DNA from: Acidobacteriota bacterium
GTDB lineage: Bacteria; Acidobacteriota; Vicinamibacteria; Vicinamibacterales; SCN-69-37
Length of the DNA: 64,000 nucleotides
NCBI GenBank assembly: GCA_016716905.1
Contig: JADJUS010000022.1
Location: 140,053 to 204,052 of the forward strand
Reading direction: 5' to 3'
This document shows positions 1-64,000 of this stretch, piece after piece. The position numbers were made by a program, and so were the translations under genes. Position 1 is the stretch's first letter, and every line of letters starts with the position of its first letter. The notes under the pieces were generated by a model that did not search any database, was not told where the DNA came from, and saw nothing but the letters and a program-made list of their open reading frames with translations.

Positions 1-16
1 CGGAAGGGCTCCGCCA

Positions 17-868
17 TTACTGGTGGCTCCGCTGCCTGACAAAACGCCCCATCGCGTCCTGCCAGGTGGGCATCGTGACCCCGGCACGATGCAGCTTGGC
101 ATTTGAGAGCGCGGCAAAGAGCGGACGCGGCGCAGACCACGTCATCTCGGCTGCGCACCCGGCCTGCAGGCTCATCTCGGGAAATCCGCCCAGGCGCCGC
201 AGATGGTCGGCCACGTCAAACCACGTGGCGTGGCCGGTATTCACGCAGTGATACAGACCCGCGGGCGCCTGGCGTTCGACGAGCGTACGCGTGGCGGCAA
301 TCACGTCTTCAACGAAACTGGGTGACACCACGCGGTCGCTGAACGCCACCGCCGGCCCGCCCGACGACATCTGCGACCAGAGCCGGTCGATCGAACTGCC
401 GGCCGTCCCGCCACCAAACAGGCTCTCGACCCTGAGCACGTAGTGGCGCGGGGCGTCGGTCGCCAACTGTTCTCCGAGGAACTTGGTCATGCCATACACA
501 CTGCGCGGATTCGGGGCATCGTCTTCGGTGTAGGGTCGATCGGCGTCTCCGTCAAAGACGAAGTCGGTGCCGTAGTGGACCAGTGTGGCGCCGTGTTCAG
601 CCGCCACGCGCGCGAGCGTGCGCACCGCAAAGGCGTTGGCCGCGAGTGGCGGCAGCGGCGCCGCCTGTGCGGCATCCACGCGGTTATCGGCCGCACAGTT
701 GAGGATGAGGTCAGGCGCAAATTGCGCCATGACGCGGCGGACCTGATCACACTCCGTGATGTCGAGATCGGCACGCGACAGTCCGGCTACGGTGTGGCCG
801 TCCGCCGTCCAGGCCTCCACCGTCGCGGCACCGAGTTGGCCGGCCGCACCAGTCACGAGCACGTTCAC
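17..868 (-). CDS. rmlD: dTDP-4-dehydrorhamnose reductase
   Basis: 283-aa ORF with Rossmann motif VLVTGAAGQLG and catalytic SVYGMTK (YxxxK). Length is typical of RmlD. Start overlaps the stop of the upstream aminotransferase by 4 nt. Confidence 0.85.
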   Translation of the reverse strand: MNVLVTGAAGQLGAATVEAWTADGHTVAGLSRADLDITECDQVRRVMAQFAPDLILNCAADNRVDAAQAAPLPPLAANAFAVRTLARVAAEHGATLVHYGTDFVFDGDADRPYTEDDAPNPRSVYGMTKFLGEQLATDAPRHYVLRVESLFGGGTAGSSIDRLWSQMSSGGPAVAFSDRVVSPSFVEDVIAATRTLVERQAPAGLYHCVNTGHATWFDVADHLRRLGGFPEMSLQAGCAAEMTWSAPRPLFAALSNAKLHRAGVTMPTWQDAMGRFVRQRSHQ

Positions 869-2019
869 GCCGACGCCGCCTCATAAAAACGCGCGAGGGT
901 GGCCACCACGTACTCCTGATGCGCTTCGGTGAGTTCGCCATAAATGGGCAACGCCAGCGACTCAGCCGCCGCGCGTTCACTGTGCGGAAAATCTCCGGCG
1001 GAGTGACCCAGATCGCGGAAACACTGCTGCAGATGAAACGGCACCGGGTAGTACACCTCGCACCCGATTCCGGCCGCCTGCAGGAAGTCTTTCGCGGCGT
1101 CTCGCTGCGGCAGGCGAACAATGAACTGATTGTAGATATGGAAGGCGCCGGCCTGCTCCACAGGCAGCACGACTTGCGACAGGCCATGGGAGGCAAACAA
1201 CGCGCGGTAGCGGTCGGCGTTGCGCCGGCGTGCGGCCGTCCAACCGGACAAGTACGGAGCTTTGACGCGCAAGACTGCAGCCTGCAGCTCATCGAGTCTG
1301 AAATTGCCGCCGACCTTGTCATGGTAGTAGCGACGTTCCGCGCCGTGGCCGCGCAGGAGACGAATCTCTGCGGCAAGCGCGGCATCCTGCGTGGTCACCA
1401 ACCCGCCGTCCCCAAACGCGCCGAGGTTCTTCGACGGAAAAAATGAAAAACAGCCGGCCGCGCCCATGGACCCGGCCTGACGCCCCTGCCAGGTAGCGCC
1501 GATGCTCTGACAGGCATCCTCAATGATCGGCACGCCGGCGCCGGCGGCGATGGACATCAGCGCGTCCATGTCCGCGCAATGGCCATAGAGATGCACCGGC
1601 ACGATCGCCCGCGTCTTCGAGGTCAGGGCGGCGGACACACCCGCAGGATCGATGTTGTACGTCACCGGGTCGATATCCACGAGCACTGGTCGCGCGCCAA
1701 GTCTGCTGATGCAACCGGCGGTGGCGAAAAACGAGTACGTCGAGGTCACCACTTCATCGCCGGGGCCCACACCCAGCGCCATCATCGCCACCAGAAGGGC
1801 GTCGGTCCCTGACGACACGCCGACCGAGTCGGTCACGCCCAGCATTCCGGCCAACTCGCGCTCGAGGGCCTGGGTTTCGGGACCCAGGATGAACCGCTGG
1901 CTGTCACAGACGCGGGTGACCGCCGCAAGAATCTGCTCGCGCAGGGGTTCGTACTGTGCCTTCAAATCGAGCAGCGGCACGGGTGAGTGAGACGGGGGTG
2001 TGGAGGTGGGAGTCGTCAT
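865..2019 (-). CDS. DegT/DnrJ/EryC1/StrS family PLP-dependent sugar aminotransferase
   Basis: 384-aa ORF with family hallmarks: [23 protein letters not shown] and [11 protein letters not shown] (PLP lysine). Confidence 0.88.
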
Positions 2020-2076
2020 CGTAGCTGCTATCGTAGCGCGGAGATTACCGAGCGGCTGTGTTATCGTCCTGAACCG

Positions 2077-3042
2077 ATGGCATCACGGCGCGCGCTAATT
2101 ACGGGTATTACCGGCCAGGACGGTTCGTATCTGGCCGAACTGCTGCTCGCCGAAGGGTACGAGGTCTTCGGCCTCACCCGCCGCTTGTCGGCGGCGAACT
2201 ACTGGCGCATCGAGCACCTGCTCGATCGCATCACCCTCATCCCGGGTGATTTGCTCGATCAATTGTCGCTCATTCGCGCGCTCGAACGCGCCCAGCCGCA
2301 GGAGTTGTACAACCTTGCGGCCATGTCCTTCGTGCCGGCGTCGTGGGACCAGCCCATGCTCACTGGTGAATTCAACTCGCAAGGTGTCACGCGGGTGCTC
2401 GAAGCGGTGCGCGTCGTGGATCCGAAAATCCGGGTCTACCAGGCATCCTCCTCCGAGATGTACGGCAAAGTGCGCGAGATTCCCCAGACCGAACTGACGC
2501 CCTTTTACCCGAGAAGCCCGTACGGCGTCTCAAAGGTCTTTGCCCACTACATCACCGTGAACTACCGCGAAAGCTACGACCTGTTTGCGGTGTCCGGCAT
2601 CCTGTTCAACCACGAGTCGCCGCGGCGCGGGCTCGAGTTTGTCACGCGGAAGGTCACCGATGGCGTGGCCCGCATCAAAGCCGGCCTCACCGACCAACTC
2701 GGACTGGGCAACCTCGATGCACAGCGCGACTGGGGCTTTGCCGGCGACTACGTCCGCGCGATGTGGATGATGCTGCAGCAGGACGAGCCGGACGACTACG
2801 TCATCGCGACCGGCGAGAGTCACTCGGTCAGGCAACTCGTGGAGATTGCCTTCACACATGCCGGCCTCGACTGGCAGCAGCACGTCGTGCTCGACCCGGC
2901 ATTCATCCGCCCGGCCGAGGTGGACCATCTCATCGGCGATGCGTCAAAAGCCAAGGCCCAGTTGGGCTGGGCGCCCACGGTGGATTTTGCCGGGCTCGTC
3001 ACCATGATGGTGGACGCCGACCTGGCACGCTACGGCCGCTAG
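2077..3042 (+). CDS. gmd: GDP-mannose 4,6-dehydratase
   Basis: Start moved from 1987 to ATG 2077 ([24 protein letters not shown]). Motifs SSSEMYG, YGVSKVF (YxxxK) and FNHESPRRG. Confidence 0.92.
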
Positions 3043-3593
3043 CGTGTGACGATGGCGGGGGCGCCCCAGACCGCCAGATCGTTGTCGGGCGTGGCCGCAC
3101 CCGCGCCGGCGCGGGTATTAAAAATAATCTCGACCTTCTGACCCGCGTACGGCGACAAGTCGAGCAGGAGCGGATACCACTGCCGGTCAACCGGGTTCCC
3201 AGACGGGTTGACGACCAGGCTCACGAGTTCATCGTACTTGCCGTTCGCCGTGACGCCGACCATGAAGAGCACGCCGTCGCCCGGCTTGGTCCAGGCTTCT
3301 TCGCGCAGGCCCAGGCTGACATCGAGCCAGGCATGTGGCGGCACGTCTTCCTGCCAGATGATTCGAGAGGCCTCTGAAACGGCGATCGACTTCAGCGTCC
3401 GCCCGGCGATCGTGACGTCACCCAGGGTGAACGCGTCTGGGCGGGGCCGCGCCTGCGTGGCCAGCGGGAACCGATCGACCAGGTCGGCGAACATCTCTGG
3501 CGCGCCCAGCGAGCGGAACCACACCACGAGTACCAGAGCGCCGAGCAGCGCCCCGACCAGGAACCACTTCCACCGGCCGATCATCGTCCACAT
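3039..3593 (-). CDS. hypothetical membrane-anchored protein
   Basis: 184-aa ORF 2 nt downstream of rmlA. Single N-terminal TM helix ([19 protein letters not shown]). No motif I recognise. Confidence 0.5.
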
Positions 3594-3595
3594 GT

Positions 3596-4480
3596 TTACG
3601 CGCCTCCGAGGAGCGACGTCAGATATCGCCCGTATTCATTGTGGGGACCAAACGGCGCGGCGAGCCGCTCGAGTTGTGCGCCGTCGATCCAGCCCTGCCG
3701 AAACGCGACTTCTTCAGGACAGGCGATCTTCAGGCCCTGCCGGCGCTCGATGGTTTCAATGAACTGGCTCGCCTCGAGCAGCGACGTGTGCGTGCCGGTA
3801 TCAAGCCATGCGTAGCCACGGCCCATCACCTCGACCGCGAGTTCGCCGGCCTCGAGGTAGCGCCGGTTGAGGTCGGTAATCTCCAGTTCACCGCGCGCGG
3901 AGAGCTGCTGCGTGGCCACAAACTCCGGCGCCCGGTTGTCATAAAAATACAGGCCCGTCACGGCAAAGTGTGACTGTGGTCGCGCGGGCTTTTCTTCGAT
4001 GGACGTGGCGCGGCCCTGTGCGTCAAATGCCACCACACCGTACCGTTCCGGATCCTGCACATGGTAGGCAAACACCGTGGCACCGGCGGCGCGGTGATTG
4101 GCCGCCGCGAGCCGCTCCGGCAAGTCGTGACCGTAAAAGAGGTTGTCACCCAGGATGAGCACAGATGGTCCGCCCTGGAGAAAGTCGCGCCCGATGACAA
4201 ACGCCTGCGCCAGGCCGTTGGGTTCCGGCTGCACGGCGTACGACAGGGAGAGTCCCCAGTCGCGACCGTCGCCCAGCAGCGACTCAAAAATCGGTGTGTC
4301 CCGCGGTGTCGAAATGATCAGGATGTCGCGCACGCCTGCCAGCATCAATGTGCTGAGCGGGTAATACACCATCGGCTTGTCAAAGATGGGCAGCAACTGC
4401 TTTGACACTGCGCGCGTCGCGGGATAGAGGCGAGTGCCCGAGCCGCCGGCCAGAATGATGCCTTTACGAGATTCGGGCAT
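3596..4480 (-). CDS. rmlA: glucose-1-phosphate thymidylyltransferase
   Basis: [44 protein letters not shown] is near-canonical for RmlA. Length 294 aa. Confidence 0.93.
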
Positions 4481-4488
4481 GGGGAATC

Positions 4489-4929
4489 TTACCTGACGCG
4501 TTCCTTGACGGCTGCCCGAGTCTCCCGGTCGGCGTCACGTTTTTTGACCGTCTCACGCTTGTCGGGCGCCTTCTTGCCTTTCGCCAGGGACACGGCCAGC
4601 TTGATCCGGCCGCCCTTGAGGTACATCCGCGTCGGCACCACCGTCAGGCCCTTCTCGGCCGTCTTGCCGATGAGCTTGCGCAACTCGTGTTTGTTGAGCA
4701 GGAGTTTTCGGGTGCGACCCGGATCGTGTGACGCGGAACCGCTGTGGCTGTACTGGCCGATGTGCAATTTGAAAAGAAACGCTTCGCCACCTTCAATGCG
4801 GACGTAGCTATCGCGAAGGTTGACCAGCCCCTCGCGAATGGCTTTGACCTCGGTGCCCACCAGCACCATCCCGGCCTCAAAGTGCTCGAGCAGGTGGTAG
4901 TCGAATGCCGCCTTGCGGTTCTCCGCCAT
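4489..4929 (-). CDS. smpB: SsrA-binding protein
   Basis: [32 protein letters not shown]...NLRDSYV...[11 protein letters not shown]-type motifs. Start set at ATG 4929 (a GTG lies one codon upstream). The ORF extension to 5082 has no homology-like sequence. Confidence 0.85.
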
Positions 4930-5053
4930 CACGACGGGGGCGTCGTCTTTTTTTCCGGCCGGCGCCGGTGGGCGCGCGTGTCCGGTCTGATACGACGTGG
5001 TCTTGCTCAGAACGCCACCATCCGCATTGATATTACAGCTTCGCTGGGAACGA

Positions 5054-6133
5054 TCAGCGCATTCCGACGATGTCGGCGACACGTTCGCCGATGGCCAGAC
5101 TTGCGGTCAGCCCTGGCGAATCGATGCCGGCGGCATGCGTCAGCCACGGGCGCCGGTGGTCGGTGCGGATGAGGAAGTCGGCAAATCGCTCGGTGGCCGG
5201 GTGCGCCTTCGCCCGGATTCCGCTGCCGCCAAGGCGCAGGTCGTCCATCGTGACGGCGGGCAGCAGGCGGCGGGTCGGCTCGAGAAACGATGCGAGCGGT
5301 TCGCGGTCGGCCTCGTAGTCGTCTTTGCGCGACTGGTACCGAATGGTCGGGCCGACCCAGACGGTGCCCTCCACGGTGCGCGTGAGATGAACGCCGAGCC
5401 CATGCCCCGAACCGTGCGGCACCGGATAAACGAGGCCGCTGATGAGTCGCGAGGCCTTCGGCGTCAGTTCCGCGTATTCGCCACGGCAGGGGTGAATCGT
5501 GAACGGCTCACCATCACAGACGCGCGAGACATCATCCGCGTGGAGACCAGCCGCGTTCACGACCGCATCAGCGTCGATGCGTTCGAGCGGTGTCACCACC
5601 TCAACACGGTCGCCGGCCGGTTCCACTGCCAGTACAGGAGACCCAGGAAGCACATGGCCGCCGTGCGCCTCCACCTGGCGCTGCAATGCCGACACAAAGG
5701 CGTGGGCATCAACCCAGCCGGTGTGCGGGGACCACAACGCCCGCGTGGCACGTACATGGGGCTCGCGCGCGTGCACGAACGCCGCGTCAACGAGGTCCAC
5801 CTCCACACCACAGGCCCGGGCATTGGTGGCGAGGGGCTCGAGGTCCGGTTCCTCGGACGCGTCGGTGGCCACCACCAACTTGCCCGACTCGTGATGCGGC
5901 ACCTGGTGTGCCTGGCAGAACTGCTTGAGGCGATCACGGCCCTCCACACACAGGGTGGCCTTGAGTGACCCCGGCGGGTAGTAGAGGCCGGCATGAATCA
6001 CGCCGCTGTTGTGCGTGGATGTGTCGAGCCCCGCGCGCCGGTGCCGTTCGAGCACCACCACGTCACGGCCCCTCTGCGCGAGCGACAGCGCACACGCCAG
6101 TCCGGTGACGCCCGCGCCGATGACGACGATCAT
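5054..6133 (-). CDS. FAD-dependent oxidoreductase (DAO family, L-2-hydroxyglutarate oxidase-like)
   Basis: N-terminal dinucleotide fold MIVVIGAGVTGLACALSLAQRG..VVVLE and THNSGVIHAGLYYPPGSLKA. 4-nt overlap with pdxA-like. Confidence 0.75.
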   Translation of the reverse strand: MIVVIGAGVTGLACALSLAQRGRDVVVLERHRRAGLDTSTHNSGVIHAGLYYPPGSLKATLCVEGRDRLKQFCQAHQVPHHESGKLVVATDASEEPDLEPLATNARACGVEVDLVDAAFVHAREPHVRATRALWSPHTGWVDAHAFVSALQRQVEAHGGHVLPGSPVLAVEPAGDRVEVVTPLERIDADAVVNAAGLHADDVSRVCDGEPFTIHPCRGEYAELTPKASRLISGLVYPVPHGSGHGLGVHLTRTVEGTVWVGPTIRYQSRKDDYEADREPLASFLEPTRRLLPAVTMDDLRLGGSGIRAKAHPATERFADFLIRTDHRRPWLTHAAGIDSPGLTASLAIGERVADIVGMR

Positions 6134-7008
6134 GCGGCGAGGCGGGCGGCCAGGAGAATGGCTTCCACCATGCTGCCGGCATCGGCGCGGCCCTGACGCG
6201 CGATATCAAACGCGGTGCCGTGATCGACCGACGTCCGGATGATCGGCAGCCCCAACGTGACGTTGACCGCGTGGCCAAAGGCGAGCAGCTTGATCGGAAT
6301 GAGCCCCTGGTCGTGGTAACACGCCACCACAACGTCGAAGTCGCCCCGCGTGGCGCGCACAAACACGGTGTCGCCGGGAAACGGGCCCGTCACGTCGATA
6401 CCCTCCGCGCGCGCGGCGTCGAGGGCAGGAGCGATGGTCTCAATCTCTTCCAGGCCGAGCAAGCCGTCTTCGCCGGCGTGGGGATTGAGCCCCGCCACGG
6501 CGATTCGCGGCGAGACAAAACCGAAACGCGGCATGGCGGCAGCCGTCACGCGAAGCGTCTGCAGCAGCCCTGCGGTGGTGAGCGCGAATGGCACCTGCGC
6601 CAGGGGAATGTGCACGGTGGCCAGCACCACCCGGAGTGGCTGCGACCAGAACATCATGGTGGCCCCATCAACGCCACACAGGTGTGCCAGGAGATCCGTG
6701 TGCCCGCGCCACGGCAGCCCGGCAGCCGCGAACGCGGCCTTGTTGATGGGTGCGGTGGCAATCGCCTGAACGCGACCGGCGAGAGCATCTTCCACTGCGC
6801 GGACAATCTCCGCGTATGCGCGCCGGCCGGCGTCCGCGTGCACCTTCCCTGCCGGGTAGATGGCGAGGTCCTCGGGCCGGTGCGGCCCGTAGAGCACGGG
6901 GCGGCATACCGCGAGCACGCGCGGGTCGCGCACCGCCGCCTCGGCAATTTCCGGTCCGATGCCGGCAGGGTCGCCAACGGTGACGGCGATGGCGGGGAGC
7001 GGGGTCAC
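6130..7008 (-). CDS. pdxA: 4-hydroxythreonine-4-phosphate dehydrogenase family protein (PdxA/PdxA2)
   Basis: AVTVGDPAGIGPEI, GHTDLLA, NPHAGE, CYHDQGLIPIK and IRTSVDHGTAFDIA motifs. Confidence 0.85.
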   Translation of the reverse strand: MTPLPAIAVTVGDPAGIGPEIAEAAVRDPRVLAVCRPVLYGPHRPEDLAIYPAGKVHADAGRRAYAEIVRAVEDALAGRVQAIATAPINKAAFAAAGLPWRGHTDLLAHLCGVDGATMMFWSQPLRVVLATVHIPLAQVPFALTTAGLLQTLRVTAAAMPRFGFVSPRIAVAGLNPHAGEDGLLGLEEIETIAPALDAARAEGIDVTGPFPGDTVFVRATRGDFDVVVACYHDQGLIPIKLLAFGHAVNVTLGLPIIRTSVDHGTAFDIARQGRADAGSMVEAILLAARLAA

Positions 7009-8342
7009 TGCTTCGGAACCGGTGCCCCGAGTTTGAAGACGTGGGGGTGGTCGGTCTTGATGGCGTGACGAGTGTCCACCACGAGGCGGGCGTACTTCAC
7101 CACGTCCTTGAAGTCGAACTGCCGGTGGTCAGTCAGCACCACCACGCAGTCTGCCGCAGCCATCGCCGCCGGCGTCAGGGGCACCGACGACATGTCCACC
7201 GCGCCGGGCCAGTGCAGACCATCGATGAACGGCGCAAAGGGATCGTGATAGGTCACGCGCGCGCCTTTTTTCATCAGCAGGGCGATCACGTCGAGCGCGG
7301 GCGATTCGCGCACGTCATCGATGTCGCGTTTGTACGCCACACCCATCACCAGAATCTCGGCCCCGTTGACCGCCTTGCAGTGGGCATTCAGCGCATCGGT
7401 GATCTTGTCCACCACGTGGTGCGGCATGGCGCCATTCACCTGGCCGGCCAGTTCGATGAACCGGGCTTCGAAGCCGACCTCCTTGACCTTCCATGACAGG
7501 TAGAAGGGGTCAATCGGAATGCAGTGCCCTCCCAGGCCGGGCCCCGGGTAAAACGGCATGAACCCGAACGGCTTCGTGGCGGCCGCATCGACGACTTCCC
7601 AGACGCTGATGCCCAGACGATCACACATCATCGCCAGTTCATTCACCATCCCGATGTTCACCGCGCGGAAGGTGTTTTCGAGCAACTTCACCATCTCGGC
7701 CACTTTTGGCGAACTCACTTCGACCACGCGATCGATCGACGAGCGATACAGCGCGCCGGCGAGCCGCGCGCAATCGGGCGTCAACCCGCCCACCACCTTG
7801 GGCACGTTCTTGGTGGTCCATTTTTCATTGCCGGGGTCCACGCGTTCGGGAGAAAACGCCAGAAAGAAATCGACGCCCGCCTTGAGCCCGCCGCGCTCGA
7901 GAATGGGCTGCACCACTTCTTCGGTGGTGCCGGGATACGTGGTGGACTCGAGAATCACGAGCATGCCCGGGTGGAGATGGCCGGCAATCGCCTCAACAGC
8001 CGACACCACAAACGAGAGGTCCGGGTCCTTGGTCTTGCGGAGCGGCGTGGGCACGCAGATGTTGATCGTGTCGAAGTCCCGCACGGCTCCAGGGTCCGTG
8101 GTGGCGGCCAATTTGCCCGCCGTGACCAGCGCGGCCACCGCCTCGGTGGGCACATCCTGGATGTAGGACTCGCGGCGATTGATCTGATCGACCTTTCGCG
8201 CATCCAGGTCAATCCCTGTCACCGAAAAACCCGCCTGCCCGAATTCCACGGCCAGGGGCAGCCCGACGTAACCCAGGCCGACTACGCCAACTTTGGCGGT
8301 GCGATTGGCGATTCGTTCGAGCAGCGTGTCGGCGTGGGACAT
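7005..8342 (-). CDS. nucleotide-sugar dehydrogenase (UDP-N-acetyl-D-glucosamine/mannosamine 6-dehydrogenase family)
   Basis: Start set to ATG 8342 (MSHADTLLERI..KVGVVGLGYVGLPLAVEF). Also VPTP, FSPERVDPGN and GLGGHCIPIDP (catalytic Cys). The ORF extension to 8579 is repeat-encoded and was rejected. Confidence 0.85.
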   Translation of the reverse strand: MSHADTLLERIANRTAKVGVVGLGYVGLPLAVEFGQAGFSVTGIDLDARKVDQINRRESYIQDVPTEAVAALVTAGKLAATTDPGAVRDFDTINICVPTPLRKTKDPDLSFVVSAVEAIAGHLHPGMLVILESTTYPGTTEEVVQPILERGGLKAGVDFFLAFSPERVDPGNEKWTTKNVPKVVGGLTPDCARLAGALYRSSIDRVVEVSSPKVAEMVKLLENTFRAVNIGMVNELAMMCDRLGISVWEVVDAAATKPFGFMPFYPGPGLGGHCIPIDPFYLSWKVKEVGFEARFIELAGQVNGAMPHHVVDKITDALNAHCKAVNGAEILVMGVAYKRDIDDVRESPALDVIALLMKKGARVTYHDPFAPFIDGLHWPGAVDMSSVPLTPAAMAAADCVVVLTDHRQFDFKDVVKYARLVVDTRHAIKTDHPHVFKLGAPVPKQ

Positions 8343-8736
8343 GGCAGGGTGATTATAAGAGATTGAGGGTTGAGGGTTGAGGATTGAGCGATTGAGGATT
8401 GGGATTGCACGCGCTTGGAAATTGAGGATTGAGGATTTGGCGATTGAAATTGCCTCATGGTGCGATGGGCGGATCGCGAGATTGCGGGATGGGGCGATTG
8501 CCGGATTTGGGATTGGATTGCGGGATTGGGATTGGATTGCGGGATTGTCGGATTGGATTGCCTGGATTGAATTGCCCATCGCACCATCAGCGATCCCACC
8601 ATCCCACCATCAGACCATCCGACAATTCCCATCCTCAATCCCAAATCAGCAATCGAGCCATCCCGATCCTCAATCGCTCAATCCTCAATCCTCAATTGCA
8701 TGGCGGATCGCTGAGCTCTCTATTGCGGGTGTCCGC
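8343..8736. repeat. 394-bp intergenic low-complexity region of GATTGAGG-type units that switches to the complementary CCTCAATC type
   Basis: By hand count, about 18 copies of the core GATTG lie in 8361-8569 and about 5 copies of CAATC in 8630-8695. There is a 14/15 inverted match between 8456-8470 and 8574-8588. Confidence 0.9.
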
Positions 8737-9735
8737 CTAGATGCCCACGGCGACCCAGTCGGCGACGATCTTCGGGCTCGCATTGCGGTCCAGCGCGGCC
8801 TGGCCTCGCGCGACCACGCCGAACGCAGCGATCACGCGGTCTGGCGGATAGGCGCGAACGAGGGCGCGCAGGTCGGCTTCACGTCCTGAGTTGGAGAGCA
8901 TCGCCGTGCCGGCCGTCGCGGTGGCGAGGGCGCCTATATCGCGCAGCAGCGATGACACGAGTGCCAGCCGGATGCCCAGCGATTCGCGCGCCCGCCGATG
9001 TTTGGGTGACTTGGCCAGTTCGGCGGCCGCCTTCAGTTTTGCCTCCAGCGACGGGGCCACGGACTTCCGGACCAGATCCATTGCCAGTGCCTGATCGCCT
9101 TCGAGCTCGGCGCCGTCGAGCGCGAGGGCCCGCGACACACTGCCGCCGGCCAACGCGGCGCACGTCTGCGCGGAGGCCGCGTCAATGCCGTGGCGGCTCT
9201 GCAGCACCTGCGCCACCTCGTGGTCCGCGAGGACACCAAAACGCACCCGCCGGCAGCGCGACAACACCGTGGGGCGCAACGCGTCCGGGTACGCGGAAAT
9301 GAGGATCAGAATGGCGGCCGGAGGGGGTTCTTCCAGTGTCTTGAGCAGGGCATCCTGTGCCTGCACGCTAAGGGCGTCGGCGGGGTCGATGATGAACACC
9401 CGTCGCTGGCCTTCGAACGGCCGATACCCAACCAGATCGATCACGCGATCGCGAATGGACTTGATCGAGATGGAGGCAATGTCGCCGTTGTCCACCTCAA
9501 CGACATCAGAAAACTGGCCTTTGTTGATTCGGACGCACACGCTGCATGTGCCGCAGGCCACGCCCTCGCGCGCGGCCGGGCAATTCAGGGTTTGCGCGAG
9601 GGCCCGCGCCACGGTGTGTTTGCCCACGCCCTCCGGCCCGGCAAACAACAGCGTCTGCGGGACCCGGCCGTGGCCCACCGCCTGCCGGAGCAGCGCCTGC
9701 ACGCGCGCGTGACCGACGGGTGGTGGAATGGTCAT
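8737..9735 (-). CDS. holB: DNA polymerase III subunit delta prime
   Basis: LLFAGPEGVGKHT Walker A, Zn module CPAAREGVACGTCSVC, and clamp-loader-like FIIDPADAL / TLEEPP motifs. Confidence 0.85.
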   Translation of the reverse strand: MTIPPPVGHARVQALLRQAVGHGRVPQTLLFAGPEGVGKHTVARALAQTLNCPAAREGVACGTCSVCVRINKGQFSDVVEVDNGDIASISIKSIRDRVIDLVGYRPFEGQRRVFIIDPADALSVQAQDALLKTLEEPPPAAILILISAYPDALRPTVLSRCRRVRFGVLADHEVAQVLQSRHGIDAASAQTCAALAGGSVSRALALDGAELEGDQALAMDLVRKSVAPSLEAKLKAAAELAKSPKHRRARESLGIRLALVSSLLRDIGALATATAGTAMLSNSGREADLRALVRAYPPDRVIAAFGVVARGQAALDRNASPKIVADWVAVGI

Positions 9736-9747
9736 GACGAAAGGAAG

Positions 9748-9824
9748 TGGCGGGGCCGACGAGACTCGAACTCGCGACCTCTGGCGTGACAGGCCAGCGT
9801 TCTAACCAACTGAACTACGACCCC
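9748..9824 (-). tRNA. tRNA-Asp (GTC)
   Basis: Hand-folded cloverleaf: acceptor GGGGTCG/CGGCCCC, D arm GTTC/GAAC, anticodon stem CTGGC/GCCAG with loop CTGTCAC, T arm GCGAG-TTCGAGT-CTCGT. CCA is encoded. Confidence 0.9.
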
Positions 9825-9832
9825 GCAAAAAA

Positions 9833-9904
9833 TGGGCGATACAGGATTCGAACCTGTGACAGCCGGCGTGTAAGGCCAGTGCTCTACCGCTGAGCTAACC
9901 GCCC
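9833..9904 (-). tRNA. tRNA-Val (TAC)
   Basis: Hand-folded cloverleaf: acceptor GGGCGGT/ATCGCCC, D arm GCTC/GAGC, anticodon loop CTTACAC, T arm ACAGG-TTCGAAT-CCTGT. CCA is not encoded. Confidence 0.88.
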
Positions 9905-9950
9905 GTGCCGACAACCGGACGATTATCCCACCGACGCGGGCCCGATGACA

Positions 9951-9971
9951 AGTCCAGAGTCCAAAGTCCAG
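9951..9971. repeat. heptamer micro-repeat (AGTCCAG)x3; two further units at 10006-10019
   Basis: agtccag agtccaa agtccag read directly. Same family as the arrays at 11091, 28021, 30331, 42472 and 45302. Confidence 0.85.
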
Positions 9972-10028
9972 GGCCTGCCCGCCGTAGCGCAGCGCGCGGA
10001 GGCGGGTCCAGAGTCCGCTCGGGCCATC

Positions 10029-10529
10029 CTAGACCCTGAGCCAGAGCAGCACAAATACGCAGACCAGGCCGGCCACGCTCCGATACTCACGATTACGGCC
10101 GAAGGCGCGGTGTGCACTGAACCGGCGCACCACTTCTGCGGCGCGGCCGGCGCGATAGGCCGCATATTCGCCGTCAAATCTCTGGTCAAGCGTGGCTTCT
10201 TCCGAGCGCATCGCTGCCACGTACGTGACCAGAAAATACGCAAGAACCAGGACCGCCGTCCCGATGCTCGCCGCGGCAATACCGAACCCGACCGCCATGA
10301 TGCCCGACCCGACGTACAACGGGTGTCGCATCAGGCGGTACGGCCCCGAACGCGTTACCTCAGCGCCCTTCTCGATGTGACCGGCCGCCCACACTCGCAA
10401 CGCCTGGCCGACCAGCGCGACCGCCGCCCCAGCCAGAACCGACGCGGTCGTGGGCGTGGCCAGCCAGAACGCCACCACAAACGAGAGGAACCCCAGCGGC
10501 ACACGCCACCGCGCCAATTGCGTCAGCAT
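10029..10529 (-). CDS. isoprenylcysteine carboxyl methyltransferase (ICMT/Ste14-like) family membrane methyltransferase
   Basis: 166-aa polytopic protein with GPYRLMRHPLYVGSGIMAVG, typical of ICMT/PEMT-type enzymes. It is the last gene of the LPS operon and overlaps waaC by 1 nt. Confidence 0.7.
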   Translation of the reverse strand: MLTQLARWRVPLGFLSFVVAFWLATPTTASVLAGAAVALVGQALRVWAAGHIEKGAEVTRSGPYRLMRHPLYVGSGIMAVGFGIAAASIGTAVLVLAYFLVTYVAAMRSEEATLDQRFDGEYAAYRAGRAAEVVRRFSAHRAFGRNREYRSVAGLVCVFVLLWLRV

Positions 10530-11560
10530 CAGGCGGCTCCCATCCGCCGGGCAATCGCCCGCGTCACTTCATCAACAGTCACATCGCCAAGGCACCACGT
10601 CGGCTGTCGATGGCATTGACGCTTGTAGTGACAGTCACACGAGTCGTACCGGCTGATGGACACGTCACGATCATCCCATGGACCGTTGCGGGCCGGCGTG
10701 GTGGGGCCAAAGAGCGCCACGATGGGCGTGGCGGTGGCGCCCGCGATATGCAACGGTCCGGTGTCGCCAGAGACGAACAGTTTCGCAGCGCGGGCGATGG
10801 CGACAATGTCGGCCAGCGTGGTCGAAGGTGCGCAGACGGCCGCGCCGGCGGAACCATCAACGACGGCCTGCGCGATGGCGTGCTCGCCCGGCCCCCACAA
10901 GACGACCGGCGTCCATCCGTAGGTGGACCGAATCACCCGAGACACTTCGCCGAACAACTGCGGCGGCCACCGTTTGTTCGGCCAGGCCGCACCCGGATTG
11001 ATCACGGCGAAGTCGCCAATCCCCTGAGCGCGTAACGCGTCCAGGGCCGGCGACGCCGACTCAGACAGCGGAAAACGGAAAGCTATCGTCGGGGTCCTGG
11101 AGTCCTGGGGTCCCGGGGTCAGCGCACGCACGAGGGAGAGATTCTTCTCGATGACGTGGCGCCCCTCACCGACGGCCACGGACTCGGTATAAAACAACCG
11201 CGCCGCCGGCTCGCGCAGTCCGGCCCGGTCAAAACCCACCACGCGACCGGCGCCCGACCCACGCGCCAAGGCAGCCGACTTCACCAACCCCTGCAAATCG
11301 ATCGCGAGATCGTAGCGGCGGGCGCGCAACGCCCGAATCGTGGACCACCATCCCCCGGCTGTGCGGCGCCCCAGCACGATGACCCGAGTCAGGTCGGGCA
11401 CAAGCGTCAGCAGTTCGGCATGCGCCTGCTCCACCACCCAGTCGATCTGCGCCGTGGGCCACGCCGCCCGTAACGATGCCACGGCCGGCAGGGCATGAAT
11501 GAGATCGCCGAGTGACCCCAGGCGCACCACCAGAATCCGCTCCGGCGCCCGCATGGTCAT
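10529..11560 (-). CDS. waaC: glycosyltransferase family 9 (LPS heptosyltransferase I-like)
   Basis: [37 protein letters not shown] and C-terminal [15 protein letters not shown] / ALFGPT motifs. Confidence 0.75.
11091..11120. repeat. GGTCCTG/GGACYCC-type micro-repeat inside the waaC coding sequence
   Basis: ggggtcctggagtcctggggtcccggggtc encodes [10 protein letters not shown] of WaaC on the minus strand. Confidence 0.7.
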
Positions 11561-12027
11561 TCCGCCGCGGAACCTGCGAGCTTCGTGAGCAGCGCCCTGG
11601 TGGAGTGGTCTTTCGGATCGCCCACGATGGCGACGCGTCCACCGTACGCACGAACGGTTTCACGTTCGGGCACCGTGTCCACGGTGTAGTCAGTCCCCTT
11701 GCAGTGCACGTCCGGCTTGATCATCGTCAACAACCGATCCACCGTGGGGTCATCAAACACCACCACGTAGTTGACGCAGGCGAGCGCGGCCACCAACTCC
11801 GCGCGCGCCGCCTCATTGAGGATGGGGCGGCCTTCGCCCTTGAGCCTTCGCACGGAAGAGTCGGAGTTGACCGCGACGACCAGCCGATCACCCTCGGCGC
11901 GTGCGCCCTGGAGGTACCGCACGTGCCCGACGTGCAGCAGGTCGAAACAGCCGTTTGCGAAGGCGACGGTCATCCCGGCCTGCCGATCGGCGGCAATCTG
12001 CGCGAGGAGCTCGGTTTCGGTCAGCAC
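11557..12027 (-). CDS. hldC: D-glycero-beta-D-manno-heptose 1-phosphate adenylyltransferase
   Basis: Cytidylyltransferase fold motif [17 protein letters not shown] plus VAVNSD. Corresponds to the stand-alone RfaE domain II. Confidence 0.85.
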
Positions 12028-13085
12028 GTCGCGGCCAGCAGTTCGGCGGCAGAGACGGTGGCGGTGCCGCGCTTCATGACCACCAGACCACCCGCGTGGT
12101 TGGCCAGGCGCGCCGCCTCGCCAAACGTGGCTCCCGACGCCAGGGCCAGGCCGAACGTGGCAATCACCGTGTCGCCCGCACCGGTCACATCAGCGATTTG
12201 ATCTGATCCGACAATGGGAATGTGGTCGGTCGGGCGGCCGGGCTCGAACAACGCCATGCCACGGCTGCCCCGCGTGATGAGCACGGCCCTCGACTGCAGC
12301 TTCCGCAGCAACGTGCGGCCCGCCTTTTCAAGGGCCGCCGGGTCATCACCAATCGACACGCCCAACAAGGCCTCAACCTCAGGCTCATTGGGCGTGCAGG
12401 CCGTCACGCCGCGAAATCCGGCAAGGCCATACCTGGAGTCCACCAGAATCATCGGTACCCGCCCGACGTACGCCGGGTCCACTGCCCCTTTGGCGCCGGC
12501 ACGAAGCCGGTCGCCGCGTCCGGCGGCCTTGGCCTCGGCGCGCGCGATGAGCTCCGGCGCATACAGGCCGCTCCCATAGTCGGACACGATCACCACGTCG
12601 GCATTGGCGAGGGCGGCCGCCAACGCGTCCTCAAGGCGGCGTACCACCGCGGCACGCTGCCTGGCCGACATGACCTGACCGGCCCGATCGATGCGCACCA
12701 CTTGCTGCTTGGCCGAATGCACGCCACCGGCCAGCACCCGGGTCTTGACGGGTGTCACGTAGCCCCGCACTCGCGCCACGCCACGCGTATTCGCGCGCGA
12801 GGGCATGGCCTCGAGCAACCGGCGACCGGCATCGTCGCGACCCACCGCACCCACCACTTTCACACGGGCGCCCAAGGCCACCACGTTGTTCGCCGCGTTG
12901 CCGGCACCGCCTGGCAGCACCTCAGTGGTGTCGTACTTGAGGATCAGCACCGGCGCTTCGCGCGAGACCCGCTCGACCTGTCCGTACAGGAACTCGTCGG
13001 CAATGAGATCCCCGGCCACGACCACACGGGCGCGTGAGAAACGGGAGATGAGGTCCGCGTATCGCTGTGTCTCTTCGCGGGTCAT
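12021..13085 (-). CDS. hldA: D-glycero-beta-D-manno-heptose-7-phosphate kinase (PfkB family)
   Basis: Ribokinase-like motifs [21 protein letters not shown] and [11 protein letters not shown]. Sits between gmhB and hldC. Confidence 0.8.
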
Positions 13086-13663
13086 GTGCGCCGCTCTCCT
13101 TCCGCGAGGATCAGCACCGTTGCTTCCATCAGATCCATCACCACCGGTGTCCCTGCGGGCAGACTGAGATTCGGTTTCCGCAAGTCGCGTTCACCGTGGC
13201 CCGTCCGCACCAGAATACCGCGTGCGCCCACGGCGGCGGCCATCATGACATCAATGTCGCGGTCTCCGACCACCCACGACCGGGCCAGGTCAATGTCCCA
13301 GCGCGCGCACGCCGCGTCGATCATGCCGCGGCCTGGCTTTCGGCAGGCACACGGTCCGCGCATCTCTGCCGCAACCGCGCGCGGATGATGCGGACAGAGG
13401 AACCACCCGTCCACGACCGCGCCAGACTCGTGCAAGGTGACATCAAGCGAGGCATGCAGCTCGTGCACAAACGGTTCGTCGAACAACCCCAATCCAATGC
13501 CGCCCTGGTTGGTCACCACACACACGAGGTAACCGGCGCGGTTGAGCAGACGGACCGCGTCCATCGTCCACGGAAACCACCGCACGTCTTCACGCCGATC
13601 GAGATACCCGACCTCATCGATCATCGTCCCATCGCGATCGAGGAACACGGCTTGACGACTCAC
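13082..13663 (-). CDS. gmhB: D-glycero-D-manno-heptose 1,7-bisphosphate phosphatase
   Basis: HAD motifs AVFLDRDGTMI, VVTNQGGIG and VVGDRDIDV, plus Zn-finger-like CPHHP...CACRKP. Confidence 0.85.
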   Translation of the reverse strand: MSRQAVFLDRDGTMIDEVGYLDRREDVRWFPWTMDAVRLLNRAGYLVCVVTNQGGIGLGLFDEPFVHELHASLDVTLHESGAVVDGWFLCPHHPRAVAAEMRGPCACRKPGRGMIDAACARWDIDLARSWVVGDRDIDVMMAAAVGARGILVRTGHGERDLRKPNLSLPAGTPVVMDLMEATVLILAEGERRT

Positions 13664-14694
13664 GACATTCCTTCCGGCGCTGGCCGCTCAAGGTGTTGCG
13701 ACACGGCGGCCACCACTGTCTCCACGTCGATACGCTTCATGCAGCGGTGGTCAATTGGGCAATCGCGGAGGTGGCACGGCCGGCAGAACACATCGGCCGT
13801 CAACACCGCGCCGCGGCCGAGGGGACGCGTGGCGCGTTCGTCGGTCGGGCCGAACATCGCAATCACCGGTCGCCCAAGCGCGGCCGCCACATGCATCGCT
13901 CCCGAGTCGTTGGACACAAACACACGGCACCTCGATGCCACTCCCACCAGGCTGCCGAGATCGGTTCGGCCCACGAGATCCAGCACGCGCGATTCCGTCT
14001 CGGGCGCGTGCGATCGGAGCCAGGATTCTATCGCACGCAGACTGGGGCGGTCGTGCGCCGCACCCACCACAACACACGTGACACCGTGCTCGCGTATGAG
14101 ATGCGCCATCACGGCGGCCATTCGCTCGGGCGGCCACTGCTTCGCCTGGCCGTATGCCGCGCCTGGCGCCACACCCACCAGCGGCGCGTCCACCGGAATG
14201 CGGGCCCGCAACAGCAGGTTCGCAACCACTGCGAGACTTCCAGCCGATGCCGCCAGCGTGGGAGGCGCGTCGTCACACGCAATGCCCAGCCCGCGGACAA
14301 GCCCACGGTAGTAGTCGGCATGGTGGGCGCCGCCCGCCGCCCGCTCACTTCGACGCGTGAGCAACCATCCACGCGCGCTGCGGGCGATGCCCCATCGCTG
14401 CGGGATGCCGGCCCGACGCAGCGACCACGCCGACCGGAATGAATTCGGGAAGAGGATGCCGAGGTCGAAGGCGCCCTCACGCAACGCCATCACCGCATCA
14501 CGCGGCGAAGGCGGCAGCACCAGAACGGCATCAGGCCGCACCCCGGTGTCTTCGCGGAACAGCGCCGCCACCGATGGAGGAGCAGCCACCGTGAGCGACA
14601 CGGAGGCAAAGTGCGTGCGGAGTGCCGCCATAGCCGGCAGGGCCAGGACGGTGTCACCGAGCCAATTCGGCGCGCGTATCACGACACGTTTCAC
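13660..14694 (-). CDS. waaF: glycosyltransferase family 9 (LPS heptosyltransferase II-like)
   Basis: VVIRAPNWLGDTVLALPAMAALR, and VFVSNDSGAMHVAAALGRPVIAMFGPT. Confidence 0.75.
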   Translation of the reverse strand: MKRVVIRAPNWLGDTVLALPAMAALRTHFASVSLTVAAPPSVAALFREDTGVRPDAVLVLPPSPRDAVMALREGAFDLGILFPNSFRSAWSLRRAGIPQRWGIARSARGWLLTRRSERAAGGAHHADYYRGLVRGLGIACDDAPPTLAASAGSLAVVANLLLRARIPVDAPLVGVAPGAAYGQAKQWPPERMAAVMAHLIREHGVTCVVVGAAHDRPSLRAIESWLRSHAPETESRVLDLVGRTDLGSLVGVASRCRVFVSNDSGAMHVAAALGRPVIAMFGPTDERATRPLGRGAVLTADVFCRPCHLRDCPIDHRCMKRIDVETVVAAVSQHLERPAPEGMS

Positions 14695-15626
14695 GACGAG
14701 CTCTCGCCTTCGGCACGGGGAAACATGCCTGCCACCGGTGGCTCATCGTCGCGCCATCGCCGGTGCATCCAGAGCCAGAGTTCGGGCTGGCGCCGCACGT
14801 ACATCTCGAGGACGTCCGTGCAGCGCTGTGTGAGCTCCACAACCGGGTCCGGAGAATCCGCGCGCGGCAATTCGATCGGATGTTCGTAGACGATGCGGCA
14901 GGTGCCGTCGGGGGACGGAATGGCAAATATCGGGATCACGGCGGCGCCAGTTCGAATCGCCAACGCGCCGACAGCGGAGGTCGTGGCGGCAGGCCGTCCG
15001 AAAAATTGAACCGACACGGCGTCGGCCGGCTGGATGTGCTGGTCGATCAGAATGGTGACCGCGTCGCCGGCACCGAGCGCGCGCAGGACGCGCCGCAGCG
15101 CGCCGCGGCGGTAAATCACCTGATTGCCGGTGCGGGTCCGCGTGTGTTCCAGCAGCGTCTGCAACTGCGGGTTGTCGAGCTTTCGCGCCAGGACGAACAT
15201 CGGCGGCAGCACCAGTGGGTGCGCGAGTCCGTAGACCTCCCACAGGCCAAAATGCCCGGTCACCAGCAACACCCCGCGGCCGGCGGCGATCGCTTCGCGC
15301 ACGCGGTCCTCGCCCTCAAAACTCACCCGGGCGCGGATCTGCTCGGGGCTCAATGTGCTGAACTTGAGCAGCAGCGTCAGCGAGCGGCCGAAGTGCGCAA
15401 ATGTCTTTCGCGCGATGGCACGGCATGCCGCCGGCGGTTTTGATGGGAACGCGGCCTGCAACTGCCGGATGGCGAGGCGCCGATGGCCGGCATCGATGGC
15501 CCAGAAGATGTGACCGATGCCGGCGCCCAGCAGGCTGACGGCCCGGTCGGGCCACGGTGCGACCATGGCCCGAACGACGACCACAATCGCGTACTCAATG
15601 CGATGACGCAGCGCGCGCGCACTCAC
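14691..15626 (-). CDS. lpxL: lipid A biosynthesis (Kdo)2-lipid IVA acyltransferase family protein
   Basis: Start set to GTG 15626, which overlaps the lpxK stop as GTGA. LPLAT/HtrB-like motifs NLQAAFP-like RQLQAAFP, LVTGHFGLWE and ILIDQH. Confidence 0.75.
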   Translation of the reverse strand: MSARALRHRIEYAIVVVVRAMVAPWPDRAVSLLGAGIGHIFWAIDAGHRRLAIRQLQAAFPSKPPAACRAIARKTFAHFGRSLTLLLKFSTLSPEQIRARVSFEGEDRVREAIAAGRGVLLVTGHFGLWEVYGLAHPLVLPPMFVLARKLDNPQLQTLLEHTRTRTGNQVIYRRGALRRVLRALGAGDAVTILIDQHIQPADAVSVQFFGRPAATTSAVGALAIRTGAAVIPIFAIPSPDGTCRIVYEHPIELPRADSPDPVVELTQRCTDVLEMYVRRQPELWLWMHRRWRDDEPPVAGMFPRAEGESSS

Positions 15627-16854
15627 GCCGGCACCGCCGACGAGCCCCCGGATCGTCCGCGAGCGGATTGGACCTGCGCTGCGAGCCACCCGGCAAATTC
15701 GGCGGCGGGCTCGATGGTGACGCGCAGGGGCCACTCGTAGACGGGCACGGGCAGTGGACGCAGCGCGCGCAGGCGAACGGCATCTTTACTTGTGGTGAGG
15801 ACACCGGCGGCGCCACCCGCGCGGACATCGCGCGCGAGGCGCGCGAGGTCCGCGCGCGTGTAGCGGTGGTGGTCGCCGGGGCCCCAGGCCCCGGCGACCA
15901 CATAGCCGGCGTCTTCGACCGCGCGGGTGAATCGCGCCGGGCCGGCGATGCCGGCCAGCGCGATCACGCGCGCGCCGGGCGCCAGCGCCGGGACGCCCGT
16001 CTCGATCGAGACGGGCGTCCCGGTGTGGCGAACGAGGCGGAAAGGGGACGGGTGTCGATCTGTGGAAAACCCGGTCACGGAAAAGACGTCGGGTGTCTTT
16101 TTGGCGGACGCAGGCAAAAAGACACCCGACGTCTTTTCCCCAGCCGGGTTTTCCACAGATCGACACCCGTCCCCCTGTGTGCCCCGGTCCTCAATCACCG
16201 CGTCGGCGCGCGCCAGCGCCGACACCGGCTCCCGCAGCGCGCCGAACGGCGCGCGGCGGCCCGTCAGGTCGCCCGGCGTCACAAGTACCAGGTCCACATC
16301 GCGCGCCATCTGCCGATGCTGAAACCCGTCGTCGAGCACCAGGGCGGTGGCCCGCAGGATGTGGCGCGCGAACGCGCCGGCGATCGCCCGCTGGTCGCAC
16401 ACCAGCACGGCGACGCCGGGCAGATCCCTGGCCAGCATCAGTGGTTCGTCGCCCGCGCGATCCACATCGGCCAGCAGGTGCCGCCCGTCCGAGACCACCA
16501 CCACGCCATCCTCTGTCCGTCGCCGGCCGTAGCCCCTGGAAAGAATCGCGGGCCGTTCACCCATTTCAAGGAGCAGCCGCGCAATGGCCGCCACAGTGGG
16601 CGTCTTCCCCCGCCCACCAAACGCGATATTCCCGACGGAGATTACGAAAGGGGACGGGTGTCGATCTGTGGAAAACCCGGCTGATGGGAAAACGACCGCT
16701 GAGCGGAAAACGACCTCTGAGGTAGTTTTTTCGGCGGAAGGGACAAAAACTACCTCAGAGGTCGTTTTCCCAGCAGCGGTCGTTTTCCCCTGAGCCGGGT
16801 TTTCCACAGATCGACACCCGTCCCCCTCTCTTCCCCGATCTCCGGTCAGCCCGT

Positions 16855-16858
<4 letters not shown>
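15623..16858 (-). CDS. lpxK: tetraacyldisaccharide 4'-kinase carrying in-frame palindromic insertions
   Basis: GTG start 16858 overlaps the waaA stop (GTGA). Motifs: P-loop VISVGNIAFGGRGKTP, SRGYG, GDEP, DDGFQH, LREP, AGIAGPARF, GDHH and TTSKDAVRL. The frame is continuous through the elements at 15987-16173 and 16650-16825. Confidence 0.8.
15987..16022. repeat. perfect 36-bp palindrome inside lpxK
   Basis: ccgggacgcccgtctcgatcgagacgggcgtcccgg equals its own reverse complement, checked base by base. Confidence 0.95.
16043..16173. mobile_element. MITE/RPE-like nested palindromic element A (131 bp)
   Basis: Perfect 31-bp terminal inverted repeats at 16043-16073 and 16143-16173. Inner hairpin is 16078-16101 / 16115-16138 with loop GGCGGACGCAGGC. 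Confidence 0.8.
16650..16825. mobile_element. MITE/RPE-like nested palindromic element B (176 bp)
   Basis: Carries the same 31-bp terminal inverted repeats as element A (16650-16680 / 16795-16825). Two further nested inverted repeats lie at 16686-16701 / 16774-16789 and 16705-16730 / 16745-16770. Confidence 0.8.
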
Positions 16859-19210
<2,352 letters not shown>

Positions 19211-19218
19211 GGGTCGCC

Positions 19219-20391
19219 ATGCGAACCATCCGTGACGTCGCGCTGAAGGGTCGACGCGCCTTCATTCGCGTGGACTTCAACGTCCCGCTCAAGGACGGGC
19301 ACATCACCGACGACACCCGTATCCGTGCGGCATTGCCCACCATTCATGCCGCAATCGACGCGGGCGCCACGGTGATTCTGGCGTCGCACCTGGGCCGGCC
19401 CAAAGGGAAACCGAATCCGGAGTTCAGCCTGCGCCCCATTGCCGATCATCTGGCATCGCTCCTCAAGCGTCAGGTCGCGTTCGCCCCCGACTGCATCGGT
19501 CCCGCGGCCGCAGAAGTGATCGCGGCCAATCCTGGTGGAGTCATCCTTCTCGAGAATCTCCGTTTCCACAAAGAAGAAGAAGCGAATGACGCCGGGTTCG
19601 CGGCTTCCCTTGCAGCGCTGGCCGACGTCTATGTGAATGACGCGTTTGGCGCGGCGCATCGGGCGCACGCCTCCACCGAAGGCATGGTCCACCTGATGGC
19701 CGATCACGCCGCGGGACTGCTGATGGAAGCGGAAGTGACCTACCTGGGTCGTGCGCTGAATAACCCCGACCGTCCATTTGTCGCCATCCTCGGTGGCGCC
19801 AAGGTATCGGACAAACTCGAAGTCATCGAGAACCTGCTGGGCAAGGTGGATGCGCTGGTCATTGGGGGCGCCATGGCCTACACGTTCTTCAAGGCGCGCG
19901 GCCTTGACGTCGGCACATCGCTCGTGGAAGCCGACCTGGTGGACACCGCCCGCGACCTCGAACAACGCGCCAAGGCCCGCGGTGTACGGTTGGAACTGCC
20001 GGTTGATCATGTCGTGGCGGCTGCAATCAGCGCCGACGCGGCCACCGAGGTGCTCGCGATCGGCGATTCGGCTATCGGCGATCGGAAGGGCCTCGACATC
20101 GGTCCCAAGACCATCGCCGCGTTCGCCGCCGTCATCGCGACCGCACGCACAGTGGTGTGGAACGGCCCCATGGGTGTCTTTGAGCTGCCGCCGTTTGCGG
20201 CCGGCACGATCGGTGTGGCGCAGGCCGTCGCCGCCGTAGACGGCACGACGATCATCGGCGGCGGTGATTCGGTGGCTGCTGTGACCCAGGCGGGCGTGGC
20301 CGATCGCATGACGCACATCTCCACCGGCGGTGGCGCCTCGCTCGAGTTCCTGGGTGGTCAGGCATTGCCAGGGGTGGTGGCCCTCTCATGA
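19219..20391 (+). CDS. pgk: phosphoglycerate kinase
   Basis: Start at ATG 19219 (MRTIRDV..). Motifs [24 protein letters not shown] and [11 protein letters not shown]. Confidence 0.95.
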
Positions 20392-21152
20392 GAATCCCCG
20401 TCTTCGCGGCGAACTGGAAAATGAACAAGAGCGGCCTGGAAGCTGTGGCGTGGGTCCGCGAATTCGCCCTGCTGACCAGAGAATTGAGCGCGGACGCGGC
20501 CGAAGTGGTCATTGCGCCGCCGTTCACGGCCATTGCCGCCGCCGCGGAAGCCGTCCACGGCTCACACCACACGGTGGCCGGGCAGAACCTCCACTTCGAA
20601 CGCGAGGGCGCCTTCACCGGCGAGGTCAGCGCCGGCATGCTGAAGGCCGCCGGCGCGTTGTCGGTCATCATCGGCCACTCGGAACGCCGGCGCCTCTTTG
20701 GTGAGACAGACGAGTGGGTGCAGCGCAAGGTCGCCGCGGCGCACGGCGCAGGCCTGACGCCTATCGTGTGTGTGGGTGAGACGCTCGACGAACGAGAGCG
20801 GGGCGACACCCTGACCGTGCTTGACGCCCAGGTGCGGGCCGGACTCGATGGCTGCAGTGGCGATCAGATCGGCGCCTTGATCGTGGCTTACGAGCCCGTC
20901 TGGGCCATCGGCACCGGCAAAAACGCCACCGCGGCCGAAGCCGGCGAGGCCCATGCCCACATTCGGCGGCGCCTGCGGGAGTGGTTTGGCGGCGCGCACG
21001 CGGACCGCACCCGGATTCTCTACGGCGGGTCGGTCAAGCCCGAAAACATCCGTGAACTCATCGGGCTGGCTGATGTGGATGGCGCCCTGGTGGGCGGCGC
21101 GTCCCTCGACGCGGCCAGTTTCGCCTTGATCGTCCAAAAAGCCACGTCCTAG
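20388..21152 (+). CDS. tpiA: triose-phosphate isomerase
   Basis: [26 protein letters not shown] and YGGSV. 4-nt overlap with pgk. Confidence 0.95.
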
Positions 21153-21181
21153 ACGGGGCTCCACGCCGTCTGTTAGAGTGA

Positions 21182-21586
21182 ATGGCTATGTATTACGTCT
21201 TCCTTGGCGTCTACGCGATCGTCTGTTTCCTGCTGCTGGTGGTCGTCCTGCTGCAGCAGGGGAAGGGCGGAGACATTGCGGCTGCCTTCGGCGGTTCAAG
21301 CAGCCAGGCGGCGTTTGGCGCACGCGCCGGCGCCACGGTCCTGACACGGGCCACGACAATTCTGGGCGCGCTGTTCATGCTCGGCGCGCTGGCCCTGGCG
21401 GTCATGGGATCGTCGGGTGGTTTCGGCGGGTCGGTTGTGAGCGGCGTCTCTGGTCCGGCGGCACCGGCCGCCACGGCGCCGGTCGTTGATCCGCTGTCGA
21501 ACCCGGGCGCAGTGCCGACGCCTCCGGCAACAACGCCGCCGGCGACACCACCGGCTGGCGGTCGGACGGGCGGCGGCGGGAAATAG
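21182..21586 (+). CDS. secG: preprotein translocase subunit SecG
   Basis: Two TM helices flank LLQQGKGGDIAAAFGGSSSQAAFG. Pro/Thr/Ala-rich tail. Confidence 0.85.
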   Translation: MAMYYVFLGVYAIVCFLLLVVVLLQQGKGGDIAAAFGGSSSQAAFGARAGATVLTRATTILGALFMLGALALAVMGSSGGFGGSVVSGVSGPAAPAATAPVVDPLSNPGAVPTPPATTPPATPPAGGRTGGGGK

Positions 21587-21609
21587 ACCTCGTTCACGAG
21601 CAAGACCAC

Positions 21610-21696
21610 GCGGAAGTGGCGGAATTGGCAGACGCACCAGCTTGAGGGGCTGGCGGTAGCAATATCGTGGGGGTTCGAGTCCCCCCTTCCGCACCA
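21610..21696 (+). tRNA. tRNA-Leu (GAG)
   Basis: Acceptor GCGGAAG/CTTCCGC, anticodon stem CCAGC/GCTGG with loop TTGAGGG, long variable arm, T arm GGGGG-TTCGAGT-CCCCC. CCA is encoded. Confidence 0.9.
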
Positions 21697-21702
21697 ATAT
21701 TG

Positions 21703-21725
21703 GTCTGAGGGCTTCGCCCTCAGAC
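21703..21725 (+). terminator. stem-loop just downstream of tRNA-Leu
   Basis: gtctgagggc-ttc-gccctcagac forms a perfect 10-bp stem. There is no U-tract, so intrinsic terminator function is uncertain. Confidence 0.4.
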
Positions 21726-21883
21726 TCCCTACACACTCACTCGTTCGGCGCTTCGACGCCTCTCTCCGTTCGCGTGGCGCGGCCGCTGACCGCGACCGCG
21801 CTGTGCCACTCGTGTGCCAATCGTGCAGGCCGGCTGGACCGACGGCGGTTGCCGCGACGACACGTGGCCGGTATCCTGCTGTG

Positions 21884-22213
21884 ATGATCCTCGCAAAGGC
21901 CGTTGCCCTGCTCGGCGTGGTGGTGATGTCGGCCGCGCTTTTTCATGGCTTCGCGAACGGTGACTTCTTCGGCGAAGGGCGCCAGCTCGCGGCCATGCCC
22001 TGGGGCATTGTCTCGCTGGTCGATCTCTACACGGGCTTCGTGCTGTTTTCGGGCTGGATCATCTACCGCGAGCGATCCGTGCTCGTCGCCGTGTTATGGA
22101 CGATCGCGATGATGACGCTCGGTTTCTTCGCCGGCAGTCTCTACACGTTCATCGCGCTTCACCGCAGCGGCGGCGACTGGCGGCGCTTCTGGCTGGGCCG
22201 GCACACCTCATGA
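21884..22213 (+). CDS. DUF1475-like small membrane protein
   Basis: Start at ATG 21884 (MILAKAVALLGVVVMSAALFHGFANGDFF...). Three or four TM helices. The family assignment is from memory of the GDF..EG...PWG..SLVDLY pattern. Confidence 0.55.
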   Translation: MILAKAVALLGVVVMSAALFHGFANGDFFGEGRQLAAMPWGIVSLVDLYTGFVLFSGWIIYRERSVLVAVLWTIAMMTLGFFAGSLYTFIALHRSGGDWRRFWLGRHTS

Positions 22214-22516
22214 TGAGCCGCGCTCATTTGCGCTAGCAAGGCCGTCCAGTGCTGCACCAGCGTCAGCGATCGCGCGTTGTCTGAAGCACCGTCGTCGATC
22301 ACCAACTTCTGGCCGTCGGCCGACACGTCGTAGGTCATGCCGCCGCGGATGCCATGGGCGCGGCTCGGTCTTTGCGCCACCCGGCGCTGGCTTCAAGGGA
22401 GCGACCCAGAGGTCGGGGCCGGCGTTCTTGCCATAGCGCTCAAACAGCGCCCGCAACGATCGCCGCTTCGGTCCCAGTGCCATTGGATGGCTTGCCGAAG
22501 AGACTGAATACCCCAT
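22159..22516 (-). pseudogene. frameshifted C-terminal remnant of a PD40/TolB-like beta-propeller protein
   Basis: Two overlapping minus-strand frames read ...GPDLWVAPLKP... and ...MTYDVSADGQKLVIDD...SLTLVQHWTALL. These resemble the last blade and C-terminus of PD40-repeat proteins. No N-terminal body is present. Confidence 0.5.
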
Positions 22517-22561
22517 TGCGGTTGGAACTGAGGCCCTCCAGCTCTGGGGCTGGCCGCGCGA

Positions 22562-23026
22562 TCAGCCGCCGAACTGGCGCAGGTGGTGATCGGTGTGGCG
22601 GTAGCCCCAGATCATCCACTCGTCACGGGACATCGTGCCGAAGAGCGGGTGCGCCGCCGGCACTGATGTTGGGGCGCCAAACGCCCGCAGCAGCGCGATC
22701 GCCCGTGCGCGATCGCCCTCGAAGACGTCGGGCGCCGTGCCACCCTTCTCCGCATCCACCTCCGGCATGGTCTTGACCCCCTTCGGCCAGGTCATCGACG
22801 TATGGAGTGCGATCCACTTCACGACGGTGCGGTTGAACCAGTGGTCTCCGCGCGTGGCGACCGGGCGATGGCCGGTGACGACGAGGAACGCATCGCTCAG
22901 ATGGCACACCATCTGGTGACTCGTCATTCGCCCCCACTGCCGCTCCGATCCGGGCAAGAGCGCGTTGAGGCGTGCGGTCAACGAGTCCACGGCGCCGGGG
23001 TCAGAAAGTTTCGCAAAGGTGGTCAT
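22562..23026 (-). CDS. DinB-superfamily protein (DUF1569-like)
   Basis: Start at ATG 23026 (MTTFAKLSDP...). RQWGRMTSHQMVCHLSDAF and C-terminal HTDHHLRQFG match a four-helix DinB-type His pattern. Confidence 0.6.
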   Translation of the reverse strand: MTTFAKLSDPGAVDSLTARLNALLPGSERQWGRMTSHQMVCHLSDAFLVVTGHRPVATRGDHWFNRTVVKWIALHTSMTWPKGVKTMPEVDAEKGGTAPDVFEGDRARAIALLRAFGAPTSVPAAHPLFGTMSRDEWMIWGYRHTDHHLRQFGG

Positions 23027-23427
23027 CGGGTCCTCGGCGCGGGAATCGAATAGTCCACGTGCGCCTGCGACGGGAATCGTACTTTCGAGCGCCGGCCATC
23101 GGCGACCAGTCGCGCATGGGCTTCGGCCCAGGTCGGCGGCGTCGTGCTGTCCTGATTCCAGTGCGCGGTCGCGGCTTCGTCGCACCATTCCATCAGCTTC
23201 GGCATCGCCACTTTGTGTGCGCCGGAGATCATGTAGCCCCGCATCGCCGCCTCGTCGCGCCAGGTCGTCACGGTCCAGAACGCCAGTCGAGCGTCGTTCA
23301 AGACCTCAGACGTCAGGTTGCCGTCGGCGCCCTTCGACTGCCGCTGCGATCTGGCGGCGTGGAAGAGAAAGGCCGGCAGAAATCGCCATGACCTCAGGCG
23401 CAGGCGTGTCACGGAAACGAATGGCAT
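23023..23427 (-). CDS. hypothetical protein
   Basis: 134-aa ORF with a 4-nt overlap onto the downstream DinB-like gene. No motif assigned confidently; possibly an ABM-like alpha+beta barrel. Confidence 0.45.
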   Translation of the reverse strand: MPFVSVTRLRLRSWRFLPAFLFHAARSQRQSKGADGNLTSEVLNDARLAFWTVTTWRDEAAMRGYMISGAHKVAMPKLMEWCDEAATAHWNQDSTTPPTWAEAHARLVADGRRSKVRFPSQAHVDYSIPAPRTR

Positions 23428-23664
23428 CCAGAAAGTCTAAAACAAATGGCGCCCATCTGTTCGCCGGCGCAGCTGCCTGCGATCGTCGTACCGCGGCCTC
23501 GGTCTCGCGCGTGCGCGAGATCGTGCGTGCGCTGATGGGTGCCGACTGCCTCACGAGACCGAGTTGTTTTTCCCACACACCTCGTTCCGAGCTTCTTCAT
23601 TCGCCACGCGCTGTGCGGGCCGCCCGTGGCACGTGTACTGCAATCTCCTGAACCGGAGGCAAAT

Positions 23665-23907
23665 ATGGCTTTCGCTGACCTGAAGACAGTGGCAACCGAG
23701 AAGATTGACGACCGTGTGCAAGCAGCCAAACGGGTGATTCGACAGCGCACCAACGATCTCGAAGATCTGCGTGATGCCGCCACACTCAAGATCCGGCGCG
23801 CGCCGATTCAGACCGTGGCGATCGCGGCCGGTGCCGGGATCCTGCTGGGATTCGTGATTGGTGCGACACGTGGCCGCGCCCGCGCGAATCGCATCCAGCC
23901 GATGTAG
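23665..23907 (+). CDS. DUF883 (ElaB/YqjD-like) membrane-anchored protein
   Basis: ATG 23665 is preceded by GGAGG. Coiled N-terminal part and a C-terminal TM helix (QTVAIAAGAGILLGFVIG). Confidence 0.65.
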   Translation: MAFADLKTVATEKIDDRVQAAKRVIRQRTNDLEDLRDAATLKIRRAPIQTVAIAAGAGILLGFVIGATRGRARANRIQPM

Positions 23908-23911
23908 GACG

Positions 23912-24232
23912 TTATTGCCCCTGGCCTTCGCCGGCCCGTGGGCCGAAGCCGAAACGGTCGCGCACCGCCCGCCGGAATCGTTCACGTTCCTCCGGTGTGT
24001 AGCGACCGCTGCGTGACGACGACAGGCCGCGCCCGAATCCGCCGAAGAGGATTCGGCACAGGGCGAGCAAGCCCAGCGCCTGCCAGAAGGAGACCTGCGG
24101 CCACCCGAAGAGCGGCGGCATCAGCCAGTTCCAGAGCAGGAGTACAACCTGGCCGCCGACGAAGGCGAACAGCAGCATTCCCAGAATCGCCAGCGGCGCG
24201 ATGAACAGCAACTTCCTCGATCGATGGATCAT
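23912..24232 (-). CDS. small membrane protein co-transcribed with the ECF sigma factor (possible anti-sigma partner)
   Basis: 106-aa ORF starting 10 nt after the sigma-factor stop. Two TM helices and a basic C-terminal tail. No ZAS motif. Confidence 0.45.
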   Translation of the reverse strand: MIHRSRKLLFIAPLAILGMLLFAFVGGQVVLLLWNWLMPPLFGWPQVSFWQALGLLALCRILFGGFGRGLSSSRSGRYTPEERERFRRAVRDRFGFGPRAGEGQGQ

Positions 24233-24242
24233 GGTCGGGTCC

Positions 24243-24827
24243 TCAGTGGTTCGTCAGTTCGTCGTAGATGTCCTGCAACCGCTCGCGCAGTTGGAGGACC
24301 GCGTAGCGCTTGCGTGAGAGCAGCGTGTTCACGCTGATGCCGGTCTCGGCGGCCATTGCCTTGAAGCTGCGGCCGTCGATTTCGTGCGCGACAAACACGT
24401 CGCGCTGTGCGTCCGGCAACTCGTCCACCGCCAGTGCAAGGGCATCGATGAGCGCCTGGCGTGCGAGTAACGCGTCAGGGCCGGCGTCGGGTGAGGGCAG
24501 CAGCTCCTCGAACCGTAGCCACTCGTCGTTCTCATCCCCGTGGCCCGAGGCGGCGCGGCTGGGGAAGGGTTCGGGCTTCTTCTTCCGGAAGAGATCGGTG
24601 ATGCGGTTGCGCGCCACGCGAAACAGCCAGCCCGTGACGTGGTCGATGGGCATCAGCCGCCGGTTCGCCTCGACCAACTCGTAGAAGACGTCCTGGAGAA
24701 TGTCTTCCGCATCGCGCGGGTCCGGCACGCGCCGGCGGATGAATTGGCGAAGCCGCGACTCTTCCCGCGTGACCACGTCGTCGATCCGCCGGTCTTGTTC
24801 AACGGCCATGGGGTGCAGGTGTGTCAC
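24243..24827 (-). CDS. ECF-type RNA polymerase sigma-70 family factor
   Basis: Region 2 (EDILQDVFYELVE, WLFRVARNRITD) and region 4 HTH (SFKAMAAETGISVNTLLSRKRYAVLQLRE). Confidence 0.88.
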   Translation of the reverse strand: MTHLHPMAVEQDRRIDDVVTREESRLRQFIRRRVPDPRDAEDILQDVFYELVEANRRLMPIDHVTGWLFRVARNRITDLFRKKKPEPFPSRAASGHGDENDEWLRFEELLPSPDAGPDALLARQALIDALALAVDELPDAQRDVFVAHEIDGRSFKAMAAETGISVNTLLSRKRYAVLQLRERLQDIYDELTNH

Positions 24828-24951
24828 CAGTCATTCGCCTACAGGTGTAGACGGATGAGACGTGCGGATATTGTAGGGGGCCGCTGCCAGCGCCTCAGCC
24901 CACCCGCAGAGGATCACTGAACCATGGCGTCCAGAAACGCGATGGCGTCAT

Positions 24952-24986
24952 CCTACTTCCCTACTTCCCTACTTCCCTACTTTCCC
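24952..24986. repeat. octamer tandem repeat (CTACTTCC)x4
   Basis: cctacttccctacttccctacttccctactttccc read directly. Lies between the BNR gene stop and the ECF sigma start. Confidence 0.9.
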
Positions 24987-25022
24987 AGCGATCGCCGTGA
25001 CCGCGTCCCAGTAGAACCCCTC

Positions 25023-28001
25023 CTAGCGGCCCCCGTGCTCGGCCATCATCGGGTCGTCACGCACGGTGACCGTGCCCTCGAGCGTCTGCCCGTTCACTCG
25101 CAGGGTGACGCGGTAGGTGCCGGCGCCGGCCGTGCTGTTGCCGATGGGCGAGCCGAACAGCGGGCGCCCGGCCGCCTCGCCGTTGAAGTCGGTCACCAAC
25201 TCCAGGCGCACCCGATTGAGCGCGGCATCGGTGGAGGCGGCCGTCAGCGCCGTGCGCAGCCGGCCGAGCTGCTGGCGCCGGGTGGCATCAGCCACGCGCC
25301 CGTCCAGAAACGCGATGGCCGCGTCGAGACGGGCCGCCATGGCGGCGCGTTCGGCTGCGGTGGTCGGGAACTGGAAGTTCCAGTGCGCGCGATTGATGCC
25401 GGCCTGCGCACCGCCGCCGCCCAGACGCACGGTCGCGATGCGGTCACCGGCAAACTCCGAGACGTTCAGTGTCACCGGGCCTTGCGGCGCTTCGCGCAGC
25501 CAGAAATTGATCGAGGCGCCCGCTGGTGGATTGGCACCGCGAAACAGGAAGTCTTCCTGCATGCGCCCCAGGTCGATCGTCACCCACCTGGTGGCCACCT
25601 CGCTTCGGAACAGGTGCGCGGCCGTGTTCGCCACGGCCGGCGTCATCTGCCGTAGTGGGGTAAGGTCATCCAGAATCCAGATGGCCCGGCCATGGGTGCC
25701 GGCAATCAGGTCTCCGTCACGCGGGTGAATCACCAGATCCAGCACCGCCACGTTGGGCATGCCGCTTGACAGCTTGAACCACGTGGCGCCGCCTTCGGTC
25801 GAGGCGTACACGCCGAACTCCGTGCCCAGAAACAGCAGGTTCGGGTTCACCGGGTCTTCGTTGATGACGTATGACCCGATGCCCTTGGGCAGATTGCCAG
25901 TGATGTTGGTGAACGTGGCGCCAAAGTCGCGTGTCACGAACACATGCGGATCCATGTCGTCGAGCCGATGGTTGTCGAGCACCACGTAGGCCGTGCCGAC
26001 CGCGTGGTGTGAGGGCTCCACGCGGCTGACCCACACCTCGCCGGTGACACCCGGCAGGTTGCTGCGCACATTCGTCCAGCGGGCGCCGCCGTTCCTCGTC
26101 ACCTGCACATTGCCATCGTCAGTGCCCGCCCAGATCAGCGCCGGGTCGAGCGGCGACTCTCGGACGTCGAACACCGTGAAGTGGTTTTCGCCGCCCGTCA
26201 CCTCGCGCGTCAACCCGCCCGAGTTCGACGGATTGCGCAACTCGGCATTATTGGCCGTCAGGTCGGGGCTGATGATGCGCCACGTGTCGCCGCGATCCAC
26301 CGACTTGAACACGTGATTGCCGCCGAAGTACAGCGTGCGCGGGTTGCTGGGCGACATCGTCAGCGGACTGTTCCAGTTGAAGCGGAAGTGCGGCGGCATC
26401 AGCGGCCGGTTGGGTTGCCCATAGCGGAACCAGTGCTCGCCGGGTGCAATCGTGTATCGGATGGGTGTTTCGGTGTAGCCCACGTCGGAGTAATCCGAAA
26501 AATTCAGCACCGTCTCCGGCGTGGGCGTGATGAACGTCGGCTGGCGTGTCTCAACGTTCAGGCGCATCGCAAACCCGACGTGATTCACCATGTAGGTCAC
26601 GCGATAGTCGGTGGGGTCGACCAGGGAGGCAAAGCCGTCGCCTTCACCCAGCCACGTGTTGTGCATGTTGAGGATGCCGCGGGTCTCTCGAGAATTGCTC
26701 GGGCCGCTCCAGATCGCGTTGTCCTGCAGACCGCCGACCACCCAGTACGGGTCGCGCATGTCGACGCCCACCTTGTAGTACTGCCCGATGGCCATGTTGT
26801 CGAACGAGAGAATCGTCTGGCCGTCATCCACCGTCAGGTACGCGCCCTGGTCGGTGGCGGTATAGAAGATCTTCGAGTCGCTGGGCGACATCCAGAAGTC
26901 GTGCTCGTCCCCGCCGCCGCCCCACCATTTGTCGCGCCAGGTGACGCCGCCGTCGAGCGACACCTTGAACTCGCGTCCCACCGAGAAGATGCGCTTCGGG
27001 TTGTTCGGGTCGATGAGCACCTGCCCGTGGTAGAACGGTCGCAGGTGGGTCTTCAGCAGCCACTTCCACGACGCCCCCGCATCCTCGGAGATGTAAATGC
27101 CCGAGCCCGGCGTCTGTGCGCTCGTCGGTCGCGACGGGTCGTACGGGATGTTCTCGTCGGCTTCGTACGCCGCCACGACGATGTCGGGGTTGGCGCGGTG
27201 AATCGAGATATCGATCATGCCCGAGTCGCCGGCCGCCAGGCCGTTGCTCATCCGCTGCCACGTGCGGCCGCCATCGCGCGTCTTGAAGATGCCGCCATTG
27301 GGTCCGCCCGAGTGCATCGTTGCCGGCTGTCGCAGCCGGTGATACATGCCGGCGTACAGGATGTCGGGGTTGCGCGGGTCCATCACGACTTCGGTGGCGC
27401 CCGTGCGTCCGTCGTTGGGCAGGCCGCCCGCCAGTTTCGTCCAGGTGGTGCCGCCGTCAGTGGTCTTGAACAGGCCGCGGTCGCCCGAGTAGCCCCACAG
27501 GTGGCCGGGGGAGGCGGCGTAGGCGATGTCGGGATTGGTCGGGTGCAGCGCGATCTCCGCGATGTGGTGGGTGTTGGCCAGACCGACGTGCCGCCACGTC
27601 TTGCCGGCGTCGATGGTCTTGAACAGCCCGTTGCCCCAGCCGCTCGAGTTGCGGTTGGCCGCCTCACCCGTGCCCACCCAGATGATGTTGGGGTTCGGCT
27701 CGAAGATCGCCACTGAGCCGATCGAGCCGGCGCCCTCGGAGCGGTCGAAGATCGGGTCCCATGTGATGCCGGCATTTTTCGAAAGGAACACGCCGCCCGA
27801 AGCGGACGCCACCACCACGTAGCGGTGATCGGTGGACAGGGCCTCGATGGCGGCGATGCGGCCCGTCATGTTGGCCGGACCGATGTTGCGCCACCGCAGG
27901 TCGCGGGCCAGCGGATGCGTCGCCGCTGGAGCCTGGAACGCACCCAGCGACGCAACTACTCCCAGCCACACCGCCGCACCCCACAACCTGGAAATTCTCA
28001 C
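25023..28001 (-). CDS. secreted sortilin/VPS10-like BNR (Asp-box) repeat beta-propeller protein
   Basis: GTG start 28001 lies 8 nt after AAGGAG (28010-28015). Signal peptide present. About 9 SxDxGxTW-type boxes: SKNAGITW, TIDAGKTW, TTDGGTTW, TRDGGRTW, SEDAGASW, SLDGGVTW, SVDRGDTW, TRNGGARW, STEGGATW. Confidence 0.8.
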   Translation of the reverse strand: MRISRLWGAAVWLGVVASLGAFQAPAATHPLARDLRWRNIGPANMTGRIAAIEALSTDHRYVVVASASGGVFLSKNAGITWDPIFDRSEGAGSIGSVAIFEPNPNIIWVGTGEAANRNSSGWGNGLFKTIDAGKTWRHVGLANTHHIAEIALHPTNPDIAYAASPGHLWGYSGDRGLFKTTDGGTTWTKLAGGLPNDGRTGATEVVMDPRNPDILYAGMYHRLRQPATMHSGGPNGGIFKTRDGGRTWQRMSNGLAAGDSGMIDISIHRANPDIVVAAYEADENIPYDPSRPTSAQTPGSGIYISEDAGASWKWLLKTHLRPFYHGQVLIDPNNPKRIFSVGREFKVSLDGGVTWRDKWWGGGGDEHDFWMSPSDSKIFYTATDQGAYLTVDDGQTILSFDNMAIGQYYKVGVDMRDPYWVVGGLQDNAIWSGPSNSRETRGILNMHNTWLGEGDGFASLVDPTDYRVTYMVNHVGFAMRLNVETRQPTFITPTPETVLNFSDYSDVGYTETPIRYTIAPGEHWFRYGQPNRPLMPPHFRFNWNSPLTMSPSNPRTLYFGGNHVFKSVDRGDTWRIISPDLTANNAELRNPSNSGGLTREVTGGENHFTVFDVRESPLDPALIWAGTDDGNVQVTRNGGARWTNVRSNLPGVTGEVWVSRVEPSHHAVGTAYVVLDNHRLDDMDPHVFVTRDFGATFTNITGNLPKGIGSYVINEDPVNPNLLFLGTEFGVYASTEGGATWFKLSSGMPNVAVLDLVIHPRDGDLIAGTHGRAIWILDDLTPLRQMTPAVANTAAHLFRSEVATRWVTIDLGRMQEDFLFRGANPPAGASINFWLREAPQGPVTLNVSEFAGDRIATVRLGGGGAQAGINRAHWNFQFPTTAAERAAMAARLDAAIAFLDGRVADATRRQQLGRLRTALTAASTDAALNRVRLELVTDFNGEAAGRPLFGSPIGNSTAGAGTYRVTLRVNGQTLEGTVTVRDDPMMAEHGGR

Positions 28002-28020
28002 GTCAACAACTCCTTACCCC

Positions 28021-28060
28021 GGACCCCGGACCCTGGACCCTGGACTCTGGACTCTGGACC
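28021..28060. repeat. heptamer tandem repeat (GGACYCY)x5.7
   Basis: ggacccc ggaccct ggaccct ggactct ggactct ggacc. Abuts the stop codon of the proline-racemase-like gene and lies 5 nt from the SD of the BNR gene. Confidence 0.92.
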
Positions 28061-29124
28061 TACCAAATGTCCCCCACTGTGTACCCGTTCGGGAACGGGT
28101 CTTCCGGATCCACCACATACGAGGCGAATCCCGTGATCCACGCGGTGCCCGTGATGGTGGGCACCACCGCCGTACGCGCCTGCGCGCCGGCGCCAACCGT
28201 GGTTGTGGCGATCAGGCGGCCCGTGAACACCGTGCCCAGGATGCCCTCGTGGCGGAAGTCTTCGTGCAGGCCCAGCTGACCCTTCGCGTGCAGGATTGCC
28301 ATTTTTGCCGACGTGCCCGTGCCGCAGGGTGAGCGATCGATGACGCCCGTCCACGTGGAGGGTTTGTTCCAGTCGAGGATGCCGGTGGACACCGTCACGG
28401 CGTTACGGCACGAGTTGGCCGGGTCGTGCGGCGGGCCTGACAGCTGGCCGATGGTGATGCCGGCAAACCCAGGTTGGTCCGGGTGGACGACGGGCAGTTG
28501 TTCGGCGGCCGCGGCCTCGATCATCTCGGTCGTGCGGGTGATGTCGCGTCCTTCGTCGGGCGTCAGCCGGAAGCCGAACTGTGCCGCATCGGCAATCACG
28601 TAGAACATGCCGCCGTAGGCGACGTCGACGGTCACCGTGCCCAGTTGTGGCACTTCGATGGGCTGGTCCAGGTGGGTGGCAAACGCCGGGACGTTGGTGA
28701 ACGTGACCCCACGCACTTTGCCGTTGCGGCACTCCGCGTGGACCCGGATCAGGCCCGCCGGCGATTCCAGCACCACGTCGGTGGTGGGTTCGGTCATCGG
28801 CAGCATGCCTGTTTCGAGCAGGGTGGTCACCACGCAGATCGTGTTTGTGCCCGACATGCCGGGGTATTCGACCTGTTCCATGATGACGAAGCCGGCCTGG
28901 GCTTCGGCGTGGGTGGTGGGCAGGATCAGGTTGCAGTTGGCGGCCGGGTAGCCGCGTGGTTCGCGCAGCATCCGCAGCCGCAGGTCGTCGCCGTGTGTCT
29001 GCAGCCACGTCATCTTCTCGAACATCGTCGTGCCCGGCACGTCGAGCACGCCGCCGACGATGACGCGTCCGGGTTCGCCGGCCGCATGCAGGTCGACGGC
29101 CTGTATCATCCGGTTCAGTCGCAT
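28060..29124 (-). CDS. proline racemase family protein (hydroxyproline epimerase/dehydratase-like)
   Basis: AVDLHAAGEPGRVIVGG and DRSPCGTGTSAKMA (second catalytic Cys). The first catalytic position reads GMSGTN, with Ser instead of Cys. Confidence 0.85.
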   Translation of the reverse strand: MRLNRMIQAVDLHAAGEPGRVIVGGVLDVPGTTMFEKMTWLQTHGDDLRLRMLREPRGYPAANCNLILPTTHAEAQAGFVIMEQVEYPGMSGTNTICVVTTLLETGMLPMTEPTTDVVLESPAGLIRVHAECRNGKVRGVTFTNVPAFATHLDQPIEVPQLGTVTVDVAYGGMFYVIADAAQFGFRLTPDEGRDITRTTEMIEAAAAEQLPVVHPDQPGFAGITIGQLSGPPHDPANSCRNAVTVSTGILDWNKPSTWTGVIDRSPCGTGTSAKMAILHAKGQLGLHEDFRHEGILGTVFTGRLIATTTVGAGAQARTAVVPTITGTAWITGFASYVVDPEDPFPNGYTVGDIW

Positions 29125-29247
29125 ACGCGCATTGTAGCCACAGCCCCGGTCTGCGGGACCGGCTTCGGCCGCAGCACGATTGGGACCAACGCGCGCTCAG
29201 CCAGCTTGCCAAGATCCGGTTGCGCCCGTAGAATCACGTCAGGATCT

Positions 29248-29275
29248 GTGGGGGTTCGAGTCTCCCCTTCCGCAC
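29248..29275 (+). other. tRNA-Leu 3'-end fragment (T arm plus acceptor), a possible relic att site
   Basis: gtgggggttcgagtctccccttccgcac matches tRNA-Leu 21667-21694 at 27 of 28 positions. Weaker similarity extends into the flanks (cgtag.aat upstream, attgg downstream). There is no 5' half. Confidence 0.75.
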
Positions 29276-29407
29276 TATTATTGGATCGCCGGGGGACCCT
29301 GCACCCCGGCTAGCTCCACGGCCCTCCGCGCGGACGCTCTGGGCCGCTCCGCAGGGCATCCCTGTTGGAACGCCGAGGCACAGAACCGCAACTAGCTTCC
29401 GCGAACC

Positions 29408-31261
29408 ATGCCCCTCCTGACCCTCGACCACATTTCCACGGCCTTCGGCCACGTGCCGTTGCTCGACGACGCCTCGCTGCAAATTGAAGCCGGCGAGCGG
29501 ATCGCCATTGTCGGACGTAACGGCACCGGCAAGTCCACCCTCCTCAAGATCATTGCCGGTGACCTGGAACCCGACGCGGGCACGATTTGGCGAGGGCCTG
29601 GTGTGAAGGTCTCACGGCTGCCGCAGGATGTCCTTGAAGCCAGTGCCGACCGCCGGAGCGTCCACGATGTGGTCTCCGAGGGCGTGCACGGGCTCGACGA
29701 GGAAGACTGGGAACGCGAACAACGTGTGGATCAGATCATCGAGCGCCTGGATCTCAATGCCACCGCCCGCGTGAACGAGCTGTCGGGCGGATGGCGCCGG
29801 CGCGTCTGGCTGGCGCGGGCCCTGGCCGCACAGCCCGACATATTGCTGCTCGACGAACCCACCAACCATCTCGACATCGAGGCCATCACGTGGCTCGAGG
29901 ACATCGTTGAAAAACACCGCGGCGCCGTGGTGTTCGTCACGCACGACCGCGCCTTCCTTCAACGAGTGGCCACGCGACTGGTGGAACTCGATCGGGGCCA
30001 CCTGACCTCCTACGCCCCGGATCCTGCCGCCCGCAGCGGTGCCGTTCCTGTGTACGACGAGTATCTGCGACGCAAGGAAGAAGCACTCGCCATCGCGGCC
30101 ATGGCCCACGAGAAGTTCGACAAGCGGCTCGCGCAGGAAGAAGTCTGGTTGCGGCAGGGCATCAAGGCGCGACGCACCCGCGACGAAGGCCGCGTCAAAG
30201 CGCTCATGCAGATGCGCGCCGAACGCTCCCAGCGCCGGCAGGCCATCGGCTCGGTGCGACTGACGATGGACGCCGGTGAGCGGTCGGGCAAGCTCGTCTT
30301 CGACGTCAAGAGCATCTCGAAGACCTTCGCGGTCCAGGGTCCAGAGTCCAGAGTCCAGGGTCCTGTCATTGCCGAATTTTCAACCCGCATCATGCGTGGT
30401 GATCGCATCGGCGTGCTTGGACCAAACGGCGCGGGCAAGACCACGCTGTTAAAGATGCTCGTGGGCGAATTGCCACCTGACACCGGCACGGTGGAGATTG
30501 GGACCAACGTCCAGATTGCGTACTACGACCAGCAGCGCGAGCAACTGGACCCCGAGCGCACCGTGGTGGACACCGTTGGTGACGGCAACGACGTGGTGAC
30601 GGTCGGTGGACGCAGCCGGCACGTCCACGGCTACCTCGAAGACTTCCTGTTCCCGGCCGCGCGTGCGCGGTCCAAAGTCAAAGCGTTGTCGGGCGGGGAA
30701 CGTAATCGCCTGCTGCTGGCGCGACTCTTCACGCGCCCGGCGAACGTACTGGTGCTCGACGAGCCAACGAACGACCTCGACATCGAGACCCTCGAATTGC
30801 TGGAGTCACAACTGGCGGAGTTCGACGGCACGGTGCTGCTCGTCAGCCACGACCGGGCGTTCCTCAACAATGTCGTCACCAGCACGATGGCCTGCGAAGG
30901 CAACGGTATCGTCCGCGAGTATGTGGGAGGATACGACGATTGGCTGCGGCAGTCAGCCACCCCGACCTCGGCAGGCGACGCCTCCGGGAAACGGTCGCCG
31001 ACGGATCAGGCTCCGCCTGCGAAGGCGATTGCCAAGAAAAAGCTCTCGTTCAAGGAACAGCGCGAGTTCGATGGGCTGCCCGCGCAGATCGAATTGCTCG
31101 AACGCAGCATTGCCACACGTGACGATGTCATCGCCAGCGCGGAGTTTTATCGCAAGGGCGCAGAACAGATCCGGATCACGCTCCAACAACAGGACGAAGA
31201 ACGCACCGCCCTGATTGCGGCGCTCGCACGCTGGGACGAATTGGATTCGCGCACGCGTTAG
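29408..31261 (+). CDS. ABC-F family ATPase (Uup-like)
   Basis: Two ABC cassettes: GRNGTGKST / LSGGWRRRV / LLLDEPTNHLD and GPNGAGKTT / LSGGERNRL / LVLDEPTNDLD. C-terminal coiled-coil domain. Confidence 0.9.
   Translation: MPLLTLDHISTAFGHVPLLDDASLQIEAGERIAIVGRNGTGKSTLLKIIAGDLEPDAGTIWRGPGVKVSRLPQDVLEASADRRSVHDVVSEGVHGLDEEDWEREQRVDQIIERLDLNATARVNELSGGWRRRVWLARALAAQPDILLLDEPTNHLDIEAITWLEDIVEKHRGAVVFVTHDRAFLQRVATRLVELDRGHLTSYAPDPAARSGAVPVYDEYLRRKEEALAIAAMAHEKFDKRLAQEEVWLRQGIKARRTRDEGRVKALMQMRAERSQRRQAIGSVRLTMDAGERSGKLVFDVKSISKTFAVQGPESRVQGPVIAEFSTRIMRGDRIGVLGPNGAGKTTLLKMLVGELPPDTGTVEIGTNVQIAYYDQQREQLDPERTVVDTVGDGNDVVTVGGRSRHVHGYLEDFLFPAARARSKVKALSGGERNRLLLARLFTRPANVLVLDEPTNDLDIETLELLESQLAEFDGTVLLVSHDRAFLNNVVTSTMACEGNGIVREYVGGYDDWLRQSATPTSAGDASGKRSPTDQAPPAKAIAKKKLSFKEQREFDGLPAQIELLERSIATRDDVIASAEFYRKGAEQIRITLQQQDEERTALIAALARWDELDSRTR
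30331..30365. repeat. heptamer tandem repeat (GGTCCAG/AGTCCAG)x5 inside the ABC-F coding sequence
   Basis: ggtccag ggtccag agtccag agtccag ggtcctg, translated as VQGPESRVQGP just upstream of the second Walker A. Confidence 0.9.
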
Positions 31262-31302
31262 ACGCTTGACAACTGTGATAATTTTGCATACCCAGTACCT
31301 GT

Positions 31303-33339
31303 ATGCATCGGCTGACGTGGCCACGGGCCACGATCGTCTTGTTCGCGTTCTTCGGACTCGCTCTCCTTCAAGCGTGGCCCTTGCCCCTGTACCTGTCGAG
31401 CCAGCTGACGGGGCCGCCCTCGGGTGACACCGGCGTGTACGTCTGGAACACGTGGGTCTTCCGCCACGAACTCGTGGATAACGGCGCGTGGCCCCTCTGG
31501 ACGAGCTCGATTTTTGCCGGGGATGAACCTGCCAATCTGGGCCATCACAACTACACGTTGTTTGCCAATCTGCTCGCCGTGCCGCTGCAGATCGTCTTTG
31601 ACGTGGTGGCCTCATTCAATCTGATCTACCTGATCAACATCGCCCTCGCCGGCTTTGGGATGTTTCTGTTGGCGCGCCGGGTCACGACGCACGACGCCGA
31701 AGCGTGGCTGGCAGGTGCGCTGTTCGCGTGTTGCGGTTTCATGGTGGGGCGCAGCTTTGGCCATTTCAGTCTCGTCGCGGCTGCCCCTCTGCCCTTTTTT
31801 GTCTGGTGCCTGATTCGGTGCTGGGAACGTCGCCGCACGCGCGACGCACTCGCGCTCGGTCTCGTGTCCGCGTGGTCGATCACGGCGGACCCGTACTACG
31901 CGGTGTATTGCCTCATGTTGGGCATGGGGTTTCTCGTGAGCCACACCGTGAGGCTCACGCCGGCGATGTCTCGACCCCGTGTCTGGAAACGGGCGCTGAC
32001 TATTTGTGCCGTGCTCGCGGCTGTCCCGGTGGCCGTCCGGCTCCTCACGGGTGGCGGAGTGATGCAGACAGGCCCGTGGGAAATTTCCGTGCGTTCGCTC
32101 TATACGCCGGTGCTGATCCTGACGTTCGTGATTTGCCTGCGCGCACTGGTGATGTTTCGCATTCAGCGCACGCGCGAACCCTGGCCGCAGTGGGTCACGG
32201 CCACGTGGCTCGTGATCGTGGCGGTCGCGTCCGCCGGCGCGCTGGCGGCGCCCGTGCTCTCGGCCCAGGCCTTTGGCGAAGCGATGGACGCCGCACCCGT
32301 GCTCTGGCGCTCGGGACCGCAAGGCGCGGACCTGTTGGCCCTCCTGCTCCCGCATGCCGCACATCCGCTGATGCCCGAGGTGGTTCGGACCGCCCTCGCC
32401 CAGCATCCGGGCGGACTCATCGAACAGAGCGCGAGCCTGTCGATGGTTGCGTTGCTCGTGATCGGCTTGGCGTGGTGGCGCACGTCATGGCGGCCCTCGA
32501 TGCGGTGGCTCGCGGCCGCGGTGGCGTTCGGGCTCATGACGATGGGTCCGTTCATCTACGTAGCCGGCGTGAACACGTACATTCCAACTCCGTGGACGCT
32601 GCTGCGTTACGTGCCGGTCATCTCAGACGCGCGGATGCCCAGTCGTATGGCCATTGTGGCGACCATGGCTGTGGCCATGCTGTTTGCCGCCGCCCTGAGC
32701 GCGTGGACGTCCCGCGCGGGAAAACATCGTCCCTGGGTGCTGGTGGCCGTCGCGCTGTTGTTGTGCGTGGATTTGTTTCCGGCGCCGCGGCGGCTGTACT
32801 CCGCCGGCGTGCCGGAGATTTACCAACGCATCGCCCAGGACCCTCGGCCGGTCAGCGTCCTGAGGCTGCCCACTGGGGTGCGTGACGGCCTGGCGTCGCT
32901 CGGCAACTTCACCGCCCACGCGCAGTTCTTCCAGACGGTCCACGAGAAACGCCTGATCGGCGGGTACTTGTCGCGGACGACGCCCCGGCGGCGCGAGTCC
33001 CACATCAGCCATCCGGTCCTGGGCCCCCTGGTCGCCCTCAGTGGCGGCCTGCCGGTCACCCAGGCACAACGGCTCGAGGCCCGTGCGGCTGCCGCCGCAT
33101 TCGTGCGCGAGGTCGATCTGGGCTACGTCGTGATCAACCACCGCGAGGCGTCACCCGCCCTGGAGCAGTTCGCCGTGGACGTGCTCAAACTGACGCGCGT
33201 GCAAGGGGATGCGGATCTGTCACTCTACGTGCCGTTCGGCGCCGCCCGGACCGAGGCCGGGCCGCAGCCACGGCCTGGCGGCGGCCATGAGGGCCAGAAC
33301 CCCACCAAACGTGCACACGATGGTGGCGCCGGTCGGTAA
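31303..33339 (+). CDS. large polytopic membrane protein (possible GT-C-type glycosyltransferase; function unknown)
   Basis: 678-aa ORF with more than 10 predicted TM helices and a C-terminal soluble domain. The 3' end overlaps the convergent znuB-like gene by 120 nt. Confidence 0.5.
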   Translation: MHRLTWPRATIVLFAFFGLALLQAWPLPLYLSSQLTGPPSGDTGVYVWNTWVFRHELVDNGAWPLWTSSIFAGDEPANLGHHNYTLFANLLAVPLQIVFDVVASFNLIYLINIALAGFGMFLLARRVTTHDAEAWLAGALFACCGFMVGRSFGHFSLVAAAPLPFFVWCLIRCWERRRTRDALALGLVSAWSITADPYYAVYCLMLGMGFLVSHTVRLTPAMSRPRVWKRALTICAVLAAVPVAVRLLTGGGVMQTGPWEISVRSLYTPVLILTFVICLRALVMFRIQRTREPWPQWVTATWLVIVAVASAGALAAPVLSAQAFGEAMDAAPVLWRSGPQGADLLALLLPHAAHPLMPEVVRTALAQHPGGLIEQSASLSMVALLVIGLAWWRTSWRPSMRWLAAAVAFGLMTMGPFIYVAGVNTYIPTPWTLLRYVPVISDARMPSRMAIVATMAVAMLFAAALSAWTSRAGKHRPWVLVAVALLLCVDLFPAPRRLYSAGVPEIYQRIAQDPRPVSVLRLPTGVRDGLASLGNFTAHAQFFQTVHEKRLIGGYLSRTTPRRRESHISHPVLGPLVALSGGLPVTQAQRLEARAAAAAFVREVDLGYVVINHREASPALEQFAVDVLKLTRVQGDADLSLYVPFGAARTEAGPQPRPGGGHEGQNPTKRAHDGGAGR

Positions 33340-34092
33340 GTCGAAGGACACCGACAGATACATCCCCAGCATCGACGTGATGCCACCCATCACCCAGCCC
33401 AGCGTCAGTCGCGACCCGACGCGGCTCGCATACAACATGCCGGCCACGGACGGCACGATGAGGTAGCAGAACACCAACAGGACGCCGGCGATGGCCACCG
33501 ACCGGGTCACGACCACACCAAACGACGCGTAGAACAGAAAATCCCAGAACCGCACCGAGATCCCCGATGCCTCGGCGGCCGCCGGATTCATGGAGATCAG
33601 CAGGAAGCGTTTGCGGTACACGAAGTGAAACGCACCGATCGCCACGTACACCCCTGCGGTCTTCCACACTTCTTCCCACGACACCGACAGGATGTTGCCC
33701 ACGAGCATGTCGCGCAGATGTTCGCTCTCACCGGTGGACTGGCTCATGGCGACGATCACGGCCGCTGACGCCACCGCGTAGGAAATGCCGATGATGGCTT
33801 CCTGCGGCACGCGGGCGTTATGCCCTTTGACCAGTGAAAAGATTGCCGCGCCAATGAAGGTGAACCCGAGGCTCATCCAGTAGACGCCCGGGTGATGGGA
33901 ATCGCCGCCGAACGCGGGGACGAGCAACGCGAGCGTGGCGCCAAGCGAGGCGATCTGCGCCAGCGACAGGTCCACGAAGATGACCCCGCGTTCCACCACG
34001 TGCAGCCCGAGGTACGCGTGAATGCCGGCGATGATCAAACTGGCCACTATCGCCGGCGCGAGAAACGAAACGAGGGCCCAGTCCATCGCCAC
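33220..34092 (-). CDS. metal ABC transporter permease (ABC-3 / ZnuB-MntB family)
   Basis: 290 aa with 8-9 TM helices. FVDLSLAQIASLGA and the family-typical length and architecture. Confidence 0.85.
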   Translation of the reverse strand: MAMDWALVSFLAPAIVASLIIAGIHAYLGLHVVERGVIFVDLSLAQIASLGATLALLVPAFGGDSHHPGVYWMSLGFTFIGAAIFSLVKGHNARVPQEAIIGISYAVASAAVIVAMSQSTGESEHLRDMLVGNILSVSWEEVWKTAGVYVAIGAFHFVYRKRFLLISMNPAAAEASGISVRFWDFLFYASFGVVVTRSVAIAGVLLVFCYLIVPSVAGMLYASRVGSRLTLGWVMGGITSMLGMYLSVSFDLPTGATIVCTFGGVLALMAAARPWLRPGLGPGGAERHVE

Positions 34093-35033
34093 TACTTCCC
34101 GGCCTTTGCGAGCGTCGTCACCAGCAGATTGATGTTGAAGTCGAACAGCTTGATGTAGTCGTCGGTGCCTGGCAGGCCTCCCACCGAGGGCGCCAGCGTC
34201 AGCACCTGCGCGCCGGTTTGCGACGCAATCTGTTTGGGGGTCTTCGTATCGAAGTACGGCTCAATGATGATCACCTTCACCTGCTGGCGTTTCATCTCAG
34301 TGATCAAGCCGAGCGTGTGCGCTGGTGAGGGAGGCACACCGGGCTTGGGCTCGACGTACCCGATCACGTCAAGACCAAACCGGTCGGTGAAGTTCGGCCA
34401 CGACCGGTGATATGTCACGACCTTGGTGCCCTTGAACGGCTTCATGGCCGTATCCCATCGCCGTTCTGCGTCGGCCAGGCGCCGATCGAAGTCGGCGTAC
34501 CGCTGGGCGTAACCCGCCTGGTTCGCGCGGTCAAGCTGGGTGAGCCGGTCACGAATCGCTGCCGCGATGACACGGCCGTTTCCGGGATCGAGCCAGTAGT
34601 GCGGGTTGCCGGAAGGGTGCACGTCGCCCATCGCGCGCGTCAACTGTCCGGTGGGCAGGTCCAGGATCTTCACGTTCGCTGAAGGGTCGAGGTATCCCGT
34701 GGCGCCCACCTGGATGCGCGCGTTGCGGCTGCTGTTGATCAGCGGAGGCAGCCAGCCAATTTCAAGTTCCCGGCCCACCACGATGAGAAGGTCGGCGCGA
34801 CTGAATTTCAGAATAAAACTGGGTTTGGCCTCAACAAAATGCGGGTCCTGGTAGCCCCGCGCGATGGCTTCGACGGTCACGGCGTCGCCGCCGATGTCGC
34901 GCGCGATTGCGGCCAGGTCCTCGGTGGTGGTCACGATCTTGAGTGGCGCCGAAGTCGCGAACACGCCGCCGAGAGGGCCGGCGAGCAAGACGACACCGGC
35001 ACAGATTGATGCAAGGAGTATTTTCATGGGCAT
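34092..35033 (-). CDS. metal ABC transporter substrate-binding protein (ZnuA/TroA family)
   Basis: Signal peptide, then KIVTTTEDLAAIARDIGGD, GNPHYWLDPGN and VTYHRSWPNF motifs. Confidence 0.85.
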   Translation of the reverse strand: MPMKILLASICAGVVLLAGPLGGVFATSAPLKIVTTTEDLAAIARDIGGDAVTVEAIARGYQDPHFVEAKPSFILKFSRADLLIVVGRELEIGWLPPLINSSRNARIQVGATGYLDPSANVKILDLPTGQLTRAMGDVHPSGNPHYWLDPGNGRVIAAAIRDRLTQLDRANQAGYAQRYADFDRRLADAERRWDTAMKPFKGTKVVTYHRSWPNFTDRFGLDVIGYVEPKPGVPPSPAHTLGLITEMKRQQVKVIIIEPYFDTKTPKQIASQTGAQVLTLAPSVGGLPGTDDYIKLFDFNINLLVTTLAKAGK

Positions 35034-35036
35034 GCC

Positions 35037-36167
35037 TCAGAACACATGGGCGCCGTGCGCCCCGATGCCAAAACTCAATTGAAAGAGAAACTCGTTCGCG
35101 CGGCGACCCTCGCCGTATCGCGTGTGACGGTACTGGCCGCGCAATTGACTGAACTCACTGGGCCAGAACGAGAGGAACACCGACGCCCCGGAGTCGCGCA
35201 GGTCCGGATCCAGGGCGCGCTCGGAACGGTCGAGCCGCCCGCCGATATACCAGCGCCTGGCGAACTGGTACTCCGCCAATCCAAACAGGCCGAACGCGCT
35301 CGCGGCCGGGGCCCCGGGCAGGTCCTGCCGGCTCCAGACCAGTTCCGTCCGCGCCTGGAAGCGGCGATAGATCGCGCGGCGCAGCGGCCGGTAGCGAAAG
35401 GTGGCATCCACGCCAATCAAGCGGCGATTGGCGTCGGGCCCCACGTTGGTGGGGCCCCACGCGACCGACCCGCCGAGATCGAGATTCGCGCTTTCCGTGA
35501 GATCGCGATACGCGCGCAACCGGCCCACGTAGTTGAGCTTCGACCGCTGGTCGCTCTGGAAGACCGCCGAGTCGCCGCTGAAGACCTCTGCGGTCGCTTC
35601 AAGAAAGGCCAGCGGGTTCTGCACGAGCCGTGACAGCGACAACCCGGAATCGGAGATGCCCTCCTCGCCTCCCACCAGATGCTGGGTGACGAGCGGCCGG
35701 TCCGCCGTGGGTACGGCGTGAGTGTGCAGCGTGTTGACCTTGCCGAACTGCGCGCGCAGTTTGCCCGCTTTGAGCAGCAACGACCCAGGGAGCGAGGTGA
35801 AGGTGATGTATCCCTCCTCGATCTCCACGCCTTCGGGTGACGCCGCGAGAAAAAAGTCGGCCCGTGCGTAGGTATCCACCACCGACCTGAACGACAGTTC
35901 CACTTCGCGAAGTTGGAGCGACCGCTCACCGGCGTTCGGGTTTTTTCCGGCTGCCGCGACGAAGTTCGCAATGACCGAAATGTCCGGATTGAAGACGTTA
36001 GAGCCAGCGGCCGCCGCGGGTTGTGCCGGCGCAGCGGCCGGCGGAGGCGGCACAGCCGGCGTCCCGCCTGCGGCCTGGGCCAACGCCAGGCCGGGCGTGA
36101 GGCCGCTCACGCCAAGGCACAACAAAAAAATACATCGATGGATCGATCGGAGACACCACGCTTGCAT
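35037..36167 (-). CDS. outer-membrane beta-barrel (porin-like) protein
   Basis: Start at ATG 36167 with a signal peptide (...LALAQAAG). Alternating beta-strand pattern. The C-terminal residue is Phe (...GAHGAHVF). Confidence 0.55.
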   Translation of the reverse strand: MQAWCLRSIHRCIFLLCLGVSGLTPGLALAQAAGGTPAVPPPPAAAPAQPAAAAGSNVFNPDISVIANFVAAAGKNPNAGERSLQLREVELSFRSVVDTYARADFFLAASPEGVEIEEGYITFTSLPGSLLLKAGKLRAQFGKVNTLHTHAVPTADRPLVTQHLVGGEEGISDSGLSLSRLVQNPLAFLEATAEVFSGDSAVFQSDQRSKLNYVGRLRAYRDLTESANLDLGGSVAWGPTNVGPDANRRLIGVDATFRYRPLRRAIYRRFQARTELVWSRQDLPGAPAASAFGLFGLAEYQFARRWYIGGRLDRSERALDPDLRDSGASVFLSFWPSEFSQLRGQYRHTRYGEGRRANEFLFQLSFGIGAHGAHVF

Positions 36168-36229
36168 GGCCTGCACCTTCCGACAACACGGGGACAACTC
36201 GCGCCCCGTCTCGCCGTGCGAAGCGGGGC

Positions 36230-36601
36230 CTACAGAGCGGTTGAGCGGGTTGAAGTGGGAGGGCCGCGCGAGGGCCGTGTGAGGAGGTCGATGGCCGCGG
36301 GCACCTCGAGGGCCATCAGGACGGGCACGGCCAGTCCACCGGGCATGGCCAGGCGCGCTTCGGAAGTGGCGCTGGCACCGCGTACGGCTTGCAGGAAGTG
36401 GCAAACGGGACAGTGCTGTGCCTCGCCGTCCGAGGCGTCGCCGACCGCTGTCGCACGGTCACCGACGGTCAGGCTGACGGCGCCGCACGCGATGTCAATA
36501 ATGCCGAGGTGGTCCCTGCTCAGGCCTGTCAACCCGAGGGTCAACACAAACGTGGCCAGGAGCAGCCGCGCGCGAAGCCGCCGAACCGTCGCGGAGCGCA
36601 T
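36230..36601 (-). CDS. small exported Cys/His protein (DUF2946-like?)
   Basis: 123-aa ORF with an N-terminal hydrophobic segment. The single motif HCPVCHF also fits CXXCH. The gene call is weak. Confidence 0.35.
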   Translation of the reverse strand: MRSATVRRLRARLLLATFVLTLGLTGLSRDHLGIIDIACGAVSLTVGDRATAVGDASDGEAQHCPVCHFLQAVRGASATSEARLAMPGGLAVPVLMALEVPAAIDLLTRPSRGPPTSTRSTAL

Positions 36602-36789
36602 GCCGCCACTGTACGGCCGTGCTCACTCGTCGTCAAGACAGCGCGCCTTGCGGTGGCTTCAGGGCCTCAAGCTAGGCCTCGATCTGCCCACTTGACAGCC
36701 GCGTAACGAAGGCTTCTACTTCTTTCGACCGACTTCGTTCACCGACTTAAGGAAGTCGGCCCGGACAGGTCGTTTTGGAGGAATCAGTG

Positions 36790-39693
36790 ATGCAGTTGCG
36801 TCGTCTTTTTGCCATGGCCCTCGTGGCCGTGTGCGCCACCGCCGGCACGGCCTATGGACAGTCTCAGGCCATCAACGGAACCATCGAAGGCACAGTCAAG
36901 GACTCGTCCGGGGCCGTGTTGCCTGGCGTGACCGTCACCGTGACCAATACCAGCACGGGCGCGCAGCGCGTGGTCGTGAGCAACGAATCTGGCGTGTTCC
37001 GGGCCCCCCTTCTGCCACTGGGCGTGTTCACCGTCACGGCAGAACTCTCCGGATTCTCGAAGTTCGAACAGGTGGGCATCAATCTGGTGGCCGGGCAGAC
37101 GGTTGTCCTGAGTGTGGCCCTGAAAGTGGGCGCGCTGAGCGAGACCGTGACCGTCAGCGCCGACTCGGCGGTGGTCAACCTGGGCAAGACGGACGTGGGC
37201 CGCAACCTGAACGAGCGTGAAATCAAGAACCTGCCGCTCGTCTCGCGCAACCCCTACAATTTTGCCCTCCTGCAGCCCGGCGTGACGGGCTCGGAAAACA
37301 GTGAGTTCGGCGTGCCGCGCTTCGGCGTCAACGGGCAGGCCCTGCGCGTGAACTACCAGGTGGACGGCAACACGAATACCCAGCGCGACCGCGCCGGCCT
37401 GCGCATGATGCCGATGTCGGAAGTCATGATCAGCGAAGTCCAGGTGGTGACGTCCGGATTCGCGCCCGAGTTCGGCAGCACGACCGGCCTGGTCTACAAC
37501 GCCGTCACGCCGTCAGGCACCAACACCTTCAAGGGTGATCTCGGCTACCGCTTCCGGCGCAAGTCCTGGTCGGCATTCCCGTTCTTCTTCCAGGGCGTGC
37601 GGACGGACGATACACGACCGGATAACTCGCTCAAGATTTTCACCGGCACGGCCGGCGGCCCGATTGTGAAGAACTCGCTGCATTTCTACACAGGCACGGA
37701 ACGCACCTACCGCGAAATGCCGCGCCTCATCAACATCGACCCGGGCATCGCCACCCAGGTGGGTGTGGCGGCCCAGCCCGGCGCCATCGACGCGTACCAG
37801 CAAGTACTTTTCATCATCGGCAAGGTTGACTGGCAGGCCACCCCGAGCCAGCGCCTCACCGCGCGCACCAACCTTTTCAGGAACGACAATCCGCTCAACG
37901 CAGGCGGCGGCGGCAACACGGCCATCGAGCGGTCGGTGGACTTCAACGACCGGATGTGGTCGCACGCCGTACAGGCGGTCTCCACCCTCGGTGCCTCGAA
38001 CCTCAACGAACTGCGGATGCAGGTGATGCAGCGCACCTCGCGCCGTGACTCGGCGGAGGGCGCCGGCACCGGCGTTTCGGTCAACATCAATGGCGGCGTC
38101 ATCAACGGTGTCAACAACAGCATCCAGTTCGGCATGCCGACCGGCGACGGCGAACTGCTGCAGCAGCGCATCTACCAGGTGGTCAACAACTTCACGATGC
38201 TCCGCGGCAACCACAACTTCAAGGTGGGCGTCGACTACTCGTTCATCGATGACAAACGCGCGGTTCCGCTGCCGGCCACCTACACCTTCCCCACAGTGGC
38301 GGCGTACCTGGCGGCCAAGAGTGGCGCCAACCCCAAGGGCTACACGACGTTCGCGCAAACCGTGGCGATCGAGCCGGAATTCGACATGACCAACGCCGGG
38401 CTGTCGGGCTTCATTCAGGACGACTGGAAGATCTCGCCCAGGCTGAAGCTGCTGTACGGTGTGCGGTACGACCTCAACATGTACAACAAAGGCATCGAGG
38501 GGTCGCCCTACTCCCAGACGTTCAACCGCGACGCCAATAACTTCGGCCCCAGGTTCGGCTTTGCGTGGACACCGGACGAGTCCGGCAAGTCCGTCATCCG
38601 CGGCAGCTCGGTCGTGATGTACGACCAGATGCTGCTGGCGATCATCGAGCAGTCGTATGAAAACTCTGGCGACCCGCGACGCATCGCCGTCTCGCTGGCG
38701 CCAACCGCGGCCAACGCGCCCAGTTTCCCGAACGTGCTGACGACCGCCACGGGCACCCAGAGCGTGCTCTTCGGCATGGATCCCGATTTCGTGTCCGGTC
38801 GCACGTGGCAGAACAACATTGCGTACGAGCGCGCCATCGGCACCAACTACTCGGCGTCGGTCAGCGCGATGTATGCGCGCGGCTATACGATGCCCGTCAT
38901 CTCGGAAGTGAACTTCACCGACAATCCCGTCCGCACGCTGGATGACGGCCGCAAGGTATTCAGCGCGACCGTGAACGCGGCCAACCGGGTGGACCCACGG
39001 TACAATCGCGTCCGGCTCGTACAGTCGATCGGCGAGTCCTGGTACAAGGCCATGACGCTGCAGTTCGGCAAGCGCTGGAACGGCAGCCTCCAGTTTGACC
39101 TGAACTACACGCTGGCCAAGGGCATCGACACGGCACCGCTCGGCGGCGGCACGCTGTCGGTGCAGGGTGATGCCGCGCGATCGGATCCGTTCGACCTGCA
39201 GCGCGACAAGGGCCCGAACTCGCTCGACATCCGGCATACGTTTAATGCGAGCATCGTCGCTCTGGCGAACTTCACGATCGCCAACCGCGTGCTGCACCAC
39301 ATCATCAACAACAACCAGGTGTCCCTGCTCGTGCAGGTGAACAGCGGCACACCCGTGCAGCTGGCGGGCAACACGGACCTCAACGGCGACGGCACCAACA
39401 ATGACCGCCCGCTGTTCATCACGCGCAACTCGCTGAACCTGCCGACGCGCAAGAACATGGACCTGCGATTCTCGCGCTTCTTTAATCTGCACAAGAGCTA
39501 CCGGTTCGAGGTGCAGGCGGAGTTCAAGAACATCTTCAACAACGAGCAGGTGTCCGGCGTGCAGACCACCTACCCGGTGAATGCCACGACCGGCGCGGCC
39601 ACGGGGACACTGCCGAACAACAGCTTCGCCCTGATTCCCACTGGCGGATTCGAGCAGCGCAAGTTCCAACTCGGCTTCAAGCTGTTTTTCTAG
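36790..39693 (+). CDS. TonB-dependent receptor with N-terminal carboxypeptidase-regulatory-like domain (Oar-like)
   Basis: ATG 36790 follows GGAGGA. Signal peptide, then GTIEGTVKDSSGAVLPGVTVTVTNTSTGAQRVVVSNESGVFR. Long barrel ending in ...FKLFF. Confidence 0.88.
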   Translation: MQLRRLFAMALVAVCATAGTAYGQSQAINGTIEGTVKDSSGAVLPGVTVTVTNTSTGAQRVVVSNESGVFRAPLLPLGVFTVTAELSGFSKFEQVGINLVAGQTVVLSVALKVGALSETVTVSADSAVVNLGKTDVGRNLNEREIKNLPLVSRNPYNFALLQPGVTGSENSEFGVPRFGVNGQALRVNYQVDGNTNTQRDRAGLRMMPMSEVMISEVQVVTSGFAPEFGSTTGLVYNAVTPSGTNTFKGDLGYRFRRKSWSAFPFFFQGVRTDDTRPDNSLKIFTGTAGGPIVKNSLHFYTGTERTYREMPRLINIDPGIATQVGVAAQPGAIDAYQQVLFIIGKVDWQATPSQRLTARTNLFRNDNPLNAGGGGNTAIERSVDFNDRMWSHAVQAVSTLGASNLNELRMQVMQRTSRRDSAEGAGTGVSVNINGGVINGVNNSIQFGMPTGDGELLQQRIYQVVNNFTMLRGNHNFKVGVDYSFIDDKRAVPLPATYTFPTVAAYLAAKSGANPKGYTTFAQTVAIEPEFDMTNAGLSGFIQDDWKISPRLKLLYGVRYDLNMYNKGIEGSPYSQTFNRDANNFGPRFGFAWTPDESGKSVIRGSSVVMYDQMLLAIIEQSYENSGDPRRIAVSLAPTAANAPSFPNVLTTATGTQSVLFGMDPDFVSGRTWQNNIAYERAIGTNYSASVSAMYARGYTMPVISEVNFTDNPVRTLDDGRKVFSATVNAANRVDPRYNRVRLVQSIGESWYKAMTLQFGKRWNGSLQFDLNYTLAKGIDTAPLGGGTLSVQGDAARSDPFDLQRDKGPNSLDIRHTFNASIVALANFTIANRVLHHIINNNQVSLLVQVNSGTPVQLAGNTDLNGDGTNNDRPLFITRNSLNLPTRKNMDLRFSRFFNLHKSYRFEVQAEFKNIFNNEQVSGVQTTYPVNATTGAATGTLPNNSFALIPTGGFEQRKFQLGFKLFF

Positions 39694-39701
39694 TCGTTCG
39701 A

Positions 39702-39736
39702 CCGGTGACCGCAGGCACCACGCCTGCGGTCACCGG
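39702..39736 (+). terminator. strong hairpin after the TonB receptor gene
   Basis: ccggtgaccgcaggc-accac-gcctgcggtcaccgg forms a perfect 15-bp stem 9 nt after the stop. There is no clean U-tract. Confidence 0.55.
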
Positions 39737-39768
39737 AGGTTCACGTCTTCTCCCAGCAAGCGAGCGCC

Positions 39769-42525
39769 ATGCCGTCTTTCGTTCGGGTCAGGCCTCTTCT
39801 CTTCATCGTCACGGCATTCGCGACCGGTGCGCTGGTCGCCGTGCCGCAGGCCCGGCCGCCGCAGGGCGCTGCCCCTGCTGTCAGCGTGAAGCAGGGCCGC
39901 ATTCCCCTGACGGTCGAACGGTACCTTCCAGGCGCTCCGGTCACACTGGGCGTCCCATTTCCCAAAGGTGCGCTGGAGTCACCCGACCACGTTCGGGTGC
40001 TGCGGCCCGACGGCACTGAGCAGCCCAGTCAGGTCACCGAAGTGACCACCTGGGATCCGATTGACCCGAGCCTCAAGTGGGTCTGGGTGTTTTTCTTCGC
40101 CGAGGCCGGACCGGCGTATTCGCTCGAATACGGCCCCGCCGTGCGCCGGCAGCCGGTCACCTCGCGCCTGGAATTTGTCAACAACCCGCGCGCGCAGGGC
40201 CTGGCCGAGATCACCACGGGACCTCTGCGCTTCGTCGTGCGCCAGGGTGATACCGGATTCTTGTCATCGGTCCAACTTGACCTTGCGGGCGACGGCTATA
40301 GCGACGCGGACGTGATCGCCACCGGCCCCGTGGGCCGAGGCTCGTTCGCGGATGTTCTGGACGACGCGGGCGTGGATCACTCACGGGCCGTCGTCCTGCG
40401 CACCACGATGGACAAAGGGACCGGCCCGCTGCACGCCATCCTCCGGGTGGAAGGCGAGTACCGATACGGGCGCGCCGACAACCAGACGTCACCCTTCGTC
40501 ACGCGCATCCACGCGTACGCGGGCAAACCGTACATTCGCGTGCTGCACACATGGATTTACACGGGCACGCCAGACAAACATCGGCCGCAGGCAGGCGACT
40601 ATCCGCATGTCGCCACCCAGGGCGCGTCACTCATCACCACCGACCCCACAGACACGGGCTGGACGGTGCCCAACGACCGGTTGCAGGGCCTGGGCCTGTC
40701 GTTGTCACTGCCGCTGACTGCGCGCGCCGAGACTCGGATCGGTCTGCGCAACGGGTCCTGGTGGTCACCTGGCGACCGGCGCGTGGCGCTCGTGCCTCCG
40801 GGCCCGGCCAGCCTGGTCCAGCTTGGCCCGAAGCCCGACCGGATTCCGCCGGTCCCGAATTCGTCGGCAAGCTCGCGCCTGAGCGCCGCCGAGGGGTTCG
40901 AGGCGACGGTGACAAGTGGAGTGCGGGTCATCGATCGCGCTGAACGTGCCGAGGGCTGGATCGATGTCTTTGATGGCACGCGAGGGGTGGCCATCGGGAT
41001 CAAACACCTCGTTGAGGAGTATCCGAAAGCCCTGACCTTCGACGCGGCCGCCGGCACGATATCAGCATTCTTCTGGGCGCCCGAGGCGGGCCCCATGAGT
41101 TTCGCACGCGCCTCGAACGCACCGGCCAACGAGAACGCCGTCGAAAACTGGGCCCAGGGGCTCGCCAAAACCAGTGAAGTGCTGCTCTTCTTTCACGGGT
41201 CCCAGACCACGGTGGACGAAGTGGCCGCCACCATGCAGCTCGTGCTGGCGCCCCCGGTGGCCCACGTCGCACCGGCGTGGTACGGCACGAGTGACGTCTA
41301 TGGCGCCATGGCGCCGCAGAGCGCTCGTCACGGCGATCTGCAACGAAGTCTGGATTACAAGTTTTCCTGGATGCGTTTCAACCAGGCGTGGGAACCGTGG
41401 TTCGGCATGTTCGAACACGGCGACATGATGAACACCTTTGACGGCCAGCGCTGGAGCGTCTTCGGCAACGGAGAACCCGCGCAGGACTTCATGTGGTGGC
41501 TGCAGTTCATGCGCACGGGCGATGCGGACACCTTCGACACGGCGATGGCGTTCAGCCGTCACACCATGGACGTGGACAACACCCACTGGCCCGCCGGACC
41601 GCAGTTCATCGGCGACACGAACTACCCGATGGACTACTGGTCCACGTTGACGGCGCCACCAGCCACGAAATACCTGGGCGTCGGCCGGCGCCATGCCGAC
41701 CAGCACTGGATGCACATCCTCAGTGCGCACGTCTGGGTGCAGGGCTGGATGGCCTCGTATTACCTGGCGGGTGAACAACGGGGTCTCGACGTGGCTCGCC
41801 TCACAGCCGATATGCACTTGCGCCGGCTCTGGGGTGAACACGAATTGACCGGGCGGCGGCTCTACCTGTCGATCTGGAATCTCGCGGAAGTGTGGGACGC
41901 CACCAAGGATGTGCGCTACGAACGTGAGCTCGACGACCGCGTGGGTCGCATGTTGGCCCTGCAGCGCGACCAGGCCGACAGCCTCGTGCTGGAGCGATAC
42001 GGATATACCAACGTCTACGCGTCGCACGGGCTCGGCAAATATCTGTCGATGACTGGCGCCCCAGCGGTGCGCAGCGCCCTCATCCGGCACGCGCGCGCGG
42101 TCCGTGACATGCCGCCCCTCAACCACGGCATGGAGTCGTACCTCTCAAGCATTCACAGTCTCGCGCTCGGATACCGGTTGACCGGAGATCGCTCGTTTGT
42201 CGACGAGATGACCCGCCGGCTGGACCCGCTCAAGGTCGATCCCCTGCCCCGGCCCATCGATGAACGCTGGACGCAACAGGACTTGTTCAGCGCCCTCGAG
42301 CGCGCCGATCACTTCCCAGACGACCCGAACCGATTCCGGCCCAACGCATCAAATCAGGGCACCACGGCGCCGCCACCGCGCCGCCCGATCTGGTCATTCA
42401 CCAACGGCCTCCGCGTATTCGGGTGGACCAGCGCGTACACAGTGCCGTGGGCGATACAAATACTTGAAGATGTCCAGGGTCCAGAGTCCAGGGTCCAGGG
42501 TTCAAAAAAAGAGAAGGAGCAGTGA
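39769..42525 (+). CDS. secreted PcRGLX-like (PL26 exo-rhamnogalacturonan-lyase-like) three-domain protein; function tentative
   Basis: Signal peptide, then N-terminal IPLTVERYLPGAPVTLGVPFPKG...SLKWVWVFF (RIFT-barrel-like pattern). C-terminal toroid-like FGMFEHGDMM...WWLQFMRTGDADTFDTAMAFSRHTMDVDNTHW. Assignment is from memory of the family pattern. Confidence 0.55.
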   Translation: MPSFVRVRPLLFIVTAFATGALVAVPQARPPQGAAPAVSVKQGRIPLTVERYLPGAPVTLGVPFPKGALESPDHVRVLRPDGTEQPSQVTEVTTWDPIDPSLKWVWVFFFAEAGPAYSLEYGPAVRRQPVTSRLEFVNNPRAQGLAEITTGPLRFVVRQGDTGFLSSVQLDLAGDGYSDADVIATGPVGRGSFADVLDDAGVDHSRAVVLRTTMDKGTGPLHAILRVEGEYRYGRADNQTSPFVTRIHAYAGKPYIRVLHTWIYTGTPDKHRPQAGDYPHVATQGASLITTDPTDTGWTVPNDRLQGLGLSLSLPLTARAETRIGLRNGSWWSPGDRRVALVPPGPASLVQLGPKPDRIPPVPNSSASSRLSAAEGFEATVTSGVRVIDRAERAEGWIDVFDGTRGVAIGIKHLVEEYPKALTFDAAAGTISAFFWAPEAGPMSFARASNAPANENAVENWAQGLAKTSEVLLFFHGSQTTVDEVAATMQLVLAPPVAHVAPAWYGTSDVYGAMAPQSARHGDLQRSLDYKFSWMRFNQAWEPWFGMFEHGDMMNTFDGQRWSVFGNGEPAQDFMWWLQFMRTGDADTFDTAMAFSRHTMDVDNTHWPAGPQFIGDTNYPMDYWSTLTAPPATKYLGVGRRHADQHWMHILSAHVWVQGWMASYYLAGEQRGLDVARLTADMHLRRLWGEHELTGRRLYLSIWNLAEVWDATKDVRYERELDDRVGRMLALQRDQADSLVLERYGYTNVYASHGLGKYLSMTGAPAVRSALIRHARAVRDMPPLNHGMESYLSSIHSLALGYRLTGDRSFVDEMTRRLDPLKVDPLPRPIDERWTQQDLFSALERADHFPDDPNRFRPNASNQGTTAPPPRRPIWSFTNGLRVFGWTSAYTVPWAIQILEDVQGPESRVQGSKKEKEQ
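42472..42500. repeat. heptamer tandem repeat (GTCCAGG/GTCCAGA)x4 at the 3' end of the PcRGLX-like gene
   Basis: gtccag ggtccag agtccag ggtccag ggtt, encoding VQGPESRVQGS. Followed by an A-run and AAGGAG (42514-42519). Confidence 0.9.
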
Positions 42526-45302
42526 TGTCGAGACGATTGATCAGAACCGCGTTGGGCGCTGCCGCGATGGCTGCCGTGCTCTTGTCTGTGTCGCCACGCG
42601 TCAGCACCCAGGTCACGGTACTCAACCACGACACCGGGCCGGTCGGACTCGGCCTGGCCCTGCGCCAGCTGCCCGTCGAGGGTTCAATGCTGTACGTCAC
42701 GGCCCACCCGGACGATGAGAACAATGGCGTGCTGGTGGCGCTCAATCGCGGCCGCGGACTCAAGACCTCGCTGTTGACGGTCACGCGCGGCGACGGCGGC
42801 CAGAATGAAATTGGCCCGGAGCTGTTCCAGGCGATCGGCATCCTGCGATCGGAGGAACTCGCAGCGGTGCACCGGTACGACGGCGCCGACCAGTACCACA
42901 CGCGCGCCTACGAGTTCGGCTACTCCTTCAGCGTCGAAGAGACCTTTGAAAAGTGGGGCAAGGACGAAATCCTGGCCGACGTCGTGAAGGTCATCCGCAT
43001 GACGCGGCCCGACATCATCCTCACCATGAACCGCGATGGCCAGGCGGGGGGCCAGCACCACATGGGCTCGGCGCGCCTGGCACAGGAGGCGTTCCGCGTG
43101 GCGGCAGACCCCACGCGCTTCCCGGAGCAACTCAAGGCCGGACTCCGGCCCTGGCAGGCCCGCAAGGTCTATCAGGCGGGCGCGGGAAACCCCGGCGGGG
43201 GTGCGGCGCAGTCATCAGCCGGCGGCGCGGCGCCGCCGCAACGGCCGGTCCGCATCAGCACGGGCGACTACGACCCGCTGCTCGGCATGTCGTGGGCGCA
43301 GTTCGGCACACTCGCGCGCCGCAACCACCTGTGCCAGGGCATGGGCCAGACCGAAAGCCGGCCCGGTGAAGCGGGCGGCTCGTATTCGCTCTATGACAGC
43401 CAGCCGCGCGTGGCCGGCGACGAGCAGGACGTGCTTGAAGGTATTGACACGTCACTGCGGCGACTGGCCGCGTTCGCGACCGGCCAGGAAGCGAAAATAC
43501 CGACACTTGGCGCGGACCTCGATGCCATCGAGGCGTCGGCACGCGCGGCCATCGAGGCCTTCGACGCGCGCGCCACACACAAGACGTTGCCCCACATCAC
43601 CCGGGGTCTGGGTCAGGTGCGCGCCTTGCGCACGGCCGTGGCCGGCAGCACGTTGACTGCCGACGCGCGCGCCGAAATTGTCTGGCGCCTCGATCGCAAG
43701 GAACGCGATTTCATGAAAGCCCTCGAACTGGCCCAGGGCGTCGTCACCCACATCACCGTGCCTGATGGCAACGTGGTGCGCGGCCAGACCTTCGATGTCA
43801 TGGCGCAGGTGTTCAACACAGGGACAGAGCCGATGTCGGTGGACGAGGTCTCGCTCCAGGTGCCGGAAGGCTGGACCGCCGTGCTCAAGCAGGGCCAGCC
43901 GGTCGCCTTGAAACACAACGAGGCCGCCACGCTGCTCTACAGCGTCACCGTCGGGCCGAACGCGCGGTACTCACAGCCGTACTGGAAGCGCAAACCCGGT
44001 CCGGTGGAGCGCACGGGCGGCGACATCTACGACCTCGACATTCCCGAACACCATCTGCTGCCGTGGAGTCCCCCGGATGTGACCGCCACGGTGAGCTATG
44101 CCGCCGGCGGAGCGAACGCCGCCGTGACCGCGCCCGCGTATTACCGCTACGACGGCCCCTGGGTGGGCGGCGAAAAGCAGAAGGTGCTGAACATCGTGCC
44201 GCACGTGTCGGTGAAACTGACGCCGGACATTGCGGTGGTGCCGCTGACGGCGGGAGGCAAGAAGAAGGAATTTCGCGTCTCGGTGCTCAACAATGCACCT
44301 GGCGGATCGGCGGTCAAAGTGCGGCTCGAAACTCCGGCGGGCTGGAAGGTGGAACCCGCCGAAGCCACACTGAACTTCTCCGTGGAAGAAGAAGAAATGT
44401 CGGCGCAGTTCTTCGTGACGCCGCCGGCGCGGGTCACACCGGGCGAAGCCGTCATTCGCGCCGTGGCCGAGCGCGGCACCGAGACGTTTCGCGAAGGCTA
44501 CCAGGTCATCGCGTATAACCACATTCAGACGCGGCACCTCTTTCACCCGGCCGCGTCGAAGATCAAGATGATTGACGTGGTGGTGCCGGCCAACCTGCAG
44601 GTCGGCTACGTGGTGGGCACGGGGGATGATGTCCCTGCAGCCATCCGCCAGCTCGGCGCGACCGTGACGATGTTGTCGCCCGACGACGTGGCGTTTGGAG
44701 ATTTGTCGAAGTACTCGACGATCGTGCTCGGCATCCGCGCCTATGAGAAACGGCCGGACGTACGCGCGTACAACCAGCGGCTCTTCGACTTCGCTCGCAA
44801 CGGTGGCCACCTTGTTGTGCAATACAACAAGACGGCCATGAATCAGCTCGGCGGCGGCCAGGCTGGTCCTCCTCCAGGCGCGTTCGGCGGTGGTGGTCCC
44901 GGGGGTGGACGCGGCGGTCGCGGAAGTGCGCCGCCCAATAGTCCCTACGTCCCGTATCCAGGTGGCATCACGAGCAATCGCGTGACGGTGGAAGAGGCCC
45001 CGGTGCGGGTACTTGAAGACGGCACCACTGAGATGAGCCGCCCAAACCGCATCACGGCTGCCGACTTCGAGGGCTGGGTGCAGGAGCGCGGTCTCTACTT
45101 CTTTGGCGCCAACGATCCGCGGTACACCGACATCCTGGCCGCCACCGACCCATGGGCCTTCAACCCGGGTGAAAAGAAGGGCATGTTGACCGTGGCGCAA
45201 TTGGGCAAAGGCACGTGGACGTATGTGGGCCTTGGCCTCTGGCGCCAGCTGCCGGCCGGAACGCCCGGCGCGTATCGGATCCTCGCGAACCTGCTTCGGT
45301 AG
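42525..45302 (+). CDS. PIG-L/LmbE family deacetylase fused to a large C-terminal region with a GATase1/ThuA-like end
   Basis: ATG 42525 lies 5 nt after AAGGAG (a GTG at 42522 is the alternative). Motifs MLYVTAHPDDENNG and TRGDGGQNE. C-terminal STIVLGIRAYEKRPD...NGGHLVVQY. Confidence 0.8.
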   Translation: MSRRLIRTALGAAAMAAVLLSVSPRVSTQVTVLNHDTGPVGLGLALRQLPVEGSMLYVTAHPDDENNGVLVALNRGRGLKTSLLTVTRGDGGQNEIGPELFQAIGILRSEELAAVHRYDGADQYHTRAYEFGYSFSVEETFEKWGKDEILADVVKVIRMTRPDIILTMNRDGQAGGQHHMGSARLAQEAFRVAADPTRFPEQLKAGLRPWQARKVYQAGAGNPGGGAAQSSAGGAAPPQRPVRISTGDYDPLLGMSWAQFGTLARRNHLCQGMGQTESRPGEAGGSYSLYDSQPRVAGDEQDVLEGIDTSLRRLAAFATGQEAKIPTLGADLDAIEASARAAIEAFDARATHKTLPHITRGLGQVRALRTAVAGSTLTADARAEIVWRLDRKERDFMKALELAQGVVTHITVPDGNVVRGQTFDVMAQVFNTGTEPMSVDEVSLQVPEGWTAVLKQGQPVALKHNEAATLLYSVTVGPNARYSQPYWKRKPGPVERTGGDIYDLDIPEHHLLPWSPPDVTATVSYAAGGANAAVTAPAYYRYDGPWVGGEKQKVLNIVPHVSVKLTPDIAVVPLTAGGKKKEFRVSVLNNAPGGSAVKVRLETPAGWKVEPAEATLNFSVEEEEMSAQFFVTPPARVTPGEAVIRAVAERGTETFREGYQVIAYNHIQTRHLFHPAASKIKMIDVVVPANLQVGYVVGTGDDVPAAIRQLGATVTMLSPDDVAFGDLSKYSTIVLGIRAYEKRPDVRAYNQRLFDFARNGGHLVVQYNKTAMNQLGGGQAGPPPGAFGGGGPGGGRGGRGSAPPNSPYVPYPGGITSNRVTVEEAPVRVLEDGTTEMSRPNRITAADFEGWVQERGLYFFGANDPRYTDILAATDPWAFNPGEKKGMLTVAQLGKGTWTYVGLGLWRQLPAGTPGAYRILANLLR

Positions 45303-45357
45303 GACCCTGGACTCTGGACTCTGGACTCTGGACTCAGGACCCTGATTTCAGGACCCA
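45302..45357. repeat. heptamer tandem repeat (GGACYCT)x6 plus a detached unit
   Basis: ggaccct ggactct ggactct ggactct ggactca ggaccct gatttca ggaccca. Fills the gap between convergent stops and runs into the last codons of the VanZ-like gene. Confidence 0.92.
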
Positions 45358-46380
45358 CTTGGTGTCCACCGCCGCTGTGCTGGTGAATGGCGGCGGTGCG
45401 CCGAGCGCGCGAAACCGCCGCTCGGCGTCCGCGCGATGATCGGGATGCCAGCGGTGCCCGGTCTTTGAGATGTGTGACGGCGTGTCGAGCACAGGCGCGT
45501 AGTAGCGCTCGAGTACCTGATTCTCGCCCCAGGCCGTCGCCACATCGCCCGCCTCCCACGCGTCGTTTCTGGCACGCACGTGGGCTTCACCCTCTGAGCG
45601 GTATTGATCTTCACGCGCGAGGGTTCGCCGCACGAGCGGCGGCGTGATCGCCCATCGTGCCGTGCGTTCCGTCGCGAGCTCGTGCAACTGCGCCGCGGAG
45701 TATCGCGATCGGAACATCCCGGCGTCCGGGTCAGTAATCGCAAAGCCGACATGCACGGTCCAGACGAACGCCGCCCCGGCGACTGCCGCAACCAGCACAC
45801 CGGCCAGCGCGCCCCGATCGCCACGCAGGACGCGGCCCGCCGTGGGCCGCTCCATGGGCGCCATCGCCACGCTGGCCATCACGCCACAGGCGATCGCCAC
45901 CGTATTGAGCATCACGTCCTGCCACTCGCCGACGCGCGCCGGGAGAAACCACTGCCACCACTCTTCAGCGACGCCAAACACAAACGCCGCCGAGGCCGGC
46001 CACACCAGGCTGGTCGCGTCACCCTTCCCGCGCCACGCACGGTAAAAGAGCCAGGTGATGACGCCGTACTGCACGAAGTGAAAGTGCTCCACGGCCGCCA
46101 CAGCAGGGTTGGCGCTGCCGGTCAGACGCGCGAACACCACCGCCACCAGCGCCGCCACGCCAAGGAGCGCAAACCGCCAGACGCGCCCCTCTCGAATGCG
46201 CATCAACGCGGCCACCGCCAGCGCGGCCACCGACAGCCCCACCACCCCGTTCACAATCCACACGTACTGCCCCGGCAGCGTCGCCGCCACCCAGCGGCGC
46301 AGTTCGCCGATGAATGGCGCGGCCAGGACCAAGGCGAGCGAGACGATGAGCGCCAGTAGCATCGATTGCCGATAAATCAC
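45334..46380 (-). CDS. VanZ-like membrane protein with a C-terminal soluble domain
   Basis: N-terminal 4-5 TM helices with AEEWWQWFLPARVGEWQDVMLNTVAIACG (VanZ DE..Q.F.P.R...D...N pattern). Confidence 0.6.
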   Translation of the reverse strand: MIYRQSMLLALIVSLALVLAAPFIGELRRWVAATLPGQYVWIVNGVVGLSVAALAVAALMRIREGRVWRFALLGVAALVAVVFARLTGSANPAVAAVEHFHFVQYGVITWLFYRAWRGKGDATSLVWPASAAFVFGVAEEWWQWFLPARVGEWQDVMLNTVAIACGVMASVAMAPMERPTAGRVLRGDRGALAGVLVAAVAGAAFVWTVHVGFAITDPDAGMFRSRYSAAQLHELATERTARWAITPPLVRRTLAREDQYRSEGEAHVRARNDAWEAGDVATAWGENQVLERYYAPVLDTPSHISKTGHRWHPDHRADAERRFRALGAPPPFTSTAAVDTKWVLKSGS

Positions 46381-46463
46381 AGATTCCAGGTTACCGATAG
46401 TCAGATAAGCGATTCCCGATCTCAGGTTTCAGATTGTAGATTCAACCGCATAGACTTGACCGG

Positions 46464-47675
46464 ATGTCTTCGCCTGCGCGGCGCCCGCTGTCCCGTCCCG
46501 ATGCGCCGCCCGGTGCCCTGCGCTGGATCCTCGTCATCGTCTTTCTGGACATGATGGGTTTGGGCCTGCTGGTGCCGGTGATCCCCCTGATCGTGCGTGA
46601 GTTTCGTGCCGACGCACTGACGATTGGCTGGCTCTCGCTGGCGTATGCGGCCGCCCAGTTTGTGACCACGCCCCTGCTTGGCGCGTGGTCAGACCGTCAT
46701 GGCCGGCGAGGCGTGCTGTTGCTCAGTTTCCTGGGTTCGGCCGTCGCGTATTTTGCATTCGGATGGGCTCCGGCCTTGTGGGTGCTCTTCGCCGGCCGGA
46801 TCGTTGATGGCCTGACCGGCGCCAACGTCGGCATGTCGCAGGCGTACATCGCCGACATTACGGAAGCCGGCCAACGTTCGCGTGCGCTGGCGCTCTCGGG
46901 TGTGGCACTCGGCACCGGATTCATCGTGGGCCCACTCGTGGGCATCGGTCTCTCGGCGTTCGGACCGCACGTGCCGGCATTTACGGCGGGAGGCCTGGCA
47001 CTGGCCAGCACGATCCTCGCATGGTGGCGGCTGCCGGAGTCACTGGCGCCTGGTACCCGGGCCGCGCCGGCGGCGACACACCAACTGAATCCGTTTGCGC
47101 CGCTCCTGCAGGCGCTCGGCCGCAGCTCCCTTCGGCCGCTCCTGATCGCGACGTTTCTCGCAAGCTTCGCCATGGCGGCGCTGCGTTCACACTTCGCGTT
47201 TTTTGCGATCGCGGTCCTGGCGTTCAGCCAGTCGGATGCCAACCGCGTCATCGCGTTCCTCGGGGTGATGATGGTCGTCGCTCAGGGCGGACTCGTCCGA
47301 CAGGCCGTGCAGCGTTGGGGCGATCACGGCACGCTTGTGGTGGGACTGGTGCTGAGTGCCATTGGGTTCGCCGGCCTCTCGGTCGCGTTCTCGCCGTCGA
47401 TGCTGTACCTGATGGTCGCGGTCACCGCCGTTGGCGTTGGCCTCGGCACCCCGACGATGGCGGCGCTCGTCTCACACCGCTCGGGTGCCATTGAGCAGGG
47501 CGTGATGCTGGGCGCTGCACAGGCGGCGGCGGCGCTCGCACAGGTCTTGGGTCCCGTCTGGGCGGGTTTTATCTTCGATCGCGCCGGGCCACAGTTTCCG
47601 TTCAGCACCGGCGCCGCCCTCGTCGCAGCCGCCCTGCTTGTCGTGACGCTCAATCGCCCGAAAAACGACCTCTGA
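46464..47675 (+). CDS. MFS transporter (TCR/Tet-like)
   Basis: 12 TM helices with MFS motif A: GAWSDRHGRRGVLLLS. Confidence 0.85.
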   Translation: MSSPARRPLSRPDAPPGALRWILVIVFLDMMGLGLLVPVIPLIVREFRADALTIGWLSLAYAAAQFVTTPLLGAWSDRHGRRGVLLLSFLGSAVAYFAFGWAPALWVLFAGRIVDGLTGANVGMSQAYIADITEAGQRSRALALSGVALGTGFIVGPLVGIGLSAFGPHVPAFTAGGLALASTILAWWRLPESLAPGTRAAPAATHQLNPFAPLLQALGRSSLRPLLIATFLASFAMAALRSHFAFFAIAVLAFSQSDANRVIAFLGVMMVVAQGGLVRQAVQRWGDHGTLVVGLVLSAIGFAGLSVAFSPSMLYLMVAVTAVGVGLGTPTMAALVSHRSGAIEQGVMLGAAQAAAALAQVLGPVWAGFIFDRAGPQFPFSTGAALVAAALLVVTLNRPKNDL

Positions 47676-47687
47676 GGTCGTTTTCTT
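47661..47687 (+). terminator. intrinsic-terminator-like hairpin straddling the MFS stop codon
   Basis: aaaacgacctc-t-gaggtcgtttt followed by cttc (T-rich). The sequence is related to the inner arm of element B in lpxK. Confidence 0.6.
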
Positions 47688-47753
47688 CACCCGGGATATC
47701 CTTCCCCTGTGGTCGCCCGCAGTCCCCGGCACAGCACAGGCGTCAGCCAGGCT

Positions 47754-49136
47754 ATGAGGATGATGGCCGACCAGGCATTCAGCCGCGCAGCCGGCGCGCC
47801 GCTTGTGGCCGGCAACTCCGTGCGTGTCTTGCGTGATGCCGTCGAAAACTATCCGGCGTGGGAGGCGGCGATCCGCAACGCTCGACGAACCATCCACCTG
47901 GAGATGTACATCTTCCATCGGGATGCCGTCGGACGTCGCTTTGTCGATCTGCTGGCGGCAAAGGCGCGCGAGGGTGTGGCGGTGCGGGTGATCTATGACT
48001 GGTTCGGTTGCGGATTCGGGCCGGCCCTCGGCCTGTTCGACCCCCTTCGACAGGCCGGTGCCGACGTGCGCGTGTTTAATCCTCCGACATTCGCCGCCAT
48101 GCTCGGCTGGGTGAGGCGCAACCACCGCAAGCTCCTGATCGTTGACGCCGACGTGGCGTTCATCGGCGGTCTGTGCATCGGGCAGGCCTGGGAAGGCACC
48201 CGCCGGGCAGCCCCCTGGCGCGATACCGCCGTGCAGCTGCGCGGTCCGGTGGTGGGAGATGCCGAACGATCCTTTGCCGACAGTTGGGCCGCCGCCGCAG
48301 ATGACCGCGAGAGCGACACCCCCGTGCGTGCAGAGGCCCCGCCCATTGAGGGCGACGTGAGCGTGCGGTTGATTCCCACCGCGCCGTTCACGGCCAGTAT
48401 GTTCCAGATGGACCTCCTCGTGGCCGCCATGGCCCGACGACGCCTCTGGATTGCCGACGCCTATTTCATCGGGCATGGCCCGTACGCCGACGCGTTGAGC
48501 CGGGCCTCGCGCGATGGCGTGGACGTCCGCCTGCTGCTGCCGCAGGGCAGCGATGTGGGATGGACCGTACCCGTATCCCGCAGTCTGTACCGATCGCTCC
48601 TCAGCGCCGGCGTCCGGGTGTTTGAGTGGACAGGGTCGATGATGCACGCGAAGACCGCCGTCGCCGACTCGCGCTGGAGTCGTGTGGGCTCCACGAACCT
48701 GAATATCAACAGCTGGCTCGGCAACTGGGAACTCGACGTGGCGATAGACGACGAGGGCGTGGCGAGCACGATGGAGGCGCAGTTTGAGGAGGACATGGCC
48801 CACGCCACCGAGATCACCCTCTCGGAACGGGGCCGGCTGCTGGCATCAGGACCGAGCCGCAGGACCGGAAGGGCCAGACGGTCGGCACGGCGCGCGGTCC
48901 GCGAAGTCACGGGCGTGGCGCGCAGTGTCGGCGCCGCGCTGACCGCAAGCCGGCCGCTCGAGGATTTTGAAGTGACGCCGCTGGTGGTAATGGGACTGAC
49001 CGGGATGATTGTGGCTGCGCTCTCGGTCTGGCAGCCGTGGATCGTGGCCTGGCCCGTGGCCGCCGTGGTGGCCTGGGCCGCGGCCAGTCTGTTCGTGGAA
49101 GCCTGGCACGCGTGGCTCGCGTGGAGGCGCCAGTGA
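47754..49136 (+). CDS. phospholipase D family protein (ClsB-like cardiolipin synthase) with C-terminal TM helices
   Basis: Two HKD motifs: HRKLLIVDADVAFIGGLCIG and HAKTAVADSRWSRVGSTNLN. Start is uncertain (GTG 47709 or ATG 47754/47760/47763). Confidence 0.8.
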   Translation: MRMMADQAFSRAAGAPLVAGNSVRVLRDAVENYPAWEAAIRNARRTIHLEMYIFHRDAVGRRFVDLLAAKAREGVAVRVIYDWFGCGFGPALGLFDPLRQAGADVRVFNPPTFAAMLGWVRRNHRKLLIVDADVAFIGGLCIGQAWEGTRRAAPWRDTAVQLRGPVVGDAERSFADSWAAAADDRESDTPVRAEAPPIEGDVSVRLIPTAPFTASMFQMDLLVAAMARRRLWIADAYFIGHGPYADALSRASRDGVDVRLLLPQGSDVGWTVPVSRSLYRSLLSAGVRVFEWTGSMMHAKTAVADSRWSRVGSTNLNINSWLGNWELDVAIDDEGVASTMEAQFEEDMAHATEITLSERGRLLASGPSRRTGRARRSARRAVREVTGVARSVGAALTASRPLEDFEVTPLVVMGLTGMIVAALSVWQPWIVAWPVAAVVAWAAASLFVEAWHAWLAWRRQ

Positions 49137-49969
49137 CGCGACCGGTGGCCATTCGCGCCGTGACGCGGTACGGCGCGGGCCGGCTGACGCACGATCAGGA
49201 TCTGGTGGCGGTGGAAGCGCCGATTGCGTTACGCCTGCACGCGCACACCGGCATCGAACGCGACCTAGGCCTCCTCATGCGCACACCGGGGCATGACGAG
49301 GATCTGGCGGCGGGCGTGCTCGCGGCCGAAGGCGTCGTCGCACGTGCCGGCGACCTCGTGGCGATCGAGGTGCACGACGATGACGCGCGCGAGAGTGGCG
49401 CCGCTGATCGGACGGACGTGATTCACGTCTGGGTGGGCCCCGGGGCGGACGTCAATGCCATCAGTGATCGCGTAGGCACGGCGACCAGCGCGTGTGGGCT
49501 GTGCGGCCGGCTGTCGATGCGACAGATCGACCGCCTGGGCGCGCCACTGGCAGCAGAGACGCCGCGCCTCAGCGCCGATCTCCTTGTGTCATTGCCCGGC
49601 CGGCTTCGCGAGGCCCAACACGCGTTCGCCCAGACGGGTGGGCTGCATGCGGCCGCCGTCTTCACCGCCGATGGCGCTTTGGTGGACGTGCGCGAGGATG
49701 TGGGCCGCCACAACGCGGTGGACAAAGTGGTGGGCGCGCTGCTTCGCCGTGACGGTCTGCCGGCCCGCGACCTGATCCTCGCCGTGAGCGGCCGGGTGGC
49801 GTACGAAATCGTCCAAAAGGCCGCCATGGCGGGGCTGCCGATGATCGTGGCCGTCGGGGCGCCAACGGACCTGGCGGTGGACGCGGCGCGTGCGTGCGGC
49901 ATCACCGTCCTCGGATTCGTCCGCGACGGGCGATTCAACGTGTACACACACGGCCAACGGGTATCATGA
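49133..49969 (+). CDS. fdhD: formate dehydrogenase accessory sulfurtransferase
   Basis: GTG 49133 follows GGAGG and overlaps the PLD stop (GTGA). Motifs TPGHDEDLAAG, SACGLCG and GRHNAVDKVVG. Confidence 0.85.
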   Translation: MTRPVAIRAVTRYGAGRLTHDQDLVAVEAPIALRLHAHTGIERDLGLLMRTPGHDEDLAAGVLAAEGVVARAGDLVAIEVHDDDARESGAADRTDVIHVWVGPGADVNAISDRVGTATSACGLCGRLSMRQIDRLGAPLAAETPRLSADLLVSLPGRLREAQHAFAQTGGLHAAAVFTADGALVDVREDVGRHNAVDKVVGALLRRDGLPARDLILAVSGRVAYEIVQKAAMAGLPMIVAVGAPTDLAVDAARACGITVLGFVRDGRFNVYTHGQRVS

Positions 49970-49971
49970 GA

Positions 49972-50051
49972 GGGGATTTTTCCCCAGTGCTGCGGTGACC
50001 TCGCGAAATTGAACCCGGGACGAGGGCGTGGTTTAGGGATTTACCCAGTGC
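49972..50051 (+). promoter_or_regulatory. pair of direct repeats GGGATTT(n1-2)CCCAGTGC upstream of the multihaem operon (candidate operator)
   Basis: ggggatttttccccagtgc (49972-49990) and gggatttacccagtgc (50036-50051). The first copy contains the palindrome GGGGA-N4-TCCCC. Confidence 0.25.
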
Positions 50052-50109
50052 CGGTCTCTGGGGCAATTGCGGCAAGGATCCTGCAGAGTCAACGAACAGC
50101 GATGCATCC

Positions 50110-51420
50110 ATGACGACCCGTGCGCTCCCCTTTATTGGCTTGCTGACCTGGCTGGCGGCCCTCGGCATGGTGCCGATGGCAGCCTCTCGCCCGCCCTCAC
50201 CTCCCAGGGCGGCGAACCTGGCGGCAATGCAGGCACCGGCTGCGGCAGCCGTTCAGGCACCGTCGAACGACGACTGTCTGTTGTGCCATGGCGAGGCGGA
50301 CGCCAAGGCGGAGAATGGCCGGTCAATCGCCGTGGATGCGTCGCGATTTGGTGGGTCGATTCACGGGGCGCTGGGCCTGACCTGCACCGCGTGCCATACG
50401 GATTTGGCGAGCACGGAATTGCCGCATGCCGCCACCCTGGCCAAGGTCAGCTGCGCCACCTGCCACGAAGACGCCGTTGTGAAGTTCACGGCCAGCATCC
50501 ACTCCACCGCCCGGCGGCAGGGCGCCAATACGTCGGCCGCCACGTGCGTGGACTGCCACACCTCACACGACATTCGCGCGGCCAGCGACCCGGAGTCACG
50601 CACCTACCCGCTGAACCTGCCGGCCACGTGCAGCGCCTGCCACGGTAACCCCGCCATCATCGCCAAAGGGCACATTGCGATTGGCAACGTCGGCGATCTG
50701 TTCAAGGACAGCATTCACGGGCGGGCGATCAGCCGCAGCGGCCTGCTGGTGTCGGCGAACTGCACCTCGTGCCACGGCGCCCACGACATCCTGCCCAAGA
50801 GCGATCCGGCGAGCAAGGTGTTCCGCGCGAACATCCCGCAAGTCTGCGCCGCGTGCCACGGTGGCATTCAGGCGCAGTTTGAGCGCGGGTCACACGGCAC
50901 CGCGCTCGCCGCCGGCAAGACGACGGCGCCGGTGTGCACGGACTGCCACTCGGCCCACGCCATTCAGCGCATCGATGCCGGATCCTGGAAGCTCGACACG
51001 ATCAAAGAGTGCGGCACCTGCCATCTCGACAAGATCAGGACTTACAGGGACACGTTCCACGGCCAGGTGACGTCACTGGGCTTTGTGCGCGTGGCCAAGT
51101 GCTCGGATTGCCACGGCGCGCACGAAGTGCATCCGAAGTCTGATGCGCGCTCGATGGTCGCCCCTGGCCGCGTGCTGTCCACGTGCCAGACGTGTCACGC
51201 CGGCGCCACCGCGAGCTTCGCCGAATACGATCCGCACGCCGACAAGGACGACCCTGCCCGAAACCCGGAACTGTACTACGCATCGCGGTTCATGCACTGG
51301 CTGCTCATCGGCGTGTTCGGGTTCTTCGGCCTGCACGCCGTGCTCTGGCTGCCGCGCAGCATGGCCGAGCGCCGGCGCCGATCGCGGCCGGCCCCGCCCG
51401 AGGAGACCGCGCCTGAATGA
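50110..51420 (+). CDS. undecahaem c-type cytochrome with C-terminal membrane anchor
   Basis: Signal peptide. 11 CXXCH motifs counted by eye: CLLCH, CTACH, CATCH, CVDCH, CSACH, CTSCH, CAACH, CTDCH, CGTCH, CSDCH, CQTCH. C-terminal TM helix FMHWLLIGVFGFFGLHAVLWL. Confidence 0.85.
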   Translation: MTTRALPFIGLLTWLAALGMVPMAASRPPSPPRAANLAAMQAPAAAAVQAPSNDDCLLCHGEADAKAENGRSIAVDASRFGGSIHGALGLTCTACHTDLASTELPHAATLAKVSCATCHEDAVVKFTASIHSTARRQGANTSAATCVDCHTSHDIRAASDPESRTYPLNLPATCSACHGNPAIIAKGHIAIGNVGDLFKDSIHGRAISRSGLLVSANCTSCHGAHDILPKSDPASKVFRANIPQVCAACHGGIQAQFERGSHGTALAAGKTTAPVCTDCHSAHAIQRIDAGSWKLDTIKECGTCHLDKIRTYRDTFHGQVTSLGFVRVAKCSDCHGAHEVHPKSDARSMVAPGRVLSTCQTCHAGATASFAEYDPHADKDDPARNPELYYASRFMHWLLIGVFGFFGLHAVLWLPRSMAERRRRSRPAPPEETAPE

Positions 51421-52265
51421 CCACTCCTGCCGACGTTCCCACGCCCGGGGCCCATCACCGCTTCGTCCGCCGGTTTGATGCGCACGACCGTGTGCTGCAT
51501 GGCCTGCTGATGCTGAGTTTTCTCGGACTGGCCGCCACCGGCCTGCCACTGGTCTTCAGCGATGCCCCGTGGGCGAGCCGGATGGCCGCACTGCTTGGCT
51601 CCTTTGAAATCGCCGGCTGGCTGCACCGTGTCTGCGCCACGCTGCTCATCATCGTGTTTGCCGTCCACCTGACACGCCTGTTTCGCCGCATCGTCGGGCG
51701 GAAGGACTGGGGTGTGTTGTGGGGGCCGTACTCAATGGTGCCGCAGCCACGGGACCTCACCGACCTGATCGGCCACATGCGGTGGTTTGTGGGACGCGGT
51801 CCACGACCACGCTTCGACCGGTATACCTACTGGGAGAAGTTCGACTATTGGGCAGTCTTCTGGGGGATGGGCATCATCGGTGCGTCGGGATTGGTCCTGT
51901 GGTTTCCGATCTTCTTCTCGCAGTTCATGCCAGGATGGATCTTCAACGTGGCGCTCCTGATCCACGGCGAGGAAGCCCTGCTGGCGGTGGGCTTCATCTT
52001 CACGATGCACTTCTTCAACGGCCACCTGCGCCCGGAAAAGTTCCCGATGGACCGGGTCATCTTCACCGGCCGGGTGTCGGAAGCCGAACTGCAGGAGGAA
52101 CGCCCCGATGAATACGCGCGCCTGATCCGCGAAGGGGGATTCGAACGGATTCGTACGGATCCACCTCCCGACTGGCTGGTGCGCCTGGGCACCGTCATTG
52201 GCGCCGTTGCTGTGACGGTTGGCCTGCTGCTGGTGGGCCTGATTCTGTATGCTGTGCTGACGTAA
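51417..52265 (+). CDS. b-type cytochrome membrane subunit (FdnI / Ni-Fe hydrogenase cytochrome b-like)
   Basis: ATGA overlap with the upstream gene. 5 TM helices carrying conserved His (RVLHGLLMLSFLGLAATG, WLHRVCA, VFAVHL, IHGEEALL, FTMHFFNGH). Confidence 0.7.
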   Translation: MTTPADVPTPGAHHRFVRRFDAHDRVLHGLLMLSFLGLAATGLPLVFSDAPWASRMAALLGSFEIAGWLHRVCATLLIIVFAVHLTRLFRRIVGRKDWGVLWGPYSMVPQPRDLTDLIGHMRWFVGRGPRPRFDRYTYWEKFDYWAVFWGMGIIGASGLVLWFPIFFSQFMPGWIFNVALLIHGEEALLAVGFIFTMHFFNGHLRPEKFPMDRVIFTGRVSEAELQEERPDEYARLIREGGFERIRTDPPPDWLVRLGTVIGAVAVTVGLLLVGLILYAVLT

Positions 52266-52280
52266 GACACAACCCTTTCC

Positions 52281-53642
52281 ATGAAAAAACTTCCATTTCT
52301 CCGTCACCCCATTTCCTACTCGGGCGCGCTGCTGGCGCTGTTCAGCGCCACGCTGTTTCTGATTTTTTTCGTCGCCGATTCGGTGGGCTGGCACTCCAAC
52401 CCCTACATGGGAATGGTGTTCGTCATCATCCTGCCGATGGCGTTCATCGCGGGACTCGTGCTGATTCCGATCGGCGTGTGGCGGCAGCATCGACGGGTGG
52501 CTGCCGGCAAAGGCGAGTTGATGTGGCCGACGCTCAACCTCAACTCTCCACGGCACCGGAAAGTGACCGCCATCGTGATGGTGCTCACCCTCATGAACGT
52601 GGTGATCGTGTCGCTCGCGGCGTATTCCGGATTGCACTACATGGACTCGACCGAGTTCTGCGGCACGGTCTGCCACGAAGTGATGGAGCCGCAGCATGTG
52701 GCCTTCCAGAACAGCGCCCATGCGCGTGTGGGATGCGTGCAGTGCCACATCGGGCCTGGCGCGTCCTGGTTCGTGCAGTCGAAGTTGTCGGGCACGCGCC
52801 AGATCGTGGCGGTGACGCTCAACACGTTCTCGAGGCCCATCCCGCAACCGGTGCGCAACCTGCGCCCGGCGCGCGAAACGTGTGAGGCGTGCCACTGGCC
52901 GGAAAAATTCCACGGCGACAAAGTGGTGACGCGCCGGGAGTATGCCAGCGACGAAGCGAATACCATGAGCGAAACCACACTGCAGCTGCATGTCGGTGGC
53001 GGCAGCGACCAGTTGCGCAAGGCGACGGGCATTCACTGGCACACCAGCGCGTCGAGCACGATCGAATACATCGCGACGGATGAAAAACGTGACGTGATTC
53101 CCTGGGTGCGCGTGAGCTACAAGGATGGCACGGTACGCGAGTACGTCGCGGAAGGCACGCCCGCCGATGCGCTGGCCGCCGGGGAACGTCGGCGGTTTGA
53201 CTGTGTGGACTGCCACAACCGCGCGGGCCACCCCTTCGCGAACACGCCTGAACGTGCGGTCGACGCGGCCCTCTCGGCGGGAGAAATGCCGCTGGACCTG
53301 CCGTTTGCGCGTCGCGAGTCGGTGGCGGCGCTCACAGCGACCTACGATTCAAAGGAAGCCGCCCTGGACGCCATCGCCGTCGCACTGCGCGGCTTCTATC
53401 GGACGGAGGTTTCAGCCGCCTACATGGGGCGCAGGCAGGATGTGGAGCGGGTGGTCAACGCGACGCAGGAACTCTATCGGCGCAACGTGTTCCCGACTAT
53501 GAAGGTGGGCTTCGGCAAGTACTCCAACAACATCGGCCACATGGACTTCCCCGGGTGTTTCAGGTGCCATGACGACAACCACAAAGCCGCCGACGGCCGC
53601 GTGATCAGCCAGTCATGCGACCTCTGCCACGAGATTAGATAA
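52281..53642 (+). CDS. NapC/NirT-like membrane-anchored multihaem cytochrome c (5 CXXCH plus 1 CX3CH)
   Basis: Two N-terminal TM helices. FCGTVCHEVMEPQHVAFQNSAHARVGCVQCHIG is a NapC-like core. Further motifs: CEACH, CVDCH, CFRCH, CDLCH. Confidence 0.75.
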   Translation: MKKLPFLRHPISYSGALLALFSATLFLIFFVADSVGWHSNPYMGMVFVIILPMAFIAGLVLIPIGVWRQHRRVAAGKGELMWPTLNLNSPRHRKVTAIVMVLTLMNVVIVSLAAYSGLHYMDSTEFCGTVCHEVMEPQHVAFQNSAHARVGCVQCHIGPGASWFVQSKLSGTRQIVAVTLNTFSRPIPQPVRNLRPARETCEACHWPEKFHGDKVVTRREYASDEANTMSETTLQLHVGGGSDQLRKATGIHWHTSASSTIEYIATDEKRDVIPWVRVSYKDGTVREYVAEGTPADALAAGERRRFDCVDCHNRAGHPFANTPERAVDAALSAGEMPLDLPFARRESVAALTATYDSKEAALDAIAVALRGFYRTEVSAAYMGRRQDVERVVNATQELYRRNVFPTMKVGFGKYSNNIGHMDFPGCFRCHDDNHKAADGRVISQSCDLCHEIR

Positions 53643-53728
53643 TTTCCAGAATGGGACAATGCCGCCGTATCACAGGAGGCACTGAGGCGCACCCCCGCAC
53701 CTCCTGTAATCCGGCGTGAACGCTTCGC

Positions 53729-54085
53729 TCACTTCTTCTTGAGCGATCCCATGTAGGCGACGAGCGCGTCCAGATCTGCGGGCGCCAGCTTGAACGCCTT
53801 CATCTTGAGCGGCTGCTTGACGGCCTGTTTGGCTTCCATCTCTGCCGGGGTGACGATCCACTTCTTGATGTCGTCGGCCGTGAGCTTCGTGCCAACGCCA
53901 TCCAGCGGATACTTCTTCATCCCCTTGCCGTCGATCGCGTGGCAGGTCATGCACTTGTTGGCGTCGTACACCTTCTTGCCCGCCTCAATTTTGGCCGCGT
54001 CCTGCCCGCCAGGTGTTCCGGCTGCCGCCAATGACATACCCGAGACCAGTAACATTCCCGTCAATCCAGCTACGAACTTCTTCAT
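53729..54085 (-). CDS. monohaem class I c-type cytochrome
   Basis: Signal peptide, a single CMTCH, and a distal Met region (PLKMKAF). 118 aa. Confidence 0.85.
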   Translation of the reverse strand: MKKFVAGLTGMLLVSGMSLAAAGTPGGQDAAKIEAGKKVYDANKCMTCHAIDGKGMKKYPLDGVGTKLTADDIKKWIVTPAEMEAKQAVKQPLKMKAFKLAPADLDALVAYMGSLKKK

Positions 54086-54241
54086 AACACGCTCCCTATA
54101 CCTGGAATTATTGCACCAACCGTGCCAACGCGCTGCCGCCCCAGCGTGTCATCGACGGGCGGCATTTCGGCACTTCTGACATTTCTCCCATTTCGCCGCT
54201 GCTGTAAACTTCCTCCGTGGGTTGGGAAGTATTCCGCACCA

Positions 54242-54646
54242 ATGGTTAACAAGACCTCCACCCTGCTGGGGCCGTTGGAATGGCGTGTGCTCGACGCCCT
54301 GTGGGCCCGGGGCGCCGCCGCCACCGTGCGCGACCTCCAGCCTGAGTTTTCCGACATCGCGTACACCACGCTCATGACCACCCTGGACCGCCTGCACCGC
54401 AAGCGGGTGCTCGCGCGCACCAAAGAAGGTCGCGCCTTCGTCTACGAGCCGGTACACGGCCGGGCCGCGTTCGACTCACGCCGGGCCACACAGGCCCTGC
54501 TGGCGGCCGTTGAACGTGGTGGACCATCGGCCACGCCGGTCCTGTCGTGCTTTGTCGAGGCGCTCGGCGACCACGACGAGGCGTTGCTCAGTGAGTTGGA
54601 GACATTGGTTCGCGCGCGCCGCGCGCATCGCGAGAACGCTGAATGA
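54242..54646 (+). CDS. BlaI/MecI/CopY family transcriptional repressor
   Basis: Start at ATG 54242. Winged-helix LGPLEWRVLDALWARGAAATVRDL...YTTLMTTLDRLHRKRVLARTKEGRAFVYEP. Confidence 0.85.
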   Translation: MVNKTSTLLGPLEWRVLDALWARGAAATVRDLQPEFSDIAYTTLMTTLDRLHRKRVLARTKEGRAFVYEPVHGRAAFDSRRATQALLAAVERGGPSATPVLSCFVEALGDHDEALLSELETLVRARRAHRENAE

Positions 54647-55614
54647 CATTTCTTGTGCGATGCCTCGTGCTGGCGCTCGCCGCGTTCGGTGTGGCCGCCC
54701 TCGTGACATCGGTGGTCATCGCCGTCACGTGGTGGCGGAGGACGCCGGCCGGGTCTGCGGCGGTTCGCGCGGACGCCCTGCTGCGGCTGCGCCTCATTCC
54801 TTCAGGCGCAGCCGCGCTCGCGGGCCTGTTTGCGCTCATCGGCCTGTGGCGTTTTGAATCGCGTGATGTGGACGAGGTCCTCGGCTGGACGGTCCTCGCG
54901 AGTGCGGCCACCGGCGCCTGGCTCATGTCGGTATTCCTGACCCGACTGTGGCGCATGCGGCTCGAGACGCGCCGACTCCTGTCATCCTGGCTCGCAGACG
55001 CCACCGCGCTCTCGCTGCCTGGTGTGACGGTGCCGGCTTTCCGCATTGATTCCGGCTTCCCGGTGGTGGCAGTCGTCGGCATCTTCCGCCCCATACTCGT
55101 TGTGGACGGCACCGTGCTCGATGGGTGTAGTGAGGACGAACTCGCGGCCATCCTCGCACACGAACAAGGGCACCTGCGCCGTTGGGACAACCTGCGCCGC
55201 GCCCTCTTTGCGGCAGCGCCCGATCCGCTGTCGCACACCCCGGCAGGTATCCGGTTGCGTGACGACTGGCGCGTGGCAACCGAAGAAGCGGCCGACGATG
55301 TGGCTGCCGAGCGCGGAGAGAATGCCCGGGTCCACCTGGCGAGCGCGCTGCTTCGTGTGGCTCGCCTCGCTCCACGGGCCGCCCAGCAGCCTTCCGGAGC
55401 CTTCCACGGCGCACAACTACCCGCAAGCGCACTGTATCGCGGTGAGAGCGTCGAGGGCCGTGTCCGGCGGCTGATTGACGCGGCTCCGGCTGCTGCGGGC
55501 CGCGCGAGCCGCGGCCTGGGCCTTGGCCTCACTGCGGCGATGGTCACGATCGCTCTCGCCTTCCAACAGGACATTCACGACCTGATGGAAGTGGTGATCG
55601 CGATTCTTCCGTAG
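54643..55614 (+). CDS. M56 (BlaR1-like) membrane metallopeptidase without a recognisable C-terminal sensor domain
   Basis: ATGA overlap with blaI-like. 4 TM helices and the HEXXH site LAAILAHEQGHLRRWD. Only 323 aa. Confidence 0.75.
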   Translation: MTFLVRCLVLALAAFGVAALVTSVVIAVTWWRRTPAGSAAVRADALLRLRLIPSGAAALAGLFALIGLWRFESRDVDEVLGWTVLASAATGAWLMSVFLTRLWRMRLETRRLLSSWLADATALSLPGVTVPAFRIDSGFPVVAVVGIFRPILVVDGTVLDGCSEDELAAILAHEQGHLRRWDNLRRALFAAAPDPLSHTPAGIRLRDDWRVATEEAADDVAAERGENARVHLASALLRVARLAPRAAQQPSGAFHGAQLPASALYRGESVEGRVRRLIDAAPAAAGRASRGLGLGLTAAMVTIALAFQQDIHDLMEVVIAILP

Positions 55615-55649
55615 TTCAGTTCCCCAGTTCCCCAGTTCCCCAGTTCCGA
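55612..55649. repeat. octamer tandem repeat (CAGTTCCC)x4.5
   Basis: tagttc agttcccc agttcccc agttcccc agttccga. Overlaps the blaR1-like stop and lies 46 nt upstream of the TonB receptor ATG. Confidence 0.9.
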
Positions 55650-55694
55650 AACTGCTTCTGGTAGTAGCGCCCGGTGCGGCACTATTGTTGTGAC

Positions 55695-57902
55695 ATGCGT
55701 ATCTTCAGGGTTATGGCGGTCGTCGCCGTCGCCCTTTTGACCATCGTCTCCAGTGCGTTCGCCCTCGAGGGACGCCTTGTGGACAAACGGACCGGCACGC
55801 CGGTGGCCGGCGCCGAAGTGATGATTGTGGGCCTGACCGGATCCGTGAAGACGGACGGCGACGGGCGATTTTCCTGGAAGCCCGATCCTGTCGCGCCGTT
55901 CGAGCTGCTGGTGCTCATGCCGAACGGCACGTTGACGCGTCCGGCCCGCGTGACGAGCCTTGATGCGGCGGCGGTGCTCACGATCCTGATTGAGCCCGTG
56001 GTGAATGAAGAAGTCACCGTGACCGCCGGCCTGGCGCCGAGTATTGATGCGGCGCCTGGCGCCGGCATGACGCTGCTCTCCGGACGCGACGTGGCGCTGC
56101 GCCAGCCGGGCAACCTCACGCAGGCGCTCGAGAACGTGCCAGGCGTGAATCAGGTCTCTGAAGGACAGGCCGGCGTGCCGGCCGTGCGCGGACTGGCGCG
56201 CGGGCGCACACTCATCCTGATCGACGGCGCCAGGGTCACCTCCGAGCGCCGCGTGGGCCCGAGCGCCACGTTCCTGGATCCGTTTGGCATCAGTTCAGTC
56301 GATGTGGCTCGCGGCCCCGGGTCAGTGGCGTACGGTTCGGATGCCTTCGGCGGCGTCATCTCGGTGCAGACCCCTCGACCGACCATTGGCGGCCCTTGGC
56401 GCGGCAGACTGACCGGAACGTTTGGCACGGGCGTGCCCGATCGCCGTGGCGGTGTCGAAATTCAAAAGGGCTACGCGACGGGCGCGTTCATCCTGCAGGC
56501 GCACGCACGGAAGGTGGAGGACTACGACGGGCCCACCGCCGCCGTCCTCAATTCCGGCTACGAAGATCGGGGGGTTCTGGCGCGGGTGGATCAGCAGGTG
56601 GGCCACGGCCTGTTGTCGCTCGGCTGGCAGAGTGACTTCGGCCGTAACATCGAGCGCCCCCGCAACAACTCGGCGGCCACGCGGTTCTACTACCCCTTCG
56701 AAAATTCTCACCGTGCGACGGCGTCTTACGAAATCGCGGGCGTGGCCGGGCTCGACCTCGTCCGGGTGCAGGGCTTTTTCGGCACTGTCGCGCAGCGCAC
56801 CGACCAGGATCGGAATCCAACGCCAACCGTGACGCGCCGGATCGAACGTGCCGACATCAAGTCGAAGGATTTTTCCCTGCGGGCGATCGCCGAGAAATTC
56901 CTGAGCCGCGCCCGCCTCGAGTTCGGCGCCGACATCAATGGCCGCACCGGCCTGGAAGCGCACGACGTCCAGATCAACTTCAACCTCGCGGGCGGCGAAA
57001 TATCGCGCACGGACAATCTCTCGACCGAGTCAGCGCGGCGCATCGACACCGGGCTCTTCGTTCAGGCCGACGTCTCGCTGGCCGCTCGGCTCCGGGCCAC
57101 CGGAGGCGCGCGCGTGGACTTTGTGTCGTCGAAGAACACCGGCGGCTACTTTGGTGACACTTCGATCTCACACCAGGCCATGTCGGGATTCGGCGCGATC
57201 ACGCTCGGACCGTTTGAGGGGCTGTCTTTCACCGCGCAGATTTCGCGTGGCTTCCGCGACCCCACATTGTCGGACCGCTTCTATCGGGGTCCGTCAGGAC
57301 GCGGCTTCATTACCGGCAACCCGGACCTCGCCCCGGAAACCAGCGTGCAACTGGACTTCGGCGCCAGGTACACGACCGGCCGCCTTCGCCTGGCCGCCTA
57401 CGTGTATCAATACCGGATTACCGATTTGGTTGAGCGCTACACGACGGCCACTGACTTCTTCTTCTTCCGCAATCGCGGCAAGGCCCAGTACCGCGGTGTC
57501 GAGGTTGAGGCGCAGGCCGACCTCGGTCGTGGCGTCACCCTTGAACTGAGTGGTCAGACCGCGCGCGGACGAGCGCTGGAAGAAGCGAGCAACACGCTGT
57601 GGCTCGATGACGTGGCGCCGAACATGGCGGCGGTCGTTCTGCGCAAGCGTGTGTTGGACAAGGGCTCCGCCCACATTCGAGTGGCCGCCTTCAGCGACGA
57701 CGAGCGGCCCGGGGTGAGCGAAGTCCGTGCGCCTGGTTACACGCTCCTCGATGCGGGCGCGAGTTGGACGCTGTCGCCGCACCTCGAAGTGCGCGCCAAC
57801 GGCAGGAACCTGCTCAACAGGTCGTACTTCGCCAGCCCCGATCCGCGATGGGTCTTCGCACCCGGCCGGAGCGTCTCGGCGACAATCGTCATCGGGTACT
57901 GA
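55695..57902 (+). CDS. TonB-dependent receptor with N-terminal carboxypeptidase-regulatory-like domain
   Basis: ATG 55695 and a signal peptide. LEGRLVDKRTGTPVAGAEVMIVGLTGSVKTDGDGRFSW, then plug motifs (NLTQALENVPGV, RGLARGRTLILIDGARV). C-terminal ...TIVIGY. Confidence 0.85.
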   Translation: MRIFRVMAVVAVALLTIVSSAFALEGRLVDKRTGTPVAGAEVMIVGLTGSVKTDGDGRFSWKPDPVAPFELLVLMPNGTLTRPARVTSLDAAAVLTILIEPVVNEEVTVTAGLAPSIDAAPGAGMTLLSGRDVALRQPGNLTQALENVPGVNQVSEGQAGVPAVRGLARGRTLILIDGARVTSERRVGPSATFLDPFGISSVDVARGPGSVAYGSDAFGGVISVQTPRPTIGGPWRGRLTGTFGTGVPDRRGGVEIQKGYATGAFILQAHARKVEDYDGPTAAVLNSGYEDRGVLARVDQQVGHGLLSLGWQSDFGRNIERPRNNSAATRFYYPFENSHRATASYEIAGVAGLDLVRVQGFFGTVAQRTDQDRNPTPTVTRRIERADIKSKDFSLRAIAEKFLSRARLEFGADINGRTGLEAHDVQINFNLAGGEISRTDNLSTESARRIDTGLFVQADVSLAARLRATGGARVDFVSSKNTGGYFGDTSISHQAMSGFGAITLGPFEGLSFTAQISRGFRDPTLSDRFYRGPSGRGFITGNPDLAPETSVQLDFGARYTTGRLRLAAYVYQYRITDLVERYTTATDFFFFRNRGKAQYRGVEVEAQADLGRGVTLELSGQTARGRALEEASNTLWLDDVAPNMAAVVLRKRVLDKGSAHIRVAAFSDDERPGVSEVRAPGYTLLDAGASWTLSPHLEVRANGRNLLNRSYFASPDPRWVFAPGRSVSATIVIGY

Positions 57903-58438
57903 TGTTCCGCCGGCTGTTCGGGCGCGCAGCGCCTCCACAACCTGACAGTGCGGCGTGGTGGCGCGAGGCCAACGCCCTCGCCGAATCGCCAGACGCCGTT
58001 CGCATCGAAGCGCTGCGCATCGCGATGTGCGACCCAGACGAGGCTCCCGATATCGCCGAAGACCAGTTGGAGATGATTGAGGGCCTTGAACGTGTGCACG
58101 CACTCCGCCTCCTGCCGGCATTGCCGGTGGTCGCCACCCAGCATCGCGTGATTGGCCAGGCCACCTGTCACTTTCTGGCGCCCGGAAGCCTGATTGACCC
58201 AGTGGACGCCTCGGGCAAGGTGTTCGCCACCAATGCCGCTCTTGTCTTTGCTCCCGGGGCCGCAGGGGCCGTGAAGGTCTGGCCGTGGCACACCATTGCG
58301 GCCGTGTCCCGTGTGGAGCGCGATGTCGTCGTTGACCTGCGAGGCCAGCCGGCAGCCGCGCGGCTGCGCATGAATACCAGCGGCGATGCGCTCGTGATGG
58401 TGGCGCTGGCAGAGCGCCTGCGGCCGAATCGGCCATAA
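57902..58438 (+). CDS. hypothetical protein
   Basis: 178-aa ORF. Its ATG overlaps the receptor stop (TGATG). No signal peptide and no motif recognised. Confidence 0.5.
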   Translation: MFRRLFGRAAPPQPDSAAWWREANALAESPDAVRIEALRIAMCDPDEAPDIAEDQLEMIEGLERVHALRLLPALPVVATQHRVIGQATCHFLAPGSLIDPVDASGKVFATNAALVFAPGAAGAVKVWPWHTIAAVSRVERDVVVDLRGQPAAARLRMNTSGDALVMVALAERLRPNRP

Positions 58439-58450
58439 TGGCCGACGGAC

Positions 58451-59617
58451 ATGGCCACGGTGATTCTCGGTTCCGATACCCTCTTTGACCGGTCGCTCCT
58501 GCGGGGCAGGACGATCGGACTCGTCTGCAATCCGGCTTCGATCGATGCCAGGCTGCAGCACGTCATCAGCCGCGCGGAAGGTGCGGGCGTCCGCGTGGGC
58601 GCGGTGTTCGGTCCGCAGCACGGTTTCCGCTCAGACCTCCAGGAGAACATGATCGAATCGCCGCATGGCGACGACCCCACGCGTGGCGTGAGGGTCTATT
58701 CGCTGTACAGCGAGACCCGCACCCCCACGGCCGACATGCTCGCCGGTCTGGACGCGCTGGTCATCGATCTCCAGGATGTCGGCACGCGCATCTACACCTA
58801 CATCTACACCATGGCCAACTGCCTGACCGCCGCGGCCCGGCACGGAGTGCCGGTCGTGGTGTGCGACCGGCCCAATCCCATCGGTGGCACACAAATCGAG
58901 GGACCGATGTTGATGCCGGGGTTTGAATCGTTTGTCGGGCAGTATCCGATCCCGATGCGCCACGGCATGACGATTGGCGAGCTGGCCCGCTTGTTCAACG
59001 ACCATTTTTCGATCGGCGCCAAGCTCGAAGTCGTGGCGATGCAGGGCTGGTCGCGTGCGCAGTACTTCGACTCGACGGGCCTGCCCTGGGTGTTGCCTTC
59101 CCCCAACATCCCCACGCTCGACACCGCCATCGTCTATCCGGGAACGGTGCTGTTTGAGGGCACCAACGTGTCGGAAGGGCGCGGCACCACGAAGCCGTTT
59201 GAACTGTGTGGTGCGCCGTGGGTGGCGCCTGAACCATTCTGCGAGGCGCTCAATGCACGGGGATTGCCTGGCGTCACGTTCCGTCCGCACGCCTTCGAAC
59301 CGGCGTTCCACAAACATGCGAAGGTCTTGTGCGGAGGCTGCCAGATCCATGTGACGGATCGTGCGACCTTCCGGGCGGTGGAAACGGGCGTGGCCTTGAT
59401 CGAAGCGTTCCGCGATGCCGGGCCGGATCAATTCGCCTGGCGCGAACCGCCCTACGAGTACGAATACACCATCCCGCCGATCGACATTCTCTACGGGTCC
59501 GCGGGGCTGCGCGAAGGACTGGAAGCGGGCCGTACAACGAACGACCTCGTCCACCCGTGGGCAGACGAGGTCGCTGAGTTCATGAATCTTCGAGAGCGCT
59601 TCCTGTTGTATCCCTAG
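58451..59617 (+). CDS. DUF1343 family protein (NamZ-like exo-beta-N-acetylmuramidase)
   Basis: GRTIGLVCNPASID, VFGPQHGFRSD, LVIDLQDVGTRIYTYIYTM and FEGTNVSEGRGTTKPFE are typical DUF1343 blocks. Confidence 0.8.
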   Translation: MATVILGSDTLFDRSLLRGRTIGLVCNPASIDARLQHVISRAEGAGVRVGAVFGPQHGFRSDLQENMIESPHGDDPTRGVRVYSLYSETRTPTADMLAGLDALVIDLQDVGTRIYTYIYTMANCLTAAARHGVPVVVCDRPNPIGGTQIEGPMLMPGFESFVGQYPIPMRHGMTIGELARLFNDHFSIGAKLEVVAMQGWSRAQYFDSTGLPWVLPSPNIPTLDTAIVYPGTVLFEGTNVSEGRGTTKPFELCGAPWVAPEPFCEALNARGLPGVTFRPHAFEPAFHKHAKVLCGGCQIHVTDRATFRAVETGVALIEAFRDAGPDQFAWREPPYEYEYTIPPIDILYGSAGLREGLEAGRTTNDLVHPWADEVAEFMNLRERFLLYP

Positions 59618-59627
59618 TCGCGGCGAA

Positions 59628-62516
59628 CTACCGATTCCCCTCGGGAAGCGGCACCACCGAAAAGCTTTGTCCCGCCCCGACCGCCGTGAAGGTACCGTTG
59701 GCGACCTTGCCGATGGTCGCCGTGTAGCGGCCCTGCTCGACGGCCGAGCCGCCACCGCCGCCGCGGCCACCAAACCCACCGCCACCGCCCCGACCACCGC
59801 GGGCGCCTGCGGGTGCGCCTGCGGGCGCCGCCGCGGGCGCGGGAGGCGCGCCGGCCAGGTTCCACACCACACGTTTGACGCCGGCCTCTCCGGTCAGATC
59901 GATGCGGCGCACTTCGCGGCCGGCGGCATCCGTAATGGCAATCGCCCACTGGGTGCCCGCGGCTGCCGCGTCACGGAGGTAGTAGGTGAGAATCGCGCCG
60001 TAGGGCGGGTTCGGCGCCCGCCAATCGCTCTGGGCCGCGCGAATCTGGTTCTTCATCGGGAACTGATACGCGTGCCGCAACGGCAGCAGTTGCGCTTCCT
60101 GCGCAAAACTCTGGGCCGACACGCCGCGCAACGCGCTGTAGTCGTCGAGCACGTAGAAGCTCCGGCCGAACGTGCCCAGCACCAGATCGTTCTCACGCGT
60201 CTGGACGTCGAGATCACGCACCTGCACCGTCGGCAGGCCGCCCTTGAGCTGCACCCAGTGTGAGCCACCGTCCACCGTGACGAACAGACCGTACTCGGTC
60301 CCGACAAACAGCAGGTTGCTGTTGACGTGATCCTGGATAATCGCCCACGTCGGATGCCTGTCGGGCAGGTTGCTCGCAATGGACGTAAAGGTGCGGCCGC
60401 GGTCGTTGCTGCGCGCCACATACGGCTTGTAGTTGCCGCGCTGCCAGTCATTGAGGGTGACAAACACCACGTTCACATCACGCGGCGACGCCATCACGTC
60501 CGACACGTACGTGAACTTCGGCACGCCCGGGAAGTCTTCGGTCTTGCGCCAGGTGCGGCCGCCATCTTCTGTCACCTGCAACAACCCGTCGTCGGTGCCG
60601 GCGTAGATGAGGCCGGCGAGCAAGGGCGATTCGTCCACCGACACGATGTTGCTGAGCGCGGTGGTCGCGCGGTTGAAGCCGACGGTTTTGGCCGCATCCC
60701 ACTGCTTGCCCATGATGGGCACTTCGCGGGCGTCGAGCTGTCGGGTCAGGTCCGGGCTGATGCGCGTCCAGCTGTCGCCGCGGTCTTCTGTGCGATACAG
60801 GAAGTTCGACGCCCACAGCAGGCTCTTCGGGTTGTGCGGGCTCACGATGTACGGGGCGTCCCAGTTGGGGCGCTCGCTCGGCATACCGCCTCCGCGTCCG
60901 CCGGTGGCCGGGCCAATCTCGCTGCCGTCGAGGTTGCGCGTGTTGTTCGCGTTCGGGCGAATCGACTGCGACTGCCCGGTGCGCAGGTCGAGGCGGGTGA
61001 CCGCGCCGTTCTGCGACGTGGCATACGTGAAGTACGGATCCTCAGGGTCGCTGCGGGTGGTGAAGCCGTCGCCGCCGCCCGTGATGTAGACGTCGCTCGT
61101 ACGGATGCCCGCCGAGTTCTGGGTGCGGTGCGGGCTGCAGAACGAGCCGTTGTCCTGTGTGCCGCCGCAGACGTTGTAAAACGGCTTCATGTAGTCCACC
61201 GACACGCGGTAGAACTGCGAAATCGGCAGGTTCGTGAAGTGACGCCAGGTACGGCCCTCGTCGTAGGACTCGTAGAGGCCGCCGTCGTTGCCGAGCACGA
61301 AGTGGTTGCGGTCAGTCGGGTTGGGCCAGATCACGTGGTGATCGACATGCACGCCCTGCGTCGGCATCGAGCCCCACGTACGGCCGCCGTCCGTGCTGCG
61401 CTCGAGGTTGGTGCTCATCGCGTAGAGCGTGTCGGGACGAATCGGGTCCACGAAAAACTCGTTGTAGTAACCCGGGTCCGCGTTCATGTACCAGTTGTCA
61501 CCAGCCCCCTGCGGCGCGCCTTCCTGCCCGGCTTCCTCTGCCTCGGTCTGCGCGACCTCGCCGTCGTCTGCAGGACCACCGCCACGCCCGCCGCCGGGAG
61601 CGCGCTTGCCCACACGGGCCCAGGTGGCGCCCTGGTCGTCGGACCGATAGAACCCCCGTTCCTCCTGAAGGGCGTCGATCATCGCGTACACGCGCGTGGG
61701 ACGCACCTTCGCGTCCACCGCCAGGTTGATGCGGCCCATGTCCATCTTCGGCAGGCCGTTGGCCAGCTTGGTCCACGTCTGGCCGGCGTTGGTGGACTTG
61801 TAGATGCCGCTCTCCGGCCCGCCGCCCACAAACTGCCCGACCGCGCGCCGCCGCTGCCACATCGCCACATAGAGCGTGTTCGGGCTGGCCGGGTCAATCA
61901 CCACTTCGTTGGCGCCGGTGTCCGGGCTGACCGTCAGAATTTCCTTCCAGGTTTTGCCGCCGTCGGTGGTCTTGTAGAGGCCGCGCTCGCCGCCGGCGGA
62001 CCACAGCGGGCCCTGCGCGGAGACGTACACGACGTTGGAGTCGCGCGGGTCGATCTGGATGTTCCCGATGTGCTCGGACTTCGCCAGCGCCACGCGTGTC
62101 CACGTCATGCCCGCGTCGGTGGACTTGTAGAGACCGTCACCAATCATCGAACTGCGCGGGTTCGAGTTTTCGCCCGTGCCGAGCCAGACGATATTGGAGT
62201 CTTTGGGATCGACCTTGATGCAGCACAGGTTGAACGACCCGCCCTGATCAAACGTGGACACCCAGGTGATGCCGCGGTTGACGCTCTTCCACACGCCGCC
62301 CGCCGCCGTGGCCACGTAGTACACGTTCGGGTTCTTCGGGTCCACGTCGAAGTCTGCGATACGGCCGGTCACAAGCGACGGGCCCATGGCGCGCCATTCG
62401 AGGCCCTGGAACGCCGCGGCGTTCAGCCGGTCGTTAGTGGGGGCCTGCCCGGAGGGCGTGACGGCCGCCGCAAACAGCGCGGCGCAGGCCAGGACGAATG
62501 TCAGTCGTTGTTTCAT
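59628..62516 (-). CDS. secreted sortilin/VPS10-like BNR (Asp-box) repeat beta-propeller protein (paralogue of 25023-28001)
   Basis: Start at ATG 62516 ([19 protein letters not shown]). About 10 boxes: [79 protein letters not shown]. Gly/Arg-rich linker near the C-terminus. Confidence 0.8.
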
Positions 62517-62621
62517 GAAAAATCTCCCCGCAGATGTGCAGGCGCCGCCAGCCCAACTGGCAGCATCCGCACCGCAGATTCTGACACATCCGGAGGTCGT
62601 GGTCGCGCTAGAGTGTGGACG

Positions 62622-63812
62622 ATGCCGAACCGCGCCTGGAATGTCGATGCACCGGTCCGTGACCGCTATCTGACCTTCGGTAGCCCCCAACTGCTCGAGC
62701 CCGAAATTGAAGGCGTGGTCGCGGCGATGCGGTCCAGCTGGATCGGCACAGGGCCGCGTGCCAAAGAATTTGAACAGGCCTTTGCCGCGTACATCGGCAC
62801 GCCGCACGCAGTGGCCGTGAACTCCTGTACTGCGGCACTGCATCTGGCCTTCGTGGCTCTCGGCATCGGACCCGGTGACGAGGTGATCGTGCCCGCCATG
62901 ACATTCGCGTCCACCGCCAACGTCGTGATCCACGCCGGAGGCACACCGGTCTTCGCCGACGTGGATCGCGCGACGATGTGTCTGGACCCCGCCGACGCCG
63001 CGACAAAAATTACGTCACGCACCCGGGCGATTCTGCCCGTGCACTTTGCGGGGCGCGCCTCCGATCTGGACGCGCTGATGGCATTGGCGGCGGATCACGG
63101 AATTCGGCTTGTCGAAGACTGCGCACATGCCGTCGAGACCCTGGTGCGTGGCCGGCATGCCGGAACCTTCGGGGACTTCGGCGCCTTCAGCTTCTACGCC
63201 ACCAAAAACGTCGTCACCGGCGAAGGCGGCATGATCGTGACTGCAAATGCTGAATGGGCGGCGCGGGTCCAGCGCCTGGCCCTGCATGGCCTCAGCGCGG
63301 ATGCCTGGAAGCGGTTCTCTGATGCGGGCTTCAAGCACTACGACGTGGTGGAAGCCGGTTTCAAATACAACATGATGGACCTGCAGGCCGCGATCGGCCT
63401 GCCCCAGCTCGCGCGTGTGGAAGCGAACCTGGTTCGTCGCGAGGCCATCTGGGTGCGGTATGACCAGGCATTCGCGGATCTCCCGGCATTCCTGCCGGCG
63501 CCGGCCGCTGCGGGCACCCGTCATGCGCGCCATCTCTATACGCTGATCCTGGACATCGACAGGCTTCGGGCCACGCGTGACGAGGTGCAGACCGCCCTCC
63601 ACAAGCAGTTCATCGGAACAGGCATCCACTACCGCGCGCTGCACCTGCATCAGTACTACCGGGAGCGGTTCGGCGAGCGAACCGGCAGGCTCGCGAATGC
63701 GGAATGGCTCAGCGACCGGACGATTTCGCTGCCGCTGGGTCCCCAGCTGACGGACGCCGACGTCGATGACGTGATTTTTGCCGTCCGACAGACGCTGATG
63801 CACTTCTCGTGA
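62622..63812 (+). CDS. DegT/DnrJ/EryC1/StrS family PLP-dependent sugar aminotransferase
   Basis: Start at ATG 62622, in frame with the long ORF 60327-63812. Motifs [34 protein letters not shown] (PLP Lys) and GIHYRALHL. Confidence 0.88.
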
Positions 63813-63876
63813 CACCGGGAGCCGTCGTAAACTGTGGCCACCCGAATGACCGGGGCCGGACAGAGGATTGGCAGTG

Positions 63877-64000
63877 ATGAGCATGTTCCGACGCATCGCC
63901 GGTGGCGCAGTTGTGGTCGTGGGCAGTTGGGCGGCGTTGTCGGCGCAACAGGCCGTCGCACCGGCCACCCCGCCAGTCCTCGAAACGGTGGACCAGTATC
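63877..64000 (+). CDS. partial CDS, N-terminus of an exported protein (runs off the window)
   Basis: ATG 63877 lies 9 nt after GAGGA. MSMFRRIAGGAVVVVGSWAALSAQQAVAPA looks like a signal peptide. Only 41 codons are visible. Confidence 0.35.
   Translation, partial: MSMFRRIAGGAVVVVGSWAALSAQQAVAPATPPVLETVDQY

Follow-up and report, generated by a model that had tools for sequence, protein, structure and literature searches.

A putative split CbcL-type cytochrome encoded beside an ImcH-like cytochrome in an Acidobacteriota bacterium

Inner-membrane quinol oxidoreductases of Geobacter and their relatives

The closest described counterparts of the locus analyzed here are inner-membrane cytochromes of Geobacter. 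ImcH (GSU3259) of Geobacter sulfurreducens has been studied together with its family (Levar 2014; Zhong & Shi 2018; Pimenta 2023), which is defined by three transmembrane (TM) helices, a CX3CH motif beside the TM domain, and 5–9 CXXCH motifs (PMC6295460; Levar 2014). CbcL (GSU0274) belongs to the CbcL/MtoC/MtrH family and has six TM helices, with one His in each of TM1–3 and two in TM5. Both ImcH and CbcL are made constitutively in Geobacter, and it is the acceptor potential that decides which of them carries the flow. The third system, CbcBA (GSU0593–0594), is encoded by two genes, one for a multihaem c-type cytochrome with a His-bearing C-terminal TM helix and, after it, one for a separate dihaem cytochrome b. 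NrfH, NapC, and CymA are tetrahaem quinol dehydrogenases with one TM helix; their first motif is CXXCH, and they have dedicated partner reductases.

Composition of the locus

All genes of an electron transfer module proposed in a preliminary description were found, on the strands given for them, in the window (the whole 64-kb stretch of soil-bacterium DNA that was analyzed). The features are as follows:

FdhD gene: GTG start at 49133, plus strand; PF02634 match (E=1e-63)
Gene 1: 50110–51420, plus strand; 11-haem multihaem cytochrome (MHC), 11 CXXCH motifs, 436 aa
Gene 2: 51417–52265, plus strand; cytochrome b, PF01292 match, 282 aa
Gene 3: 52281–53642, plus strand; ImcH-like, NapC/NirT-like gene, PF03264 match, five CXXCH motifs and one CX3CH motif
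Inverted repeat: 53663–53716, no strand; 17-nt arms, located between gene 3 and the convergent cytochrome c gene
Monohaem cytochrome c gene: 53729–54085, minus strand; one CMTCH motif, PF00034 match, convergent on the operon

Genes 1, 2, and 3 are most likely co-transcribed, since the ATG of gene 2 overlaps the stop codon of gene 1 as ATGA and a 15-bp gap follows gene 2. Genes 1 and 3 together carry 17 c-haem motifs. These are not a chance occurrence, because, when all 64 kb are translated in six frames, only these two ORFs have at least two CXXCH motifs, and because the haem motifs are kept in 109–120 of 120 homologues. The inverted repeat is a candidate bidirectional terminator, a role put forward tentatively because the repeat was not among the picks of a T-run terminator scan. 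The monohaem cytochrome c, which converges on the module as first described, is a secreted class I cytochrome and probably a periplasmic partner of the module. Such genes adjoin the module in 14 + 19 related loci, and L002, L004, and L005 have the convergent layout too.

Gene 1 has an N-terminal signal or anchor (residues 5–23) and, as proposed earlier, a C-terminal TM helix (394–412), in which H409 is conserved in 100% of homologues. Eleven non-motif His residues (85, 106, 131, 153, 203, 225, 262, 283, 317, 338, and 376) are at least 99% conserved. The top PDB match is 28pb_A (E=6.8e-7 with the single sequence, 3.4e-12 with a profile); it best matches the N-terminal five-haem part of the MHC and is probably the CbcA structure, cited in a review as PDB '2BPB'.

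The assignment of gene 2 to a five-helix, FdnI-type cytochrome b joined to gene 1 is borne out by the overlap, by five hydrophobic helices, and by the PF01292 match (33.1 bits, cut-off 30.1). Its H28, H70, H183, and H198 align with the FdnI haem ligands H18, H57, H155, and H169; H84 is invariant too. An AF2 model (pLDDT 84) has as its sole significant PDB fold match FdnI, the gamma subunit of E. coli formate dehydrogenase-N (1kqf_C, E=2.9e-6, TM-score 0.76). Although gene 2 and FdnI share the fold and all four haem-ligand His, they are 18% identical, and gene 2 has an additional TM2–TM3 linker and a fifth helix, scores under the NCBIfam cut-off, and is partnered with a multihaem cytochrome and not with FdnGH.

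Against a membrane-domain segment of G. sulfurreducens CbcL, read by OCR from a supplementary alignment and not from the full sequence, gene 2 is identical at 33/68 positions (49%), and the alignment score of 180 lies ~27 sd above shuffles (32.6±5.5). The two segments share the motif RWF..RGP.P.F.R..YWEKFD..AVFWGM. Genes 1 and 2 together have six TM helices with one His in each of TM1–3 and two in TM5, and are colinear with 27 fused single-gene MHC-cytochrome b ORFs; six TM-region His, H409 among them, are invariant in 28/28 cases (the window pair and the 27 fused ORFs). Judged from sequence, genes 1 and 2 encode, in two pieces, a CbcL-type b/c cytochrome. Gene 1 would be the counterpart of the c-haem domain and the first TM helix, with 11 haems in the periplasm, and gene 2, predicted to be an FdnI/HydC-type cytochrome b with five helices and two haems, would be the counterpart of TM2–TM6. 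The periplasmic multihaem c domain followed by six HydC/FdnI-type TM helices is common to the CbcL/MtoC/MtrH family. In contrast to Geobacter cbcL, which is one gene, the pair is split after the first TM helix, carries 11 haems instead of 9 and the additional invariant His84, and is linked to an imcH-like gene, whereas cbcL appears from the tags GSU0274 and GSU3259 to be located elsewhere. In close relatives of the window, the MHC comes in 7-haem versions. The two-gene layout is shared with CbcBA, but CbcB is described as having four TM helices and three His, as against five TM helices and five conserved His in the window's cytochrome b, and no sigma-54 BccR-type regulator was found in the window.

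Gene 3 is NapC/NirT-like and has six haem motifs, as first noted, but its TM helices number three (14–32, 46–64, and 95–113) and not two, and its first haem motif is an atypical CX3CH (CGTVCH, 127–132) straight after TM3. The sequence FCGxVCHxVM is present in 120/120 homologues. Gene 3 matches PF03264 over residues 93–184 and NrfH 2j7a_C (E=6e-6), and its TM-proximal region and first haems are homologous to those of NrfH, NapC, and CymA, including a Lys equivalent to NrfH K82; it differs from these proteins in TM helices, haem number, first motif, and partners. Eleven of the 13 published ImcH axial His (137–453) map onto H132, 147, 156, 205, 252, 254, 312, 317, 420, 430, and 450. Residues D122, K168, Q174, and F183 occupy the positions of ImcH E127, K173, Q179, and Y188, and the acidic (D/E), Lys, and Gln residues of this quinol pocket by haem 1 are kept in 164–174 of 175 family members. 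From TM3 to haem 2, gene 3 is identical at 44/96 positions (46%) to an ImcH segment, a comparison that rests on OCR-read supplementary alignments and not on full sequences. We assign gene 3 to the ImcH family on sequence grounds, because its three TM helices, CX3CH motif, and CXXCH count fit the definition, with every published defining feature present, and because the axial His map. It carries six haems and not the seven of Geobacter ImcH, because it ends directly past the sixth motif and lacks the seventh, C-terminal haem. F183 replaces Y188, and gene 3 shares its operon with the genes for a b/c cytochrome; the imcH gene of Geobacter, by contrast, is monocistronic (Levar 2014).

The early comparison of the locus to Geobacter Cbc/ImcH-type quinol-linked inner-membrane multihaem modules was apt, but its parts are not uncharacterized in kind: they are homologous to characterized Cbc and ImcH proteins, which in Geobacter are encoded apart.

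Linkage across phyla

Of 50 well-flanked loci, 42 have a homologous cytochrome b gene beside the ImcH-like gene and on its strand, at a distance of no more than 2.4 kb in 38 of those 42; the presence of a cytochrome b and a NapC-like quinol dehydrogenase in one operon, pointed out at the outset, is thus real and conserved. The linked loci span about eight phyla, including Acidobacteriota, Zixibacteria, Ignavibacteriota, Bacteroidota, KSB1, and Dadabacteria, and both gene orders occur among them. No Geobacter locus was among those returned by the genome scan. No description of a cytochrome b and a NapC-like or ImcH-like quinol dehydrogenase in one operon was found in the searchable literature, and the linkage of CbcL-like and ImcH-like proteins appears so far undescribed.

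Homologous modules elsewhere often adjoin MtrAB(C)-type outer-membrane conduits. DmsE/MtrA decahaem genes (263.6 bits, cut-off 192.2) are nearby in 22 loci, MtrB/PioB porin genes (E=4.5e-70) in 7, and OmcA/MtrC genes (478.7 bits) in 5. An outer-membrane conduit, a Rieske/b complex, a terminal reductase, and a further multihaem gene were all not found in the 64-kb window. The missing terminal reductase had been recognized before, but 'conduit', as the module was then called, overstates the window content because an outer-membrane conduit is missing there as well.

Proposed function and alternatives

The cluster is predicted to encode two inner-membrane menaquinol:cytochrome c oxidoreductase modules of kinds characterized in Geobacter, and we consider it probable that they form a menaquinol:cytochrome c entry point with two routes, from which electrons are passed on in the periplasm or to the outside of the cell. 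In the CbcL-type module, 11 bis-His c-haems would lie in the periplasm, and the C-terminal helix of gene 1 (His409) would pack on the five-helix FdnI-type dihaem cytochrome b, whose quinone site, by analogy with FdnI, may be near the cytoplasmic face. In gene 3, an NrfH-like site for quinol, on the periplasmic side by the CX3CH haem (D122, K168, Q174), would feed the six-haem chain; this position is transferred from NrfH. Through both modules, the quinol pool would give up electrons to haem carriers in the periplasm, and the monohaem cytochrome c encoded next to them is a candidate for such a carrier. With the predicted quinol sites at opposite membrane faces, energy should be coupled differently in the two routes: flow through ImcH would be electroneutral, and flow through CbcL would be aided by the membrane potential and could reach lower-potential acceptors.

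The close linkage, together with one natural fusion of a cytochrome b and an ImcH-like protein, may mean a single complex and not two parallel routes. As an alternative that we regard as possible but doubtful, the three proteins would form one obligate heteromeric complex, in which the MHC helix and the cytochrome b make up a membrane core, ImcH docks on it, and quinone sites on both membrane faces are joined by one haem network. It is favored by the three genes staying together in 38–42 of 50 loci across phyla despite order changes and MHC-cytochrome b fusion or fission, and by the pairing of ImcH-like genes with two diverged cytochrome b subfamilies. In L087, one 734-aa polypeptide combines a PF01292 cytochrome b (residues 7–199) with an ImcH-like protein (257–682), and ahead of it is encoded a 13-haem MHC whose C-terminal TM helix bears a His; this fusion, however, was seen on one contig only, and by BLAST its b domain shows no similarity to the window's cytochrome b. 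Moreover, ImcH and CbcL are genetically separable in Geobacter, encoded apart, and used over different ranges of potential; ImcH, once purified, is active by itself; more distant ImcH relatives stand alone; and the mirror-tree correlation of the ImcH-like and cytochrome b families is just r=0.39.

It is unlikely, though it has been proposed for MtoC/MtrH, which are CbcL homologues, that electrons run in the direction of uptake, with donors outside the cell or in the periplasm (Fe(II), reduced humics) reducing the quinone pool via periplasmic cytochromes. The FdnI fold is natively that of a quinone reductase, and the host lineage is known as aerobic. In mto clusters, mtoD is the adjacent cytochrome gene, and the window has an adjacent monohaem cytochrome c gene as well, but its product does not match MtoD specifically. 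Homologues of CbcL/MtoC/MtrH are found in Fe(II) oxidizers as well as in reducers (PMC6295460), and CbcBA has been proposed to run in reverse in Seep-SRB2. However, ImcH homologues have so far been implicated in quinol oxidation only, and electron transfer from Fe(II) to quinone via a pmf-generating FdnI-type topology would be thermodynamically unfavorable.

Quite unlikely is a general quinol dehydrogenase hub, CymA/NrfH-like, that feeds soluble periplasmic reductases encoded elsewhere (for nitrite, N- or S-oxyanions) and not extracellular transfer. CymA serves many reductases, the N-terminal part of gene 3 is homologous to NrfH and NapC/NirT, and the window is without an outer-membrane conduit. 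None of the 80 loci examined, however, has a linked reductase gene, their recurrent neighbors being MtrA/MtrB/MtrC-type and Rieske/b/MHC genes, and the NCBIfam NrfH, NapC, and TorC scores of gene 3 are far under the cut-offs.

FdhD, earlier counted with the module, is a neighbor and not a part of it, because it is coupled translationally to the upstream PLD/cardiolipin-synthase-like gene, whose stop its GTG start overlaps (GTGA), and because it accompanies the module only in close Vicinamibacterales. FdhD, PLD, and BlaI/BlaR are beside the module in L001–L005 and L007 and in 0 of the more distant loci. 'Orphan fdhD' is nonetheless right as a local description, because no molybdopterin enzyme is among the scanned window ORFs of at least 600 aa, a scan that omits a 718-aa and an 1161-aa overlapping antisense ORF, two more ORFs of that size having been identified only via annotated homologues in L002. 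That the cytochrome b is the gamma-subunit membrane anchor of a formate dehydrogenase or other molybdoenzyme matured by FdhD could be read from its best NCBIfam and PDB matches (formate dehydrogenase gamma/FdnI) and from fdhD lying 140 bp upstream of the cytochromes, but this is extremely improbable and for practical purposes refuted by a TIGR01583 score of 41.6 against a cut-off of 115.85, by the lack of a molybdopterin or FeS subunit in the window scan and the loci examined, by translational coupling of the cytochrome b to the MHC and fusion with it in 27 loci, and by FdhD being coupled to PLD and missing from every locus outside close Vicinamibacterales.

For the two-route entry point, the MtrAB(C)-type conduits adjoining homologous modules in other genomes suggest a use in anaerobic or extracellular respiration. 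Described Vicinamibacteria are aerobes, which makes an anaerobic role in extracellular electron transfer uncertain for the host. Given constitutive synthesis and potential-dependent flow in Geobacter, one operon with both proteins would let electrons leave the quinone pool by two routes in a self-adjusting way. The linkage in one cluster, in many phyla, of proteins that Geobacter uses separately to move electrons out of the inner membrane hints that they may cooperate.

Components of the cytochrome module

The window encodes two membrane-anchored haem proteins, one of the CbcL kind and one of the ImcH kind, with periplasmic haem domains. Both cytochromes are most likely co-transcribed. The genes of this module and the elements directly downstream are as follows:

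50110-51420, + strand: gene 1, multihaem cytochrome (MHC) of 436 aa with 11 CXXCH motifs, an N-terminal signal or anchor helix (residues 5-23) and, before an Arg-rich tail, a C-terminal transmembrane (TM) helix (394-412)
51417-52265, + strand: gene 2, cytochrome b of 282 aa (PF01292) with five hydrophobic helices; its ATG overlaps the stop of gene 1 (ATGA)
52281-53642, + strand: gene 3, ImcH-like protein of 453 aa with PF03264 at residues 93-184, five CXXCH motifs and one CX3CH; 15 bp 3' of gene 2
53663-53716: inverted repeat with 17-nt arms, between gene 3 and the monohaem cytochrome c
53729-54085, - strand: secreted monohaem class I cytochrome c, converging on gene 3

A six-frame translation of the whole 64 kb shows two or more CXXCH motifs in no genes other than 1 and 3, and the haem motifs of both are kept in nearly all of 120 homologues each. 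The module is therefore real and not a chance pattern. The cluster of multihaem, cytochrome b and NapC-like genes with a convergent monohaem cytochrome c is present as the preliminary description had it, with conserved motifs, and Pfam searches place gene 2 in PF01292 and match an N-terminal region of gene 3 to PF03264. Metagenomes contain thousands of homologues of each of the three genes.

The 64-kb window holds no homologue of the MtrA/DmsE decahaem or of the MtrB/PioB porin, and thus no Mtr-type porin-cytochrome conduit. OmcA/MtrC and the trio of Rieske protein, cytochrome b and nine-haem cytochrome found in related loci are also absent from it. A scan for promoter and terminator consensus gave nothing above background. 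The monohaem cytochrome c was considered as MtoD and rejected, there being no specific PDB match.

Relation of the module proteins to CbcL and ImcH

The N-terminal c domain of the CbcL/MtoC/MtrH family contains 3-23 CXXCH motifs, a range that includes the 11 of gene 1. The MHC also has 11 highly conserved non-motif (distal) His, so that each of its 11 haems could have bis-His ligation. E. coli FdnI has four haem ligands (H18, H57, H155, and H169), to which H28, H70, H183, and H198 of gene 2 correspond in the alignment, and FdnI is the sole significant PDB fold match of the gene 2 AF2 model (pLDDT 84; E=2.9e-6, TM-score 0.76). In the CbcL/MtoC/MtrH family the c and b domains form one polypeptide, whereas in the window they are encoded by two genes that overlap at ATGA. 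MHC and cytochrome b are encoded as a single ORF in 27 of 80 related loci, and the window MHC C-terminus, joined to the cytochrome b, is colinear with the fused ORFs across the junction. Since the window has two genes where 27 homologous loci have the fused form, genes 1 and 2 are, judged from their sequences, a split variant of the CbcL-type cytochrome.

The arrangement of His residues is that of CbcL. The MHC TM helix, which carries H409, and the five helices of the cytochrome b make up six TM helices; TM1, TM2, and TM3 have a single His each, and TM5 has two. CbcL, whose family has a HydC/FdnI-like dihaem b domain, is described in the same terms (Joshi et al.). According to that study CbcB has four helices and three His, the fourth b-haem His coming, by description, from CbcA. 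Gene 2, in contrast, has five helices, keeps every one of the four canonical His, and has H84 in addition; it so departs from the CbcB pattern. In the alignment with the fused ORFs, three His of the MHC (H363, H376, and H409) and five of the cytochrome b (H28, H70, H84, H183, and H198) are invariant (28 of 28). H84 and H409 are thus invariant His beyond the four canonical b-haem ligands; judged by sequence position, both should lie near the cytoplasmic ends of their helices, and they could bind a third haem or be part of the quinone site.

Direct comparison was made with two segments of G. sulfurreducens CbcL (WP_010940947.1, 619 aa), machine-read from an alignment in the supplement of PMC9129911. 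Residues 84-151 of gene 2 share 33 of 68 identities with the membrane-domain segment (score 180 versus 32.6+-5.5 for shuffles), including the motif RWF..RGP.P.F.R..YWEKFD..AVFWGM in the TM2-TM3 linker, and the second segment gives 17/40 identities. The N-terminal five-haem part of gene 1 has its best PDB match in 28pb_A (E=3.4e-12 with a profile), which is probably the CbcA structure cited as '2BPB' in a 2026 review.

The number of haems in the MHC ranges from 7 to 19 among related loci. Within close Vicinamibacterales it is 7, 9, or 11. The same numbers are found among close relatives whose cytochrome b is 63-72% identical (loci L002 8286-9164, L005 6236-7165, and L008 1447-2526 compared with window 50110-51420), which shows recent gain or loss of haem modules before a conserved membrane part.

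Gene 3 is an ImcH-family cytochrome. G. sulfurreducens ImcH, with three TM helices and a NapC/NirT-like region, carries seven haem motifs, beginning with a CXXXCH (Levar 2014). ImcH homologues are reported from 12 phyla, 19 of them in Acidobacteria, and have in common three TM helices, a CX3CH beside the TM domain, and five to nine CXXCH (Zhong & Shi 2018). All three traits are present in the gene 3 protein. Hydropathy gives three N-terminal helices (14-32, 46-64, and 95-113), as does an AF2 model (10-34, 43-74, and 90-121) whose overall pLDDT is low (56.6) and too poor for a fold search. The CX3CH is CGTVCH at 127-132, directly after the TM domain, and the five CXXCH lie at 152, 201, 308, 426, and 446. 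The earlier account of a NapC/NirT-like protein with six motifs thus stands, but it has three TM helices and not two, and the first motif is CX3CH.

Conservation around this motif is strong. FCGxVCHxVM is kept in 120/120 close homologues, and C127, C131, H132, and M135 in 174 of 175 ImcH-like family members. The supplement of a biochemical study of ImcH predicts as axial ligands His137, 152, 161, 210, 256, 258, 316, 321, 423, 433, 453, 474, and 491, lists Gln179 with them, and names Glu127, Lys173, and Tyr188 as pocket residues. Gene 3 His132, 147, 156, 205, 252, 254, 312, 317, 420, 430, and 450 correspond to the first 11 of the 13 His, with offsets of -5 to -3. Unlike ImcH, gene 3 ends before the seventh haem and lacks equivalents of H474 and H491. 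In the haem 1 pocket it has D122, K168, and Q174 at the positions of Glu127, Lys173, and Gln179, whereas F183 replaces Tyr188; of the 175 family members, 164 have D or E at position 122, 174 have K at 168, and 165 have Q at 174. A machine-read stretch of Geobacter ImcH from TM3 to haem 2 shares 44/96 identities with gene 3, a value for that stretch only. NrfH is the only solved relative (E=6e-6). An exhaustive search found homologues of gene 3 in 3449 clusters at 50% identity with E<=1e-3, 771 of them with E<=1e-30.

Other assignments of gene 3 were rejected. It is not CbcC, since that member of the Geobacter Cbc5 cluster is OmcQ, a soluble dodecahaem. NrfH/NapC/CymA tetrahaems have a single TM helix and four CXXCH, as opposed to three TM helices and six haems. 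NCBIfam scores fall well below the cut-offs for NrfH (47.5 versus 134.2) and TorC (27.8 versus 455), only the Pfam N-terminal region passing. For the module as such, matches to Nrf, Otr, ACIII, or Qrc are weak and sub-threshold.

Linkage of imcH-like and cbcL-like genes across genomes

A scan of one genome per species with an alignment of diverse ImcH-like proteins gave at least 599 confirmed matches, of which the best 80 loci were searched with the window proteins. This sample is biased to relatives of the window protein (40-97% identity) and includes no Geobacter locus. The closest match among these best 80 of at least 599 is a Vicinamibacterales (Acidobacteriota) MAG, isolate ant_bin.512 (L004), with 97% protein identity. 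Fifty loci extend at least 3 kb to the upstream side and at least 4 kb to the downstream side; 42 of these 50 carry a cytochrome b homologue on the same strand, and in 38 of those 42 it is within 2.4 kb. There are few PF01292 genes per genome, and the frequency of linkage would therefore be far above chance. Over all 80 loci the order is MHC-b-ImcH in 36 and ImcH-MHC-b in 20. Linkage occurs in several Acidobacteriota classes, Zixibacteria, Ignavibacteriota, Bacteroidota, KSB1, Dadabacteria, and others. Three more distant, Geobacter-like seven-haem ImcH relatives have no adjoining PF01292 gene, and Geobacter imcH is monocistronic (Levar 2014).

Neighbouring ORFs of related loci were clustered and representatives scanned against Pfam and NCBIfam. 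DmsE/MtrA-family decahaem genes are found in 22 loci, MtrB/PioB porins in 7, OmcA/MtrC decahaems in 5, and monohaem cytochromes c in 14 + 19. Sigma-54 regulators and histidine kinases recur as neighbours, sigma-54 response regulators being present in 9 related loci. CbcBA has an adjacent sigma-54 regulator, BccR; the window has no sigma-54 regulator. In many Acidobacteriota MAGs, Mtr-type genes are directly beside imcH-like genes (L008, L014 3868-7270, L016, L017, L020, and L026; also L027 52-5161, L032, L036, L059, L065, and others). This contradicts the statement that no mtrAB is adjacent to imcH (Zhong & Shi 2018), and in other genomes it connects the module with outer-membrane electron conduits, though none is present in the window.

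Several other observations concern these loci. In L021 (780-2852, - strand) and in the 13 loci of cluster 'c13' (for example, L029 1159-3681 and L044 1157-3874), the MtrA-like decahaem gene is followed, at the expected position of MtrB, by a gene for a 650-970-aa protein that has a C-terminal aromatic residue and no Pfam or NCBIfam match. It is probably a beta-barrel and may represent an unrecognised porin family of porin-cytochrome conduits. A trio of Rieske protein, b6-type cytochrome b, and nine-haem cytochrome c lies beside imcH-like genes in 16-17 loci (for example, L035 4147-6944, L044 4327-7231, and L019 5047-7870); in L018 and L021 the trio is present and a CbcL-like homologue was not detected. 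One contig, JBMXWU010000346.1 (L087), encodes a 734-aa fusion (P0440, 4261-6465) of a PF01292 cytochrome b (residues 7-199) and an ImcH-like part (257-682), with a 13-haem cytochrome that has a C-terminal TM His directly upstream. The fusion, known from this contig only, may be an assembly or frameshift artefact; BLAST of the window cytochrome b against its b domain found no significant similarity. The MAG labels of L049 ('Patescibacteria group') and L026 ('Bifidobacteriaceae') are implausible for multihaem, Mtr-type clusters, and these contigs are likely mis-binned.

In the literature, within an incomplete coverage, no imcH-cbcL operon, split CbcL, or adjacency of these to Mtr-type conduits was found. 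Three findings thus appear to be undescribed: that imcH-like and cbcL-like genes are widely coupled in operons, that CbcL occurs in a split form, and that both gene types adjoin Mtr-type conduits in Acidobacteriota and other phyla. The components belong to known families or a split variant of one, and the module is therefore only partly 'uncharacterised', as it had first been called.

Possible electron routes and their significance

Based on the related proteins, the module would most likely offer two routes out of the quinone pool. The b domain would bind quinone near the cytoplasmic face, as in FdnI, and the ImcH-like protein, as in NrfH/ImcH, would take up quinol on the periplasmic side, at a site next to the CX3CH haem. 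With a periplasmic-face site, quinol oxidation via ImcH would therefore be electroneutral. The b-domain route would move electrons outward with the membrane potential and release protons inside, at an energy cost, but would bring lower-potential acceptors within reach. This scheme matches Geobacter physiology, in which potentials above about -0.1 V call for ImcH and lower ones for CbcL, both are constitutive, and potential selects the flow. One operon for both would let electrons leave the menaquinol pool in a self-adjusting way, towards periplasmic carriers, for example, the adjacent cytochrome c. For the organism of the window, the direction of flow, acceptors, and conditions of use are a proposal only.

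Alternatively, MHC, cytochrome b, and the ImcH-like protein might form one obligate complex. Tight linkage of the genes and the natural cytochrome b-ImcH fusion of L087, which has a 13-haem MHC bearing a TM His upstream of it, speak for such a complex; however, the proteins are separable in Geobacter, the fusion rests on a single contig, and the mirror-tree correlation is modest (r=0.39), so we regard it as doubtful. Operation in the direction of electron uptake, as proposed for MtoC, is unlikely, and a role as a CymA-like hub for soluble reductases is improbable. Anchoring of an FdhD-linked formate dehydrogenase by the cytochrome b is effectively refuted: gene 2 scores 41.6 against the TIGR01583 cut-off of 115.85 for the gamma subunit (FdnI), and there is no molybdoenzyme among the scanned large ORFs of the window or in the related loci examined.

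FdhD had been noted immediately upstream of the module. Its GTG start (49133) overlaps the stop of an upstream PLD/cardiolipin-synthase-like gene (GTGA; the pair spans 47709-49969), and it lies 140 bp from gene 1. FdhD, the PLD gene, and a BlaI/BlaR1-like pair are beside the module only in close Vicinamibacterales (L001-L005 and L007), and FdhD is therefore a lineage-specific neighbour, which removes the false lead of a functional tie to the cytochromes. Relatives in the Vicinamibacterales keep the PLD-FdhD pair, and within 10 kb there is no molybdoenzyme. Directly downstream of the cytochromes, overlapping genes encode a BlaI-like repressor and a BlaR1/M56-like membrane protease (54122-55614), a position kept in Vicinamibacterales relatives only, and a TonB-dependent receptor is next (55674-57902).

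A more speculative, and rather improbable, idea is that the ImcH and CbcL types are halves of one ancestral machine, in which the MHC helix, a dihaem b domain, and ImcH formed a single complex with opposite-face quinone sites wired by c- and b-haems, the unlinked Geobacter genes being a derived, uncoupled state. If so, potential-dependent switching, and even Q-cycle-like electron recycling without a Rieske protein, would be possible.

Of the proteins by which electrons pass from the quinone pool into extracellular electron transfer, ImcH and CbcL have been studied best; which partners ImcH interacts with was an unanswered question at the time of its description (Levar 2014). In the sampled clade (Acidobacteriota, Ignavibacteriota, Bacteroidota, Zixibacteria, and others), imcH-like genes are usually in one operon with CbcL-type b/c cytochromes and often beside MtrAB(C)-type conduits, which gives ImcH-like proteins a concrete, testable candidate partnership. 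A survey that requires both haem domains, c and b, in a single protein would miss split genes and so count too few CbcL-type proteins. The linkage offers a better genomic marker set for the potential for electron export or import in abundant soil lineages, such as the Vicinamibacterales.
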